DNA of 64,000 nt from an uncultured Nitrososphaerota archaeon (GTDB lineage Archaea; Thermoproteota; Nitrososphaeria; Nitrososphaerales; CADDZS01): NCBI GenBank assembly GCA_963799845.1, contig CAWCYI010000006.1, positions 320,001 through 384,000 on the forward strand, given 5' to 3'. Positions 1 through 64,000 of this stretch are shown in pieces; within the stretch, counting starts at the first letter, position 1, and the number at the start of each line of letters is the position of its first letter. The notes under the pieces are model-generated. The model was given only the letters and a program-made list of their open reading frames with translations. It was not told the origin of the DNA and did no database searches. The position numbers and the translations under genes were made by a program.

Positions 1-49
1 TGGAAAACAGATATTAGTATCTAGAGAGATAGAATTCGAGCGAGTCCCA

Positions 50-304
50 ATGGTCAAAAGGCGAAAGCGGGATGCCTACGGAAACTGGGTATGGGAAGAC
101 GATGAAGATATTCAGACGAATAAAGTAAAAGCAAACCGCGAAAAGATGAATTCAGCTCGTGATAGTCAAGAAGAGGGTTTGAGCCTTGATTGGAGAGATT
201 TTGTGGCTCTCTCTATCGCCTCTTTGGAAACGTTTTTGCTTCCAGTTGTCGTGTTTATTCTCGTTTTGCTCGGGATAGTTGTGGGTCTATCCTTTTTCAA
301 ATAA
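50..304 (+). CDS. Small hypothetical membrane protein
   Basis: 84-aa ORF; charged N-terminus, C-terminal hydrophobic helix (FLLPVVVFILVLLGIVVGL). Confidence 0.6.
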   Translation: MVKRRKRDAYGNWVWEDDEDIQTNKVKANREKMNSARDSQEEGLSLDWRDFVALSIASLETFLLPVVVFILVLLGIVVGLSFFK

Positions 305-312
305 CCTGCAAG

Positions 313-1338
313 TTACGCGGCAACCGGTTGCGTCAGTTCAATCTCTCTCTTGGTCTTGAAGTCTATATCGTAGTGGCATTCAATCCAGTGTCCTGGTTCT
401 ATTTCAACTAGTGGCGGGAAATCTTCTTTGCACTTGTTTGTAGCGTAGGGACACCGGGTGCGGAACCTGCAGCCGCTTGGAATGTCGATAGGACTCGGAA
501 CGTCTCCTTCAAGCACCCCCATTTCTTTCCTTTTTTGCGGGTCGGGGTTGGGAACTGACGAAAGTAGCGCTTGTGTATATGGGTGCTTGGGATTCTCATA
601 TATCAACTTCATTGAACCAATTTCGACGATTCTGCCCAAATACATGACAGCGACTCGGTCACACATGTGTCTGATGACTGAAAGATTGTGAGAGATGAAA
701 AGATATGTCAGATTGTAATCACTCTGCAACTTTTTCAGAAGGTTGAGGATCTGAGCCTGAACTGAAACATCCAGAGACGAAGTAGGTTCATCCAAAAGCA
801 GAAACTGCGGATTGACCGCGAGCGCTCTCGCGATGGCAATCCTTTGTCTCTGTCCTCCGCTAAATTCATGTGGGAATCTTGAGAGATGATCCGGGTTCAA
901 CCCGACCGTTTCGATAAGCCTTTCCACGGCGCGGTTTGCTTCGTCTCTAGAATTGATCACGTGGTGAATTCTCATTGGTTCGGTTAGCGTAGAGCGGATG
1001 GACTGCCTCGGATCTAAGGAGGCGTACGGGTCTTGAAAGACCATTTGCATTCTCCGTCGGAAGGGTTTCAGGCTACGTCCCTTCAACTTTGCAAGGTCAG
1101 TATTCTCGAATAAGATCTGGCCCTTTGTCACGTTTGTCAGCCTCATGAGAGTTCGAGCGACCGTTGTCTTTCCCGATCCGGATTCCCCTACTAGTCCCAT
1201 CGTCTCCCCTTTTTTAATTGCCAGAGAGACGCCGTCGACCGCTTTCACGTTTGCAACAGTTTTTCCAAAGAGACCTCCCTTGATCGGAAACCACTTGTAC
1301 ACATTTTCGATTCTTATCAGGTCTTCGCTAGTTTCCAT
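313..1338 (-). CDS. oppF: Oligopeptide/dipeptide ABC transporter ATP-binding subunit (OppF/DppF)
   Basis: Walker A GESGSGKTT, signature FSGGQRQR, LLLDEPT, C-terminal HPYT...GCRFRTRC; likely start METSED at 1338. Confidence 0.93.
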   Translation of the reverse strand: METSEDLIRIENVYKWFPIKGGLFGKTVANVKAVDGVSLAIKKGETMGLVGESGSGKTTVARTLMRLTNVTKGQILFENTDLAKLKGRSLKPFRRRMQMVFQDPYASLDPRQSIRSTLTEPMRIHHVINSRDEANRAVERLIETVGLNPDHLSRFPHEFSGGQRQRIAIARALAVNPQFLLLDEPTSSLDVSVQAQILNLLKKLQSDYNLTYLFISHNLSVIRHMCDRVAVMYLGRIVEIGSMKLIYENPKHPYTQALLSSVPNPDPQKRKEMGVLEGDVPSPIDIPSGCRFRTRCPYATNKCKEDFPPLVEIEPGHWIECHYDIDFKTKREIELTQPVAA

Positions 1339-1349
1339 CAACAAATCCC

Positions 1350-2484
1350 TCAGTACAGCCAACATTCTACAAAATGATTTGGGCGTGCTTCTATTAACAG
1401 AGGCTTTGTCTGGACGCACTTGTCCATTACATACTGGCAGCGCGGATGAAATCGGCATCCAGAGGGAGGAAATATCAGATTAGGAACGCTTCCCTTGATC
1501 GACTCCAGTGCTGAAGAGGCATCAGGTTTCGGAACCGCCGCAAACAAGCCCTTAGTATAAGGGTGCAGTGGATTTTGAAACATTTCAAAAACGTCGGCAA
1601 TTTCCACAATATTACCTGCATACATGACGGCCACGCGGTCACAGGTCTCTGCCACCACTCCAAGATCGTGCGTTATTAGGATAATCGAGGAATCAATCTT
1701 GTCTCTAAGGTCCTTTAGGAGCTTCAAAATCTGGGCCTGGACCGTCACATCCAGCGCCGTAGTTATTTCGTCCGCCAGCAAAACCTTTGGTCTTCTGACA
1801 AGAGCCATCGCGATCATGGCCCTTTGACGCATCCCGCCGGATAATTCAAAAGGATACATCTTGTAGACGCGTTCAGCTTCCGGTAGACGCACTAGCTTTA
1901 GGTATTCTATAGCGAGTAGTTTTGCCAGTCTCTTTCCTTCTCTCTTGCTTATCCTGCCACCGGAGCTTTTCACTGCTTCGAGCTTTTCTTTTTCGTGGTG
2001 GAGCTCGGCGGAACTGCTAGAATCTGATTTAATCTCGGCATCAATTTGATCCAACCTCGACTGGACGAGTTCATCTTGAAACACTTTCAGATTCCCGCTA
2101 AACACTTCGATGATTTGATTTCCGATCGTTATCACGGGATTAAGATAGGTCATGGGATCCTGAAACACGAGCGCAATTTCTGTCAGACGAGCAATCCTGA
2201 TTTCTTTCTTTGACCTTTTGAGTAGGTCGTTACCGTTCAGGATTACCTGACCTCCTAGGACATTCGCGTTCTCAGGAAGTAATCCTGCAATAGCAAGCGC
2301 AGTGACCGATTTGCCGCAACCAGATTCCCCTACCAAGCCGAGGACTTCTCCGCTGTAAACTGTTAGATTAATTCCGTCGAGAGCCTTCACGACTCCCGCG
2401 TAAGTGTTGAACACGACTCGAAGATCTTTTACCTCGAGCGCGGGCTCTCGATGAGCTCAGCTGCGTCTGAGAATCTAGCAAAAT
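1350..2484 (-). CDS. oppD: Oligopeptide ABC transporter ATP-binding subunit (OppD/DppD), N-terminal indel
   Basis: GESGCGKS, LSGGMRQR, ADEITTALD, GCRFHPRC. The frame extends upstream of 2414 (EPALEVKDLRVVF) and needs a 1-nt shift near 2450 to reach a start, so the start is uncertain. Confidence 0.9.
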
Positions 2485-2521
2485 ATTCCCAACGTTTCAC
2501 ATGATGACAATATGACTCGAT

Positions 2522-3484
2522 TCAGCGTCTCAGCCGAGGATCCAAAATGTCCCGTATGCCATCGCCCAACAGATTGAAGCCTAACGCTACTATAACAATA
2601 GTAAGACCTGGGAACACTATGAGCCACGGTGCTATCGAAACAAAGTTTATCCCGTCACTGACTAGTTTCCCAAGTTCCGGGGTCAAAGGACTGGGAGCAA
2701 AACCAAGGAACATTAGTGAGGAAAATACCAGAATTACTCCTCCAATGTCAAGTGTAAGTTGAACCAGCACTGGGTATATTGAGTTGGGTAGAATGTGCAG
2801 AAATAGAACACGGAACCTGCTCGCTCCCGTTGCTCGCAGAGCTTCCGCGTAGGGCTTTTCCTTCTCGGTTAGTATCTGTGATCTAACTAGCCTGACGTAA
2901 AGAGGCCACCAAATTACGAGCACTGCAATGGTGAGCATCGTGAGGTTGCGTCCAAAGACCGTGACGAGTACTATCGCGAGTACAAGTCCCGGAAACGCGA
3001 AAAATATGTCAGTGACGCGGAGGATCGCTTCGTCGAGGATCCCACCAGCATAGGCAGCAACAGAACCCAAAACTATTCCAATTGCGAAGGCCGAAAACAC
3101 AATTGAAAAAGAGATTTGGAGATCTATTGGTAATCCCAGGATTATCATCGTCAGGACATCTCGACCGTACAGATCAGTACCAAGCAGGTGAACCGCAGTG
3201 CCTGGACACGGTGCAATGTTCACTAGATTCCAGTCGATTGCTGGATTATTCCAACATAGTTTCGCGGATAGGTCAGTAAACTTCCAAGCGTTAGGATTGA
3301 CCAAGTGTCCGGAGAAAACCGCCACAAAGATCGATGTGACAGCGATCACAGATCCTATTAGCACAAGCGGATTTTTCCTGGCGAGATGCAGGGCGTATTC
3401 GATTTCGGCTATTCTACCGGATCGCTGCGCCTTCCTTATGCTTTCTTTTAGTTCTTTATCAGATTCGGATATTTCTTCCAACAA
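2522..3484 (-). CDS. oppC: Peptide ABC transporter permease (OppC/DppC)
   Basis: HLLGTDLYGRD, EAA-like loop (YAEALRATGAS), C-terminal FNLLGDGIRDILDPR. Confidence 0.93.
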   Translation of the reverse strand: MLEEISESDKELKESIRKAQRSGRIAEIEYALHLARKNPLVLIGSVIAVTSIFVAVFSGHLVNPNAWKFTDLSAKLCWNNPAIDWNLVNIAPCPGTAVHLLGTDLYGRDVLTMIILGLPIDLQISFSIVFSAFAIGIVLGSVAAYAGGILDEAILRVTDIFFAFPGLVLAIVLVTVFGRNLTMLTIAVLVIWWPLYVRLVRSQILTEKEKPYAEALRATGASRFRVLFLHILPNSIYPVLVQLTLDIGGVILVFSSLMFLGFAPSPLTPELGKLVSDGINFVSIAPWLIVFPGLTIVIVALGFNLLGDGIRDILDPRLRR

Positions 3485-3507
3485 CTTTTATTCTTCTCCC
3501 TCTTATC

Positions 3508-4626
3508 TCAATACCTTATCCTTGGATCCAAGAACGCATACAATACGTCAACTATCAAATTAGATAGTACAATAATCAATGCTGTGACAAGAGTATAGAG
3601 TTCCAAGAAATTAATGTCGACGTACAGCGACGCAGAAAGAGCTGCGACTCCAATGCCAGGCCAAGAAAATACATATTCAACCACAACGACTCCGCCTAGC
3701 AAGGATGCTAGGATAAGTCCGCTTATTGTTAGCGCTGGCAAAAGCGCATTCTTTAGGGCGTGACGGTAAATTACAGTCCTCTCAAGCAAGCCCTTAGATC
3801 GGGCAAGGAGAATGTAATCCTGTCTGAGACATTCCATCATACTTGACCTTACGATTCTCGTAAGCGCCCCGAGAGTCGAAAAGCTGAGGGTAATCGCGGG
3901 TAGAGCTAGCGCCATAAGTGAATCCCAAAAATAGCCTGGATTCCCCGAAATAATAGCATCGAATATAGGTGCTCCGGTAACGGTTTTGACAGTACCCACA
4001 TTCGAAAAGCAGAGTCCACAGGTGGTACTCAAAAGCCCGTTGGAAGGGAGCACCCCGGAATTGTTTACTCGAATATAAAGCACAAAAACAATTTGAAGAA
4101 TGAATGCCAGCCAAAAGACTGGCATGGAATATCCGGTCAGAGCGACGATTCTAGAAACGTGGTCCGGAAGTTTGTTGTTTTTTGTCGCCGAAATTATTCC
4201 CATGGGAAGAGCTATGACGACTGTCAGAATAGCACCTGCAATGGCGAGTTCCGCGGTTGCGGGAAAACGAGAGGAGAAAAGCCCCAACGTCGTCTGTCCC
4301 GATCCAATGTCTGGCAACAAGCTGTATCCCCAGTTTCCTTTTAGGGCGTTCGCAAGCCACGAAAAATATTGCGAATATAGGGGAACCACACAACCATGGG
4401 CCTGCTGACCAAATGCCGTCCAGGACGGGCAGGATCTAGTTGCTACTCCTAGTCCAACGGCCAGCCCAAGTTTCGTCGGATCATTCATTCTCGGTGTAAT
4501 ATAAGCCGCGAGGGCGAAAGTCGGAGGTAGAATCCCCCTCGTGAGGTAGAACACTATAACGCTGACTACTAGAAGGACGAATACCATCAAAATGAGTCTT
4601 CGAATGATGTATTCGTAGAGTTTCAT
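3508..4626 (-). CDS. oppB: Peptide ABC transporter permease (OppB/DppB)
   Basis: YIIRRL start, RFPATAELA, DYILLARSKGL, VFSWPGIG, YAFLDPRIRY. Confidence 0.93.
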   Translation of the reverse strand: MKLYEYIIRRLILMVFVLLVVSVIVFYLTRGILPPTFALAAYITPRMNDPTKLGLAVGLGVATRSCPSWTAFGQQAHGCVVPLYSQYFSWLANALKGNWGYSLLPDIGSGQTTLGLFSSRFPATAELAIAGAILTVVIALPMGIISATKNNKLPDHVSRIVALTGYSMPVFWLAFILQIVFVLYIRVNNSGVLPSNGLLSTTCGLCFSNVGTVKTVTGAPIFDAIISGNPGYFWDSLMALALPAITLSFSTLGALTRIVRSSMMECLRQDYILLARSKGLLERTVIYRHALKNALLPALTISGLILASLLGGVVVVEYVFSWPGIGVAALSASLYVDINFLELYTLVTALIIVLSNLIVDVLYAFLDPRIRY

Positions 4627-4761
4627 GCCATTTCAACATGGAATTGTGCAATAAAAACGTGAGCCTTACATTTCATTCAGTATCCTCTGAATGACCATAA
4701 CAAAAACAGGGGCAGTAGGCATGTGAAACGCATGCCTACCATTTCGCAGGGTTGCTGACTC

Positions 4762-7056
4762 CTAGTATAACGTGTAGAAGTACTCCAGCGCGTCTCCGCC
4801 GGCGTCAGTCGACGAAGCTGTGTTGTAGACGAACCCGTGGACGTTTGATGTCACTACGAGGATATTGAGCGGATAAATTGTCCAGAGGTACATCACACCT
4901 TGGTTCGCGATCTCATTCATAAGTTGGGCTGCTTGAATAACTCCTGTAACATTGTTGGTCGCTGTATCCGTTACCTGTTGTTGATAGAGATTCTCCATTT
5001 CAGTCAAGTTCCAATGATCTGGACCAGGATACGACTGGTAGGGAGCATACATTGCTCCAGTAAAGTCGACGACCCAGTTATAGTCAGCAAACCATCCAAG
5101 AGAATAGACGTAGTATGGGTTCTGAGCGCCGAGAGCGGTTGACACCATAGCTCCGATTGGTACGGGGACGACGGAAACCTGTAGACCCATGTTGTAAGTC
5201 GAGCTTATGTTGTTTATCACCTCGGCAATCTGGGTGAAGACTTGAATGTCAATATCATCCGCGGCCGCTACGTACAGATTGATCGCCGGTGTTGAAATTG
5301 GCTTGCTACAGCTCCCAGAAGCAGGTAGAGGGTTGCAACCGAAGGAGTTGTTGAAGTAGCCGGCCGGAGCTGCAGTTCCATTATAGAAGTTAAAGTTAGT
5401 CAACGGACTCTGCATCGCGCTCAACAACAATTGTGCAGCCGCGTCCGGATTGTAGCTGTATCTCGGAGTTATGGATGAGTTGAATGATCCCTCGGGAGCA
5501 AGTCCAGGTGCGATAACATTCGTCGCAACCTGCCCAAGCTTGTTGTTTACATCAGCGTTGATTTCGGACATGTTCACAGCATCAGAGAATGCCAACCTGA
5601 ACCTGACATCGGCGAACGGTTGGAACACATATGGCTCACCGGTCTGGGGATTAGTTACATTTTGATCAAATATTTCAAATAAAGTACTCAGACCTGACAC
5701 GGGACCGAATAGCGATATTCCAGGAATAGTTGATGACAATACGTCGTTGTTAAGCCAAGCTGTTCTATTTGCAATGTCATAAAGATGGTCACCCGGAAGA
5801 TCAATTGCCATTGCCTGGCCTGACCTCGCAGCGTTCTCCAAGTCTAATTCAGCAGTCTTTGGATCTGGAACATAGTTGATATCAATGGTCTTGATCTGCG
5901 GTGCGATCTTTTGAGGATCTGCTCCACCCCAGTAATTGGAGTTTGCAGTCAGTACGATATTATTCGTCTGCTGGTTTACACTAGTTATTGTGTATGGGCC
6001 AGTTCCAGCAAGTGAACCTCCATATGAGTCGTCCAGATATGTCCGACCGCATCCATTCGGAGTAGCACCAGTATAGCAAGTCGCTATCTCATCATGCAGA
6101 TATTGGTTGATCATGGTGGTCGCATTACCGCTCGGACTAGGATACGGCAAAGTGTACCCATTGCTTGATTGGCTCCAGAGTGCAATGTCTTTCTGCATGA
6201 CGTAATCTGGAGCAATCATGGCAGCCAGAGGATCGTCCGCAAGTATTTGGAATATTGCCGCATTTGGATGCATTATGTGCATCGTGAACGTCATTGGTCC
6301 AGTGATCTGAATAAAGTTCTCATTCAGAACCTGTTGAGCCCAAGCATTCGTGTAACTGTGCGGACCACTCAGGATCCAGGAGAGGGACGTGTTCAAAAGT
6401 TGCTGGAGAATCCAAGCCCCTCCTTGGTGTCCGTTATAGTAAGCAGCGTCGAATATGAGAAATCTGTTGAAGGTAAAGTAGGCAGCGGTTGAATTGAGCT
6501 GTTCACCATCCCCAAAGGTTATTCCACTTCTAAGGGTGAAATTCACTGTCATCCCATTTGCAGACTCGGTAACAGTTTGTGCGAGCCACGGAATCGTAAG
6601 CCCGGAGTTAGTCCCGTTGAAGTACATAAGATTCTCATATACATTCTGGTCATAAGTATAATCGACCGAAAAATAGGACGTAGATGGATCCAGATCTTGA
6701 TATGTTCCACTAACCTCGTATGTAAAAGTAGAAGGAACTGCAGCACTCGAGGTCGACGTCGTCGAGGTAGTTGTTGGAGGAGCTGAAGACGTAGTTGAGG
6801 TAGTTGGAGGAGCTGAAGACGAGCTAGTAGTTGGGGGCACCGATGAGCTTGTTGTAGAAGAAGTCGAAGTCGTCGGAGGCGAAACACTACTCGTAGAAGT
6901 TACTGGAGCAGTACTTGTAGTCGAAGTAGTACTAGCCTTGCCAGACAAGGCAGCGTAACCACCCACTGCTATTATCACAATGATGATTACAACAATCGCA
7001 ATACCGGCCATCCTACTGATAGCGTATCGAAGTTTAGAACCAGGTGTAGAAAGCAT
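4762..7056 (-). CDS. oppA: ABC substrate-binding protein family 5 with N-terminal anchor and Ser/Thr-rich linker
   Basis: Hydrophobic N-terminal helix, long S/T/P linker, LDP/YENL/LRSGITFGDG/GTGPY motifs; first gene of the opp operon. Confidence 0.88.
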   Translation of the reverse strand: MLSTPGSKLRYAISRMAGIAIVVIIIVIIAVGGYAALSGKASTTSTTSTAPVTSTSSVSPPTTSTSSTTSSSVPPTTSSSSAPPTTSTTSSAPPTTTSTTSTSSAAVPSTFTYEVSGTYQDLDPSTSYFSVDYTYDQNVYENLMYFNGTNSGLTIPWLAQTVTESANGMTVNFTLRSGITFGDGEQLNSTAAYFTFNRFLIFDAAYYNGHQGGAWILQQLLNTSLSWILSGPHSYTNAWAQQVLNENFIQITGPMTFTMHIMHPNAAIFQILADDPLAAMIAPDYVMQKDIALWSQSSNGYTLPYPSPSGNATTMINQYLHDEIATCYTGATPNGCGRTYLDDSYGGSLAGTGPYTITSVNQQTNNIVLTANSNYWGGADPQKIAPQIKTIDINYVPDPKTAELDLENAARSGQAMAIDLPGDHLYDIANRTAWLNNDVLSSTIPGISLFGPVSGLSTLFEIFDQNVTNPQTGEPYVFQPFADVRFRLAFSDAVNMSEINADVNNKLGQVATNVIAPGLAPEGSFNSSITPRYSYNPDAAAQLLLSAMQSPLTNFNFYNGTAAPAGYFNNSFGCNPLPASGSCSKPISTPAINLYVAAADDIDIQVFTQIAEVINNISSTYNMGLQVSVVPVPIGAMVSTALGAQNPYYVYSLGWFADYNWVVDFTGAMYAPYQSYPGPDHWNLTEMENLYQQQVTDTATNNVTGVIQAAQLMNEIANQGVMYLWTIYPLNILVVTSNVHGFVYNTASSTDAGGDALEYFYTLY

Positions 7057-7249
7057 GACCGAAAAGGTCTCATCCGAATGTTAAAAGCTTTGTTACCAAA
7101 TCCTCGAATATGCTCACAGAATCCCAGTGCTGCACGCGCTATACTATTGCTGGCCAGATTTTGTAGTCGAATGATTTGCTCTAATTTTCCGCGTTTATTC
7201 GAAACCGAAGAACATTCAAATATTCAGCAAGGCGGGACGGACCGCTAAA

Positions 7250-7411
7250 TTGACCGATACCAAAGAAGCCTCACCAGAAGGTGGAACCAACACAGAACCT
7301 TGTCCTTATTGCAAAGGAAAGTTTCCAAAGGATCTCCCCTTGGTAAACGGAGAGACCCAGCTTCAGAGACATATCAAGGTCTTCCACAGGCAGTTCGCAA
7401 GTGAGTTTTGA
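7250..7411 (+). CDS. Small C2H2 zinc-finger protein (53 aa, below ORF-track cutoff)
   Basis: TTG start; MTDTKEASPEGGTNTEPCPYCKGKFPKDLPLVNGETQLQRHIKVFHRQFASEF with CPYC...LQRHIKVFH. Confidence 0.7.
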   Translation: MTDTKEASPEGGTNTEPCPYCKGKFPKDLPLVNGETQLQRHIKVFHRQFASEF

Positions 7412-7427
7412 AAATGGCTAGAGTCGG

Positions 7428-7916
7428 TCAAAGAGATTTGGATAAACTTTGAAGTTCTTTCTGTAATTCTTTGTGCTTTCTTTCCACTCGTTTGGTTTCA
7501 TAGGTCACTGTGGAGAGCAATCTGGCAATCGATGAATAGTCTTTACTTACCCTTTCTACGTGGAAAATTAGGGCGCTACATTTGAAACCCTCCACGGAAG
7601 AATTCATGATCGACTTTAGCAACTTTATTCGTCCCTTGACATAATACATACCGGAGTTCTTTCCTCCCCAGAAAACTATGGTTCCCTGCCTTGTCCTCAA
7701 CAGATTTTTCTTTGAGGAAGAGTTTGCGCCAACAGCAAACAGCATCATCTTCGGAGATTTCACCTCTAACTCTGAAAAACTCAACAAAGCGATGTTGGGG
7801 AAACCCTCATCATCAACTGAGATCAGAAAAACGACTTCTTTCGATTCACGACTGGATTCCAATCGGATTTTTCCGATCAAGGCAGTTGTGAGATCAGGCC
7901 CGAGCTGAATCGCCAA
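7428..7916 (-). CDS. Pyridoxamine 5'-phosphate oxidase-like (FMN split barrel) protein
   Basis: LISVDDEGFPNIALLS and SSKKNL motifs typical of the family. Confidence 0.65.
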   Translation of the reverse strand: MAIQLGPDLTTALIGKIRLESSRESKEVVFLISVDDEGFPNIALLSFSELEVKSPKMMLFAVGANSSSKKNLLRTRQGTIVFWGGKNSGMYYVKGRIKLLKSIMNSSVEGFKCSALIFHVERVSKDYSSIARLLSTVTYETKRVERKHKELQKELQSLSKSL

Positions 7917-7963
7917 TTGGAAAAAGATATCCCTGCTTACCGAGCTGTTAAGCTTCTACGAAG

Positions 7964-10339
7964 TCAAAGTATCAATTCTTTTCTTTGAACGCTTGCTAGA
8001 CTCCAGACGTAATCTAGGGAAAAGGGCATCTTTTCCACTTTGACTCCGTTTACAGACAACGCGTCTCGCACAGCATTCGCAAGAACTGGAGTACCCGCGA
8101 TCGTGCCCGCTTCACCGATGCCCTTGATCCCAAGTGGATTAGCATATGTTGGAGTCTCGGTACGGAAGCTGTGAATATTTGGCAGATCTTCCGCCAGGGG
8201 AATCTGATAATCCAAGAAGCTTGAACTAAGAAGCTGTCCGTTTTCGTCGTATCGTACCTCCTCGAGCAAAGCCTGCCCCAGACCCTGCGCAATTCCCCCG
8301 TGTATTTGACCCTCGACGATCATAGGGTTAATCACTTTGCCGCAGTCATCGACTGAAGTGTAATCAAGTATCTTCAACCTGCCTGTTTCCGGATCAATTT
8401 CCACAACTGCGATGTGAGTTCCAAATGGATAGGTGAAATTTGAGGGTGCGAAGCTGCTGAATGCAAATAGAACAGACTCCATCCCCTTCGGAAGTTTGGT
8501 TGGCTGGTAAGCTCGTCCGGCTATTTTCTCAAAAGAAACTTTCTTCTTAGGATCGTCTGCTTCCCTCGAACGAGATAGAATCTCGCTATCTTGGAAGAAC
8601 AAGTCCTCTTCTGGGACTTCCAAAACCATTGATGCTATCTCTGTCATTTTAGCTTTGATTTTCTCAACCGACATCAGAACGGCAGATCCACCAAGTGCAG
8701 CGGATCTGCTCCCGGCAGTAAAAGTTCCCCAAGGAAGCATCATCGTATCACCATAGACAACGACTATGTCGTCCACTGGGATTCCCAGTTTCTCAGCTAC
8801 AATTTGCGAAAGTGGTGTTTCATGACCTTGACCATGCGGAGAGTTTCCTGTAATTACAGTAACTTTACCTGTCTGGCTTACCGAGACCGCTCCAGTTTGA
8901 GGAAAGTCCGGTCCAAAAGCACATATCTCAACATAAGTGGTTAAACCTATTCCTATCAATCTGCCCGCTGCTCGTCCTCTCTCCTGTTCCTTCCTCCATT
9001 TCTCGTAGTGTGAGAGTTCTAGGGCTCTTTTCAGATTCATTGAATAGTCTCCGGTGTCGTATTCGAGTCCGCCGGCAGTCTTGAACGGAAAGTCTTCCCT
9101 AGGAACAAAATTTCGTAGTCGGACTTCTGCCGGATCTAGTCCAAGTTCCCTAGAAAGTTCGTCCATAGATCTTTCGATGAGATAAGTTGCTTCAGGTCGG
9201 GAAGCGCCTCGATATGCGTCGTGTGGAACTTTGTTGGTGAGGGCGATATAGGCTTCGCCCTTGTATGCAGGGATCAGGTATTGGCCTGGACTCATCCTGA
9301 GCGTGAACGTAGCGTCCGATGAACCTCCAGTCAAGTAAGCACCGGCGTCTCCAATCAGCTTGACCCTCAAACCCAGAATCCTGCCCTTTTCGGTTGTGGC
9401 AAGTTCGACATGCTGCACTTGACCTCTACCATGGGTCATCGAAAGGAAGTTCTCCGATCTAGTCTCAATCCACTTCACCGGTTTCCCAGTAGCTATCGAA
9501 GCAAGACAAACAAGAACATCCTCAGGGTAAAGTGAGATTTTTGCTCCAAATCCCCCACCGACATCTGGCGTATACACTCTTACCTTATTTTCAGGAATGT
9601 GAAGAAAACCTGCCAGATCAGATCTACTTTGAAAAGGTCCTTGATGCGATATCCAGACATTAAGCATCTGAGTACCAACGTCAAAGAAGGCAATTGAAGC
9701 TCTAGGTTCTAGCGGGGCGGGAGAGACGCGTTGATTGAGAAGATCCACTCTTACGATCTTATGAGCTCTCTCGAAAGCTGCGTCAATATCACCAAAGGAG
9801 ACAGTATCGACAAGAACCAGATTGCTCTTGAGGCCCGAATGTGACTTCGGGCTTTCGTCCTTTATGGCAAACTCTGGGTCTACTACAGTAGGTAGCGGCT
9901 CGTATTCAACCCTGACGAGATCTAGAGCATCTTCAGCTTGATATCTGCTGTCTGCAACTACAAATGCTACCGGTTCCCCAACGAAACAAACCTCATCATT
10001 AGCTAGGACTGGACGATTAATCTTAGTACCGTCACTCGCATCCATTACAGGGAGAAGAGAACTTTCTTTGGGAAGATTCTTGAAAGTGAAGACGTGCCTA
10101 ACGCCTGGAGAGTTCTCAGCGGCTAAAGTATCTATGCTCTTGATCTTGGCGTGACCGTAAACACTTCTCAGTACCGCCCCAAACAGGAGATTTGGGAACT
10201 TTATGTCATCAACGTACCGCGTTCGACCTGAAATTATACGCGGATCTTCCTTGCGCTTGAGTGAGAGTCCAATAACCTGGACTGTCTCTTCCTCGACTTT
10301 CGCTTCAGTCGGTCTTGTTGTGAGAACTTGGGTGGACAC
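7964..10339 (-). CDS. Xanthine dehydrogenase-family molybdopterin large subunit (form II CoxL/CutA-like)
   Basis: RKEDPR..G..RYVDD, VGGGFGAK, active-site loop AYRGASR, HGQGHET, GQIHGG, KGIGEAG. Confidence 0.9.
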   Translation of the reverse strand: MSTQVLTTRPTEAKVEEETVQVIGLSLKRKEDPRIISGRTRYVDDIKFPNLLFGAVLRSVYGHAKIKSIDTLAAENSPGVRHVFTFKNLPKESSLLPVMDASDGTKINRPVLANDEVCFVGEPVAFVVADSRYQAEDALDLVRVEYEPLPTVVDPEFAIKDESPKSHSGLKSNLVLVDTVSFGDIDAAFERAHKIVRVDLLNQRVSPAPLEPRASIAFFDVGTQMLNVWISHQGPFQSRSDLAGFLHIPENKVRVYTPDVGGGFGAKISLYPEDVLVCLASIATGKPVKWIETRSENFLSMTHGRGQVQHVELATTEKGRILGLRVKLIGDAGAYLTGGSSDATFTLRMSPGQYLIPAYKGEAYIALTNKVPHDAYRGASRPEATYLIERSMDELSRELGLDPAEVRLRNFVPREDFPFKTAGGLEYDTGDYSMNLKRALELSHYEKWRKEQERGRAAGRLIGIGLTTYVEICAFGPDFPQTGAVSVSQTGKVTVITGNSPHGQGHETPLSQIVAEKLGIPVDDIVVVYGDTMMLPWGTFTAGSRSAALGGSAVLMSVEKIKAKMTEIASMVLEVPEEDLFFQDSEILSRSREADDPKKKVSFEKIAGRAYQPTKLPKGMESVLFAFSSFAPSNFTYPFGTHIAVVEIDPETGRLKILDYTSVDDCGKVINPMIVEGQIHGGIAQGLGQALLEEVRYDENGQLLSSSFLDYQIPLAEDLPNIHSFRTETPTYANPLGIKGIGEAGTIAGTPVLANAVRDALSVNGVKVEKMPFSLDYVWSLASVQRKELIL

Positions 10340-10373
10340 GTCGGGAGTGTGAATTCTGAACGGAATTTATCAT

Positions 10374-11323
10374 TTGCGAGCTCGAAAGGAATGTTCCCCA
10401 AGAAACAAGAAAAACAAGAATTATAGATCTTTCACATATCCACAGTCAGGATTTAATCTCGTGCAGAATCCAAAAGGGCACAAGCTCTATCTCTCCGGAA
10501 TAGGTGAAGTAAGATCATTCTTTCACAGGCCCATGCTGGGATGCGTGAACAGGCTCACAATCAAGCGAGACGCTGGCGAGTGGTATGCGGTGTTCTTGAC
10601 CGAGAAGAAAGACGCGAAACTGCAAAACATTCACGACATTAGAGACGGCAGGGTTAGGGCGTTGATGTGGGACTGGAAAAATTCGTCGTTCAGGACGACT
10701 CGAGCTCGAAGGAGTACCCAAGATTTCTACGCAAATCAGAGCACAAGATTAAGCATTTACAGAAACACATCTCGAGAAAGAGGAGTGGATCAAAGCGTTG
10801 GAGGAGACTTGCGTTTAGGTTGGCGAGATTGCATCTACACGTGAAAAGAGAGCGGGAGGACTATCAGAACAAGCTGGTTTCAACTCTCCTGAACAGAGAC
10901 ACCGATCTTTTGGTGTTGGAGAAACTGTCAATGGGTAGCATGCTGCAAAACCACTCTCTCGCGAAATCCCTGGCTGATGCATCCTTCGGAAGGTTTGCCG
11001 TAAAGTGCATCAACAAAGCAAAGATGCTTGGAAAGCGCGTCATGTTCGTGGATCCTTGGGGCACGAGTCAGTTCTGCTACAACTGTTTGGGTGGGTTCCG
11101 AAGGATCTTTCTCAAAGGGAGCATACCTGTCCCAAGTGCCCTGTCGATATACCTAGAGACCTCAATTCGGCTAGACTGATCAAATGGCTTGGAATCCAAA
11201 GAAGCCCGCCCTCGGACGGAGGGTCGTCACCCGCAGAGTCTTTGCCCCTACCATCTCTTCGGAGAATGGCAAGCAAGCGCGTTGAAGCGGGAAGCCAACA
11301 TCTTAGATGTTAGAGGACGTCAC
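10374..11323 (+). mobile_element. tnpB: 5'-truncated IS200/IS605-family element with frameshifted TnpB and intact right end
   Basis: YRSFTYPQSGF, RuvC-I GVDVGL, RuvC-II VLEKL, TSQFCYNC..CPKC, RDLNSA over three frames; right end GGAAGCC-AACATC-TTA-GATGTT-AGAGGACGTCAC ending at 11323. Confidence 0.88.
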
Positions 11324-11343
11324 ATCTTTAAGCGAGGGCTGCA
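11165..11343 (+). ncRNA. Putative TnpB omegaRNA/reRNA (scaffold plus flank-derived guide)
   Basis: Position inferred from TnpB biology (tnpB 3' end to TCAC right end plus about 20 nt of flank); terminal hairpin seen, boundaries approximate. Confidence 0.5.
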
Positions 11344-11417
11344 TTCCTTCCCAGGTACGCTTGGAAGTGGGAGGTCTGTGGTGGCCACTAAGCAAATTGG
11401 GCGTTTTTTACTCAGTT

Positions 11418-12962
11418 TTACTGTTCGTCTTTCGAATTTTCGGAGGGAAGTTTTTCATCCGTAGCTGGCCGATTACTTTGAACAGATTCCTGTCCGTACA
11501 TCTTCAGCATCTCACGGATTACTTTGTCAGTTGTTTCTTTGTACTCTTCCTTATTCTTGATGCCTAGCAAATCAACAAATCCCTCTGCAACGAAGCTCAT
11601 GAGAGTAAGATCCCTATACATGCCAGGGATAGTCGCTAGCTGCGAAACATGCGGATGTGACAAATTCAGAATAATCGAATCCTGAGTTGTCATTACTGGT
11701 AGATCAGAGGGGCTCAGTTGAGCTTCTTTGATAGTTCCGAAGGCCGTTCTTGCTGCTCTTATCTCGCGGGGTAACCTGGGAGTTCCTGTAATTATTTTGA
11801 TCTGCCTTACCTTTTCCTTGCCCTTTGTGGGGAGTGCGACCTGAAATTGAGATGCAGCGAGCTGTTGCTCGTTCAAGACTTTGTATTCCGCAGGGAGTGA
11901 TATCTCTACAGTCGCAAGGGCTCTCTCCAAGACTTTTGCAAGTTTGTTCAGCGATTTCTGTACTAGTACATTGGAATAATGTGGAGTGTCCGGAATATCG
12001 TCAACGAGAGAATCAATCGCTTTCTTGAATTTGTGGTACATATCGTCTTCAACGTATGCACTTCTCCCCGTGACCAAAGTGAGATCTGTGTTGACAAATC
12101 CAGTAAGTGTCGGTCTCTTTGATATAACCTCGCGCTTCACCAATACTCCCCTGTTGTAAAATCGGATTGGTTTTCGATCTTCAACGCGATACGGATCAAC
12201 GAGGGTGATCGAGTATCCTTCTCCGGATCGTTCGTGCATAATTCCGGCCGGAAGCTCCGGGGCAATGGCTTCGTTCCCATTAACGAGAATCCTAAATTGC
12301 CAAGTCAGGAGAGGCGCGAAGGCAATGCTCACGTATTCGTAAAGTTTTGCGACGCTGAACGACTTGCGCAACTTTCGAAGATAGACCCTGGTACCATAAG
12401 TCAAGAACTCTCCCGCATCTTCAACCTCGATGGGCTCGCCTGTATCTATCGAACTTCTGATCAATTCGTCCGTCAGATGAACCTTCCACGTCCGCGGCCC
12501 TGGCCGAGAATAAACGTCAATCTCGCGAGCTATTTTGAACACTGAGAGGAAGCCGAGACCCTTTTCTCCTATGAAGAGCCTCCCGGAGTCGGAGGTTCCT
12601 TTATTCTGCTGTCTTTTCTCCGTCATTCCCTTCGTAAGAAAAGAGTTAAAGTCAGAAATGCCGTAGCCATCATCATCGATAAAACAACTATGTTCATTTT
12701 CGATTTCTATTCGAACTTTGTACGCATTGGCATCGTAACTGTTAGCGATTAGTTCTCGGAATGGATCATAGACGCTAGCATACGCTTTGTCCATAAGCTC
12801 GTCCATAATGCCTGAGCTAAGACGCACCCGAACGCTCTGTTTCTCAATAGGTTGAGTCTCATCGCTCGGTTTGCCAGCATATTTTGCCGCTTGCAACTTA
12901 TCTGACCGCTTCTCTAGCGGCTCATCCTTGTTGGTTGATATAGCGGGAAGGGTCGAATCCAA
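11418..12962 (-). CDS. GHKL (MORC/Hsp90/MutL-like, HATPase_c_3) ATPase
   Basis: RELIANSYDA (N-box), DDDGYGI (G1), IGEKGLGFLS (G2), GTRVYL; about 300 aa of C-terminal extension. Confidence 0.8.
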   Translation of the reverse strand: MDSTLPAISTNKDEPLEKRSDKLQAAKYAGKPSDETQPIEKQSVRVRLSSGIMDELMDKAYASVYDPFRELIANSYDANAYKVRIEIENEHSCFIDDDGYGISDFNSFLTKGMTEKRQQNKGTSDSGRLFIGEKGLGFLSVFKIAREIDVYSRPGPRTWKVHLTDELIRSSIDTGEPIEVEDAGEFLTYGTRVYLRKLRKSFSVAKLYEYVSIAFAPLLTWQFRILVNGNEAIAPELPAGIMHERSGEGYSITLVDPYRVEDRKPIRFYNRGVLVKREVISKRPTLTGFVNTDLTLVTGRSAYVEDDMYHKFKKAIDSLVDDIPDTPHYSNVLVQKSLNKLAKVLERALATVEISLPAEYKVLNEQQLAASQFQVALPTKGKEKVRQIKIITGTPRLPREIRAARTAFGTIKEAQLSPSDLPVMTTQDSIILNLSHPHVSQLATIPGMYRDLTLMSFVAEGFVDLLGIKNKEEYKETTDKVIREMLKMYGQESVQSNRPATDEKLPSENSKDEQ

Positions 12963-13111
12963 TTCACTCCAAGGTCAGTTTTTCTCGCAAAATTTGGCCT
13001 GAATAGCAGATCAGGCCAAAACCGAGTAAAAAACCCTACTGTGAAATTCGAAGAAAATAAGCGGCTCTAAGGTCGATCCACGCTTGGCCAGCTGGCATTC
13101 TCAGGCCTGCG

Positions 13112-15212
13112 TTAATCGCTCAGGGCATTGGCTAGTTCATGCTCGTTCGATGACGGCAGTTTGCATGCGAAATTTGAGCATACGAAGACTCGTGTCCTGC
13201 TACCTGACTCGTAAAGCCGATCTTGAACCATTGGAGAAATGCTCTCAATTTCCTTCTCTGCGAAAATTAAGACGGAGTTGGGGAGAAACTTGTTTCTAAT
13301 TACGGAAATCAAAGTCCTTGTTTCTGACGAGCCTTTCTTACCGGAGATGACAATTTCTTTCGGCTTATCGAGGAGAAATTCGAGCCCTACAAGCATTTCG
13401 GTAAAAGACGAGGGCTGTCGGGTTATCGGCTCCCAAAAAGCGAGGAAAGTATCTGCAGCGCAAGTTCTGAATTCTTCCTTTGTTGTGAACTCCGCCAGCC
13501 GAAGACAAACAAGCGCCGCTACCGAATTTCCAGAAGGCAGGGCGCCATCGAAACCATCCTTTGCCCTAACAATAAGATCAGCATCTCCTTCTCCAGTCTG
13601 GAAAAACCCTCCGGAGTTTTTATCATAGAAACTCGATATCATCGTCTTAGCTATCACCAGCGCCTTTTCCAGATATTTCGGATTAAATCCGGCTTCGTAG
13701 AGATCAATAAGCCCGTTTGCGAAAAAAGAGTAGTCCTCCAAGACAGACTTCGCCTTTGGATTCTCCGAGCCTGAATCTCCTCAACAGCCTGATGCCTTCG
13801 CCTGAATCACTTTCATTAAGATTTGCAAGCAAGAATTCGGCGCAGAAGACTGCCGAGGCAAGGTAACTCTCGTCGCCCAGAATCTGATACGCTTTGCTTA
13901 AGGCGGAGATCATCAGCCCGTTCCAGCCGGTCAGAATTTTGTCATCTGTGGGAGGCTTCGGCCGACGCATGCGGTGTTCCAATAGAACCTTCTTTGCCTT
14001 GGCGATCAGAGCACGTAGCTGGTCAGGATCAAGTCCGTCAGCGGTCGACTGATTCACCGGTCTGGAAGTTAGAATCGTTCTTCCTCCCTCGAAATTCCCA
14101 TCAGCCGTGACGCCGAAATATCTCGTGATCGCTGGGGACTCTTTCTCAGTGATCCCAGCTAACGAAAGCACCTTCGTCATTTCATCAAGAGTCCAAGAAT
14201 AATACGAACCCTCTCCTTCAGGGCTGTCGGCATCCTGCCCCGAATAAAATCCTCCCTCTTTGCTCCGCATTTCCCTCATCGCCCAATCAATGGTTTCCCT
14301 TACTATCCGGGAGTACTCCTCATTTCTTGTGATCAGGAATCCCTCGGAATACGAGATGATCAAAAGAGCGTTATCATAAAGCATCTTTTCAAAGTGCGGA
14401 ACAAGCCAGTATCTATCGGTGGAATATCGATGGAATCCGCCGCCAACCTGATCATAAATACCGCCCCTCATCATCGAGTCCAGAGTCTTCGAGACAGCGC
14501 TTAATGCTAGGGCAGAATTCTTCTCGTAGTAATAACGAGAGAGGAAAAAAAGGATCGATGGCGTCGGAAATTTCGGCGAATCGCCAAATCCGCCGTACCT
14601 TTCATCGAACGACCCCATAAGCGCCTCGTAGCACTCGTCGATAGGTGCCCAATTTAGCTTAGAATCTGGGCTTTTCTTAAAGTCGTACGACTCTCTGAGA
14701 GAACCTTTCATTTGGGTCGCCGAGTCTACAATTTTCTTCCTTTCTGATTTCCACGATTGAGAAATACTTCGTAGGACGTTCGAAAAGCTAGGCATCCCGT
14801 ATCGAGGAGTAGGAGGGAAGTAAGTCCCACCGTAAAAGGGGTCGAGGGAGGGCGTCAAGAATACGCTCATCGGCCAGCCGCCGGAACCGGTCATCGCAAC
14901 GACTGCCTTCATGTAAATCTCGTCAACGTCGGGCCTCTCCTCCCTGTCCACCTTGATGCTGACGAAATTCTCATTGAGCAATTTTGCGATTTCGGGATCT
15001 TCGAGTGACTCCCTTCGAAACACATGGCACCAGTGGCATGAAGAATAACCTATGCTGAGAAAGATAGGTTTGTTCTCGTGTTTAGCCTTTTCAAACGCTT
15101 CTTTGCCCCAGGGATACCAATCAACTGGGTTATAGGCGTGTTCTAGGAGATAGGGACTTTTCTCATTTATGAGACGGTTAGCTTTCTTATTGGATTCATT
15201 ACTCTGTGTCAT
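13112..15212 (-). CDS. yyaL: Thioredoxin-domain protein YyaL/SPATA20 family (one indel near 13745)
   Basis: [81 protein letters not shown]; ATG at 15212 overlaps the upstream TGA. Confidence 0.92.
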
Positions 15213-16087
15213 TGATCGCAACCCGTTTTCTGCAACCATCTATACACTGTCCGAGAAGATCTTTTAGAAGCCAAAGCGATCTCATCATTACTATGACCTC
15301 GCTCTTTCATCTTTCGTGCAGATAAGATCATCCCATCAAAGATCTGCTTTTTCAATTGTCTTCTTTCCTGTCTGAAAGTGTAGGCGACCTCGGCCTCTTT
15401 GACAAACCTGTCACGTTCCACGCGAATCTCGTTTCGAAATGATCTGTAGACTGGCGCGGCTGAGCTCCAGTGCAGGTTACTCATTGCTTCAGCAAGCCTA
15501 GAGGCATTGACTTTTTCTTCATGCCTTAACCGAAGTTCAGACAATATTTTGATTGCTTCCAAGCCGCTCGCAGAAAGTAGGTAATAATCCTTCTTCCACT
15601 GATCGACTACCTTACAGATTCCTACGCTCATACCTCTCTTACCGAGTCCTTGTTTAAACAATTCCAGAATTGCTTTGTTTCTGTTTGAAAGTCCGAAAAC
15701 TACGCGGGTTTTTCCGCGCGCATCCCGAACTGCTATGTGACCTTCAGCGTCCGTGAATCCTGAAAGTGCGGCGTAGAACAACGAATCCTTCTCTAAATCT
15801 TCTCGACACAGGTGTTCTCGCCGGTTCAGAAGGTAGGAATAAGAATCATCAAGATCGCACACTATTCGCCAGCAATAGCCTGATCTAGTTCGGCATGGAT
15901 AGATAATCGGATGGCAAGCCTTTTCGAATAAACCATTCACTAATAGGAGCTGAGCGCGATGGGTAGTACTGACCGATACCCTAATTTTTCTGCCATGCCG
16001 ATTTGTCCCGAGATCGCCGAGAGCAAAAAATGTAATATATTTTTTGTCGATGCTATCTGCAGTTTTTACCTCGGCTTCGCTTGACAT
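15209..16087 (-). CDS. Free-standing double-motif LAGLIDADG homing endonuclease-like protein with C-terminal HTH
   Basis: Motif 1 (degenerate) [11 protein letters not shown], motif 2 [14 protein letters not shown]-terminal [25 protein letters not shown]; likely start MSSE at 16087. Confidence 0.8.
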
Positions 16088-16267
16088 TCTGGAACACATT
16101 CGTTGGTTGAGAATTCTGTCCTATTCTTCGATTGCTTCACAGCTAAAAATCCAATAGCGGACAGAAAATTAACTACTAGGTTGATTTGAAGCGAGTATTC
16201 TGATTGAAAAAGTCCATGAGATGGCCTCATTAGCGATCTATCTGGAATACAACTTTTTCCCAAGTAT

Positions 16268-16462
16268 GCACCAGTGGCATGACTAGTATCCAATGCTCAG
16301 AAAGATCGGCTTGTTTTCGCGTTTTGCCTTTTCGAATGCCTCCTTGCCCCAGGGAAACCACTCGACGGGATTGTAGGCGTGTTGCTGAAGATAAGGACTC
16401 TTTTCGTTGATTAAATGGTTGGGCTTTGATTTCTCGGCCGGAGAATGCTTTTCTTCTGACAG
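16268..16462 (-). pseudogene. yyaL: Orphan 5' fragment of yyaL ending at CHWC, with in-frame TAG
   Basis: Manual translation [52 protein letters not shown], then unrelated sequence; not in the ORF track. Confidence 0.92.
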
Positions 16463-16672
16463 ATGGATAATACCTTCTCTAAAATAAGCCAGAAGGAGAA
16501 TTCGTGTTTTAATTCTTGTGTCAGAAAAAACAGTGCAAAGATTGGATAATAATCTGCCAAAGACTCCAAACAGTGTAGCATATTTTTGGTCCGTCTATTG
16601 AGACCTTAAATTCTAGTTCCCATTGATTCATAAAGAAAAAAAATCGGTTTTGTCAAGTCTTCGTCAATTCTC

Positions 16673-17290
16673 CTAGATTTTGTTGCTGTCAAAATTCGTC
16701 AGCTGTCCCAAGTCATTCGGTTGCAACCCCTTTTTGTTAATTTTCTCTAGCGAAAAAACAGACAGGTATTGAAAAGTGTCGAGCCCTAGTTCAACGAGTC
16801 TATCTTCGGTTGTTTTCCCTATAAAGAAATTTGGCTTTCTCCATGAGGACTCTATATTTTTGACCGTTGCAATGATTGACTGATTAAGTTCATTCTCTCC
16901 CAAAAGATTGTGGGCGTATTGGTTTCGTATTCTCTGGAAACATCGAATGTTCTTAACGAGCTTGGAATCAGACTCTAGAATATCCAAAGCTTCTAGGATT
17001 TTCAGCTTATTTTCAAAAGAACCGATATTTTCATCATCGATTATGAGTTTTGGATTTGGAAAAGAGTGCTTGATCATTTCATTAATCCAATATTCTATGT
17101 ATAGATGGATTAGGAGTGCCTTCGATCTCAAATCAGAGACACGGTTAATGTCAGCATTAAATCTACTGAAGATACCTGAAAAAGTCGAGCTCTTGTGTTT
17201 CTTCAGCGGTTTGGCTTTCGCATTTCCTTTAGACAAAATATTCCAAACTCCCCTTGTTTTTGGGTTTCTTTGCTTCGTTAACTTTGGCAT
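16673..17290 (-). CDS. HEPN-domain (MtlR-like) protein
   Basis: HLYIE helix, GSFENKLKILEALD, and Rx4H motif RNQYAH. Confidence 0.6.
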   Translation of the reverse strand: MPKLTKQRNPKTRGVWNILSKGNAKAKPLKKHKSSTFSGIFSRFNADINRVSDLRSKALLIHLYIEYWINEMIKHSFPNPKLIIDDENIGSFENKLKILEALDILESDSKLVKNIRCFQRIRNQYAHNLLGENELNQSIIATVKNIESSWRKPNFFIGKTTEDRLVELGLDTFQYLSVFSLEKINKKGLQPNDLGQLTNFDSNKI

Positions 17291-17414
17291 TCTGAATGAA
17301 TGTTATCCACTTGACTGACTCCTAAGGCTTGCTGCAAGGCTGTCCCTTCGCCTCGCGACTCCAGTCAGTGTTGGAGTCGCTACTTGTTCGTTCGCAAAAT
17401 GAGGTGTAGGAGAA

Positions 17415-18539
17415 ATGATGAGAAATAAGAGTAAGAAGATTATTCGAAGAAGTATGAGTAGCAATTGCGTAATCGCAGGAATTGACCTGGGCGATAGTAG
17501 CAGCCTTGCAACCGTTCTCTCTCCAGTCGGAGAGATCGCAGACAGGTTCTCCTTCCAGATGGATGAAGCGGGGTACGCCCTGTTCTCAGACAGAATTCCA
17601 AGGGATGCGAGGTTAGCTTTTGAAGCTACGAGCTCGGCATATCCGTTCTCAAGAATGCTCAAGGAACTAGGATACCACGACATAACTGTAGCTCATCCTA
17701 CTGAACTTGCCTGGATCGTCAGATCAAAGAAAAAGAATGATAGAGCTGATAGCTTAAAGATAGCCAAGCTCCATCTAGCGGGTCTGTTGCCCGAATCTCA
17801 TCTTTTGGCTCAAGAGGAGCAGATAGAAAGAGACCTCTTGATTCAGAGGGTAAAGCTCGGATCAGAGATAGGTAAAATCAAGAGCAGGATCATAAGCTAT
17901 CTCAAGAGGGAAGGAGTGTTCGAATCTCTCCCGAAGAGCAAAGATAACTTCTCTGCTAGAAGGAGGGTTGCAATCGCCTCAATGAAATTCAACGATGACA
18001 GAGACCTCGTGCTGAAAACCATGGTTGAGAGACTCGAATTCATGGAGAAGCAGTGCGAGCCGTTGGAGCAGAGGATAATGAAGAACGCGAAGGACAACAA
18101 ATACGTCAGGATGATAATGTCTATTCCTGGCATAGATTACTACCTCGCTTCGCTATATTCTTCGTACATCGGAGATCCACATCGCTTTCCGTCTTTTGAT
18201 CACGTCGCAAGCTTCCTCGGGATAATTCCAGAGAGCAAGGATAGTGCAAACGTCAGGAGGAGAGGAAGAATGTCCAAGGACGGACCTTCCATTGCGAGAT
18301 GGGCTCTGGGCATAATGACCGACACGGTGCTGCTCTACAATCCGAATATCAAGGTATACTACAACGGCGTCAAGCAGAGGACGGGTCGCGGGAGCTACGC
18401 CCATGTGCTAGTGATGAAGAAGTTAGCTCGCATGATCCATCACATGATGATTACGGAGGAGAACTACAAGTGGGAGAACGAGGCGCTAACAGAAGCAAAG
18501 ATCTCAAGACTCGATGCCGCTGGAGGTGAATCAGCCTAG
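17415..18539 (+). CDS. IS110-family DEDD recombinase/transposase
   Basis: GIDLG, FEAT, KNDRADS (DEDD); SIPGI; FLGIIPESKDSA; MSKDG; KKLARMI. Confidence 0.93.
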   Translation: MMRNKSKKIIRRSMSSNCVIAGIDLGDSSSLATVLSPVGEIADRFSFQMDEAGYALFSDRIPRDARLAFEATSSAYPFSRMLKELGYHDITVAHPTELAWIVRSKKKNDRADSLKIAKLHLAGLLPESHLLAQEEQIERDLLIQRVKLGSEIGKIKSRIISYLKREGVFESLPKSKDNFSARRRVAIASMKFNDDRDLVLKTMVERLEFMEKQCEPLEQRIMKNAKDNKYVRMIMSIPGIDYYLASLYSSYIGDPHRFPSFDHVASFLGIIPESKDSANVRRRGRMSKDGPSIARWALGIMTDTVLLYNPNIKVYYNGVKQRTGRGSYAHVLVMKKLARMIHHMMITEENYKWENEALTEAKISRLDAAGGESA

Positions 18540-18775
18540 CGGAACAATTGGGATGGAGTTGCAGGCCGAACCATTTGGAGATAATTGAGCCATAGAGCTT
18601 TTCCATTTGAGTGTGGCGCCCCGCCTCCGTTAAATCGTCAGAATACGCCTAGCCTTGTACTAGAGCGTTTATCGAGTGTATGCGGAAAAGGTGAGGGCAG
18701 GTCTGTTCAGCTAGCCCTAGTCCAAACGCTAGCTTGATAAGCGGGATGAACGATCTCAGAGATAGAGCAGGTTAG
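18540..18775 (+). ncRNA. Candidate bridge/seek RNA of the IS110 element
   Basis: Non-coding, with hairpins (ACGC-CTAG/CTAG-AGCGT; AGCTAGC/GCTAGCT inside GTTCA/TGAAC) and short matches to the element ends. Confidence 0.55.
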
Positions 18776-19043
18776 GCGAAGGGACAGCCCTAAGCCTTAG
18801 ATGAGTGTTATCTCCTTTGATCTCAATTCCGCATTTCTCCCGAACGCGAATATCCAATGTTTATGAATCCGATTGAGACATCTTTGCGATTGATATTTGT
18901 AAGATTCCCAATATTAAGGCCATAGCTCGAAAGCTCCATTCCTGAACGGAAAATTTGAGCTGACGAAAATTTACACGGAGAAATTTGTCTCGAATTGACG
19001 AAAACTTGACAGAACCAAAAAATCTCTGCGTTCGCACACGAGG

Positions 19044-19155
19044 AGCTGTTTTCTGAGCGAAGAGCTACGTTCAAGCTCTGTAAGCTCAGAAGAGCTTGAA
19101 ACGAGCTGAACGGAGCTCAGAGAGCTCAGAACGAATTGAACGGAGGCACAAAGCT
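19044..19155. repeat. Phased AGCT array / dispersed repeat copy 1
   Basis: AGCT at 19063, 19074, 19083, 19093, 19104, 19114 and 19123; internal inverted repeat TTCAAGCTCT/AGAGCTTGAA. Confidence 0.85.
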
Positions 19156-19530
19156 GCTATAGAGGGTTACTCGACAATTGTCGAGTTGATCATTTCGTAT
19201 TGGATTTTCGAGTTTTCGAGGATGTTCTGGAAATTCACCCCTCGATTTACCAGATCATTGCTCGCGAACTATACATCAGAGCTGAATTTTCTTTGGGTTT
19301 CTGCGCGCGTGAGTAATTTTTGGCCGAATAGCTCGGTTTCAAGCTATTAAATAGAGAGGGGCCCCCTAAGGGGAGTCCTGCAACCGTGCGTGTGTACTCG
19401 TTGGATTGCTTTCTATCAGCTTGTTAAAAGCTCATCCGGCAATTCTGAGCTTGAAATGCCAAGTTATTCCACGCAATGTAATTCATAAGGAAAAAGAGAA
19501 ATTGACTCATATCAGGAAGCAAGATGGGAC

Positions 19531-19902
19531 ATGGATCTCTCCCCTGATAGCAAATCTCGAAACTTTAGATCTGTAATATGCTACAGAATTTCTAACATTA
19601 TGGAAAGAGCCGTGGTGGAAGAGATATGTTCTCGAAAAGGAGTCACCCTACTCTACACACAGGATAGTTCAGAATTGCTTCGGTTTGGCGATGGATACCT
19701 AGTCATCTGCGATCTTGCAAGTCTGAAGAAAGATGATCTTGCCGCTCTGGTCAAGTCAGCAAGAACGAAGAATTGTCGAGTTCTGGGGAGCTACCCTCAT
19801 GTCTCCAGAAAAATGGGTGAAACGGCGCTATCTGAAGGTGTAGATTACGTTGTGCCAAGATCTGCATTCAAAATAAAGTTAGAGCAGATATTGACGAACT
19901 AG
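19531..19902 (+). CDS. Small receiver-domain-like protein
   Basis: LVICDL...VLGSYPHV...A..EGVDYVVPRSAF pattern of CheY-like small proteins; start uncertain. Confidence 0.5.
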   Translation: MDLSPDSKSRNFRSVICYRISNIMERAVVEEICSRKGVTLLYTQDSSELLRFGDGYLVICDLASLKKDDLAALVKSARTKNCRVLGSYPHVSRKMGETALSEGVDYVVPRSAFKIKLEQILTN

Positions 19903-20171
19903 GTCTTTGAGGCAACCTTGAGTCTTTCCATATTTCTGATCTCCCTGGCTTTCAAAATCGGACCGATGGTATCAAGCCAGGAATCTCCTTCTTTTATCCT
20001 CCATTCGTTCAGATACTCTTGAACGAGATTGTCAGAAGTTGCTAGCCCAATCGGGAGCTTGTAAAAGAACGGGCAGTCAAACATCAAGAGTACAACCTTA
20101 TCGCCGTTTTCGTCCAATCCTGGAACGCGCTCATCTTCCGCTGCGTTGCAGAACGGGCATCTGATGGTCAA
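19899..20171 (-). CDS. Hypothetical protein with N-terminal CPFC
   Basis: 90-aa ORF with CPFC and DCPF motifs; convergent stop overlap. Confidence 0.6.
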   Translation of the reverse strand: MTIRCPFCNAAEDERVPGLDENGDKVVLLMFDCPFFYKLPIGLATSDNLVQEYLNEWRIKEGDSWLDTIGPILKAREIRNMERLKVASKT

Positions 20172-20275
20172 GTGCGATACGAGTTATATTGACAATAGCT
20201 GAAAAATATTGTGCAATCTAATCGATTGCGAAGTTGAACCTTCTTCACCATAAATAGCTGCCAAAATTATCGTCG

Positions 20276-22115
20276 ATGGATATCCAATTGCTGAGATATT
20301 CTGTTTCCATGCCGAGCCCAAATACGCATTATTTTGAAGTGAGCATATTCGTCAGCGATTTCAAGAAAAAAGTCCCTGACCCTAGCAAGTTGCATTTAGT
20401 CATGCCCGTCTGGACTCCGGGCTCTTATCTTGTCAGAGAGTTCTCGAAAAACGTTCTGGATCTTGATGCTAGATTGGTCGATGTCAACAAAAAGGCAAGA
20501 TCATATAAGGTAAGTAAGAATGAATGGGTAGTTGAAACCAATGGTTCTGAGGAAGTAGAAATCAATTACCGAGTGTACGCCTTTGAACTTTCGGTAAACA
20601 CTAGCTATCTCGATGACAAGCACGGGATCATCAACGGTGCAAGCATATTCATGTACATTCAAGGCATGGAGAACATCGAGGGAGTTCTAGAAGTCCATCA
20701 GTTCGAGGAATGGAAAAAAATCTCGACCGGTCTCCAAGAGATTGAGAACTCGGATTCGAAGTCCTCCCAGTTTCTAGTTCCGAACTATGACAAACTGGTC
20801 GATTCCCCGATCGAGATAGGGAATCAAAATCTCCACTCGTTTACCCTCAATGGAACCAAGTACGAAGTATCAATATTCAGCATAAGCAAGTTCGATGAAG
20901 TGGCATTCGTTTCAGATATCAGGAAAATCGTCGAAGCAACGACGAAAGTATTTTCGGAAGTTCCCTACGACAGGTACGTCTTCATCGTCGATTTTACCGC
21001 TGACAATTACGGAGGCCTGGAGCACCTCAACAGCACTTACTGCCTCGCGTCGATTTTCAGACTGGAACCTCCTCAAGAGTATAGACAGTCTGCTGTCGTT
21101 GTTTTCGCACGAATTTTTCCACGCGTGGAACGTCAAGAGGATGCGCCCCAAAGGCCTGGGGCCCTTCGATTACACGAAGGAGACATACACCAAATCACTC
21201 TGGATCGCTGAAGGAATAACGAGTTACTACGACGACCTGCTTATCAGACGGGCCGGGATATTCAGCGTTGGAGAGTACCTTGATGCCTTCAGCTCGAACA
21301 TCAGTCAGATGAAGAGTCTCCCAGGTTCCAGGTGGCAGAGCGCACAGGAAGCGAGCTTTGACACTTGGATCAAACATTACAGGCAAAACGAAAATTCTCC
21401 GAACGTCTCATTCTCATATTACACTCAGGGCGCTGTCATCGGCTGGATGCTTGACATGGAAATCAGGAGGAGCACCGGCTCTTCGAGGACTCTGGATGAC
21501 GCGATGAGAAAGACCTACGCCGAGACGTACTTCAATGAGAACAGAGGGTTCTCAGACGAGGAGTTCGAACGAATTTGCGAGGAAACATCCGGATCTAGCG
21601 CGGTCGCGGCCATCTTCGAGCAGAGAGTCGAGGGAAGGACTGATGTTGATTTCGACAGATATCTTGCTTATGCCGGGTTGAAGCTGGTACCGAAAAAAGA
21701 GGAAAAAGTGAGTGGTTTTCTGGGAGTCAGGCTGAAGGAGGAAACAGGGCGTGTGACGGTTATAACGGTTCTTTCTTCCTCCCCGGCAGAGGTTGGAGGC
21801 CTCGCGCCCTCAGATGAGATCATAGGGGCAAATCATATTCGTATGGATAGAGCCAGACTCTCCTTCTATTTGTCAAACAGCAAACCAGGGGATCTTATCA
21901 TCCTGTCTGTAGCGAGATTGGGTTCCATCTTTCAAGTAGAGTCGCGACTGACCGAAAAACCGGTTCTGGAATTCAGGTTAACAAAAAATGATCAAGCAAG
22001 TCCAGAGGAAAAACAGCTTTTCGAAAATTGGTTGGGTGAGAGCTGGTCTGAAGAAATCAAATTTGAGGATTACAGGCCGTCCCCGGTAAGGACGAATGTT
22101 TTGGATTATGTTTGA
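20276..22115 (+). CDS. M61 glycyl aminopeptidase with PDZ domain (indel near 21085)
   Basis: MPVWTPGSYL, GGLEH, SHEFFHAWN, LWIAEGITSYY, C-terminal PDZ (SSPAEVGGL). Confidence 0.92.
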
Positions 22116-22202
22116 TTCACCAAGCAAGGTTTTAAGCATGGATTCATTACAGTACATCTGAATTCTAGCGAAAAAAGAATAATCGAGTTAAAGTGAGTTA
22201 TT

Positions 22203-22517
22203 TTGGGTAAAAGAAAAGTTCTGAACGAAGCTCAACTGAAGGAAATGGTTCTGGCTCAGGAAGGGGAAATGTACGGCCAGGTGATAAAACTCGTTGGCAG
22301 TGATCATCTCATGGTAAAGTGCGCTGACGGAAAGACGCGCCTTGGAAGGATTCGCGGTAAAATTAGAAGGAGAGTATGGATTCGTCTGGGTGATATTGTT
22401 TTACTTGTGCCATGGGATTTTGCAGCGGCAGATAGGTGCGACATTATTTGGCGATACACAGTCTCACAGGTAGAATGGCTTCGGGCAAACGGAATGCTCC
22501 CGCCGGACTTCCAATAA
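22203..22517 (+). CDS. eif1a: Translation initiation factor aIF-1A
   Basis: CADGKTRLGRIRGKIRRRVWIRLGDIVLLVPWDF...DIIWRY. Confidence 0.95.
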   Translation: MGKRKVLNEAQLKEMVLAQEGEMYGQVIKLVGSDHLMVKCADGKTRLGRIRGKIRRRVWIRLGDIVLLVPWDFAAADRCDIIWRYTVSQVEWLRANGMLPPDFQ

Positions 22518-22538
22518 ACGTCGTATGTTTCTCGATGT

Positions 22539-23120
22539 CTAGATAATCAGCGAGTGCTGAGAGCCTATACTGGCAAAAACGTCAGCAATTCCCGCGGCGG
22601 CAAGCTCCCTCTTATCGTATGCGCAAACGATCGCCACCTTTAGCTGCGGCACGATCCGGCTCAATAGCGCATCAAACTCCTGATAGTTTGAGATAAACCC
22701 CTTACGCACAAGCATGTCGGTCTCGGAGATTATTGCTAGAAAGCTAAACCCCGAGTCCGAGGCTTCTTTCGCGCTCTGTCTAATCCTATCTCCCAGCTCT
22801 GGAATGGGACGAAACTGCTGTTGACGCCCCGAAGAGAGGAACCACTCTTCAGAATCAGCGATCTTCATTTGCTTATTTTTTTCATATGCAGCTACGTCAA
22901 AACCAACATCTTTCAGCGATAACCTGATCCCTTTCACTCCTTGTTTTCCTGCAATGTAGATCAACGAAGCATTCTTCGAGTCGACAAATTCTCGACACAG
23001 AGGGAATAGCTTTAGTTGTTTTTCAGAATTCAAGTCAAAAAAATAAGCCGCGTGAATCCCCGCCTCTAGGTAACGTCTGGTATTGGGACCTCCGGGAATC
23101 TCGGTACTCGCTTCCGCCAT
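22539..23120 (-). CDS. Stand-alone MEDS-like sensory domain protein
   Basis: GIHAAYFF, IYIA and IVCAYD motifs. Confidence 0.6.
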   Translation of the reverse strand: MAEASTEIPGGPNTRRYLEAGIHAAYFFDLNSEKQLKLFPLCREFVDSKNASLIYIAGKQGVKGIRLSLKDVGFDVAAYEKNKQMKIADSEEWFLSSGRQQQFRPIPELGDRIRQSAKEASDSGFSFLAIISETDMLVRKGFISNYQEFDALLSRIVPQLKVAIVCAYDKRELAAAGIADVFASIGSQHSLII

Positions 23121-23421
23121 CTAAATGACCGTGGACTAGTCTCAAGCATTGCTAACGAGAACTGTAATCTTATTGTTTACTGTCATTTCGGAATGGTCTT
23201 GTTTTTCGATAGTAATTTTTGTTTTAGTGATTGTCATAGTTGGCAAAAATAATCGATCCGACCAGAAATTCAGGAGACCCTTGTCCGTGTCTCAGGAATC
23301 TCTTTAATTTGTGATCGCGTGACTATACAGCAATCCAATCTTCGTTTCGCTAGATCTTCTTAGGAATATTCTGCAAAAAAGGCTTAAACCTTATATCGAT
23401 TTCACGGGTTTTTCGTGTCAC

Positions 23422-24786
23422 GTGCCTTCAAAGAGCTATGCCGATCGTAAGTACGGCGTCTTCCTAGATCCTGAGGAATTACCACGAAAGTGGTACAACA
23501 TAGTTCCAGATCTTCCGGAAGAGCTGGCACCGATGTTGAACCCTCACACGCATGAGCCGATGGGGCCGAAAGATTTCGAGAAATTATTCCCTAAGGAGTT
23601 AGTGAAGCAGCAATTTTCCATGGAGCGATGGTTCGACATTCCGGAAGATGTGTGGGAGGCTTACAGAAGATTACCCAGACCGTCTCCTCTAATCAGGGCG
23701 AAACACCTGGAGCAGTTTTTGAAGACACCAGCCAAGATTTACTATAAAGCTGAGCAATTTACTCCGGTGGGTAGCATGAAACCCAACAGCGCGCTTCCAC
23801 AGACCTACTACGCGAAAAAACAGGGATTGGATCTAGCGATCTCGGAAACTGGAGCGGGTCAGTGGGGTTCGGCTCTCGCGATGTCTTGCGCCTGGTTTGA
23901 CCTTCCTGCTCGAATCTATATGGTTCGAGTGAGTTCGAAGCAAAAGCCCGGGCGGAGGGTCATGATGGAAACATATGGCGCTCAGGTTATTGAATCGCCA
24001 AGTGATAATACGAAGATAGGTAGAAAACTTCTTGCGGAGAATCCCGAACACCCAGGATCTCTGGGAATCGCTATCAGCGAGGCTATAGAAGACACTTTTG
24101 CTACCGAGGGATCTGGGTACCTCCTCGCTTCAGCTTTCAATTATGCGCTGGCCCACCAGACGATCATCGGGCTTGAGACTCAAAAGCAATTCGAGCTCCT
24201 CGATGAGACTCCAGACTTGATGTGCGGTTGCATTGGCGGTGGTTCCAATTTTTCCGGATTCATCTATCCATTCGTAAGGGAGAAACTCAGAAAGAAAATT
24301 GACACTGAATTCATGGCATGTGAACCATCGGCCGTTCCCTCCACGACTAGGGGCACATTTACCTACGACTATGCCGATACTGCAGAGCAAACTCCGCTCG
24401 TAAAAATGTATACCGTTGGGCACAGTTTTGCAAATCCCCCAATTCATGCTGGTGGGCTCAGATATCATGGCAAGGCTCCAAGCCTTTCTCTGTTGATTTA
24501 CAGGAAGGTTGTAGAGTCGGTTTCGTTTGCTCAAACCAAAGTCTTTGAGGCCGCAAGAATATTTGCCCGTACTGAGGGAGTCTTTGCAGCACCAGAATCA
24601 GCCCACGGATTGCGATATGCAATCGATGAAGCAATTCGTTGCAGAAAGAGAAATGAGAAGAAAATAATAGTTTTCAACAACTGCGGGCATGGACTACTAG
24701 ATCTTTCAGCATATGACGAATATAATCACGGTAAGCTTGTCGATTGGAGTCCTGAAGAAATCGTAGCACCACAGTATGTAACTTAA
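23422..24786 (+). CDS. trpB2: TrpB2-type PLP enzyme (tryptophan synthase beta-2 family)
   Basis: KWYNI, GSMKPNSA, ETGAGQWG, GSLGIAISEA, GGGSNF, IHAGGLRYHG, APESAH. Confidence 0.92.
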   Translation: MPSKSYADRKYGVFLDPEELPRKWYNIVPDLPEELAPMLNPHTHEPMGPKDFEKLFPKELVKQQFSMERWFDIPEDVWEAYRRLPRPSPLIRAKHLEQFLKTPAKIYYKAEQFTPVGSMKPNSALPQTYYAKKQGLDLAISETGAGQWGSALAMSCAWFDLPARIYMVRVSSKQKPGRRVMMETYGAQVIESPSDNTKIGRKLLAENPEHPGSLGIAISEAIEDTFATEGSGYLLASAFNYALAHQTIIGLETQKQFELLDETPDLMCGCIGGGSNFSGFIYPFVREKLRKKIDTEFMACEPSAVPSTTRGTFTYDYADTAEQTPLVKMYTVGHSFANPPIHAGGLRYHGKAPSLSLLIYRKVVESVSFAQTKVFEAARIFARTEGVFAAPESAHGLRYAIDEAIRCRKRNEKKIIVFNNCGHGLLDLSAYDEYNHGKLVDWSPEEIVAPQYVT

Positions 24787-24930
24787 TAGCAATGCCTCAA
24801 ATTCGCGCAAAGCTAACGCCGATATATTATTCGTGCTCATCCAGCGTTGTCTTTAGACCAGTAGATAGAGTTAAGTTTCACAACCACTAAATAGAGCAAT
24901 TGCAATAATATGATTTTGAGTTGAGAGAAA

Positions 24931-25131
24931 TTGTCTGATCAGGGTAACGCCAACAAGAGAGGCCTTGCATCGGCCTCTTCTGAGACCCGCGAGAGGGTAG
25001 CAAAAGCAGGTGGCGAGGCTCCTCACCAAAAGAGAGGACTTCAGGCAGCAGCGTCTGAAACGAGGCAGGCAGTTGCGCGGAAGGGTGGATTAGCTGAGAG
25101 GAGAACAACGCAGAAAGGCAAAACAGGCTAA
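24931..25131 (+). CDS. KGG-repeat general stress protein
   Basis: Two repeats, RGLASAS.ETRERVAKAGG and RGLQAAASETRQAVARKGG. Confidence 0.8.
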   Translation: MSDQGNANKRGLASASSETRERVAKAGGEAPHQKRGLQAAASETRQAVARKGGLAERRTTQKGKTG

Positions 25132-25180
25132 GGAAGCCGCACTAAAAGAAAATCCTGCAGAAATTACTCAGTCTTCCTAG

Positions 25181-25606
25181 TCATTCGGGTATTCCTTTCT
25201 TGAATGAATTCTTCGAAAATGTCTTTCTTTGTTGCCGATCCAGACCGATGCATGAAGAATGGACACTCGCTTCCTTCCGTTCACCACCCACAAAACGGTT
25301 GACGCTTTCGAACTTCTCCGACTCCTGTAAGGTCCTCCCACAAATGAAGCACCGGAATTTTGTTTTGTGTTGCTGAACTAGATCAAAGTAGATCAATGCA
25401 AAAAAGGCTGGTATCGTTACTACATGAAGTAAGGCGATAAGGACGATGTCTGAATAGAAAGCAGCCTCAATAGTTAGAGCAATGTCTACAATGAAAAGTA
25501 GGAAGACCATTTTACCCGTAGTCAAAGCTCGGAGAAACCACAGTAGAGGAAGCGTCAGTGCAAAGAGTAAAGTAGTCACAGCGTACAGAGTCAGTGCGTC
25601 GACCAA
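25181..25606 (-). CDS. Membrane protein with C-terminal CxxC...HxxC zinc motif
   Basis: Three hydrophobic segments followed by CFIC...VHSSC. Confidence 0.65.
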   Translation of the reverse strand: MVDALTLYAVTTLLFALTLPLLWFLRALTTGKMVFLLFIVDIALTIEAAFYSDIVLIALLHVVTIPAFFALIYFDLVQQHKTKFRCFICGRTLQESEKFESVNRFVGGERKEASVHSSCIGLDRQQRKTFSKNSFKKGIPE

Positions 25607-25696
25607 AGTGAGCGATTCACGTTTGCTAAGCAGATAAGAATTTTACTCTAGCCCTGCAGGGAATCTGAATAGAATTTACTGAAACAAAGAAATTGA

Positions 25697-28600
25697 CTAG
25701 ATTTTTGAGGTCAACGGGACTATTGTAATTTCTCGCGTCCTTAGCCAAGACAGTCCCTTAATGAAAACGTCAATATTCTCAACGTTCGTCAAGACCGGGA
25801 TTCCGAGTTCCACTGCCTTTCTTCTGATCTTGTAATCGTCTTCCTGCATATCTGCAAATTTCTCAATGGCCAGACTACTTGGAATGTTGATGATCAGATC
25901 AATTTTTCTTTCCGCCAGATAGTCGCTAATGTTCGGTTTTCGATCTCTCTCCATCATTTTGTAGAGAATTGTAACTTTTTCAAGACCATGTTTGGTCAGA
26001 AATTCGGCCGTGTGCTCGGTCGCATAAATGTCGTAACCCATCTCTGCAAGTTTTCGAACAGAATTCAGAGTTCTCCGCTTCAGCTCCGTGCCGCCTACGC
26101 TGATCAGAACATTCCCCTTCGTTGGTATTCTGTAGCCAGAAGCCGCGAGCGCCTTGCAATAAGCATCGAAGAAATTTTCGCCAAAACAGGCCACCTCTCC
26201 TGTAGACTGCATTTCGACACCAAGGAGGGGATCTGCGCCTTCGAGTTGCATGAACGAAAATTGCGGGACTTTTACTCCCACCTTAAAGGCGGGAGATTTT
26301 CGTCCCAGATACTGGCTGATATCGTTGCCCAAGATCGCTTCAGCACCCGCATCCAAGAGATTGACCCCGTTCATTTTAGAGACGAAAGGCATGGATCTCG
26401 AAGCGCGAAGATTGCATTCGATGACCAAGACTTCGGAACCCTTCACGATATATTGAACATTAAAGGGTCCCTTGATGTCGAGACCTTCCGCGATTCTCTT
26501 TGTATAATCCAATATCTTCGCCTGAGCCTCGCTGCTGAGTCCCTCTGCGGGTATCCTCATTGTCGCGTCGCCAGAATGCACTCCTGCCTTTTCGACGTGC
26601 TCAATTATTGCACCAATCAGAACGTTTTTCCCGTCGCTCACGGCATCCACTTCAGCTTCCTTGGCATTTTGAATGAATTTGCTAATCACAAGAGGATGAT
26701 CTGGCGAAACCTCAGCGGCTTCCATGAGAAAACTCTCCAATTGTTTTTGACTCCACATTACTCGCATTGCCGCACCGCTAAGAACGTAGGAAGGACGTAG
26801 TATCACGGGAAAATTCTCTTGCGCAAATTCAGCAGCCCTTTCCTCTGAAGTGACCTCGATCCATCTTGGTTGTGATATGCCGAGTCTATCCAGCAAATCA
26901 GAGAACTTTGCTCGATCTTCTGCTTTGTCGAGATTTTCACTTGCTGTTCCCAGGATCTTAACTCCGGCAAAATCAAGTTTTGGAATCAAGTTGTTTGCCG
27001 TCTGCCCACCCACACAGCAAACCACACCTACCGGATGCTCTAAATCGTGGATGTCGAGCACTCGTTCAAGCGTCAATTCTTCAAAGTACAACCTGTTGCT
27101 CATGTCATAATCAGTCGATACTGTCTCCGGATTACAGTTTATGACAATGACCTCAAAACCCCTTCTCTGGAGAGCCCAGACCATGTTCATTGTGCACCAA
27201 TCAAATTCGACCGAGCTACCAATCCGGTAAGAACCCGCACCAAGTACTATGATTTTCTGGTCGTTGCAGGTCGAAAAAACTGCATTATCTTCGCGTCCAT
27301 CGTAGCTTGTGTATAGATAGTTAGTTTTGGCAGGCCACTCAGCGGCGAGACTGTCGACTTGTTTAACGAAGGGCCTTATCGAATGATGGAGTCTCAATGC
27401 TCGAATGGCTGATTCCGAAAGAGCTAATCTTTTTGCTATCCATGAATCGGAAAAACCAAGTGCCTTCGCGCGCCGAATTACTTCGGGCTTCAGTTCAGCT
27501 CCGAGCTTTGCTATTTGTCCCAATTCAACATCCATGTCAACAATGTTCTTCATTTTTGAAAGAAACCATTTGTCGACCCAAGTCAGCCTGTTAATCTCAT
27601 CAACGCTAAAGCCGCTCGCTAGCGCCTCGGCAATGCTGAAGAATATCGAGTCTGTAGGATGTACCAATGCATTTTCAATCAGTTCGACCGAGCCCAGCGG
27701 TTTGTAGTCGAGCAATCCGTCCTTTCCGATGTCAAGCATCCGGATTGCTTTCTGTATTCCTTCCTCGAACGATCTTCCGATGGCCATAACTTCCCCGACA
27801 GATTTCATCTGACTCCCTAGCTCACGGCGCACCCGCTCAAATTTTCTGAAATCAAAACGAGGCATCTTCACCACGATGTAGTCGAGAGCCGGCTCAAAAC
27901 AAGCTGAAGTGATTCCGGTAACCTTGTTTGTAAGTTCTGAAAGGGAATACCCAAGAGTAATCTTCGCGGCAACGTACGCGATTGGGTAGCCCGTAGCTTT
28001 GGATGCGAGAGCTGAAGATCTAGATAACCTAGCGTTGATTTCAATAGCGTAATAGTTGTCCGATTTTGTGTCCAGAGCGAACTGAATATTGCATTCGCCG
28101 ACGACGCCTACGGCTCTCGCCGCTCTGATGGCAAGTTCTCGAAGACTGTGATATTCGTGATTTGTTAACGTCTGGGATGGGGCGACAACGGTGTTATCTC
28201 CAGTATGAACTCTCATGGAAAGTACGTTTTCCATGTTGCAGATGGTGATGCAATTGTCCGAAGCATCGCGCATGACTTCGTACTCGATTTGTTTCCAAGA
28301 ACCAACGTATTCCTCTATGAGGATTTGTCGAACTATGCTGTTCGCAAGTCCCTTCTCGGCTATAGAGTCGAGCTCATATTCATTGAAAGCGACGCCGCCT
28401 CCGCGACCTCCGAGTGTGAAGGCCACCCGGACAATTACCGGGTATCCTATTCTCGATGCGACATCTCTCGCCTGTTCGATGGAATAGACGGCTTCACTGA
28501 TGGGGCAATTGATCCCGCTTTCGGTCATTTTGGTTTTGAAAAGATCTCTATCTTCGGTAAGCTCTATCCCCCTAATTGAAGTTCCGAGCACTCGGATATT

Positions 28601-28933
28601 GTATTTCTTGAGTATTCCATTCCTCTCGAGCCCAATACCGCAATTCAATGCGGTTTGGCCGCCGAAACTCAAGAGTATTGAATCGGGGCGCTCTTGCTGG
28701 ATAACTTGTTCAACGTATTCAGGCGTGACAGGAAGGAAATAGACCTTGTCTGCCATTCTCGTATCAGTTTGAATAGTAGCAACGTTCGGGTTAACCAGAA
28801 TGGTTTGGATGCCCTCCTCTCTAATCGCCTTCAAGGCTTGTGAGCCCGAATAGTCGAACTCGCCAGCTTCCCCGATCTTGATCGAACCACTCCCCAAGAC
28901 CAGGACCTTCTTGATTGATTTGTCGAGCGGCAA
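25697..28933 (-). CDS. carB: Carbamoyl-phosphate synthase large subunit
   Basis: GSGSIKIGEAGEFDYSGSQA, two ATP-grasp modules, MGS domain; 1078 aa. Confidence 0.97.
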   Translation of the reverse strand: MPLDKSIKKVLVLGSGSIKIGEAGEFDYSGSQALKAIREEGIQTILVNPNVATIQTDTRMADKVYFLPVTPEYVEQVIQQERPDSILLSFGGQTALNCGIGLERNGILKKYNIRVLGTSIRGIELTEDRDLFKTKMTESGINCPISEAVYSIEQARDVASRIGYPVIVRVAFTLGGRGGGVAFNEYELDSIAEKGLANSIVRQILIEEYVGSWKQIEYEVMRDASDNCITICNMENVLSMRVHTGDNTVVAPSQTLTNHEYHSLRELAIRAARAVGVVGECNIQFALDTKSDNYYAIEINARLSRSSALASKATGYPIAYVAAKITLGYSLSELTNKVTGITSACFEPALDYIVVKMPRFDFRKFERVRRELGSQMKSVGEVMAIGRSFEEGIQKAIRMLDIGKDGLLDYKPLGSVELIENALVHPTDSIFFSIAEALASGFSVDEINRLTWVDKWFLSKMKNIVDMDVELGQIAKLGAELKPEVIRRAKALGFSDSWIAKRLALSESAIRALRLHHSIRPFVKQVDSLAAEWPAKTNYLYTSYDGREDNAVFSTCNDQKIIVLGAGSYRIGSSVEFDWCTMNMVWALQRRGFEVIVINCNPETVSTDYDMSNRLYFEELTLERVLDIHDLEHPVGVVCCVGGQTANNLIPKLDFAGVKILGTASENLDKAEDRAKFSDLLDRLGISQPRWIEVTSEERAAEFAQENFPVILRPSYVLSGAAMRVMWSQKQLESFLMEAAEVSPDHPLVISKFIQNAKEAEVDAVSDGKNVLIGAIIEHVEKAGVHSGDATMRIPAEGLSSEAQAKILDYTKRIAEGLDIKGPFNVQYIVKGSEVLVIECNLRASRSMPFVSKMNGVNLLDAGAEAILGNDISQYLGRKSPAFKVGVKVPQFSFMQLEGADPLLGVEMQSTGEVACFGENFFDAYCKALAASGYRIPTKGNVLISVGGTELKRRTLNSVRKLAEMGYDIYATEHTAEFLTKHGLEKVTILYKMMERDRKPNISDYLAERKIDLIINIPSSLAIEKFADMQEDDYKIRRKAVELGIPVLTNVENIDVFIKGLSWLRTREITIVPLTSKI

Positions 28934-28939
28934 CCAAGA

Positions 28940-30088
28940 TCAACTCGTTTTCAAAATCTTGTCTTGAAATACGTCGAAAACGTAACCTGCATCAATTGGT
29001 CCGGGCGAAGCTTCTGGATGAAATTGAACAGAAATGCACGGCTTCTCTCGATGAATAATTCCTTCAATAGTTCTATCGTCCGCGTTTACAAACCACGGGG
29101 CGAGTTTCGTCCCTTCAAGCGATTTTTCTTCAACAGTATATCCGTGATTTTGACTAGTGACCAAACTACGGCCGGTCTCAAGATCGATGCACGGCTTGTT
29201 CTGGCCCCGATGACCATATTTTAGTTTGTAAGTGTCAGCGCCTAGAGACAGAGCAATAATCTGAGTACCGAGGCAGATTCCAAGTGTTGGGATTCCCGCC
29301 TCTATCGAAGTTCTAGCAAATTCAATTGCAGGGCCGCAGTTCTTGGGATCGCCTGGCCCGTTGCTAATTACTATTCCATCGAATTTCGAAATTGTTTCGT
29401 CGAATGCTGTCGAGTAGGGCATGACCGTTACTTCAAATCCCCTCTTGACCAAACTTCTGACGATGTTTAACTTCACCCCACAGTCAATTATCGCAATTTG
29501 GCCATTGACATTTTTCCCATACCGCACGGAACTCCCGACGCTCACAACCTTGCAAAAATCAATTTTTGAATAATCCTGAGCATTTCGAAGAGCATGGACA
29601 CCTTCATCTATTGTTCGGGACAACGCCCCCATCATCACGCCCTTTTCTCGCAAATGCAGCGTTAACTCCCTAGTGTCGATTCCCTCTATTCCCGAAACTC
29701 CTTCATTACTCATCCACTCAGCGAGTGTTCGTTTCATTTCGTAATGGGACGGATTCCTCGAAGCTTGATTGACAATGATCCCTTTGGTCCTAATTTTCCC
29801 GGATTCGAAATTTACGAAAATCCCGTCTTCATCCTTAGCGTAATCCGGGACGCCGTAATTTCCAATTAGTGGATAAGTGAAACACAAAATTTGCCCGGCG
29901 TAGGATGGATCTGTCATTGCCTCCGTGTAGCCAACCATTCCGGTATTGAAGACGACTTCCCCGACTATTGGAGAATGCGAGTAAGAACCGAGAGAAAAAC
30001 CGTCAAAGGACTTGCCGTCATCAAGTACAAGCTTCAGTGGTAAAAGATCGGAACTCGAGACAGAACCCTCAGACAGATGGAGCAACAT
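28940..30088 (-). CDS. carA: Carbamoyl-phosphate synthase small subunit
   Basis: GEVVFNTGMVGY, SNGPGDP, GICLG, SQNHG, QFHPE. Confidence 0.96.
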   Translation of the reverse strand: MLLHLSEGSVSSSDLLPLKLVLDDGKSFDGFSLGSYSHSPIVGEVVFNTGMVGYTEAMTDPSYAGQILCFTYPLIGNYGVPDYAKDEDGIFVNFESGKIRTKGIIVNQASRNPSHYEMKRTLAEWMSNEGVSGIEGIDTRELTLHLREKGVMMGALSRTIDEGVHALRNAQDYSKIDFCKVVSVGSSVRYGKNVNGQIAIIDCGVKLNIVRSLVKRGFEVTVMPYSTAFDETISKFDGIVISNGPGDPKNCGPAIEFARTSIEAGIPTLGICLGTQIIALSLGADTYKLKYGHRGQNKPCIDLETGRSLVTSQNHGYTVEEKSLEGTKLAPWFVNADDRTIEGIIHREKPCISVQFHPEASPGPIDAGYVFDVFQDKILKTS

Positions 30089-30338
30089 TCTATTTAAACA
30101 ATGTTGTGAGAAAAGAATTTTCGTTCTTTCATTGTCATGAAAAAACTATCACAAATGATTCTTGAAATCTTCGAAATAATTTATCCCAGAAATCTCTTTT
30201 CTCATTCTCGACTTTGGAAAACGATTAACCTTTAGCATGACGTAAAGTTACATGAAAACTAACTCTTACGAAAATCTCTATTTCCGAGGCTCATATCGAC
30301 ACCAAGATTTTTTGCTGATTAAAATTCTCAAGATCATT

Positions 30339-30722
30339 TCATTGGACTGAGTCTAAGGTTTCAAGCGCCTTTCCTTCGTACTCTGGCAGCTTGAATTTCA
30401 ACCATTGATTTCCTTCTTCATCAGTTACCAAGAAACTACTTAGATTCCCCACAGAAGATCCAAGCAATTCATTCTGATTGGGGATCGAACCGAGAGGAAT
30501 TTGAGCAAATGTCTCCCACTTGTGCCTCAGAAAGATCACCTTGATGTTAGACTTTGAATAAATCAGAACAGGCTCGATGTTGATGGCGTCATATTCGACT
30601 TCTTCCAAATATCCTCGATCCAACAATTTTTTTCTCGTAGAAGCGATTATACTTTTTTTTGGCTCGGCCAGAGTTCTTATCATGTCATCTGCGCTTCGAT
30701 TGCCGACAGAACCCGTTCTCAA
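30339..30722 (-). CDS. Hypothetical protein (possibly a fragment)
   Basis: 127-aa ORF with protein-like composition; no recognised motif. Confidence 0.4.
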   Translation of the reverse strand: MRTGSVGNRSADDMIRTLAEPKKSIIASTRKKLLDRGYLEEVEYDAINIEPVLIYSKSNIKVIFLRHKWETFAQIPLGSIPNQNELLGSSVGNLSSFLVTDEEGNQWLKFKLPEYEGKALETLDSVQ

Positions 30723-31315
30723 GTCTGATGACCTGTCTCGAATCTCCTTTTTCTTTAAACAATCTATCTGTCCAAGAAGACACGCGTATAGGAGAAAATC
30801 GGATATTTCTTGGTGTCCAATAGCTTTGGAATGCTCGAATTCGCGTTCACGAATTATTTGGAGACTATATTATCAAATGAAAACCAAGAACTTAGACATC
30901 TGAATCTTCAAGAAATCTTGTCTCTGCAGACGAAGATAATTCCCAGGGAACCTGAAAGTTTGAGAATTCATCTAAGAAACTAGCCAACAACCAACAGAGG
31001 CTCACCCGAAGTATCGCACAATTCGATTACCTTGGCAAGGAGAGAGACAGGCATCCACGAAACTGATAACAGATTACGTAGACGATCTTATAATCCTAGA
31101 AACCCAGCTCTTCCCTTTCACCGAACAGAGAGCACTTCAGATTGTTGACCGCATGACTGAAGGTAAATATTGGAACCATGCTTTTCGCGTGATTGGTATG
31201 GCACACATTTACAAGGGTTTCAATTATGACTTGCTGGGCTGAGCGAATACATTGAGATCAATCCGAGGACGATTCCAAAGTATGTCCATTCACAGAAAGA
31301 AACGCACCCAGCCTA

Positions 31316-32040
31316 CTAGGTCTTGATTTCTGATAAGGAGATCCTATCGGGTATCTCTTCATAGTCCTCTTTGTATTCTGCAATCATGTGGTTGTAAAAT
31401 CGCTCGAAGCATTCGGGCATTTCATACGAGCATACAACTTCAGCTCTCCCAGTGTAGAATTGCTCCAGTTTCCCTTCATATTCGTCAAATGTGAATTGGA
31501 CAGTGCCCTCGGGCTTTCTCCAAGCATGAATTTTGACAATCTCGTCGTCGATTCGAATGCCAGCCATCTCCCCCGATGCGGAGTGGCCCTCCACAAGCGA
31601 GGCGCTTAGCTTGAACTCGTCCGCCCTCGGCTTGTACTTATCCGACCTCGTGAAATACACCCCGTCGCTCGCGGCAGCGCCTCCGGGCGCGGTGTTACCC
31701 CTTACGATGCACGCATCGATTGATACACTTCCCGTTCCAGTATTTAGTCCCGCGAAGGCCTTCTCAATAGCGATTCCCGCCCCATGGCCGAGCGAACTTT
31801 TTTTTCAACTATGAAATTCCGGAGCGACAGCGTGGCATTGTGGCTGCAGGGTTCCCATTAGGGATGCGCTCCATCCTCGGTCGAGTCTGAAGAGCACGAG
31901 TAAATGCCGCCTCCCATGCCCGCCCGCGGCCGCCCTTCAGGAATGATTCTGTTTCCGGCGACTTGCAATACCCCCCCTCCAGCGAACATGTCCGCGTTGT
32001 TGAGCGAGATGCCTCCACCGACGGAAAGACACACACCTTC
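31316..32040 (-). pseudogene. Broken beta-helix/GGxI-repeat surface-protein fragment joined to an unrelated C-terminal ORF
   Basis: GGGISL, GGGVL, GGGIY, GAGIAIE, SIDACIVRGNTA across stops and frameshifts; visibly GC-richer than its flanks. Confidence 0.5.
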
Positions 32041-32388
32041 CCCCGACGGAAAGACTTCGCCCTTGATAACGAGGTTCTTTCGCGCAAACTTGATCACGGT
32101 CTGAACTATTTTCTTTTTTGACAATTGGTATCGCGCTTTCTGATCGTTTTCGTTAAGGTCGTTAAACCATTCTTGACTGACTACTTGTAGGACGATTCGA
32201 GCCTGCAATCCAGTCTCCGGAGCTTTTGAGAGAAGGGACAGAATGGGCAGCTCGCAGGCGCTACAAACGGGCGCCCTTGAATTTACACGGGTGATGATTT
32301 TGATTCGTTTAGTCCGACGGCGTTTCAATAACTTTTGACTCTCATTACCTTGAGTCCACTCACTTTCAATTAATTGAAGTTCAGTCAT
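32041..32388 (-). pseudogene. Truncated Mrr N-terminal (winged-helix) domain gene
   Basis: LPILSLL...LNENDQ...IKFARKNLVIKGEV resembles Mrr_N; the frame then runs into the foreign GC-rich fragment. Confidence 0.5.
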
Positions 32389-33005
32389 TCCTTGATTTCA
32401 AGACATGCGACAGAACCGAGTGTTTCAATTAGTCTTGTCGTCTGCAAAGAGAGACGGTTTAGTCTGCGATTTGGTAGGAAAGCGGACGGAATCAAGCAAA
32501 CGATAAGGGAATTTTAAAGGTGTGGATCATGAAGTTGAACCTTTCACTAGGCGGGACAGATTACAGAAACGAAATCGAATTACAGAATTCAGGATGTTAC
32601 TGAAAGTTTCGTTCAACATACGTTGCCATTAGTCGCGATTCCAGAAATTAATCCATGAACAATAACAAAGAGGAATGCACCTCAGCATACGGTACATATC
32701 CCTGCTCCCATTTTGAAATGAGACATAGGGCAAGGGCAGTTCATCTACTTTATCGTGCGGTGAGGCATCTTCTTACCCGAACCAGTTTGAACAAATGATA
32801 TTTCGTGATCTTCGTTAGATATCGCGTCCAGAAGGACTTTATTAGCGGAGCCAAGGCAGGCTGAATGCCTTATACAAACTGAAAACGATAGTGCAGAATA
32901 AATAAATGTGTAACCGGAGAACTTTTCTCGAAAATACCATTTAGAGGTATTCTTCTAGAAATCGCTCCTCATTATTGATACATTATTACCCGGAGATCTG
33001 ATCTT

Positions 33006-33671
33006 GTGACTGAAATCCATCTTTTTGACATCTATAGAAGCGCAAATATAGGAATCTTCCTGAAAGCTAATGAAAAATTCTGTCTCGTCCCCCACGGGCT
33101 TGCAATGACGAAAAGGGACAAGATTAACGAGTTGCTCCATGTCCAGACGATTCCATCATCAGTGGCGGGGTCGAGGCTGCTGGGCCCGCTCGCCGCCATA
33201 AACAGTCACGGAATGATTATCTCAAGACTTTCGGATGACGAAGAAGTCAGGCAATTGGTCGCATCGACCGGGCTGAACGTATTAAAGCTCGAGTCTAGAT
33301 TTACATCCGTTGGCAATTTGATTTCCGCGAACGACCATGGCGCCATTATTTCTGATGTTTTCAGTGAGGAATCTGCCAATGAGGTTGAAAGGGTCCTAGA
33401 AGTCCCGGTGAAAAGGATGAGGATTGGCTCATTCATACAGGTGGGAGCAATGATCGCGGCGACGAACTCTGGAATTCTTGTTCATCCCGCCGCTTCCGAG
33501 TCCGAAATCAATGTGATTCGCGAGATAATGGGCTTCGAACCCGAACCAGCTACGGTCAACGGAGGAGTCCCTTTTGTCAGTTCGGGTCTGGTCGGAAACA
33601 GCGCAGTTGTACTTGTCGGAGCTCAGACCAGGGGCTCCGAGCTGATAATCCTAGGAAGAGCTTTTTCCTGA
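33006..33671 (+). CDS. eif6: Translation initiation factor aIF-6
   Basis: NIGIF.KAN, VAGSRLLG, GNLISANDHGA, ATVNGGVPFV. Confidence 0.93.
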   Translation: MTEIHLFDIYRSANIGIFLKANEKFCLVPHGLAMTKRDKINELLHVQTIPSSVAGSRLLGPLAAINSHGMIISRLSDDEEVRQLVASTGLNVLKLESRFTSVGNLISANDHGAIISDVFSEESANEVERVLEVPVKRMRIGSFIQVGAMIAATNSGILVHPAASESEINVIREIMGFEPEPATVNGGVPFVSSGLVGNSAVVLVGAQTRGSELIILGRAFS

Positions 33672-33734
33672 GAAAGCATAAATCATCCAACATGAATGTC
33701 TGGACTTTGCCCTATTGCACAAGTGTTTTCTAAA

Positions 33735-34196
33735 TTGAGTAAGCAAAATCTTCCAATATACCGACCAGAGAAGGAGATTACAGAAGAGCAGGCAGAGCAG
33801 CAGCTAAACCAATTGGTTTCGGAAATTCGAACGCTGGAAGCTTACTATAACGAAATAGTGTCGAGGATGCAAGCTGCCTCCAATGGGCTAACTGAATTCA
33901 GAGCTGCTATCCAGGCAGTTGATACTCTTAACCAGGGTCAGAAGAACGACTTGCTGATACCGATCGGCGGTGGCCTTTTGCTCCCCGTCCCCGAGGTCGA
34001 AACAAGGCGGGTTATCCTCAGCGTTGGATCCGGAGTCGCTATTGAGAAGGATCTCGACTCTGCAAAAGCTTTCCTGCAGGCGCGAGAGAAGGAGTTAGAG
34101 AGAGCGGTCAGTGCCCTTGAACAACAGCGGAGAGAAATCGGATCTCGCCTTGAATCGAGAAAGGCCGTTTTGCAACAGCTAACCGGCCAGAGCTAA
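33735..34196 (+). CDS. pfdA: Prefoldin alpha subunit
   Basis: Coiled coils flanking LIPIGGG...ILSVGSGVAIEKD; conserved position after aIF-6. Confidence 0.9.
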   Translation: MSKQNLPIYRPEKEITEEQAEQQLNQLVSEIRTLEAYYNEIVSRMQAASNGLTEFRAAIQAVDTLNQGQKNDLLIPIGGGLLLPVPEVETRRVILSVGSGVAIEKDLDSAKAFLQAREKELERAVSALEQQRREIGSRLESRKAVLQQLTGQS

Positions 34197-34224
34197 TGCC
34201 GATCTCAGCCCGGGGGCTCCTATC

Positions 34225-35152
34225 TTGTTTGACAAGTTAAAGTCAGCCCTGGGATCGCTCACAAAAATCGCGACTCACACCACACTTTCTGGCGAGGATA
34301 TTGACTCCTTTCTATGGGATTTCGAGGTCGCGCTAATCGAGAGTGACGTGGCTTCTGAGGCGATAGACAGTCTGACCTCCAATTTGAGAAAGAATCTTGT
34401 CGGAATGAAGATCCCGAGGTCTGAAGACCGGGAAAAATTCGTCCTCAACGAGCTGAAAGTCCGCGATCCGCGAAACTTTTTCAAAAACCAAAAATATCGA
34501 TATAATTCAACTCGCAAAGTCCAAAGCTGCGCAAAACAGGAAAGATCATTCGGGGCCGTTCGTAATTCTTTTTCTTGGAATCAATGGGGTCGGCAAGACT
34601 ACTACAGTCGCGAAGTTCGTGCGCTTACTTGAGAAAAACAAGCTTTCGGCCGTTGTGGCCGCCGCGGATACCCACAGGGCAGGTGCGATAGAGCAACTTA
34701 CTGAACACGCAAACCGCTTGAAGGTGAAGGCAATCGCCCAGTCGTATGGATCAGACCCTGCCGCTGTTGCCAAGGATGCCCAGCTCTATGCCTCAGCTCA
34801 TGGAACCGACGTCGTAATCATCGATACTGCTGGAAGGATCCAGACGAGCAGGAATCTTATGGAAGAGATGTCCAAGATTGTCAGAGTGGTAAAGCCAGAC
34901 GTCAAGATATTTGTTGGAGACTCGCTTGCAGGGAACGATGCAATTTCGCAGGCAAAAGAATTTCTCAGATACACAGATTTTGATGCAGCGATTCTAACAA
35001 AGGCGGACGCAGATGTGAAGGGCGGCGCAGCTCTTTCGATCGCGTATGTAACCCAGCGTCCGATTTTGTATCTTGGAGTAGGTCAGGACTATGACGACCT
35101 CGCGCCTTTCAATCTGGATGAGTTCATTGATTCTCTGTTCGAAAAGAGCTAA
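34225..35152 (+). CDS. ftsY: SRP receptor FtsY (indel near 34458)
   Basis: MFDKLK, LIESDVA, GINGVGKTTT, DTHRAGA, DTAGR, TKADADVKGG, GVGQDYDDL. Confidence 0.95.
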
Positions 35153-35982
35153 ACTAGTACTTTTTCCAGCCCGAAATCGTTTAAAATTTTGAGGACAGTT
35201 TCTTTGAACTTTCCAAGACCCTTTGCATCCACCAGTGAAGTCTCAATTTTCTGATCGCTTTTCTCCAAAATTTGCTCGAGAAGTTTGGGAGTAAAATGCG
35301 ATAATGCATACTTTGGAATTATCGGTCCCAGAGCAAAGTCTGAATCGAAAATAAGTTTGTTTAGTTTTTCTGGATAATGAGTCCCGCCGATGCCTATAGC
35401 GCATTTTGAGTATGTTTTTTTGGAATCAATTGTCGCCATTAGTGCCCGCGAGATCACAGAGGCACTCTTCATGTCGATCCATTGGGTTTCGGTCGAGCCT
35501 AGTTCGACGAACATTACCGGTGACTTGAGAGATGTCGGGCCGTGGTGCGTTGCCTCTAAGGTGAGATTGTAAATCGGGTCAATTTCCGAACGAAGAGAAT
35601 TAAGAGCCACAAGGTAGTTCTTGAGCAGAGACGGAGAAAACCTAGCTATCTCACTCGGATTGCCTCCAAATTCTGCCGCTCCGAAGTTTCCCGTGAAATG
35701 TGCTGTTAGACTTGGGATTCCGCTTTCTGCCCTATGCCTCGAAATGAAAACGAATCGGCAGTCATGAAACTGATCGTCCAAATTATCTACGTAAACGATA
35801 TCGCGTCTAGAACTGATAAGAATCAATTCTGTCCCGATGACGTAGGTGGGACTTCCATCGAAATAGAAATCAGCTTCTCTGAAGGAATATTGTTCTAACA
35901 GTCTTTCTCTGATATTGGTTCCAGCGCGGTCGTTAAGAGAGCACACCAGTATAGTTTTCATTGATGCGAAATTTTCCCCCAC
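35149..35982 (-). CDS. dtdA: D-aminoacyl-tRNA deacylase
   Basis: SRH, LTAHFTGN, EATHHGPT, FVELGS, GGTHY. Confidence 0.92.
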   Translation of the reverse strand: MGENFASMKTILVCSLNDRAGTNIRERLLEQYSFREADFYFDGSPTYVIGTELILISSRRDIVYVDNLDDQFHDCRFVFISRHRAESGIPSLTAHFTGNFGAAEFGGNPSEIARFSPSLLKNYLVALNSLRSEIDPIYNLTLEATHHGPTSLKSPVMFVELGSTETQWIDMKSASVISRALMATIDSKKTYSKCAIGIGGTHYPEKLNKLIFDSDFALGPIIPKYALSHFTPKLLEQILEKSDQKIETSLVDAKGLGKFKETVLKILNDFGLEKVLV

Positions 35983-36000
35983 TCTGTCACAAGTCTGAGG

Positions 36001-36316
36001 TCACAAGTTTATCTTCTGATCATCAATCCGCGATTTCGCGAGTTTGGCATAAGCACTGTGGATGTCGAACCCACGAACCTCCTGTCGATAACCGTCCAAC
36101 AAAAACCACTTTCACAAGTCACTCTGAAAGCTTCACTAAAGGCGTTTAGCATATGAAATAGATACTCTTCCAGAACAGCTTTCAGATCTCCTCTACACCA
36201 GCCTCGTTTCTCGATATGGTTTTCATAATTTATGGCATTAATTAGGAAGGCGAAGCAGCTCTAAGCTTCACAACGCCTCCTCTCAGCGGAATTTTGAGAA
36301 CGCAATTAAGAATCTG
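36001..36316 (-). pseudogene. Decayed, internally deleted N4/N6 DNA methyltransferase
   Basis: IPLRGGVVKLRAASPS* (like SVDLIVTSPPY), NAINY...EEYLFHMLNAFSEAFRV..GFCWTVID, then GFDIHSAYAKLAKSRI in another frame. Confidence 0.6.
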
Positions 36317-36458
36317 ATTGAACGCATCGTCCGAAGAGACCAATTCTGACAAGCCTTCATCCTTGAACTATTTACGAATTGAGAGATCAGATGGCATCAG
36401 AGGCAAACGTAAATATAATGACCGCGCATATTTGTTGGAATTATCAGGGATTTGTGCA

Positions 36459-36701
36459 ATGGGCATAGGTAAGATGCTTACCGCAACGTGGAGAACTCTC
36501 AAGCTTACTCGGAAATCTGATCGAGAAGAGTTCTTTCTTTATTTGAAGCTTGTTTTCCTCGGTTTTGGTATTGTCGGGGTTATAGGATTCATAATTTACT
36601 TCATTGCTTCGGAGATCGAGCTGATTGCGGGAGTAGCAAACGCAAATGCTTCTGGTGCCACTCCGGCGATCTTGTTCCATCTCCTGAGTGGAGTGTTATA
36701 A
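36459..36701 (+). CDS. secE: Protein translocase SecE/Sec61-gamma
   Basis: WRTLKLTRKSDREEF followed by a TM helix; lies upstream of spt5. Confidence 0.88.
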   Translation: MGIGKMLTATWRTLKLTRKSDREEFFLYLKLVFLGFGIVGVIGFIIYFIASEIELIAGVANANASGATPAILFHLLSGVL

Positions 36702-36702
36702 T

Positions 36703-37198
36703 TTGTCCCAGACTCTCTCGACCCGTATATTCGCTGTGAAGACGACCGGGGGTCAGGAAAAAACCGTAGCGAAATTTGTCGGGGATCGTCTGGAGAAAAA
36801 AAAGCAGGAGGGCAAAGAGTCGCAGGTATATTCAATTCTAGTTCTAGAAGCTCAAAAGAGTCTATGTCTTCTTCGAGGCGCCCAACGCCCAAGCGGTTTC
36901 AGACGCAATATCTGGCTTCAAACATGTTAAGGGCATGGTACCGGGTTACATCCAGTTCTCCGATATCGAGAAGTTTCTTGTCGACAAATCGATAATTTCG
37001 GACGTCGGAGTCGGCGATGTCATCGAAATAGTTGCGGGACCTTTCAAAGGAATGAAAGCGAAAATAAACAGGGTAGAGCCTCAGAGATCAGAGGTCACTG
37101 TAATGTTACTCGACGCTCCATATCAGTTGCCTGTGACAGTTGATGTTGGTTTCATCAAGATAATCAGCAGAGCGACTTCAGTATCGACGATTTCCTGA
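36703..37198 (+). CDS. spt5: Transcription elongation factor Spt5 (indel near 36860)
   Basis: FAVKTTGGQE NGN domain, YVFFEA after the shift, KOW motif EIVAGPFKG. Confidence 0.93.
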
Positions 37199-37279
37199 AG
37201 CAAATACTCGAAAGCCCAATAACTCTTTTAAGGTATCACGAGAGAGGAATTTTTCCTTACGTAACAGAAGCGATCCTAA

Positions 37280-37765
37280 ATGCCAGAGACTAAAACCGTT
37301 TCAGCTCTTGTTGTTGGCGGAGAAGCTACAGCTGGACCTCCCCTCGGACCTGCTTTGGGTCCACTCGGAGTCAACGTCATGGCCATTGTCAAAGAAATCA
37401 ATGAACTTACCAAGGATTATGCTGGAATGCGCGTACCGGTCAAGGTGAACGTTGAGACTGAGACCAAAAAATTCACCGTTGAAGTGGGAATTCCGACTGT
37501 GTCAGCGTTAATTGTCAAGGAATCGGGTGTTGCAAAGGGATCGGCGACTCCGAAGACAGCCCCTGCGGGCAATTTGACAGTTGAAAAGTTGATAAAAATT
37601 GCCAAGGCGAAGATTGCCCAATCATACGGCTCGACCACAAGATCTGTTGCCAAAGAGGTGGCTGGGTCTTGTCTTAGCATGGGAATTACGATCGAGGGCA
37701 AGTCAGCGGCGGATTTCCAGCGTGAAGTTGATGAAAATAAATGGGACGAGGCTTTCGAAGCCTGA
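37280..37765 (+). CDS. rpl11: 50S ribosomal protein L11
   Basis: GGEATAGPPLGPALGPLG, GSCLSMG. Confidence 0.97.
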   Translation: MPETKTVSALVVGGEATAGPPLGPALGPLGVNVMAIVKEINELTKDYAGMRVPVKVNVETETKKFTVEVGIPTVSALIVKESGVAKGSATPKTAPAGNLTVEKLIKIAKAKIAQSYGSTTRSVAKEVAGSCLSMGITIEGKSAADFQREVDENKWDEAFEA

Positions 37766-37813
37766 CTCGAGGATTGTTTCAAATTTCGTAAATTGATACC
37801 GAGGATGTTATGA

Positions 37814-38473
37814 TTGCTCACCAAAGCTCAGATTCAACAACAGGTTGCAAAAGCTCGCTCCGAGGATTATCACAAGAGGAACTTTCAGCAGTCCTTCGAA
37901 TTGATTCTTACTCTCAAGGATATTGATGTTAAGAAGCTCGATCTAAATGTCAACGAGGTAGTTTTTCTTCCAAACAAACTTTCTGAGGAGGCCAAGGTCT
38001 GTGTTTTTGCAGCAGGCGATAACGCTGTTCGGGCTCAAAAAGCGGGCGCCGACAGGGTTATTGAAGCCGGAGAGTTGGACAGGCTGGCCTCCGAAAAAAG
38101 ATCGGCGAAAAAATTAGCCCGAGAATACCAGTTCTTCCTCGCTGATACTGGATTAATGCCGAAAATTGGTAGAATTCTTGGTCAATTCTTGGGACCAAAG
38201 GGCAGGATGCCTACTCCTGTTCCTCCGGCTGCACCCCTTGAATCTATGCTGATCAGATACCGAACTGCAGTAAGGGTGAAAGCTCGCGGTTCCCTCAGCG
38301 TTGCCGGGAAAATTGGAGATGAAACTCTCGACGACGGCAAGGTTGCCGAAAATGCTCTCGCCGTCATAGGCCAAGTTGAGAGAAAGCTTCCAAACGGCGA
38401 GAAGAACATTCACTCATTGCTGGTCAAAAAGACCATGGGCAAAGTAACCAAGGTCAGAATGGTGGAAGGTTAA
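37814..38473 (+). CDS. rpl1: 50S ribosomal protein L1
   Basis: KRNFQQS, LGPKGRMP, KKTMG. Confidence 0.97.
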   Translation: MLTKAQIQQQVAKARSEDYHKRNFQQSFELILTLKDIDVKKLDLNVNEVVFLPNKLSEEAKVCVFAAGDNAVRAQKAGADRVIEAGELDRLASEKRSAKKLAREYQFFLADTGLMPKIGRILGQFLGPKGRMPTPVPPAAPLESMLIRYRTAVRVKARGSLSVAGKIGDETLDDGKVAENALAVIGQVERKLPNGEKNIHSLLVKKTMGKVTKVRMVEG

Positions 38474-38479
38474 TTTCGA

Positions 38480-39379
38480 ATGAGTAAGCAACAATTGTTC
38501 TCTGAAGCGGAGAAACGCACCTCATATCCCAAGAAGAAGGTCGAGACACTCAAATCCGTCGAAGATTTGGCTTCAAAATATGATACAATCATAGTCACGA
38601 AGTTATTCAAGGTCCGCGCTGGCCAGTTGATGCAGCTCAGGAAAAATTACAGAAACGAGCTGGTAATGTTAGTTGCCAAAAACAAGATAGCCTCTCTCGC
38701 GCTCAAGAATGCGGGGATTGGGAATTACGATCAATTCGCCCCCCGACTGGATGGACAGAACGCCCTCATTTTTACAAATATGAATCCGTTCAAGCTTTAC
38801 CTTTCCCTGGAAAAAGGGAAGGTCAACCTCCCCGCTCGGGCTGGAGATGTCGCGACGGAGGAAATCATAGTTCCCGCGGGCAATACTGGCATTCCTCCGG
38901 GTCCCGTCTTGTCGGAGTTCAAGGAGGCAAACGTTGCGACCCGAATCGAATCTGGGAGCATCTACGTATCCAGAGATTCCGTCGTCGCTCACCCAGGCGA
39001 TGTAATTTCTCCAAAACTGTCAGGTCTGTTATCTCGTCTAAATCTAAAACCGATCAAAGCCGGTCTATCGATATTCATGGCTTCTTCTGGCGGATTACTG
39101 CTGCTGCAAAAGGACATTACCATCGATCTGAATCAGTATAGATCGGATATTGCCAGAGCTGCCGCCGAAGCAATGTCTTTGGCCATCGAAGCGGCGTATC
39201 CCACACCCGAGACTCTTCCGGCACTCATATCGAAAGCATCTAGAAATGCTCTCGAATTGGCGAAAGAATCTGGATTCATTACCGCCGATGACGCGGAATA
39301 TGTCCTCGGCTTTGCGGAGTCGCAAGCCAAGGCGCTCCTGGCCGCAGCCAAACAAAAGGGATTCACTGAGAGCGGCTAA
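38480..39379 (+). CDS. rpl10: 50S ribosomal protein L10 (P0)
   Basis: VAKN, NMNPFKL, PAGNTGIPPGP. Confidence 0.96.
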   Translation: MSKQQLFSEAEKRTSYPKKKVETLKSVEDLASKYDTIIVTKLFKVRAGQLMQLRKNYRNELVMLVAKNKIASLALKNAGIGNYDQFAPRLDGQNALIFTNMNPFKLYLSLEKGKVNLPARAGDVATEEIIVPAGNTGIPPGPVLSEFKEANVATRIESGSIYVSRDSVVAHPGDVISPKLSGLLSRLNLKPIKAGLSIFMASSGGLLLLQKDITIDLNQYRSDIARAAAEAMSLAIEAAYPTPETLPALISKASRNALELAKESGFITADDAEYVLGFAESQAKALLAAAKQKGFTESG

Positions 39380-39462
39380 TCGCAAAACCATAATTCTTAT
39401 GGTTGCGAACACTTGCAGCGATTTTCGCGGTACTCTATATTATTAGCAAGCCCCGCGGATTC

Positions 39463-40500
39463 TGTCTCTTATCAAACAATTATTTCGCTCCATAGTCAAC
39501 AAGGTTAGGCTGGGGGACTATTGGAGGAGCATCTGGAAGAAGCATGGCTATGGGTCAAGAAAGCTTTCAGAGGAAAAGGTGGTGTGGGTGGTCAAGGCTA
39601 GAGAGAGCGGCCTTGCAGCCAGGGATATCGCATCAACCCAGAACATCACCGTGAGAAGAGTGGAGCAGCTTTATGCCCAATACAGGGAATCCGGAGAGAT
39701 ACCATCTCTCAAGAAGGCAGGCAGAAAAAGAATCGAGATCCCAATTGAGGAGAGGAATGCGATCATCGAAGCTTCAAGGAAGTTTGGCGTCGGAGCCTGC
39801 TACCTCGTTTCAATCCTCAAGAGAGATTACGGCATCGATGAAACAAACCACATGCGAGTCTATAGCGTATTGAAGGAGGAAGGATTGTTGTACAATACAG
39901 CAAGGACGCGCTTCAAGCGCAAGTGGATCAGATATGAAAGGGAGCATTCCAATTCGTTGTGGCACGTCGATTGGCACGAGATGAAATCGTCAGTATACAG
40001 GGGCAAGTGGCTGGTAATCTACGAGGATGACGCATCGAGGTACATCCTGGGTTATGGCGTGTTTGACTCTCCGTCGTCTGAAAATGCAGTGAGCGTCCTG
40101 AAGGAAGCGATCAGGGAACATGGCAGACCAGCATCAATCCTCTCAGACAGAGGTACATCCTTCTATGCGGTCGAAGCTGAAACAAAAACGAAAGGTCTCA
40201 CTGAATTCGAGCTCTATCTGATGAGGAATCACATCAAACATATTCTTTCAAGAGTGAGACATCCCCAAACCAATGGAAAATTGGAGAAGCTCTTTGATAC
40301 GGTTGAAAGAGGACTCGCGAAGGGATTCTCTCCGATTGAGGAGTGCGTACGCTGGTACAACTGCATCAAGCCCCACGGAGCCCTTGATCTGGAGAGAGCT
40401 GAAACTCCACTGGAAGCCTACTACAGGAAGATGGAAATAAAAGAGGAACTCATAGATCCTTCAATCATGTGGGAGAGCGAAATGATTCTTTGATAGAACA
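39463..40500 (+). mobile_element. IS481-family insertion sequence with 14-bp target duplication
   Basis: Ends TGT...ACA; imperfect TIR TGTCTCTTATCAAACAATTATTTCGCTC vs TGTTCTATCAAAGAATCATTTCGCTC; AGCCCCGCGGATTC at 39449-39462 and 40501-40514. Confidence 0.92.
39579..40493 (+). CDS. IS481-family DDE transposase
   Basis: N-terminal HTH; RYER..NSLWHVD, EDDASR, SDRG, HPQTNGKLEK, WYN..KPH. Confidence 0.93.
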   Translation: MVWVVKARESGLAARDIASTQNITVRRVEQLYAQYRESGEIPSLKKAGRKRIEIPIEERNAIIEASRKFGVGACYLVSILKRDYGIDETNHMRVYSVLKEEGLLYNTARTRFKRKWIRYEREHSNSLWHVDWHEMKSSVYRGKWLVIYEDDASRYILGYGVFDSPSSENAVSVLKEAIREHGRPASILSDRGTSFYAVEAETKTKGLTEFELYLMRNHIKHILSRVRHPQTNGKLEKLFDTVERGLAKGFSPIEECVRWYNCIKPHGALDLERAETPLEAYYRKMEIKEELIDPSIMWESEMIL

Positions 40501-40570
40501 AGCCCCGCGGATTCTGGCATAGCGATAAGTAATCCGAATCCTGTTCCGCAAGCCTTTGTTGTGAGAGCAT

Positions 40571-41810
40571 ATGTTTAGCCAAAAACTCACTGCGTTTTCG
40601 TATGCTCTGAGGACCTCACCGGTCTACGTTGCAGTTTTCTTGATGCGCTTCTCTTTTGCATTTACTGTCGTCGCGATCCAATACATAGTTCCAATCCCGT
40701 ATGAACGGGGAATAATATCCGCCGCTTATCCAATAATGGAAATGCTGACAGGCCTTTCCTTCGGTCTTCTTTCAGATAGAATAGGCAGGAAATGGCTGAT
40801 CGTCGGCGCCTTGTTTTTCTCCTCCGCGATAACTTTCTCCTTCACCCTCACGAGAACTTTTGTACTGCTCGTGCTTATCCATGCATTGCAGGGCATCTGC
40901 GCTGCCGCGATTATCACGTGCACTCTTGCCGCATTAGCTGATATCGCCAAAACGGAGACAAGGGGAAGGGAAATGGGGCTGTATGATTTCTGCACGATCG
41001 GCGGGTATGGTCTTGGTTTTGTTTTTAGCTTGATCATAATCGGAGGGAACGCAGCCAAAGCTCTGGTTCCATTTTATGCCGGGGCAATAATAGCTTTGGT
41101 TGGAGCGATTTTTTCTGCCTTGCTTCTGAAGGATGAAAGCAGATTGTATCAAAGCAAATTTTCCGCGCGGACTTTGGTGAGCGAGATATTCTCGAATCCG
41201 AAATCATTGACTCTGATTGGCACCTGGTTTGTCCTTACAGTTATCATCGGAGTGGGTCTGACCTATACGAGAGAACTTTTTTCGACGTTAATTTCTATCA
41301 GGAGCCTTGGATTGGTGGGAAGGGGCGGCGCGTTGTTGGGTCAGCCCACCAAAATAGGCCTTCTGGTCGCAGTCCTGCTGATTTTTGGCGTTTTGCTTTT
41401 AGGGTTCAGCCAGACTACTCTCGGAAGTCTCTCCGACAAATTCGGAAGATCTCGACTTGTCTTCATAGGCCAAGTTTCAATCCTAGGATTGTTGATAATT
41501 TTGGTACTTTTGTTTCAATTTGATTTGAATAGATACGTGGCGATTCCATTCATCGGTACTGTTCGGGACGGGATTGTTGGCCTTCACCCCGGCCGGACTT
41601 GCCGAACTCGCCGATATCGCGCCTTCTTCTGGAAAGGGATCTATTATGGGAATCTACTCGGTCACTGTCGGAGCCGGAACTGTTTTTGCGCCACTGGCAG
41701 GAGGGTACTTTATCTCGAAATATGGCGCCGCTACGGGTTTCTCAATCCTTTTTTCAATAGGGGTACTGATCATGGTTGCTGTCCTGGTTCGAAGTGTTTC
41801 CGAGAAGTAA
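40571..41810 (+). CDS. MFS transporter (indel near 41555)
   Basis: Motif A twice (GLLSDRIGRK, GSLSDKFGRS); many TM helices. Confidence 0.9.
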
Positions 41811-42225
41811 CGTTCTGAAAATTGTCTTTTACAAGCGCCCTGAGAAACCGGGCAAACTCTTCATCGCTGAAATCTATCACTGAATACATTTCTTCTTTCA
41901 TCGCAATCTTGACTGCGAGTAAGTGGTAGCATTCGGGAATCCTTTCGCTCAGAACTCTGAAATAAAAATCGCTGCACGAGCAGTACGATTTGTCTTGAGA
42001 CTCTAAATCAAGATCAACCAAGAAATCACAATCTCTGCCAACCACGGTCCAAATCGTTCTGCCACTAGGGAGAAAACGATGGAGTTTGACGCTCTGACTT
42101 TCGACTACGTCTCGGGCTTTTCGAACCCTAATCGATTCCATCCGACCCGTATCGCTCGCATTCGTGTCAGGCTTGCGTTCTTCAGTGGATCCTTTCGTGG
42201 GATTCATGTCTTTCGAAATATTCAT
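41770..42225 (-). CDS. SWIM zinc-finger protein
   Basis: IWTVVG, CSCSDFYFR...CYH motif; start uncertain. Confidence 0.75.
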   Translation of the reverse strand: MNISKDMNPTKGSTEERKPDTNASDTGRMESIRVRKARDVVESQSVKLHRFLPSGRTIWTVVGRDCDFLVDLDLESQDKSYCSCSDFYFRVLSERIPECYHLLAVKIAMKEEMYSVIDFSDEEFARFLRALVKDNFQNVTSRKHFEPGQQP

Positions 42226-42319
42226 CGCCGAAACAAGATTCACCTGAACCTGACTGCAAAATCTAGAGTCTTCCATCTTCATAAGGGAGCTTGAAAACAA
42301 CAATCTGAGACTCTGCGGT

Positions 42320-43105
42320 TTGAAGATAAAGGCATTGTTTGAGAAACGCGCTGTTCTCATCGAACACATGGATTCTGAATTTGGAAAGGGACGGAGTCTG
42401 GTCATAAGTGACCTTCACATTGGTTTTGAAGAGAAGTTCAAAAGTTCGGGAATAAACATTCAATCAAACGTCGAAAAAATGCGGCGCGAACTCGAGAGTT
42501 TGATAGTCGAGAATGAGGTCTCGAATTTGATAATTGCCGGGGACATAAAATCCGGGACTGACAGAATCTTCCAATCAGAATGGGAAAACGTTCCGCGCTT
42601 TCTTTCTGCCCTGACGAAAAGATGCAAAGTCATCATCGTTCCGGGTAATCATGATGGTGGTTTGTCTAATCTAGTTCCTGACGCCGTTCAAATCGCCGAT
42701 TCTAACGGAATTCTACTGCAAGACACTTTGATTTTTCACGGTCACACAAAGCCGCTGATCAAATTCAAGGATTGCAGCCGCATTGTCATGGGTCACATTC
42801 ATCCGATATATCAGAAGAAGGGGAGTCCCCTTTCCGGAATTCCTGTGTGGATATTCCTGAAGATTAACAAGAAGTTTCTCTTCAAGGATATCATACCCGA
42901 GGATGATGATTCCTTGATGGAGGTAATTGTTATCCCATCCTTCAATTCAGAGTTGACAGTGACTGGGTACTTCAATGAAGAAGCCAAAGCTGAACGAAGA
43001 CTCTCCCCGATAGTAAAGGAACTACGATCGGCCTCTGAGGCAATCATCACGACGCTGAACGCGGAAGTGATAGGAGACTTATCATTTCTGCCGAATGTTC
43101 TTTGA
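42320..43105 (+). CDS. Calcineurin-like metallophosphoesterase
   Basis: SDLHIG, GDIK, PGNHD, HGH, GHIHP, IPSFN. Confidence 0.88.
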   Translation: MKIKALFEKRAVLIEHMDSEFGKGRSLVISDLHIGFEEKFKSSGINIQSNVEKMRRELESLIVENEVSNLIIAGDIKSGTDRIFQSEWENVPRFLSALTKRCKVIIVPGNHDGGLSNLVPDAVQIADSNGILLQDTLIFHGHTKPLIKFKDCSRIVMGHIHPIYQKKGSPLSGIPVWIFLKINKKFLFKDIIPEDDDSLMEVIVIPSFNSELTVTGYFNEEAKAERRLSPIVKELRSASEAIITTLNAEVIGDLSFLPNVL

Positions 43106-43152
43106 GATCTAGGCGGATGTCTAGAAATTATTTTGATAATGGAAAGGGCCTT

Positions 43153-43187
43153 CGTTCAGCTCGTTTCAAGCTCTTCTGAGCTAACAG
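43153..43187. repeat. Dispersed AGCT-rich repeat copy 2
   Basis: 43153-43182 is the exact reverse complement of 19083-19112 (34/35 over the extended match). Confidence 0.88.
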
Positions 43188-43291
43188 TCACGAGAATTTT
43201 CAGAATACATTCCGCATTTCTGATTTTTGTGGAATGAAATTCAGAAACGAATATTAGTCGCACCCTTGAGACTTTATTGTCATAGCGAAAA

Positions 43292-43729
43292 ATGTCTAGC
43301 CGACCTCAAGATCTGGAAGAAGAGAAAAACGTCAAGGTTGTGCGTCGCCTCCTAGAGGAGGGCTTCGGTAAGGGCAACCTTTCCGTTGTCGATGATACCA
43401 TTTCTCAGAATTTCATAGAGCACCAAAGATTTGATCCGCCGCTTCCTCAGGGCCCTGCAGGAACGAAAGCCCTCATTACCGGTCTCCGAAAAATGTTCTC
43501 AGATTTTGAGTTTACAGTAGAGGATATTGCCGTGGAGGGAAACAAAGTGTGGACTCGCAACAGGGCGAAGGGAACCAACAGCGGAAGCATTATGGGAAAG
43601 CCTCCCACAGGCAAGAAGATGGAAATCGATGTATTCGACCTCTGCAAATTAGAGAATGGCAAAATAGTCGAACATTGGGGAGTACCGGATCAACTTGGCA
43701 TGCTAGAGCAAATTGGTTTCCTCCAATAG
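43292..43729 (+). CDS. SnoaL-like ester cyclase (NTF2 fold)
   Basis: EGDKV-like EGNKV, G.PPTGK, ENGKIVEHW..PDQLGML. Confidence 0.88.
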   Translation: MSSRPQDLEEEKNVKVVRRLLEEGFGKGNLSVVDDTISQNFIEHQRFDPPLPQGPAGTKALITGLRKMFSDFEFTVEDIAVEGNKVWTRNRAKGTNSGSIMGKPPTGKKMEIDVFDLCKLENGKIVEHWGVPDQLGMLEQIGFLQ

Positions 43730-44315
43730 CACGTAGTCCATCCAGTGGTCTCTCTTACGGTTAGTCTAGTCACATTATGTAAAATCTGCACAACTCTCAA
43801 CCTTCTTAGTTTTTCTAAAAAGTGCACAAGTCCGATTCCACCCTCTCACGCTTGGTTGGTCACTTAATGCTACTCTCCTCTATCAACGCATCACCGCTAG
43901 AAGCATCGCCCCTAGTGATCCTATTGAGTCGCACTCAATCCCTCTTAGTCACGACGATGACGACGACGGCGATTCCCCTGACGTAATATACACACATGGG
44001 AACTAGAATTTAAAGAACGATTAATAATAAATCCTCGTAAGCTCTGGATTTTTGCCGGAAGCTGCTGAATTATCCATTTTTTCTTCACGAAATGGGTCTG
44101 ATTTCTGATCACTAGAGAATGAAGTGACCTTCAGGTAAATTCATCTGGCTAGTTTTCGGGATCAACTCTTAGAGCGCTAAAAGTCGGACAGGTGCTGCTT
44201 CATTTGTTCCGGGCATGGGACGTAAGGAAAAAATCACATTCTTATGTGGATAATTCTGTAGTTCAACAATAGCCCTTTATCTTACGTTATTCGCATAGTA
44301 CCAAGGCAAAAGAGA

Positions 44316-44960
44316 TTGCAGCTTCCGCCGATTCAGGAAATCAAAAAAAGGCGAATTGCCCTAGGTATCAGCCAGAAGAAGCTTGCCGACACAGTCGGAG
44401 CAAGCCAATCTCTGATTGCAAAGATCGAAAGTAATCGAGTAAATCCTTCCTATGATGTCGTGAAAAAAATTTTCGAGTACCTCGACCGGATGGAGCAGCC
44501 GAAGAGGGGGCTGGCAAAAGATGTGGAAAAACGTGACTTAGTCTGGGTGAAAAAAAGTGAGCGCGTCAGAGACGCCGCGGAAAAAATGCGTCAGCACGGT
44601 TTCTCCCAGCTTCCGGTGAGAGACGATCGAGAAGATATTTGCGTAGGCAGCGTCTCTGAAAGGCAGATAGTACAGGGAATATTGAAGGAGGCTGATCCAA
44701 AGTCTTTCTACGAAAAACCGGTGTCAGACATCATGCAAGAGCAGTTTCCGGTAGTTGATGAAGGATTAGCCGTCACCGCTGTCGCATTGCTCCTACAGCA
44801 CTCGCAAGCGGTTCTGACCGCTCGCAGAGGAAAAATTGTCGGCATAATAACTCCAAGTGATTTGCTGTCGATGAATACCGGAAGAGTTGCGAGCGTTAAG
44901 AGAAAAGACAATCAAACTTCAGAAAAAAACGAACAAAATCCCTCGTATCTCGCGACTTGA
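44316..44960 (+). CDS. HTH-XRE + CBS-pair transcriptional regulator
   Basis: GISQKKLA..SQSLIAKIES..VNPSY; M..HGFSQLPV; VGIITPSDLL. Confidence 0.88.
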   Translation: MQLPPIQEIKKRRIALGISQKKLADTVGASQSLIAKIESNRVNPSYDVVKKIFEYLDRMEQPKRGLAKDVEKRDLVWVKKSERVRDAAEKMRQHGFSQLPVRDDREDICVGSVSERQIVQGILKEADPKSFYEKPVSDIMQEQFPVVDEGLAVTAVALLLQHSQAVLTARRGKIVGIITPSDLLSMNTGRVASVKRKDNQTSEKNEQNPSYLAT

Positions 44961-45017
44961 TCGGAAAAATAAGAGGCAGACGGCAACGGATTATTGCCGT
45001 CAAGTGCTCTTAGAAAG

Positions 45018-46679
45018 CTACTCGTCCATTCCGCCCATGCCGCCCATTCCTCCCATACCGCCGCCGCCACCACCTGGTGGCATTGGGGGAGTTTTCATCT
45101 TGCTTGAAGCGATGACGTCATCGATCCGCAAGATCATGCTAGCGGCTTCGGTTGCTGATTTGATGATCTGTTGCTTGACTGCTGCCGGTTCGAAGACCTC
45201 TTCTGCCTCGAGGTCACCGACCTTACCTGCGAGTACGTCAACTCCGACCCATTTCTTTCCTTGCCCATGTTTTGCGCGAAGCTCCACCTGAGTATCGATT
45301 GGATCCATTCCAGCATTTTCAGCAAGGGTCAGAGGAATCGCCTCCAAGGCGTCAGCATATTTCTGAACGGCTAACTGCTCTCGTCCGGAAAGAGAGTTCG
45401 CCCATTCCCTCAACTGGTATGAGATTTCTGCCTCTGGAGCACCACCGCCGACGACTACGGATGGATGTTCAATCACGTCTTTTACGACCATCAACGCGTC
45501 GTGCATGCTTCTCTCAGCCTCGTCAGTTACACGCTGGGTCGCGCCTCTGACAAGTATCGTAGTAGATTTCGGATTCTTTGCACCTTCAACGAAAACCCAC
45601 TTGTCCTCCTCCACCTTTCGCTCCTCAACAAGTTGAGCCTTGCCAAGATCCTTTTCGGTCAGGTCGTCGAGATTTGTAACAACTCGTCCCCCCGTTGCCT
45701 TTGCCAGTTTAGTCATGTCTGACTCTTTGACTCTTCTGACCGCCAGAACGTTTGCCTTCGCGAGATAGTGCTGAGCGATGTCGTCAATTCCTTTCTGACA
45801 AATCACGACATTGGCACCGGAGTCAACGACCTTGGTAACCATTGACTTGAGCATCGAATTCTCCTCGTCCAAGAACTGTTTGATCTGAGAAGGATCGTTG
45901 ATGTTGATTTTTGCATCAAACTCTGTCTTTTCGATTTCCAGCGGAGAATTGATGAGCGCGATCTTTGCGCCTTCGATCCTCTTCGGCATACCCGCATGAA
46001 CGACTTCCTTGTCCAGCACGATTCCCTTTATCAGCTCAGTCTCTCTTAGACTGGTTCCAGGCTTTTTCTCAACCTTCACATCGTCAATGTCAACTCGGTA
46101 CTCGTCTCCGACTTTTTCGGCGACCGCGAGGAGAGCATCGGCACAAAGAGCTGCGAGATAATCAGACTCTTTGCTTATCAGCTTCGAAGCCATCGAAGTC
46201 TTTGCAACTTTCACGAGCCATTTTCGATCTGTAGGCGGTACCGGAATTGCAATCTTGTCCAAGATTTGCAAACCCTTGGCGGCTGCCTTTCTGTAACCAT
46301 CCACAACAATTGTAGGATGTACATTCTCCCTGATCAGATCTTCAGCATTTTCAAGAAGCGCCCCGGCGAGAACAACAGCAGATGTTGTGCCGTCTCCGAC
46401 TTCATTGTCCGTGGTCTTTGATATCTCTACTATCATTTTCGCAGCTGGATGCTGAACGTCAATTTCTTTCAGAATTGTCGCGCCGTCGTTAGTGATGGTT
46501 ACATCACCAAGTGTGTCCACCAACATCTTGTCCATTCCCCTAGGACCAAGACTGCTCTTTACGATCTCAGCTATCAGCTTTGCCGCGAAAATATTGTTTC
46601 GCTGCGCATCTCTTCCCTTATTTTCAGAAGTTCCTTCTTTCAAAATTAGAACAGGTGTGCCTGATTGTCCTTGACTCAT
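45018..46679 (-). CDS. Thermosome (group II chaperonin) subunit
   Basis: [34 protein letters not shown] tail; alpha/beta not resolved. Confidence 0.97.
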
Positions 46680-46697
46680 AATTCCATACCCTCTTTA

Positions 46698-46742
46698 GTT
46701 ACTAACCTATTGACAGTAACCGAATGAGAAAGATATTTAAAA
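46698..46742. promoter_or_regulatory. Divergent promoter with inverted repeat GTTACT-N11-AGTAAC and TTTAAAA box
   Basis: Palindrome at 46698-46720 between the TATA-like 46736-46742 and the thermosome ATG. Confidence 0.55.
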
Positions 46743-46793
46743 TTATCGAGACCTACTTTGCGGTGGAAGTATGAGAGGAGCACCAAGCGTTTG

Positions 46794-47483
46794 ATGACTA
46801 CCCCCGATAACATTGATGTCCTCCTGGATGTTCTTGGAAATGAAACGAGGCGGAGAATACTCCAGCTGCTAGCCGATGAACCGAGATATTTTATACAGCT
46901 TTCCAAAGATCTGGGGGTTTCACAGCAGGCAGTCCTCAAACATCTCGAAATCCTTGAACGAGTTGGGTTTGTCAGTTCCTTTGAAGGAGAAAGCGACTTC
47001 GCGGCCCCGAAACGAAAATACTTCCAGCTCAGTCGTTCGTGCATGCTAGCTATAGGGATAACCAATGATGCGGTACAGTTCGTGTTCCACGACATCCCTC
47101 AGGAAGGGAAAGATTCCATAAAACGCAGCGAACTGAAGTCCATACAGAAGGGAGCGGTTGAGCTGGAACAACAAAAAGACCACTCCAGGATCGTTACAAT
47201 GAGCGACGTTCTCCTGAAAGAAATAAACCAAAAGCTGGGTGAACTGGCCAAAGCTCAGATCTCTCTGCTCCGCCTAAAGCAAAGAATCACTCGGACAGCG
47301 CATGAAGCAATAAGAGAGGCTTTCGATCAGGAACTCCAACGTCAGATACTGTATTCGATGATCGGAGAAGAGAAAAGGCCCGATGTAAACCAATTATCTG
47401 AAATGCTTGATGCGAGAGAGCGCGAGATAAATGACGCCATCAAATCTTTGAAACAGAGATTGCAGGGCGATGTGATTTTTTAG
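46794..47483 (+). CDS. ArsR-type heat-shock regulator (Phr/HSR1-like)
   Basis: LDVLGNETRRRIL...GVSQQAVLKHL...RKYF plus C-terminal coiled coil; divergent from the thermosome. Confidence 0.8.
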   Translation: MTTPDNIDVLLDVLGNETRRRILQLLADEPRYFIQLSKDLGVSQQAVLKHLEILERVGFVSSFEGESDFAAPKRKYFQLSRSCMLAIGITNDAVQFVFHDIPQEGKDSIKRSELKSIQKGAVELEQQKDHSRIVTMSDVLLKEINQKLGELAKAQISLLRLKQRITRTAHEAIREAFDQELQRQILYSMIGEEKRPDVNQLSEMLDAREREINDAIKSLKQRLQGDVIF

Positions 47484-47547
47484 TTTTCTAAAAGTCAAAT
47501 TTTTAAGGTTAGGATCAAGAAGCTCTGTCAGGAAGATCATACAATTC

Positions 47548-47685
47548 ATGCCTGCAGTCAGCTCAGGAGATTGGGAGTGCCCAAAATGTCACAGCCGCAA
47601 CGTTGGCTTGGCCAAAGCCACTAAGAAATCTGCAAAGATGATGTGCAACGACTGTGGTTTCAAAGGCTCTCCAATGAACTTTTGA
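47548..47685 (+). CDS. Small zinc-ribbon protein (45 aa, below ORF-track cutoff)
   Basis: MPAVSSGDWECPKCHSRNVGLAKATKKSAKMMCNDCGFKGSPMNF; TTTTAA box upstream. Confidence 0.72.
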   Translation: MPAVSSGDWECPKCHSRNVGLAKATKKSAKMMCNDCGFKGSPMNF

Positions 47686-47851
47686 TTACCCTACGTCCTA
47701 AATCCAGGATACTACGCTGCGAGTTTTTCGTAGATATCAAAACTTCCTGAAGTGATTCTACTTTTTGTGGGTCGATAGGATTTTCGATCCTTCTACCCAA
47801 ACACTGATAAGTGATATCGACGATCTGATCTTATCTGAGCGGGCAAGAAGT

Positions 47852-48190
47852 TTGAGCGATAGAAGACGAAGCCAGCGTGGCAGTTTTTACGGAGATAAAC
47901 GTCCTTCGGGTTACGAGCCCAGAAGGAGCAGAAGAGATGAAGAGTCAGCGCGTCGGCTAGAGTCTGGAGGAAAGCCTGTGGAGGCTGGAAAGGAATACAA
48001 GGTTCGTGTCATTGATCGAAGTGAACGGGGAGAGGGTGTTGCAAGGATAGAAGGGTTCATTGTATTCATAAGGGGAGCAAAACCGGGAGAGGAAGTCAGA
48101 ATCAAGATTACAAATGTTGGAGCTCGAGCCGCAACCGGCGAAATTGTTCCAGAAACCGCCCCAGCCTCAGCACCTACAGGCACGTCCTGA
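47852..48190 (+). CDS. Single TRAM-domain RNA-binding protein
   Basis: KPVEAGKEY.V...GEGVARIEGFIVFIRGAKPGE.V.IKI. Confidence 0.88.
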   Translation: MSDRRRSQRGSFYGDKRPSGYEPRRSRRDEESARRLESGGKPVEAGKEYKVRVIDRSERGEGVARIEGFIVFIRGAKPGEEVRIKITNVGARAATGEIVPETAPASAPTGTS

Positions 48191-48265
48191 AAATCCCAAA
48201 CCATTTTTCAATCGTCACTTAGATCAAGTCGTCCTTGAATAATTCAAGGGCTCCGGGTTTAAGAC

Positions 48266-49399
48266 TCATAGGTAGTCAAAGAGGGTACCTGATTTTAGAT
48301 CTGAGCTCTTTGTAAAGCCTGATACTTTGATTCCGACTCTACGAATGTGAGAACTACTCTCATCAAAATTTTTCTGATTAAAGTATGATTCAAACATCTC
48401 GCTTGCGATCTTCAGAATCTCGCTTTCCGAATCTGTGGGAGAATCAAGCGTCCTAGTTCTGCTCTTTATTTTTAGTTCGGAAGAGATTAAAATAATCCCA
48501 ATAGCTTTGCACAAATATTTTGAAGACGCGAGTCTTTGTGATAAATCATCTGCCAACGGCTTCAAAACTCCTTGAAAATCAAAAATTTCTGCATCGTGCT
48601 TGAGGGTGACAATCCTGCTCATTTGTTCAGGTTCTTTATCCAATACCGGATTGTCGTCGATCCCGTTTCCCATTCTCGATAGTGTCAACCCCTGCTTATT
48701 TCCAAACTGTTCCGATAGAACCTTGACATCGGTGGACCCAAGTTCTCCAACGGTTGTGATTCCCATTAGTTTCATTTTTTCCTCGGTCTTGGGACCGATT
48801 CCGAAGAGTTTCCCAACAGGAAGCGGATTCAGAAAGGGCTTTAATTCATTGGGAAGAATCATGGCGAATCCGTCTGGTTTTCTTGAATCTACGGCCATTT
48901 TTGCCATCAGTTTGTTTGGAGCAATTCCTACCGAACACGTCAGACCCTCCTTGGCAAAGATTTCGGTCTTAATTTCTCTTCCAATCGCGCCCGCTCTCTG
49001 ATAATCTGCCTCTGACAGATTGGTCACGTCGAGATAAGCTTCGTCAACGCTTGCTTGTTCGAATCTATCACCGTGTGTCCTGATGAGTCCCATTATGCGA
49101 TCCGAGACCGCTACGTAGTACTCAATATCCATTGGCAGAAATACGGATTCGGGATTTTTTTGAAGAATCTTCTTCGCAAGCGCTATGGGCATTCCCGATT
49201 TCACTCCCAGACCTCTTGCCACATAGTTCGAGGTGCTCACAGCACCACTTTCTGCCGTGCGTCCTGAAAAAACACAAATTACTGCTGGTTTTCCCTTGGT
49301 CGACGGGTTACGAACCTCTTCACACTGCGCATAAAAGTAGTCTAAATCTATAGCAATTATTACTCGCATCTCTTGAGTAGAGGTCAAATCAGCAATCAT
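48266..49399 (-). CDS. dinB: Y-family DNA polymerase IV (DinB/Dbh)
   Basis: IDLDYFYAQ, SNYVAR..GVKSGMP, ASVDEAYLD, SVGIAPNKLMAK, little finger RRVGI. Confidence 0.95.
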   Translation of the reverse strand: MIADLTSTQEMRVIIAIDLDYFYAQCEEVRNPSTKGKPAVICVFSGRTAESGAVSTSNYVARGLGVKSGMPIALAKKILQKNPESVFLPMDIEYYVAVSDRIMGLIRTHGDRFEQASVDEAYLDVTNLSEADYQRAGAIGREIKTEIFAKEGLTCSVGIAPNKLMAKMAVDSRKPDGFAMILPNELKPFLNPLPVGKLFGIGPKTEEKMKLMGITTVGELGSTDVKVLSEQFGNKQGLTLSRMGNGIDDNPVLDKEPEQMSRIVTLKHDAEIFDFQGVLKPLADDLSQRLASSKYLCKAIGIILISSELKIKSRTRTLDSPTDSESEILKIASEMFESYFNQKNFDESSSHIRRVGIKVSGFTKSSDLKSGTLFDYL

Positions 49400-49521
49400 C
49401 GAATAATCGGCAGTTACGACAATCCAGTAAAGGCGAACTTCATAATTCCTGGGAACTGGGTTTTCATCTTAAAGCAGATTTGTAGGAATCTATTCGTATG
49501 CTATTTATTTTGGCAATATTT

Positions 49522-50634
49522 TCAATAGGACTTTGCCAACGTTTTCTTCCTGTTTTCCAATCCGCTCAGGAAAGATTCGAAAATTGCTTTCAGGTGTGCT
49601 GGATCAGAATAATTAGAAATGGATATACTCTCAGAGGAGAAGACATTCGCAAAATATGAATTGAATTCGCTGGACCCCTCGCCCGCGAACACCCAGATAT
49701 TTCCCTTCGACAAAATAGAATAACAGGAAAGGATTTCGAATATTTGTCCATAGTTGGAAGCGCCAATGTTCGAGAGAACTATGCACGCGGCGTCGCACTT
49801 GCTTATCAAATCCAAGGAAGCCGACAAATCCTTGGTACTACTAACGGCCGGAGACTTACTCAGAATTGTCCTATAACCGAACTTGGTCGCGGTGTCAAGC
49901 AAAGTGTACTTCTCTTCATCATTAACTTTGTCTCCAAACGACACAAACATATTGACGAGAGGGTGACAAATGTCGGTATCACAAGTAGTTTGTAAACAGG
50001 TTGGGCAGTGATCGTCGTATTTTTCGTAAACGCGTTCAGAAAGATCCAGTCTCAGCAGCTGGGAAAGAGTGAGCGTCCATGCCAATATAGCAGCCAGTTT
50101 CGATGTAATTTGCTCACGCGGAGCTCTTTTTCTGTTCAACATTGCCAGGTCACCCACATCTTTCATCATCGCCACAAGCGCATTCATGGGAGATAGCGTA
50201 GAGTTTTCCCCCTGATACAATTTTGAAATGAACGCCTGCCACTCACTCAAGGATCTGGGCTCAGAGTATTCATTCAAGCCGGGAGTCGTCGAACTTGACA
50301 AAGCCCCCCTTGGAGGATTTTTTCCGTACTTTTCCCAAGCCAACTCTGCAAGATCGATATTGAGTTTGTACGATATAGAACATGTCCACGAAAATACATC
50401 CGCCAAACCGGTCCCCAGATCCCCCCGTGACTCCATCGGATTTACAAGCTCAGCCACTTCCTCAACCAATCTAGAAATCATGTATTCGGTTGTGTGCTTG
50501 TCGTGCCGTTTGCCATAAATCCGTCCGAACTTTGTCATCCAATCATCAAGAGCGAGCGATTGACGATTGTCTTCTCGATTTTCAGTTAATCGACTCTGTC
50601 GGTTCTCAGTCTGATCTCGCATGTCCGATCTCAA
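49522..50634 (-). CDS. Tandem MazG-like NTP-pyrophosphatase domains plus Cys cluster and TIR/NDT-like C-terminal domain
   Basis: LVEEVAEL..LADVFSW; degenerate second copy MKDVGDL..LAAILAW; CPTC..TC; MFVSF...ISKCDAACIVLS...FEI. Confidence 0.65.
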   Translation of the reverse strand: MRSDMRDQTENRQSRLTENREDNRQSLALDDWMTKFGRIYGKRHDKHTTEYMISRLVEEVAELVNPMESRGDLGTGLADVFSWTCSISYKLNIDLAELAWEKYGKNPPRGALSSSTTPGLNEYSEPRSLSEWQAFISKLYQGENSTLSPMNALVAMMKDVGDLAMLNRKRAPREQITSKLAAILAWTLTLSQLLRLDLSERVYEKYDDHCPTCLQTTCDTDICHPLVNMFVSFGDKVNDEEKYTLLDTATKFGYRTILSKSPAVSSTKDLSASLDLISKCDAACIVLSNIGASNYGQIFEILSCYSILSKGNIWVFAGEGSSEFNSYFANVFSSESISISNYSDPAHLKAIFESFLSGLENRKKTLAKSY

Positions 50635-50697
50635 TACCTGATGAGATGATTCATTCTTACGTTCGAAAACTCCAAAACTGTCGTTTCTTTTAGCAAA

Positions 50698-50871
50698 TCA
50701 AGGATTTTCTCTAAAGAACTCGGCCTTGCCTTCCTCTTCCTCCGTCTCTACTTCTTCAGCCTCCTTGTTCAGGATTCTTGATTCCGCGAGCTGGTCCTTT
50801 TTCCTAAGAGCATTAGCATGAGGAGCTGGACGTGAGCTTTTTTTCGTTGCACTTTTCTTTGTAGTCGCCAT
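50698..50871 (-). CDS. Small protein with basic N-terminus and acidic C-terminus (57 aa)
   Basis: MATTKKSATKKSSRPAPHANALRKKDQLAESRILNKEAEEVETEEEEGKAEFFRENP; TATATA upstream. Confidence 0.6.
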   Translation of the reverse strand: MATTKKSATKKSSRPAPHANALRKKDQLAESRILNKEAEEVETEEEEGKAEFFRENP

Positions 50872-50934
50872 TCAGATTCTTCTGATATTCTGTCCTTTTC
50901 AAGGCAATATATATCGAATTTGTGTCAAACGAAC

Positions 50935-51062
50935 AGAAGATTTGCTCTCCACTGCTGCTACGTGCCCTTGCGGATGACGTAGTCTCGGTCATCGCTTGTC
51001 CTGTCGATTACTCGCAAAATCTGAGCTTACTGAGAAGCTAGGAGAACTCACTCAACCATACT
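50935..51062 (+). pseudogene. C-terminal remnant of acetolactate synthase large subunit
   Basis: EDLLS/LLRALADDVVSVIACPVDYSQNL/LTEKLGELTQP across frameshifts. Confidence 0.6.
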
Positions 51063-51340
51063 CAGCTGTCATTTACAAAAAGCAAATTTAGGAAGGACCT
51101 GGGCGGAGAAAAGAAAATCAATAGAGCTTGCTAGCTCGTTTTCAGCGATCTGGATGAAATGAGAATCATATTGTGTGTGCGGAATCGATGACTAAAATCT
51201 GGTGCAGACAGATTCAGTCCGGAAGCGCCCAAATTAGGAACTACCCTTAGTGCGATATAGTACTCCATTTCATTCTGGACGATTCTAGTGGACATCTCGT
51301 ATAGATTTGGGAATCTTTTCGAAACTGGATAATAATTGCC

Positions 51341-51943
51341 GTGAAGCATCATTTTACTTCGATGACTATAAACATGCAATCCAGTCTCAAACTACAACAG
51401 CAACAGCAACAAAGCGTTCCAAAGGATGAACGGAACCAAGCACGAAATTTAGCGCAAGCCTCCCTCAGCTTTGATCCGATGATCCCAAGCGACACCACGC
51501 TCGCAGAAGTTCTGGGATTAGTCGAGGTTCTCGGGGAGAGGGGCTCTAACATTCCAATTTCCGTCAGTGGTAGTAGAAGGTTCTTTCGGGGCTCATCCGA
51601 ATTTCTCGTGCTTTTAGCGGCAACCAAAATGCTCGGGTTAGTATCCATGGCGGATAATCGATTCTTTCTAACCGAAATCGGTCTCGCTTTCCTCAAAGCC
51701 AACTTTCATGAGCAGATGGAAACACTCAAAGCTAGGTTGACTAGGATTGAACCCTTCAAATCGACCCTCGAACTGCTGTCAGACAGAAAATCTATCGATG
51801 CGGCCGTGGTTTCAAGGAGGCTCTCGGAAAAGTATGCCATGGGGGATTTCGACCCAAATCGGATAAGTCTTGTCCTGATCGATTGGGGGCTACCGACTTG
51901 TCTGCTTGAATACAGTAGTGATGACGAATTTCGACTGGACTGA
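51341..51943 (+). CDS. Stand-alone AAA-associated (NitT/TauT C-terminal) winged-helix protein
   Basis: VLGLVEVL...AATKMLGLV...LTEIG..F...IEPF...LIDWG. Confidence 0.65.
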   Translation: MKHHFTSMTINMQSSLKLQQQQQQSVPKDERNQARNLAQASLSFDPMIPSDTTLAEVLGLVEVLGERGSNIPISVSGSRRFFRGSSEFLVLLAATKMLGLVSMADNRFFLTEIGLAFLKANFHEQMETLKARLTRIEPFKSTLELLSDRKSIDAAVVSRRLSEKYAMGDFDPNRISLVLIDWGLPTCLLEYSSDDEFRLD

Positions 51944-52033
51944 AAAAATCTTGCGGGGTTCTTTGATATCCCCTCTTGAACGTTGATATTGACTGGCTAT
52001 GAAATTACGATTCCGAACGGTATTCGCTTGTAT

Positions 52034-52942
52034 TTACTGAGTCTTCAACCCGTTTTCTCTTTCCAGTTCTAGCGCAATGACGCTGAAATCTTTGTCTCCA
52101 TCTCCCTTTTCAGAGGCTTTCGAATATTGGCTCAGTGCGATGCTTGACAAGTGAAGCACTGCTCCGGTTTCCTTGGCTTGCCTGTCTGCGAGCCTGAGAT
52201 CTTTCAGAAGATTATTGAGAGAGAATTGTGGATCAAATATCCCGGACGCAATCCTGGGGCCTTTGGCTTCGCTGAACGTGTTTCGATGTGGAGTCTTGTT
52301 TATTACATCCACGAACGTTTTTGCATCGAACCCCTGCTTTTGAGATAAGATGAGCGCCTCAGAGAAGGATTCCCCGATAAGACCCAGATACAAATTGACA
52401 TCTAGTTTCATCTTGTGACCGTTTCCTGCTTTGCCCATGTATTCCACTGTCTGCCCGAGCTCGCCTAGAAAATTCCGATACCTTTGAAAGACTTCAGGAC
52501 CGCCTCCAACAAGGATCAACAGTCCCCCCTTTGATGCGAGATCCTCGCTTCCCACCACCGGTGCATCGAGTCTATCAACGCCGGACTTTCTCGCCGCTTC
52601 TGCATGCCTAACTGACGCGGTCGGATCAATCGTACTCAGGTCGATCCATAAACTTTCTTTCTTCATGGAATTAACAAAGCCGTTTGCACCGAGTGCTAAG
52701 CTCTCAATTGCATTCTCATCTGTGAGCGAGGTCAGGACGATTTCGACCGAAGAAGCTAAATCCGCTGCGGAGGGGTGAAAAATCGCGCCTTTGGTAACGA
52801 GAGGCTGAGCTTTTTCTTTTGTCCGGTTGTAGACATGCACCTCGTACTCTCTTGACAGGAGATTGGACGCAAACGCGCTTCCCATCAGGCCCAGGCCTAT
52901 TACACCGATTTTCAACTTTGTTTCTTTCGTTCCAGAGCTCAT
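52034..52942 (-). CDS. NAD(P)-dependent beta-hydroxyacid dehydrogenase (3-hydroxyisobutyrate DH family)
   Basis: GVIGLGLMG, YNRT, DAPVVG, MKL..N, F.L..LLKDL. Confidence 0.9.
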   Translation of the reverse strand: MSSGTKETKLKIGVIGLGLMGSAFASNLLSREYEVHVYNRTKEKAQPLVTKGAIFHPSAADLASSVEIVLTSLTDENAIESLALGANGFVNSMKKESLWIDLSTIDPTASVRHAEAARKSGVDRLDAPVVGSEDLASKGGLLILVGGGPEVFQRYRNFLGELGQTVEYMGKAGNGHKMKLDVNLYLGLIGESFSEALILSQKQGFDAKTFVDVINKTPHRNTFSEAKGPRIASGIFDPQFSLNNLLKDLRLADRQAKETGAVLHLSSIALSQYSKASEKGDGDKDFSVIALELERENGLKTQ

Positions 52943-53311
52943 TTTGCAAACTGCCTCGTCTAATTTCGATATTTTCAGTGCCAAGCGTGCAAGCATAAAT
53001 GCTGTTCGGAAGTTTGTCTTCTTTTCTCTCGAAGAATAATCCAGAGCCTCCCATGAATTATTCCCGCAGATATTTCTTAATGTCAGTCAAGAAGTATTGT
53101 CAGTTCTGAAAGGTTACGAAACACGCACGGCCGCAACAGTTCAAGGCACCTTTTTATGGAAGCCCCGAGATCTCGGGTCTAGCTTTTCCTTTCTTTTTTT
53201 CGAACTAGGAGACCTTTGCTTCGGGGACTATGATATGCTTGGTTCCATTTCCATACGCCTAAATGGCTTTAATTAAAGGGGATGCAAAGATGTGAGAGCT
53301 GAAAATAAGGT

Positions 53312-53833
53312 ATGGCAAAAGTGAAGGACCATATGACGACCGACGTTCCACATGTAAAGAGTTCTGATACGGTGCCGGTTGTCGCGGAGACGATGAACAG
53401 GGTCGGGTCGTCAGGCGTTGCGGTGTACGAGGAAGACAAAGTCGTAGGTCTTATCACAGCGAGGCGATTGGTATTCGAATTCATTACCTTGAACAAAAGG
53501 CCCGAAGAAGTGAAAGTGAGTCAAGTCATGGGACCCTTCTTTCGGATCAGCCCGAATGCATCAACGAAGGAACCGGCTCGGAAGATCAATGCTCATAATA
53601 TTACTAGGCTTGGCGTCTTCGAGAACGAAAAATTCTTGGGCTGAATTTCACTCTCTGACCTGACCCGAGAGCTCGGCAAGAGAAGGCTAATTGGAGTTGT
53701 GAGATCGCATGAATCGCCTGAGAATCCAGAGGTCCTCTGTCCAAACTGTCGCGCAGCATTCATTGAGAAGGTCACCAATTATGAGGGAGAGATATTGAGG
53801 TGGACATGCCCTAAATGTAAATATTCTCTTTAA
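53312..53833 (+). pseudogene. CBS-pair protein with C-terminal zinc ribbon, in-frame TGA at 53642-53644
   Basis: The frame continues past TGA: FLG*ISLSDL...LCPNC...WTCPKCKYSL; probably TGG>TGA. Confidence 0.75.
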
Positions 53834-53976
53834 GATTCATGGCACGAAGTAGAACTTTGATGCGGCAGAATGTATTTTCTTTGCTCAAGTGAGCTCAAGA
53901 ATAATGAAAATTACTTTCACGTCATAACTTGCCTATATTCAGAACCGCTTGGTTTGGGCTTACTAGCAAATCCATG

Positions 53977-54001
53977 AATGCGAAGGGTAGGATTTTAACC
54001 C
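53977..54001 (-). repeat. Degenerate copy of tRNA-Leu 3' end (att-like)
   Basis: 21/25 identity with 56384-56408, same orientation. Confidence 0.6.
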
Positions 54002-54285
54002 CAATTTGCCGGTAAAACATTTTTGAAACGCAAATTCCCCCTTAGGTCCGGGATCCGGACACGAATATGCTAGTAAACGGGAGTAACCCATGCCTGCATG
54101 CGTTTCGCAAATTGGCCCAAAATCCGACATTCTGTTGTGGGGAGACGTACATATAAGCCCACGCCAATTCATGTGCGGGATTCCCACGTCACACTCAAGA
54201 TTTTTTCATCAGGATGGGATCCTAGCAGGTGCTACTTCAATAGAATCTAAACAGTTTTATCATGATTTGAAGACGGCCGGATTGG

Positions 54286-56232
54286 TTGTCTGAAAGCAAG
54301 CGTAGGCTCGCAGCCATAATGTTCACTGATATGGTGGGCTATACGGCTCTTGGTCAGAGGAACGAGTCTCTTTCGCTAGCCCTTGTAGAAGAACAGAGGA
54401 GGATTGTAAGACCAATTCTGTTGAGACACAATGGCAGAGAGGTGAAGACAATCGGCGATGCATTTTTGGTCGAATTCCCCAATGCTCTGGACGCTGTGAG
54501 ATGCGCGTACGATGTACAGCGGGCCACGCGTGAATTCAACATTTCAGTACCCGAAGAAAGCAAAATTCAACTTCGCGTAGGAGTACATCTGGGTGACGTG
54601 GTAGAATCCGGTGGCGATATTTTTGGCGATGCAGTCAACGTTGCCTCCAGAATTGAATCTATAGCGGAGGGGGGTGGAGTTTGTTTGACGCGACAGGTTT
54701 ACGATGGAGTCAGAAACAAGATTGAACTAACTTTTACGAGCTTGGGAGAAAAGTCACTCAAGAACGTAGATCTCCCAATAGAAGTATACAGGATCGATAT
54801 GCCGTGGGACAGACGAGAGCTAGAGTCAACACGGAAACTTGATAGTCATAGAATAGCAGTTCTCCCCTTTGCCAGTCTGAGCCCTGATCCCAATGACGAG
54901 TTCTTCGCTGACGGTTTAACCGATGAGCTCATCACAAGATTGTCGTTGCTCTCGGGGCTCGAGGTGATCGCTCGAACTTCCGTCATGAGCTACAAAAAGA
55001 AAGAAAAGAATGCCAACCAGATCGGCAAGGAACTTAGGGCAGGGGCTTTGGTTGAGGGCAGTGTGAGAAAGTCAGGTAACAGAATCCGCGTGACGGCTCA
55101 GCTGAATTGATTCGAATAGTGAGAGTCATCTGTGGGCAGAGAGTTATGATCGTAAATTGGAAGACATCTTCTCGGTACAGTCAGATATCGCAGAAAGAGT
55201 CGCTTCAAGTTTGCGCGTTAATATTACAGCTCAGGAAAAGAAAAGGATCGAGAAGGAAAGCACGGCGAATATGGAAGCGCATAACGAGTATTTGAAGGGT
55301 AAGGTTAGCGCTGTGCGGTGGGATAGGAGCTCTCTTTCCACGGCGGTTAAACACTTTGAGAAGGCGATCGCTCTGGATCCGGATTTTCCCTTGGCCTACT
55401 GTGGGTTGTCCATGATCTATTCGAAGCTCGCTTTTCAGGACGCTGTCAATCCATCAGAGGCTTATGAAAAGGCACAACGATATGCCCTCAAAGCCAAGGA
55501 GCTTGACGAATCGCTGCCCGAGGCCTATCTTTATCTCGTAGCCGCGCGGCTCAATACGTATGATTTTGCAACCCGGGAAGACGATCTCAAGAAAGCCCTT
55601 TCGCTAAACCCCAATCTGGCCGAAGCTCATATGCTTCTTGCCAATCACTATGCATACATGAACCGTTGGGATGAAGTCGTCATGGAAATCGAGAAGGCTC
55701 TCCAGCTCGATCCACTTTCGGTGGATGCCATGGAATATGCAGGGACCTGGTACCTGTACGCAGGGCGCTATGATGATGCCATCAAGTGTCTCGAGGAAGC
55801 GCTGGAGCTTGACCCGAGTAATTCGCAAGCCCTAGATAACATGGGTCTGGCCCACATTCAGAAGGGGATGGTCGAGCAAGGACTGGAGGAAATCAAGAGG
55901 GCTGTCAAAGCTCAGAACACTCCAGCTCCTAATGGAGATCTCGCCTATGCCTACGTGAAAGCAGGGCGGCCGGAGGAGGCAAGGAAAATTTTGGCAGAGC
56001 TACAAAAACCGGACTCGAATAATCCCGTAGCTTCTACCACGATAGCTGGAATATACGCGGTGCTTGGGGAAAAAGAAAAGGCCCTTCAATGGCTGGAAAA
56101 GGCATACGATGAAAGATCGGGTACCTCCCTTCGATTGCTGCGGACTTTGTATATGATAACCTGCACGCAGAGCCGCGATTTCTGGCACTGCTAAGCAAGA
56201 TGGGGTTAAACAGGCCGACGAGAATAAAGTAG
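54286..56232 (+). CDS. Class III adenylate/guanylate cyclase + TolB-like + TPR protein (indels near 55107 and 56122)
   Basis: RRLAAIMFTDMVGYT, KTIGDA, GDAVNVASRIE, IAVLPF..S.DP..EFFADGLT, TPR repeats. Confidence 0.9.
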
Positions 56233-56385
56233 TAGCCGTAACGTATAAGTCTCCCGACAATTAGGACGTTGGAAATAAATCAGTCTCAATAGTTCAGAAT
56301 AGGAATTATCGTTTGTTTTTATAGAAGGATCGATCTTAGAGAGCGTGGAAAGGCCGTATCCATTTTCTCTAATTTGCCCTAAAAA

Positions 56386-56550
56386 TGCGAGGGGTGGGAT
56401 TCGAACCCACGAACCCCTAAGGGACGGGATTTCTCACTAGTAAGCCAGGTTAATTACTAGTCTGACCTCTGTCTCATGGACAAAGGAGATCTTAAGTCTC
56501 ACGCAACACATTGTTGTCCCGCGCAATTGACCAGGCTCTGCAACCCTCGC
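56386..56550 (-). tRNA. tRNA-Leu(TAA) with at least two BHB introns (30/31, 20 nt; 37/38, 60 nt)
   Basis: Acceptor GCGAGGG/CCCTCGC-A; T arm GTGGG-TTCGAAT-CCCAC; long variable arm; spliced anticodon arm CGGGA-CTTAAGA-TCCCG; introns at 56517-56498 and 56490-56431. Confidence 0.92.
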
Positions 56551-56598
56551 AAGCCGGTCTCGTTTTCGTCCTAAGATTGAAAAGGAAATCTGTTAAAA

Positions 56599-57230
56599 TT
56601 AGGTGCCAAAAATCGAGATTATCCCTGAGGTTAGGAATGAGACCGCGATGGCCGCCATCAGTATCTCCATAACCTTTCCAACTATTATCAATCTAGTAGG
56701 TCCTACCAGTCTTGTGAGTCTGGCGCTGGCCCTAAATAAAAGCCATGCAATGAAACAATCAACAATTATTGAAACCAAACTCAACTAAGGGCCGTAAGGA
56801 TCCCTTGCAAGCGGCATCACCGTCGTTAAGGATCCCGGGCCAGCAAGCAGAGGCGTTGCTATCGGAATTACCGCGATCATTTCGACAAGCTTCATTTTGT
56901 CAATTACGACGTCAGATTTGGTGACCCCCAAAGGCTCACTTGAAAGGGCAATCCGCAGTGCAAAAAGAAGTAGTAGTGTTCCGCCGGCGATTTCAAAATC
57001 CGCGATCTTGATTCCTAGGAAAAATAAGATTAGATCGCCCTATAGCGCAAAAACGAGCAGCAGTCCCGCCGCGACAAGTACTGCTCTGTTTGCAATCTCC
57101 TCCAGCTGTATTTCCGACACACCACCAGTCATCGACACGAAGAATGGAAATACCCCAATTGGATCGAGGATGACAAAAGTGTCACAATCCCCGTGACAAA
57201 TTCGGTCGCGATTTCTATGAGTTGCGTCAA
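56599..57230 (-). pseudogene. MarC-family membrane protein pseudogene
   Basis: DPIGVFPFF, FEIAGG.LL, IAVIPIATPLLAGPGS, GKVMEILMAAIAV; a frameshift plus two in-frame TAG stops. Confidence 0.8.
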
Positions 57231-57256
57231 GCCTTACACGAAGCTCTCATAGTTCG

Positions 57257-57754
57257 TCAGGCTCGATTCCCCGAGTCGTCATCTGCTTCGATCTGCAGCT
57301 CTCTTTTTTGAAGAATCTCGTCGATTATGAGAACGGTTCTTCTGATATTGCGCAGCGGGACGATGGGATCATAGCCTACAACCGGCTGGGTCTTCGAAAA
57401 TTCAGAGAGCGGATGTCTGTCGGAGTATTTCTTGTTCACTACAAGGAGCTCGACCAGCTCTTCAGTGCCCATGTTTTCAATTTCGGACCTCCATCCATGA
57501 TAATAGCGTCCCTTGTCATCAACGAGGGTAATCTTTTCGTCGCCGGTATTTTCTCTTCGAATTTTGGCCCAAAAATCCTTCGCATCCTCGTCGTAAGCTA
57601 CAGTGCCCGATTCAATTTTTTTCCTGTAACTTTCAACGGCCTGTTTTACTTGATCGGAAGAGAGGTTCAAATCAGTGCCTATCTCCAAAATTGGTTTTCC
57701 TAATTCTGATAGGTAGAAGCAAGCTTCTTCTACAAACTCATCTTCGATGGGCAA
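57257..57754 (-). CDS. Hypothetical protein with N-terminal HTH-like segment
   Basis: 165-aa ORF; GKPILEIGTDLNLSSDQVK. Confidence 0.65.
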   Translation of the reverse strand: MPIEDEFVEEACFYLSELGKPILEIGTDLNLSSDQVKQAVESYRKKIESGTVAYDEDAKDFWAKIRRENTGDEKITLVDDKGRYYHGWRSEIENMGTEELVELLVVNKKYSDRHPLSEFSKTQPVVGYDPIVPLRNIRRTVLIIDEILQKRELQIEADDDSGNRA

Positions 57755-57990
57755 ACAAAGTATCGATCCCCGGCCATACTATTAAAGCCGTTCACCAAAA
57801 GAGAAGTAAGATGATTAGCGCTCCGTTGGCGAAGTTACATTCATCGTCCTATTTCGAATTAGTGATTTACAAACTCGCCCTAATGTTTTGCGACCTTTGT
57901 GAAATCGGGTGAATCATTTCTCTTATTATGAATTAATCGATAGTTTCGACCGGGACGATAGAAAGTAAGATGGAGGAAAATAGCAAATAG

Positions 57991-59158
57991 TTGCGCCGGA
58001 TCTACTTTTCAGTTTTCGGATCAGGCCTTGGTCATGCGGCCCGTATCAGCGAGATTCTCAAGTAAGCTTTTCAACCGAGGGGACGAATTCATGTATTCGA
58101 GCTTTGAGGAGGGTCTAGATTATCTTCGCGCTCAAGGGATGCATCCTGCCCAAAGCCCGTCGATTGACCTGAGGTGGAACTCGGATGGTGGTTTCTCTTC
58201 GCAGGATTCGTTTCTGGGATTTCCCAAGGCAATACTCACCTTCATCAAGCAATTTGGTTTCGAGTCAGACATACTCTCAAGATTTCATCCAAATGTGGTG
58301 GTTTCTGATTCGAGACTTTCTCCAATATTTGCGGCACGAGCAAAATCCTGTCCAATTGTCACGATACTGAACCAATTCAAGGTGCTTTTTCCATCAAGGT
58401 TTCGTGGTAATTTGCTTTCAGATTTCTACGAGCGAATTGCCGGAAATGTACTTGGCCTCTTTTGGTCCCTGAGCGACGAGGTTCTAATGTCGGACCTTCC
58501 GCCACCCTATACCATAAGTGAGGCGAATATTGCCGGTACAAATATCTCAAACATCGTCCAATACGTTGGATTTACGTCGCCCAGCCTGTCGGTCACGGAA
58601 GAAAGCGTCAGCAAAGTAAAGAGTGCTCTATCCTTTGATTCTAGAGACGTCGTCTTCATCCAGATTAGCGGTCCCAATGCCACAAAGAAAAGATTTGTTG
58701 ATACCGCACTCGTAGCCACCGAAGAGCTCTCCAAACGATTTAACGTCGTCGTCTCACTTGGATATCCCAAAGGCTCTAGCAATCCGAAGAAACTTACCAA
58801 TGGTTCCTGGCTGTTCGAATGGTGTCCGGTGAAGGATGAGCTCTTCGTACTATCGCGAGCATTGGTTGGCAGATCTGGTCATGGGACTATCGGGCAGTGC
58901 ATCAATCTAGGAAAGCCGGCCGTGTTAGTCCCGATCTTTAATCATTCAGAGCAGATTGCGAATGCGGACAAATTTCAGAAACTTGGGCTTGGGATCGAAG
59001 TCCGGTCGGAGAAACTAACTCCAAACATCTTAGTCGAATCGGTGGATGCTTGCATCGAAGATCCTTCGTATATCGAAAGATCCAGAAAAGTCATGGAGAT
59101 CTCCAAACGGTACGGCGGAGTCAACAGTGTGGTGCGGGTAATAGAGTCGTACCTTTAG
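57991..59158 (+). CDS. GT-B glycosyltransferase (MurG/GT28-like), indel near 58065
   Basis: GSGLGHAAR N-terminus in another frame; VVVSDSRL; GRSGHGT; P..NHSEQ.ANA. Confidence 0.85.
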
Positions 59159-59167
59159 CCAGTTTGT

Positions 59168-60679
59168 CTAGGCTCTCGACGTAATCTTTGGAGCAATCTC
59201 TGGCGCTGTTTCGAGCGACGTCTGTCTGATGTGCCTCGTCAGATTCATGGATTTCAGAGTAAAAATCCCGAATCCAGCCATCGACAGGGAAAGGAACCAT
59301 ACTCCATGCAAGAGGGCAAAAATCGCCAAGCCTATTCCGCTTATCGCTAGTACGCCTTCGACTATCGAGTTTCGGTCGTTTGCAAGGTTTCTGAAGTATT
59401 TTGTCTTGGTCATCTCCTTTTCCGAACCGGATTTTGGCGTCCTGTAGAGAAAGAACCCCAGCCTATCGAAAACGCCGTAGAAAAAGCCGATGGAGCCGAG
59501 CGTAAGCATACATCCCGTGGCGTAACCAAGCATCGGGATCAGAGAAGCATTCTCTTTCGTTAACAGACCCTGAATCCACAATGCCCAGGCTCCAGAGAGC
59601 ATGGAAATCGCGATGGGAACGGTCACGATAGTCACGAAGATTGGATTATTGAAGATTGAATTAGCTGGCGTGACGATGTTCAGAAAGACCGCGAGGGCAG
59701 AAAGAAATGTCACGATGATCCAGCTCAGAGATGAAAATGGGCTCATTAGCATCAAAATTAACCCAAACCTCTTTCGGAGAGAGATATCGTCAGCGGTGAA
59801 GATCGTCTTCCAGTACTTTGCAATACACCGCCACCATCCTTGTGAGGTTCTCGCGACCTGCTTTTTCCATGCTTCCAGTGTGGAAGGATCTTCGCTCATT
59901 ATGGTGACATTGCTAAGGTAGATACCACGCTTTCCTGCGAGGTAGAGCTTTATCGATACGTCAGTGTCATCCGCGATTCGTTCGTTAGACCACTGACCGA
60001 CCTCTCGAAGATCTTTCGTCCTTACCATGGTAAAGCCGCCCTGGAATGAAAAGGGAGCGTCAATCCTGTACGAACCCATCTTCGAAAGAGTGTCCCCGAT
60101 GTCCTGAGAAAGGGCAAACAGCTTGGTAACCTTGTTGTAGCTCCTATTGTAATGACCGTAGCGATATGAGACAAAGGATGCCCTGTCGTGAGTTTCGAGA
60201 GTATCAATTCCCTTGCTCAAAATATCTTTAGGAATGATCGAGTCCGCGTCAAGTAGCAAAACATATTCACCAACTACATAGTCCATCGCCTTGTTTAGAG
60301 CGCCACATTTGAAATTCTCCCGCGTTGGCCTTCTCGAAACAACTGCTTTTATCCCGGAGCGATTCAGCTCCCTAACTTTGTTTTCGATAATTTCAGCAGT
60401 GAGATCGTTAGAATCATCAGCGACAACAACTTGTATCTTGTGTCTGGGATAGTCGAGATGTTTCACGGCATCAAGTGACTTCTCAATTACAAATCTTTCA
60501 TTGAAAGTCGCAATCAGGATCGAAACCATCGGATGGTAGTCGAGCTCGACCTTTTTCCTGCCCAGATTTCTCGGGTATTTCGTCGATGAAACCAGCAAAA
60601 CCATCCAATAATATGAAAGCGCGAGAACTGGTAAGCTCAGCGCCAGCGTGACCAGCTCGACAATGAACCAAGTCTGCAT
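59168..60679 (-). CDS. Membrane GT2 glycosyltransferase (cellulose-synthase-like)
   Basis: ATFNE, ADDS, KCGALN, LDAD, ADD, QxxRW-like QVART.QGW; TM helices. Confidence 0.88.
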   Translation of the reverse strand: MQTWFIVELVTLALSLPVLALSYYWMVLLVSSTKYPRNLGRKKVELDYHPMVSILIATFNERFVIEKSLDAVKHLDYPRHKIQVVVADDSNDLTAEIIENKVRELNRSGIKAVVSRRPTRENFKCGALNKAMDYVVGEYVLLLDADSIIPKDILSKGIDTLETHDRASFVSYRYGHYNRSYNKVTKLFALSQDIGDTLSKMGSYRIDAPFSFQGGFTMVRTKDLREVGQWSNERIADDTDVSIKLYLAGKRGIYLSNVTIMSEDPSTLEAWKKQVARTSQGWWRCIAKYWKTIFTADDISLRKRFGLILMLMSPFSSLSWIIVTFLSALAVFLNIVTPANSIFNNPIFVTIVTVPIAISMLSGAWALWIQGLLTKENASLIPMLGYATGCMLTLGSIGFFYGVFDRLGFFLYRTPKSGSEKEMTKTKYFRNLANDRNSIVEGVLAISGIGLAIFALLHGVWFLSLSMAGFGIFTLKSMNLTRHIRQTSLETAPEIAPKITSRA

Positions 60680-60902
60680 TGTGAGATTTGCCAGAATTCC
60701 GATTAGTGACTTTCTATATGTTATGTAAATTTTTAGCTTCGGCCACTAGAAATCTGTTCGAGAATCATATGGAATGCCCTTTTTCCGTTCCTGAAGAAGA
60801 TTTGATTTGATTGATTCCACTCGATTTTTAGTCAAAACAACGCATCCGACCAGTTATTGGACAGCTTATATTTTCGGTTTATCCGCGATTGGAGTCTAAT
60901 CA

Positions 60903-61511
60903 TTGAAGCGAAAATCCTGGGCCGTATTTCTGGATAGAGACGGAGTTCTGAATGAGCTTGTATTTTACAAAGAGCAAGGCCGAGTCGGCAGCCCTCTGTC
61001 GGCAAAGCAGCTCATAGTTACGCCCCGCGCCGCGGAGACCGTAAATGGCATTCATGACCTGGGAGCGAAAATCATCGTCATTTCCAATCAACCGGGTGTT
61101 GCCAAAAAGCAATTCAGTAACAATGAGCTTCTCAAGATGAATGAGAAAATCAAGATAGAGCTCGCAAAAAAGGGAGCGTTTCTAGATGCGGAGTACTACT
61201 GTCTACATCATCCGAGCGCATTGATTGAGAAGTACAGGAAGGTCTGCGATTGCAGGAAACCAAAGCCCGGTTTGGTTCTAAGGGCGGCAGAAGAACATAA
61301 TCTAGATCTCAAACAGTCTTTTTTTGTCGGTGATTCATTGATAGATGTTAAGGCGGGACGATCAGCGGGAGTTAGGACGGTACTTGTCGGAACGATGACA
61401 GATCTCCTCAACCGAGTGATTGAGAATGAAGATGCGAGGCCAGATTACATTGTAGGCAAATTTACTGATGTTGTTGGGCTAATTAGAAAAGTTCGCGCGA
61501 ACAGCTCTTGA
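60903..61511 (+). CDS. gmhB: D,D-heptose 1,7-bisphosphate phosphatase (HAD IIIA)
   Basis: FLDRDGVLN, SNQPG, CLHHP..CDCRKPKPG, GDS..D. Confidence 0.85.
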   Translation: MKRKSWAVFLDRDGVLNELVFYKEQGRVGSPLSAKQLIVTPRAAETVNGIHDLGAKIIVISNQPGVAKKQFSNNELLKMNEKIKIELAKKGAFLDAEYYCLHHPSALIEKYRKVCDCRKPKPGLVLRAAEEHNLDLKQSFFVGDSLIDVKAGRSAGVRTVLVGTMTDLLNRVIENEDARPDYIVGKFTDVVGLIRKVRANSS

Positions 61512-61524
61512 AGCGTGCCATCCA

Positions 61525-62235
61525 TTGCAAGTTGTAATTCTTGCCGGCGGTCTCGGCACTAGATTACGGCCTCTTACTTTTTCGGTTCCCAAGCCAATGG
61601 TGAGTGTAAACGACAGACCTTTTCTCGAATACGAGTTGCGCCTTCTGAAGAAAAACGAATTCGAAAAATTTGTCTTTTGTCTCGGGTACAAGTCAGAAGC
61701 AATCGTGAGCCATTTTGGGAACGGTGAGAGATTTGGAGTCTCGATTGCCTACAGCTATGACGGCGATAAACAGCTCGGCCCTGCGGGGGCACTGAAGAAT
61801 GCTTCCAGCCTCTTGGAAAAAGAGTTCATGGTTACGTATGGAGATGCTTTCCTCCGGATGGATTATCTGAATCTCACCAAGAAGTTTCATGAGTCGGGAA
61901 AACTCGGGATGATGGTTGTTCTTGAAAACCATGACGAGTTCGGAAAAAGTGATCTCATAGTCAGGAACGGAATGGTAACGAAGTACGACAAGCGCGGGAG
62001 TGATCCAGAAATGGTGTGGATCAATTTTGGTGCCACACTGTTGAAAAGAGATTCACTCGATTTGATATCACCTGGGATCGAAGTTGGAGAAGAGCAGTTC
62101 TATGGCTCGCTAATCGCAAGAAGTGAGCTCGCTGCTTTTGTCTCAAAAGAACGGTTCTACGAAATCGGTACGATTCGGGGTTTGCAAGAGTTTGAAAATT
62201 TCCTGGCCAAGAATCTCGATTACTTTCGCGACTAG
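61525..62235 (+). CDS. Sugar-phosphate nucleotidyltransferase (HddC-like)
   Basis: LAGGLGTRL..PKPM, YGD, FYEIGT; clustered with gmhA/gmhB. Confidence 0.8.
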   Translation: MQVVILAGGLGTRLRPLTFSVPKPMVSVNDRPFLEYELRLLKKNEFEKFVFCLGYKSEAIVSHFGNGERFGVSIAYSYDGDKQLGPAGALKNASSLLEKEFMVTYGDAFLRMDYLNLTKKFHESGKLGMMVVLENHDEFGKSDLIVRNGMVTKYDKRGSDPEMVWINFGATLLKRDSLDLISPGIEVGEEQFYGSLIARSELAAFVSKERFYEIGTIRGLQEFENFLAKNLDYFRD

Positions 62236-62317
62236 CTTTAGGCCAAATAGAATATTGCGCTTGCGGCGATACTATTGTCAAATACTTATTTAGCCTAGAA
62301 GGGGCCGCAACAGAGAC

Positions 62318-63001
62318 ATGGTCCAAGTTTTTCTTGACACTGCGTCGCTGAACGAGATTGAAGAAATTTCTAGTTGGGGAATTGTGGATGGGGTTACAAC
62401 AAACCAGAAGATTTTCCTCGCCGAGGGAGGAGTGGACTTTCGGAAGAGGGTTCTCGACATTTGCCACATCGTGGATGGGCCAATAAGTGTTGAGACAACG
62501 AAAAACAACGTCAGGGACCTCCTTGACGAAGCTCGAGAGTACGCGTCCTGGCACAAGAATATTGTGATAAAGGTCGCAATGTTTGGTAACGGTGATGGCC
62601 TCAAGGTCGTGAGTCAGTTGACCCGCGAGGGTATCAAGACCAACATGACGGTAATGATGACCTTCAACCAACTTGTTCTCGCCACAAAAGCCGGTGCCAC
62701 TTTTGTTTCGCTATTTTACAACCGGTCTAAGGAAGCCGGCGAGGATCCGGCCAAGATAATCAGAGATTACGCTGCTTTTACGAAGGAAGGCGGGTATGCT
62801 TCTCGGCTCATTGTCGGGAGCATCAGAACACCAGAAGACGTTGCGACCGCGATAACATGTGGGGCGCACATCATGACGATACCAACGAAGATTCTGAAGG
62901 CCATGCCGTATAACAAGCGGACGGAAGAAACAATTGCTGAATTCGATCGCGCTTGGATCGATTTTCTGGCTAAGAGCAATCCGCAGAAGATCGCTCAGTA
63001 A
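62318..63001 (+). CDS. tal: Small transaldolase / fructose-6-phosphate aldolase family
   Basis: FLDTA, GVTTN, ISVE, VIK Schiff-base Lys, TNMT, SIR. Confidence 0.85.
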   Translation: MVQVFLDTASLNEIEEISSWGIVDGVTTNQKIFLAEGGVDFRKRVLDICHIVDGPISVETTKNNVRDLLDEAREYASWHKNIVIKVAMFGNGDGLKVVSQLTREGIKTNMTVMMTFNQLVLATKAGATFVSLFYNRSKEAGEDPAKIIRDYAAFTKEGGYASRLIVGSIRTPEDVATAITCGAHIMTIPTKILKAMPYNKRTEETIAEFDRAWIDFLAKSNPQKIAQ

Positions 63002-63621
63002 TTTCCTTTCTTGATCGTCGAAATCTTTTCCCTCAGCTGTTCGCACATCAGGTGCGTCAGTACGAGATGCATCCCCTCGACGTGGGGAGTGGATTCAGCC
63101 GGCACGACGATGCAGGCGTCTGACGCCGTTTTGAGTACACCGCCATCGAATCCGGCGAGCCCGACAATCCTGCCGCCGTGATCCTTCGCGTATTTCACAG
63201 CTTTCAATAGATTCTGCGACCAGGGCCCTGCCTTGTCGCTGCCTGAACCGCCGTGGACGCTTATCACGACCAAGATGTCTCCCCTCCTGAAAAAATTGCG
63301 AAGCTGCTCGGAGTACACGTCTCCCCATCCGTTGTCATTTGTGAGAGCGCTGACCAGCGGGATATTGTCCACAAGCGCAAATGCGCGAAACTTTCGCTCT
63401 GCGTTGTCCGAAACCCACTTGTTCAGGTCGCACGCAAAGTGAGTCGCAGTTGAGGCCGAGCCGCCGTTTCCGATGATAAAAATCTGGTTGTCGTTCTTCC
63501 AGACATCGTAAAAGATCTCGATTGCTTTATCGATCACTTTTCTATCCAGATCTCCCGCAATGTCGGCGACCTCGAGGAGGTATCCGTCGGTCCGAGTCGT
63601 ACTCAATTCGACCCAATTCAT
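62995..63621 (-). CDS. gmhA: Phosphoheptose isomerase (SIS)
   Basis: GNGGSASTATHFACD, ALTND, GFDGG, HVEGMH..LTH. Confidence 0.85.
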   Translation of the reverse strand: MNWVELSTTRTDGYLLEVADIAGDLDRKVIDKAIEIFYDVWKNDNQIFIIGNGGSASTATHFACDLNKWVSDNAERKFRAFALVDNIPLVSALTNDNGWGDVYSEQLRNFFRRGDILVVISVHGGSGSDKAGPWSQNLLKAVKYAKDHGGRIVGLAGFDGGVLKTASDACIVVPAESTPHVEGMHLVLTHLMCEQLREKISTIKKGNY

Positions 63622-63685
63622 TCCATCGAATGTTATTTAGCTTTCGAGGAGAGCACGCTTGCATTTTTTAGCTCGAAATTGTCGA

Positions 63686-63709
63686 ACAGAGCTTGAAACG
63701 AGCTCTTCG
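63686..63709. repeat. Dispersed AGCT-rich repeat copy 3
   Basis: AGAGCTTGAAACGAGCT (63688-63704) is identical to 19091-19107; the reverse complement of 63686-63709 nearly equals 19058-19081. Confidence 0.8.
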
Positions 63710-64000
63710 GTACGCAGAATTGCGCCCCCGTGTAGAACAGTGCAAAATTGGCATAATAAATCAATGATTATGAAACAATGACTTTGGGAAGCAAGGAGTC
63801 TACTCGGGTACACGAGATAGAGAGCAGGACCCAAAGGAACCGATGCCGAAAACCTGCGGAATCTTTTCTACTGGATTCGGCGAAACTTGAACTTAGACTG
63901 AGCTGAATTAAGTTTACGTAGATTTCCAGCCACAAGTTCTGGCTCAAATTCGTTAAATAACGTCCGAGGATCCAGTTGGTTAAACTTGATCATCTCAAGG

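Follow-up and report, generated by a model that had tools for sequence, protein, structure and literature searches.

The locus analysed here raises the question of how a complete yyaL gene in an archaeal chromosome came to be preceded by a nuclease gene and, further upstream, by a second yyaL 5' end that breaks off exactly after the codons for CHWC. It lies in a window of 64,000 nucleotides (the whole stretch of DNA that was analysed) from an uncultured Nitrososphaerota archaeon. A first-pass annotation had described it as a minimal mobile 'home-and-rescue' cassette, consisting of a LAGLIDADG nuclease that inserts at CHWC and a foreign 5' end that restores the gene. Every feature of the described layout was found in its place, i.e. 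the orphan fragment, the spacer, the nuclease gene and the full yyaL (Table 1), and so was the overlap of the nuclease TGA with the yyaL ATG as ATGA (15212-15209). The spacer is present but has a length of 168 nt instead of about 180 nt. The nuclease ORF is the sole content of the 1241-bp insert.

Table 1. Features of the yyaL locus and its surroundings (window coordinates). The start of resident yyaL was chosen by alignment to relatives.
Feature	Position	Strand	Basis or remark
Resident complete yyaL (DUF255/thioredoxin-like domain and body)	13112..15212	-	ORFs; Pfam Thioredox_DsbH, E 1.4e-76
Putative target/immunity patch, three codons after CHWC (His-Val-Phe here)	15018..15026	-	Alignments; survey of 76 further loci
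Presumed replacement 5' end of resident yyaL, from ATG through CHWC, adjoining nuclease gene	15027..15212	-	Codon-by-codon comparison with orphan
Gene of free-standing LAGLIDADG homing endonuclease (two motifs, C-terminal helix-turn-helix), 296 aa	15209..16099	-	
Spacer between orphan and nuclease gene	16100..16267	-	
Orphan yyaL 5' fragment, 65 codons, ending exactly after CHWC codons	16268..16462	-	
TAG stop in orphan, two codons ahead of CHWC	16283..16285	-	
Region upstream of orphan	16463..16605	-	Bounds from repeat map
MITE-like repeat, left piece, split by later insertion	16606..16642		Other copies join this piece directly to 19017 onward
Later insertion inside MITE-like repeat	16643..19016		Holds 205-aa ORF and IS110-family element
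205-aa ORF (separate frame)	16673-17290	-	Within later insertion
IS110-family element	17307-18818		Identical copy on contig C4
MITE-like repeat, right piece	19017..19438		Dozens of genomic copies
orf114 homologue, divergent neighbour of yyaL conserved in relatives	19564..19896	+	tblastn 39% identity, E 1.6e-23
Zinc-ribbon-like gene, conserved neighbour	19914..20186	-	Internal TAA in assembly
M61-type peptidase gene, conserved neighbour	20291..21287	+	Two frames in assembly

In the window, yyaL is distributed over two frames (13704-15239 and 13112-13741). A short-read contig has one base fewer at position 13747, which restores a single frame of 699 codons; the frameshift is thus an assembly error, and the gene that had been called complete is split as assembled but whole after this correction. 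The junctions were compared with contigs from public short-read runs, which may share their samples with the assembly. These contigs span orphan, spacer and nuclease gene (15942-16775 in run X1, 16122-16329 in X2) as well as the nuclease/yyaL boundary through CHWC (13782-15277 in X1), and a contig of X3 covers 16081-16260. None of the three runs differs from the assembly at the junctions. The orphan is spanned without any difference by X1 record 6 and X2 record 14, so that its TAG is kept in contigs of two runs. An assembly chimera or collapsed strain variation might be suspected from at least one indel error (at 13747) and from the state of the genome (86.7% complete, 4.9% contamination); given the agreement of the three runs, we regard it as exceedingly improbable.

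Recounting the codons of the two yyaL 5' ends gave exactly the figures of the first-pass annotation. Over the last 51 codons 44 residues are equal, 23 of them encoded by another codon, and nucleotide identity is 120/153. A 15-mer at the breakpoint (16282-16268) is identical to 15041-15027. The orphan frame (16462-16268, minus strand) runs through to SCHWC with a single lesion, the TAG next to this 15-mer (16285-16283), and its match to yyaL (E 5e-29) is not due to chance. Synonymous divergence between the two ends (pS 0.88) falls inside the range found among yyaL orthologues (0.65-1.17), while pN is 0.057. Divergence of this extent under purifying selection indicates alleles from different lineages and not a recent tandem duplicate, as had been argued before. 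With respect to congeners, pS is 0.75-0.81 for the orphan versus 0.85-1.09 for the resident end; the variable first 14 residues of the resident protein are closer to the nearest relative (G004) than those of the orphan. Mosaic tests on resident yyaL gave weak signals that varied with the pair compared (p 0.004 to 0.6). Separate trees of orphan, carried 5' end and gene body lack resolution; even bacterial proteins share 74-86% identity with this domain.

Apart from the intervening IS110 element and split repeat, orf114 is the facing neighbour of the orphan, as it is of yyaL in relatives that lack a homing endonuclease gene (HEG), and on this gene order it appears to occupy the native yyaL place. 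The region upstream of the orphan is likewise positioned relative to orf114 as in the HEG-less relatives G006 and G002, and we take it to be the native yyaL promoter region. The 'TATA-like box' proposed there amounts to an A/T-rich stretch. At position 17307, one end of the IS110 element, short-read contigs of three runs show loose ends. The spacer matched only itself in its own genome and had no match in the loci of relatives; a promoter of the nuclease gene could lie within it.

The nature of the 296-aa protein was addressed by profile, motif and structure comparison. A profile of 50 relatives retrieved I-AniI (9.2e-9) and other LAGLIDADG enzymes in a PDB profile search. The AF2 model (pLDDT 95.1) displays the tandem alpha-beta-beta-alpha-beta-beta-alpha fold, and Foldseek matched it with probability 1.00 to I-OnuI, I-DmoI, I-Tsp061I and I-AniI. 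The LAGLIDADG helices end at residues 29 and 119, with motif 1 closing in Gly28-Asp29 and motif 2 reading ...Asp117-Ala-Glu119-Gly120. Asp occupies position 29 in all 42 aligned residues, and at position 119 Glu is found 43 times and Asp seven times among 50. Pfam matches of the protein itself (LAGLIDADG_3 and HTH_23) are sub-threshold, and the family assignment therefore rests on profile search, motifs and fold; LAGLIDADG_3 does match 41 of the 50 relatives. The closest nuclease is only 55% identical. By motif and by fold the protein is a real double-motif LAGLIDADG enzyme, and its gene looks like that of an active free-standing homing endonuclease. In I-DmoI, the Gly-Asp of motif 1 and the Glu of motif 2 have a catalytic role. 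They have counterparts in the two motifs of the window's nuclease (residue numbers from PDB entry titles), and I-DmoI and I-Tsp061I, monomeric two-motif enzymes encoded in archaeal introns, are also its best structural matches (TM-score on target 0.62-0.66). Unlike these enzymes, which sit in rRNA introns, the window's nuclease is free-standing, has an extra C-terminal HTH domain and is associated with a protein-coding target.

The first-pass annotation had further proposed that neither splicing nor an integrase is involved. The nuclease gene forms an independent ORF with a start and a stop codon of its own, and an Rfam search of 14800-16800 up to E = 1 returned no family, hence no intron model. 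A recombinase or integrase was sought in the 1241-bp insert and none was found; the nearby IS110 element has separate ends and an identical copy elsewhere. An integrase-borne element that restores its target gene does not fit, the insert being devoid of a tyrosine or serine recombinase.

The nuclease family was detected in 67 of 401 Nitrososphaerales genomes with one to six copies per genome, part of which are stop-bearing or fragments. A nuclease of the lineage under study is paired with yyaL at 11 loci; within the window's own family, three of the 11 yyaL loci have it in front of the gene, and in a second family it is present at 8 of 64. Clean empty sites, with 56 nt from the neighbour gene to yyaL, occur in G007 and G009, and a decayed copy with five stops lies in front of yyaL in G218. 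In a tree of 93 copies, nine yyaL-linked nucleases form an exclusive clade (support 1.0) and two nucleases linked to HMG-CoA reductase a separate one (support 0.998), and sister lineages occupy many other genes; nuclease lineages are specific to one target gene each. Normally the nuclease gene adjoins yyaL directly and reaches with its 3' end into the start of that gene, and the usual form is an ordinary free-standing HEG in front of yyaL. The orphan is present at only one of the 11 yyaL-linked loci, the other ten having neither orphan nor remnant, and at three of 98 loci scanned across the whole family. A mobile cassette with an orphan as the rule is not supported.

The tight coupling of the gene to yyaL in 11 genomes could also mean that the protein is a domesticated, vertically inherited regulator of yyaL and the orphan an unrelated leftover. 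WhiA (3hyi), in which a LAGLIDADG-like fold is likewise followed by an HTH domain, is indeed in the Foldseek list. WhiA, however, has a degenerate LAGLIDADG fold without catalytic acids, whereas every aligned member of the present family retains an acid at each of the two positions. As the family is in addition sporadic, multi-copy and partly decayed, with sister lineages at many other genes, a regulatory origin is very unlikely.

Where the nuclease might cut was approached by comparing yyaL alleles. In the second family, seven of eight HEG-linked alleles have a residue other than His directly after CHWC, versus 10 of 56 unlinked ones (Fisher one-sided p = 2.1e-4, related genomes being counted as independent); a second parse gave seven of eight versus nine of 51. 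None of the 11 linked alleles has kept His-x-Met, versus 30 of 64 unlinked alleles, and 32 of 56 unlinked alleles of the second family likewise depart from it. The alteration of linked alleles just after CHWC points to a target at the end of the orphan. The nuclease target thus very likely spans the CHWC codons, in line with the first-pass annotation, and the allele copied with the nuclease, altered after CHWC, is presumably uncuttable. As these immunity-like changes sit immediately 3' of the CHWC codons, the latter do not form the limit of the putative foreign tract at this end, contrary to what had been proposed.

Taken together, the locus is probably best read as a case of intronless homing in which the nuclease gene brought a replacement gene end and the native one was displaced. 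The nuclease would cut yyaL alleles that lack it at their CHWC|His-Val-Met codons, and the break would be repaired from a nuclease-bearing allele, whereby the nuclease gene is copied together with the stretch of yyaL up to the cut and somewhat beyond. Here, clean repair would have taken place on the gene-body side only. At the opposite end of the break, donor DNA would have been joined, at a point 168 nt upstream of the nuclease gene, to the recipient's promoter and its initial 65 codons up to the cut. These would have stayed as the orphan, which has since gained one TAG. yyaL would remain whole because the incoming DNA brought its own 5' end. Translation of the carried yyaL is probably coupled to that of the nuclease gene via the ATGA overlap, and transcription may start from the old promoter, a promoter in the spacer, or both. 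Of the 'home-and-rescue' interpretation, the carried 5' end and the absence of splicing are retained, but the orphan-bearing form is not the usual one and its kind is already known.

A search for the fragment-nuclease-full gene layout at other genes revealed it at HMG-CoA reductase in two genomes, G356 and G155. There, the order is full reductase gene, nuclease gene of a related lineage in convergent orientation, and orphan reductase C-terminus, i.e. a mirror of the yyaL layout at the 3' end. The two orphans begin at the same codon, the distance to the start of the nuclease gene being 42 nt in G356 and 41 nt in G155, and the two nucleases are 47% identical. Comparison of the orphans with each other (pS 0.89, pN 0.24) indicates that they were functional ends until recently. 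The G356 orphan is closer to the nearest relatives of the reductase core; in G155, the better match to the nearest relative G117 is that of the resident end (0.73) and not that of the orphan (0.56).

The yyaL layout might also have arisen without action of the nuclease, by homology-facilitated illegitimate recombination with foreign DNA that carried nuclease gene and yyaL 5' end or by unequal recombination of two yyaL alleles in a polyploid cell, the CHWC breakpoint reflecting chance microhomology. One-sided homology and an illegitimate joint would suffice, insertions of IS and repeats abound right beside the locus, and yyaL offers a single example. Yet the breakpoint coincides with the codon boundary at which HEG-linked alleles are altered, the reductase orphans break at one codon in two genomes, and the ends of the IS110 element (17307-18818) leave out the duplicated part. 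We therefore consider such an origin improbable.

The same recurrence bears on the first proposal taken in full, an obligate self-perpetuating cassette of spacer, nuclease gene and replacement end that, like the fungal mORFs described below, always enters at the cut and strands the native end. The orphan of the donor would serve as one homology arm, and orphan-less loci would be later deletions. The window's layout fits this equally well, and a shared breakpoint codon and spacing in spite of only 47% nuclease identity, together with orphans that were functional until recently, are hard to obtain by random end-joining. Against it, ten of 11 yyaL-linked loci are free of orphan or remnant. In G011, the gap at the nuclease beside the neighbour gene is 65 nt versus 56 nt at the empty site of a congener, so that later deletion of an orphan would need to have been nearly exact. 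The immunity-like changes beyond CHWC, moreover, make the transferred tract different from the cassette as first defined. An obligate cassette is thus unlikely, although somewhat less so than an origin without a nuclease.

Intronless homing with a carried end has a precedent in fungal mitochondria. As outlined in PMC3630166, which cites Paquin et al. 1994, mobile ORFs (mORFs) generate 'gene hybrids' in atp6 of Allomyces macrogynus and in atp6, atp9, cox2 and nad3 of Glomus. The mobile endonuclease ORF brings along a version of the host gene's terminus and pushes aside the native one, which persists as a second copy; the two termini differ in sequence, and no splicing step is required. In the window, G356 and G155, too, the endonuclease ORF lies between a presumed carried end and a presumed displaced native end, and the 3'-end geometry of the reductase loci is that of the mORFs. 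In contrast to the mORFs as described there, the host is an archaeal chromosome and not an organelle, the part displaced in the window is a 5' end with its promoter, the nuclease has an HTH domain, and most copies of the family are without orphan. Furthermore, the nuclease is a separate ORF (ATGA overlap in the window, opposite strand at the reductase), and at none of these loci is it in phase with the host gene. PMC7315562 reports a homologous host gene segment accompanying organellar mobile elements and proposes partial gene replacement by foreign sequence. These elements are annotated as introns with mixed RT-PCR outcomes, whereas here no intron model matches and the layout works without splicing. 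The kind of element is thus already in print. On our best reading, what is new is the archaeal chromosome as host and the 5' position of the exchanged end, in a counterpart of the fungal gene hybrids.

T4-like phages, too, have free-standing homing endonucleases, which are of the GIY-YIG or HNH type. According to PMC2790892 and PMC2988022, such intergenic genes (seg, mob) spread by 'intronless homing', the enzyme cutting a conserved neighbour in genomes without it and its gene being copied in with flanking DNA. Ten of the 11 yyaL-linked loci look like this. Different from the phage picture in these sources are the LAGLIDADG enzyme in a cellular archaeal chromosome and the displaced gene end.

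The findings suggest that homing endonucleases can colonise archaeal protein-coding genes without intron or intein by bringing a replacement gene end, a route that in the literature searched was described only for fungal mitochondria. The locus would represent a dated-looking snapshot of a single invasion in which the end of the orphan marks the probable cut. Putative natural pairs of target and immune alleles around CHWC make the specificity of the enzyme directly testable, and the family, with several target genes, may be a pool of new meganuclease scaffolds with guessable targets. Conserved gene ends in these archaea, as in yyaL and HMG-CoA reductase, may be of foreign origin, which calls for caution in phylogeny and annotation. 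It is conceivable, if rather doubtful, that this large undescribed LAGLIDADG-HTH family of the Nitrososphaerales consists of splicing-free 'cut-and-replace-the-end' elements with target motif, immune end and orphan arm. If so, each lineage would be tuned to a conserved motif near a gene end (CHWC in yyaL, ...HAR in HMG-CoA reductase, others elsewhere) and would bring an immune copy of the end of its target housekeeping gene, while the retained orphan would act as a homology arm by which the element moves between genera, swapping gene ends. With such elements, fungal mORFs would have their first counterpart in cellular genomes outside organelles, and mosaic housekeeping genes would arise in soil archaea in constant supply.

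The nuclease gene of the window lies between two versions of the yyaL 5' end, a truncated orphan and the end carried by the complete resident gene. The orphan matches yyaL with an E value of 5e-29 and is thus not a chance resemblance. In a codon-by-codon comparison of its last 51 codons with the resident gene, 44 residues were identical, 23 of these 44 being specified by different codons, and nucleotide identity was 120/153; the residue and codon counts of the first-pass annotation proved exact on recount. Besides the nuclease gene, the 1241-bp insert contains no other ORF of note. A group I or other intron was rejected, as no Rfam family matched region 14800-16800. Neither the spacer nor the region upstream of the orphan showed DNA similarity to relatives.

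Features of the yyaL locus and its conserved neighbours (positions in the window)
Feature	Position	Strand	Remark
A/T-rich stretch	upstream of orphan	-	from sequence
Orphan yyaL-like frame	16462-16268	-	stops exactly after Ser-Cys-His-Trp-Cys; one TAG at 16285-16283
Spacer, 168 nt	16267-16100	-	matches nothing
Nuclease ORF, 296 aa	16099-15209	-	TGA overlaps yyaL ATG
Resident yyaL	ATG at 15212	-	ATGA overlap (15212-15209) with nuclease TGA
orf114	19564-19896		conserved neighbour of yyaL
Zinc-ribbon gene	19914-20186		conserved neighbour of yyaL
M61 peptidase gene	20291-21287		conserved neighbour of yyaL

The junctions were checked with Logan-built contigs from four public soil-metagenome runs, all belonging to one study, which were placed on 13000-17400. 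The assembly may itself derive from the samples behind these short-read runs, and the check is a test of the assembler, not of biology. From the region upstream of the orphan, through the TAG-bearing orphan and the spacer, into the nuclease 5' end, a contig of run X1 (15942-16775) shows zero differences, and a second X1 contig (13782-15277) leads from the yyaL body through CHWC, the thioredoxin-like motif at which the orphan ends, into the nuclease 3' end. Contigs of runs X2 and X3 cover 16122-16329 and 16081-16260, respectively. In the window yyaL is split into two ORFs (13704-15239 and 13112-13741). One base at 13747 is absent from an X1 contig, which restores Glu-Ala-Val-Leu-Glu-Asp-Tyr as in relatives; the frameshift is an assembly error, and the resident gene is therefore whole (699 codons). 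An X1 contig that joins 14957 to 16389 was considered as an empty site and rejected: one side comprises only 23 letters, and the joint was read as yyaL of another organism.

Several features of the surroundings were recorded. The M61 peptidase gene lies in two frames (21085-21097) and the zinc-ribbon gene is interrupted by a TAA; these could be real lesions or additional errors of the assembly. Loose contig ends at 17307 in three runs represent further contexts of an IS110-family insertion element. Between this element and a split repeat lies a 205-aa ORF (16673-17290, minus strand) without Pfam match. Overlapping ORFs in three frames at 10667-11313, with a zinc-finger-like C-terminal motif, look like a broken TnpB-type gene. 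Directly downstream of yyaL, a 514-aa protein with an HATPase_c_3 match (E 1.6e-12) is encoded on the minus strand (11418-12962).

Between the orphan and the resident 5' end, pS is 0.88 and pN 0.057; among orthologues of the window's family, pS ranges from 0.65 to 1.17. Such values indicate that the divergence arose while both ends were parts of working genes, and the two are, judging by their sequences, alleles from different lineages. Later damage to the orphan amounts to one stop and zero indels. By position, the orphan would be the native end. The IS110 element (17307-18818; transposase 17415-18539), of which an identical copy (100%) is present on another contig (C4), lies in a segment (16643-19016) that interrupts a MITE-like repeat (16606-16642 and 19017-19438). 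This repeat of about 460 nt has dozens of copies across the contigs of the genome, the one here being split by the 2.4-kb insertion. When IS110 and the split repeat are set aside, the orphan with its 143 nt of upstream DNA faces orf114, like yyaL in genomes G006 and G002. The sequences offer hints in both directions: synonymous distance to four congeners is lower for the orphan (0.75-0.81) than for the resident end (0.85-1.09), but the first 14 residues of the resident protein resemble those of genome G004. A mosaic test of resident yyaL (maximum chi-square, pairs of relatives) gave p values from 0.004 to 0.6 by pair; since the conserved N-terminal domain lacks signal, the test was dropped as proof. 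Across the 120 best database proteins, bacterial ones included, identity over YyaL residues 10-130 is 74-86%, and for this reason separate trees of orphan, carried end and body were abandoned. Identity tables did not separate the two 5' ends.

Pfam searches with the nuclease alone returned sub-threshold matches to LAGLIDADG_3 and HTH_23. The closest nuclease is database protein P0002 (55%). A search of 1.8 billion representatives yielded 420 relatives at E <= 1e-3; among 50 of these, LAGLIDADG_3 was found in 41 and HTH_23 in 26. The PDB matches of a profile of the same 50 relatives were I-AniI (9.2e-9), bI3 maturase, I-HjeMI, I-OnuI relatives and PI-PfuI. The AF2 model (pLDDT 95.1) consists of two alpha-beta-beta-alpha-beta-beta units followed by helices, and Foldseek grouped it with I-OnuI, I-DmoI and I-Tsp061I (TM-score on target 0.62-0.66), with WhiA also among the matches. 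The motif helices end at Asp29, present in 42/42 aligned residues, and at Glu119, a position occupied by Glu or Asp in 50/50. Taken together, these features make the nuclease look more like an active enzyme than like a domesticated DNA-binding protein.

The window's genome contains one nuclease copy. In the window's family, where yyaL 5' ends were readable in 11 genomes, the nuclease gene directly precedes yyaL in three (the window's genome, G005 and G011), its 3' end overlapping the yyaL start by 4, 56 and 29 nt, respectively; the three nuclease upstream regions share no DNA similarity. The conserved gene order is M61 peptidase, zinc-ribbon gene, (orf114), yyaL, and in genomes G007 and G009 the site is cleanly empty, the zinc-ribbon gene and yyaL lying only 56 nt apart. 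No nuclease or orphan remnant below E 0.04 was detected in the gaps of nuclease-free or orphan-less loci. In genome G010 (locus L014, 686-1501), a gap of 815 nt without nuclease, orf114 or recognisable remnant separates the zinc-ribbon gene from yyaL, which has a Phe-type allele after CHWC. A wider scan of genome contigs for such loci returned G005 and G011 only, a scan of metagenome contigs yielded the G005 locus in two copies that are nearly identical, and a scan of viral contigs gave no match.

Across the order, the nuclease family occurs in 67 of 401 genomes with one to six copies each, some containing stops or being fragmentary. Nearly all carriers belong to a second family (63 of its 97 genomes), in which seven more copies directly precede yyaL. 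An eighth in genome G218 (C41:14803-15552, L152) is decayed, with five stops (two TGA, two TAG, one TAA) and a yyaL allele reading Leu-Val-Met after CHWC; this locus would be a late stage of a cycle of gain, decay and loss. In a tree of 93 nuclease copies, from which the G005 copy had been removed by a filter, the nine yyaL-linked copies formed an exclusive clade (support 1.0). In its sporadic occurrence, fidelity to one target and decay, the nuclease gene shows the pattern of a site-specific selfish gene. Nuclease 3' ends abut neighbour genes in 53 of 102 loci, a descriptive figure based on crude ORF calls with no control. A 142-aa ORF, read as ferredoxin-like from the ORF listing of L006 (same site as L091), recurs beside many nuclease copies, convergent to them and with its stop overlapped or abutted, and genes of about 203 aa, 372 aa and 585 aa recur likewise; the loci concerned are L069, L072, L073, L082, L084, L086, L091-L095, L104 and L109. 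All of these look like further lineage-specific target genes, and in genome G020 a distance of 36 nt to the next gene leaves no room for an orphan.

The yyaL alleles differ at the presumed target according to whether a nuclease gene adjoins them. In the window's family, linked alleles read His-Val-Phe, His-Gln-Phe and His-Val-Leu after CHWC, whereas six of eight unlinked alleles read His-Val-Met. For the second family, 76 yyaL 5' regions with about 1.3 kb of upstream DNA were surveyed, of which 68 were parsed and four dropped because their upstream sequence was short. Directly after CHWC, a residue other than His was present in 7/8 linked versus 10/56 unlinked alleles (one-sided Fisher p = 2.1e-4; 7/8 versus 9/51 on a second parse), and in both families together His-x-Met occurred in 0/11 linked versus 30/64 unlinked alleles (p = 0.002); both p values treat relatives as independent, which they are not, and thus overstate the case. 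Many unlinked alleles deviate too, which is what one would expect if immune alleles persist after their nucleases have been lost. Even so, the start of the variable patch coincides to the codon with the end of the orphan, and we take this end to be the mark of a putative break at CHWC. Around CHWC, the resident (15018-15056) and G007 (L013) alleles agree over 39 nt with a single mismatch; elsewhere the two genes have about 75% DNA identity.

The locus is most simply explained if a free-standing nuclease gene moved by intronless homing. A break would be made between CHWC and the following His, the end on the side of the gene body would invade the donor allele, and repair would copy the 5' part of yyaL together with the nuclease gene and a stretch of upstream DNA. 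If the recipient upstream region matches that of the donor, a clean insertion would result. In the window, the recipient upstream DNA (orf114, perhaps already with the repeat) was presumably unmatched with the donor, so that the left end would have been joined illegitimately, leaving the promoter and 65 codons stranded; for the expression of yyaL, the old promoter would then serve together with the ATGA overlap. Ten yyaL loci have the appearance of clean insertions, and an orphan is present at one yyaL locus only.

The same layout was found at a second gene. A flank-similarity scan of 102 loci of the nuclease family, 98 of them with long enough flanks, revealed direct flank duplication (E <= 1e-6) in three: the window, genome G356 (L030) and genome G155 (L055). 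In the latter two, a full HMG-CoA reductase gene is followed by a convergent nuclease gene overlapping the reductase stop and then by an orphan reductase end (the last 41-43 codons), located 42 (G356) or 41 nt (G155) past the nuclease start. Both orphans start at the same codon, Asn after His-Met-Lys-Leu-His-Ala-Arg. At this place the resident reductases read Ser-Met-Ala and Asn-Leu-Ala, and 15 of 17 nuclease-free relatives Asn-Ile/Val-Ala. The two reductase-linked nucleases are 47% identical to each other and 27% to the window's enzyme, and form their own clade (support 0.998). The identical junctions in the two cases suggest that, at the reductase gene at least, the orphan-bearing form itself may be what propagates, the orphan of the donor acting as second homology arm; for the window, this is the main rival explanation. 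The two reductase orphans differ from each other by a pS of 0.89 and a pN of 0.24, compared with a pN of 0.41 between the resident ends; thus, the orphans have the look of ordinary native ends that were displaced recently, and the resident ends that of travellers. Compared with the nearest relatives of the core, the G356 orphan was the more similar (0.74 and 0.69) and the resident end the less so (0.57 and 0.55). The opposite was seen in G155 with its nearest relative G117 (orphan 0.56, resident end 0.73); as a guess, G117 may be a lineage that kept the carried end after nuclease loss. Inverted flank matches around the nuclease also occur at loci L120-L122, L124 and L126. At L124 (1453-1569 versus 2987-3103) and L126 (2349-2453 versus 4204-4308) they are similarities of 35-39 aa with one arm adjoining the nuclease, and could be rearranged orphans or chance paralogues.

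Mobile ORFs (mORFs) of fungal mitochondria bring with them a C-terminal gene end of foreign origin, and the native end stays behind (PMC3630166, citing Paquin et al. 1994). From Tremella mitochondria, elements that include duplicated N-terminal parts of host genes are described (PMC7315562), and free-standing phage nucleases are described as spreading with their flanks (PMC2790892, PMC2988022). A literature search, with most subscription journals outside its scope, retrieved no account of such layouts or of the nuclease family in archaea. The locus is set apart from the known kind by a free-standing LAGLIDADG-HTH nuclease in an archaeal chromosome and by replacement of the 5' end, and it is accompanied by target and immune alleles that form a natural series.
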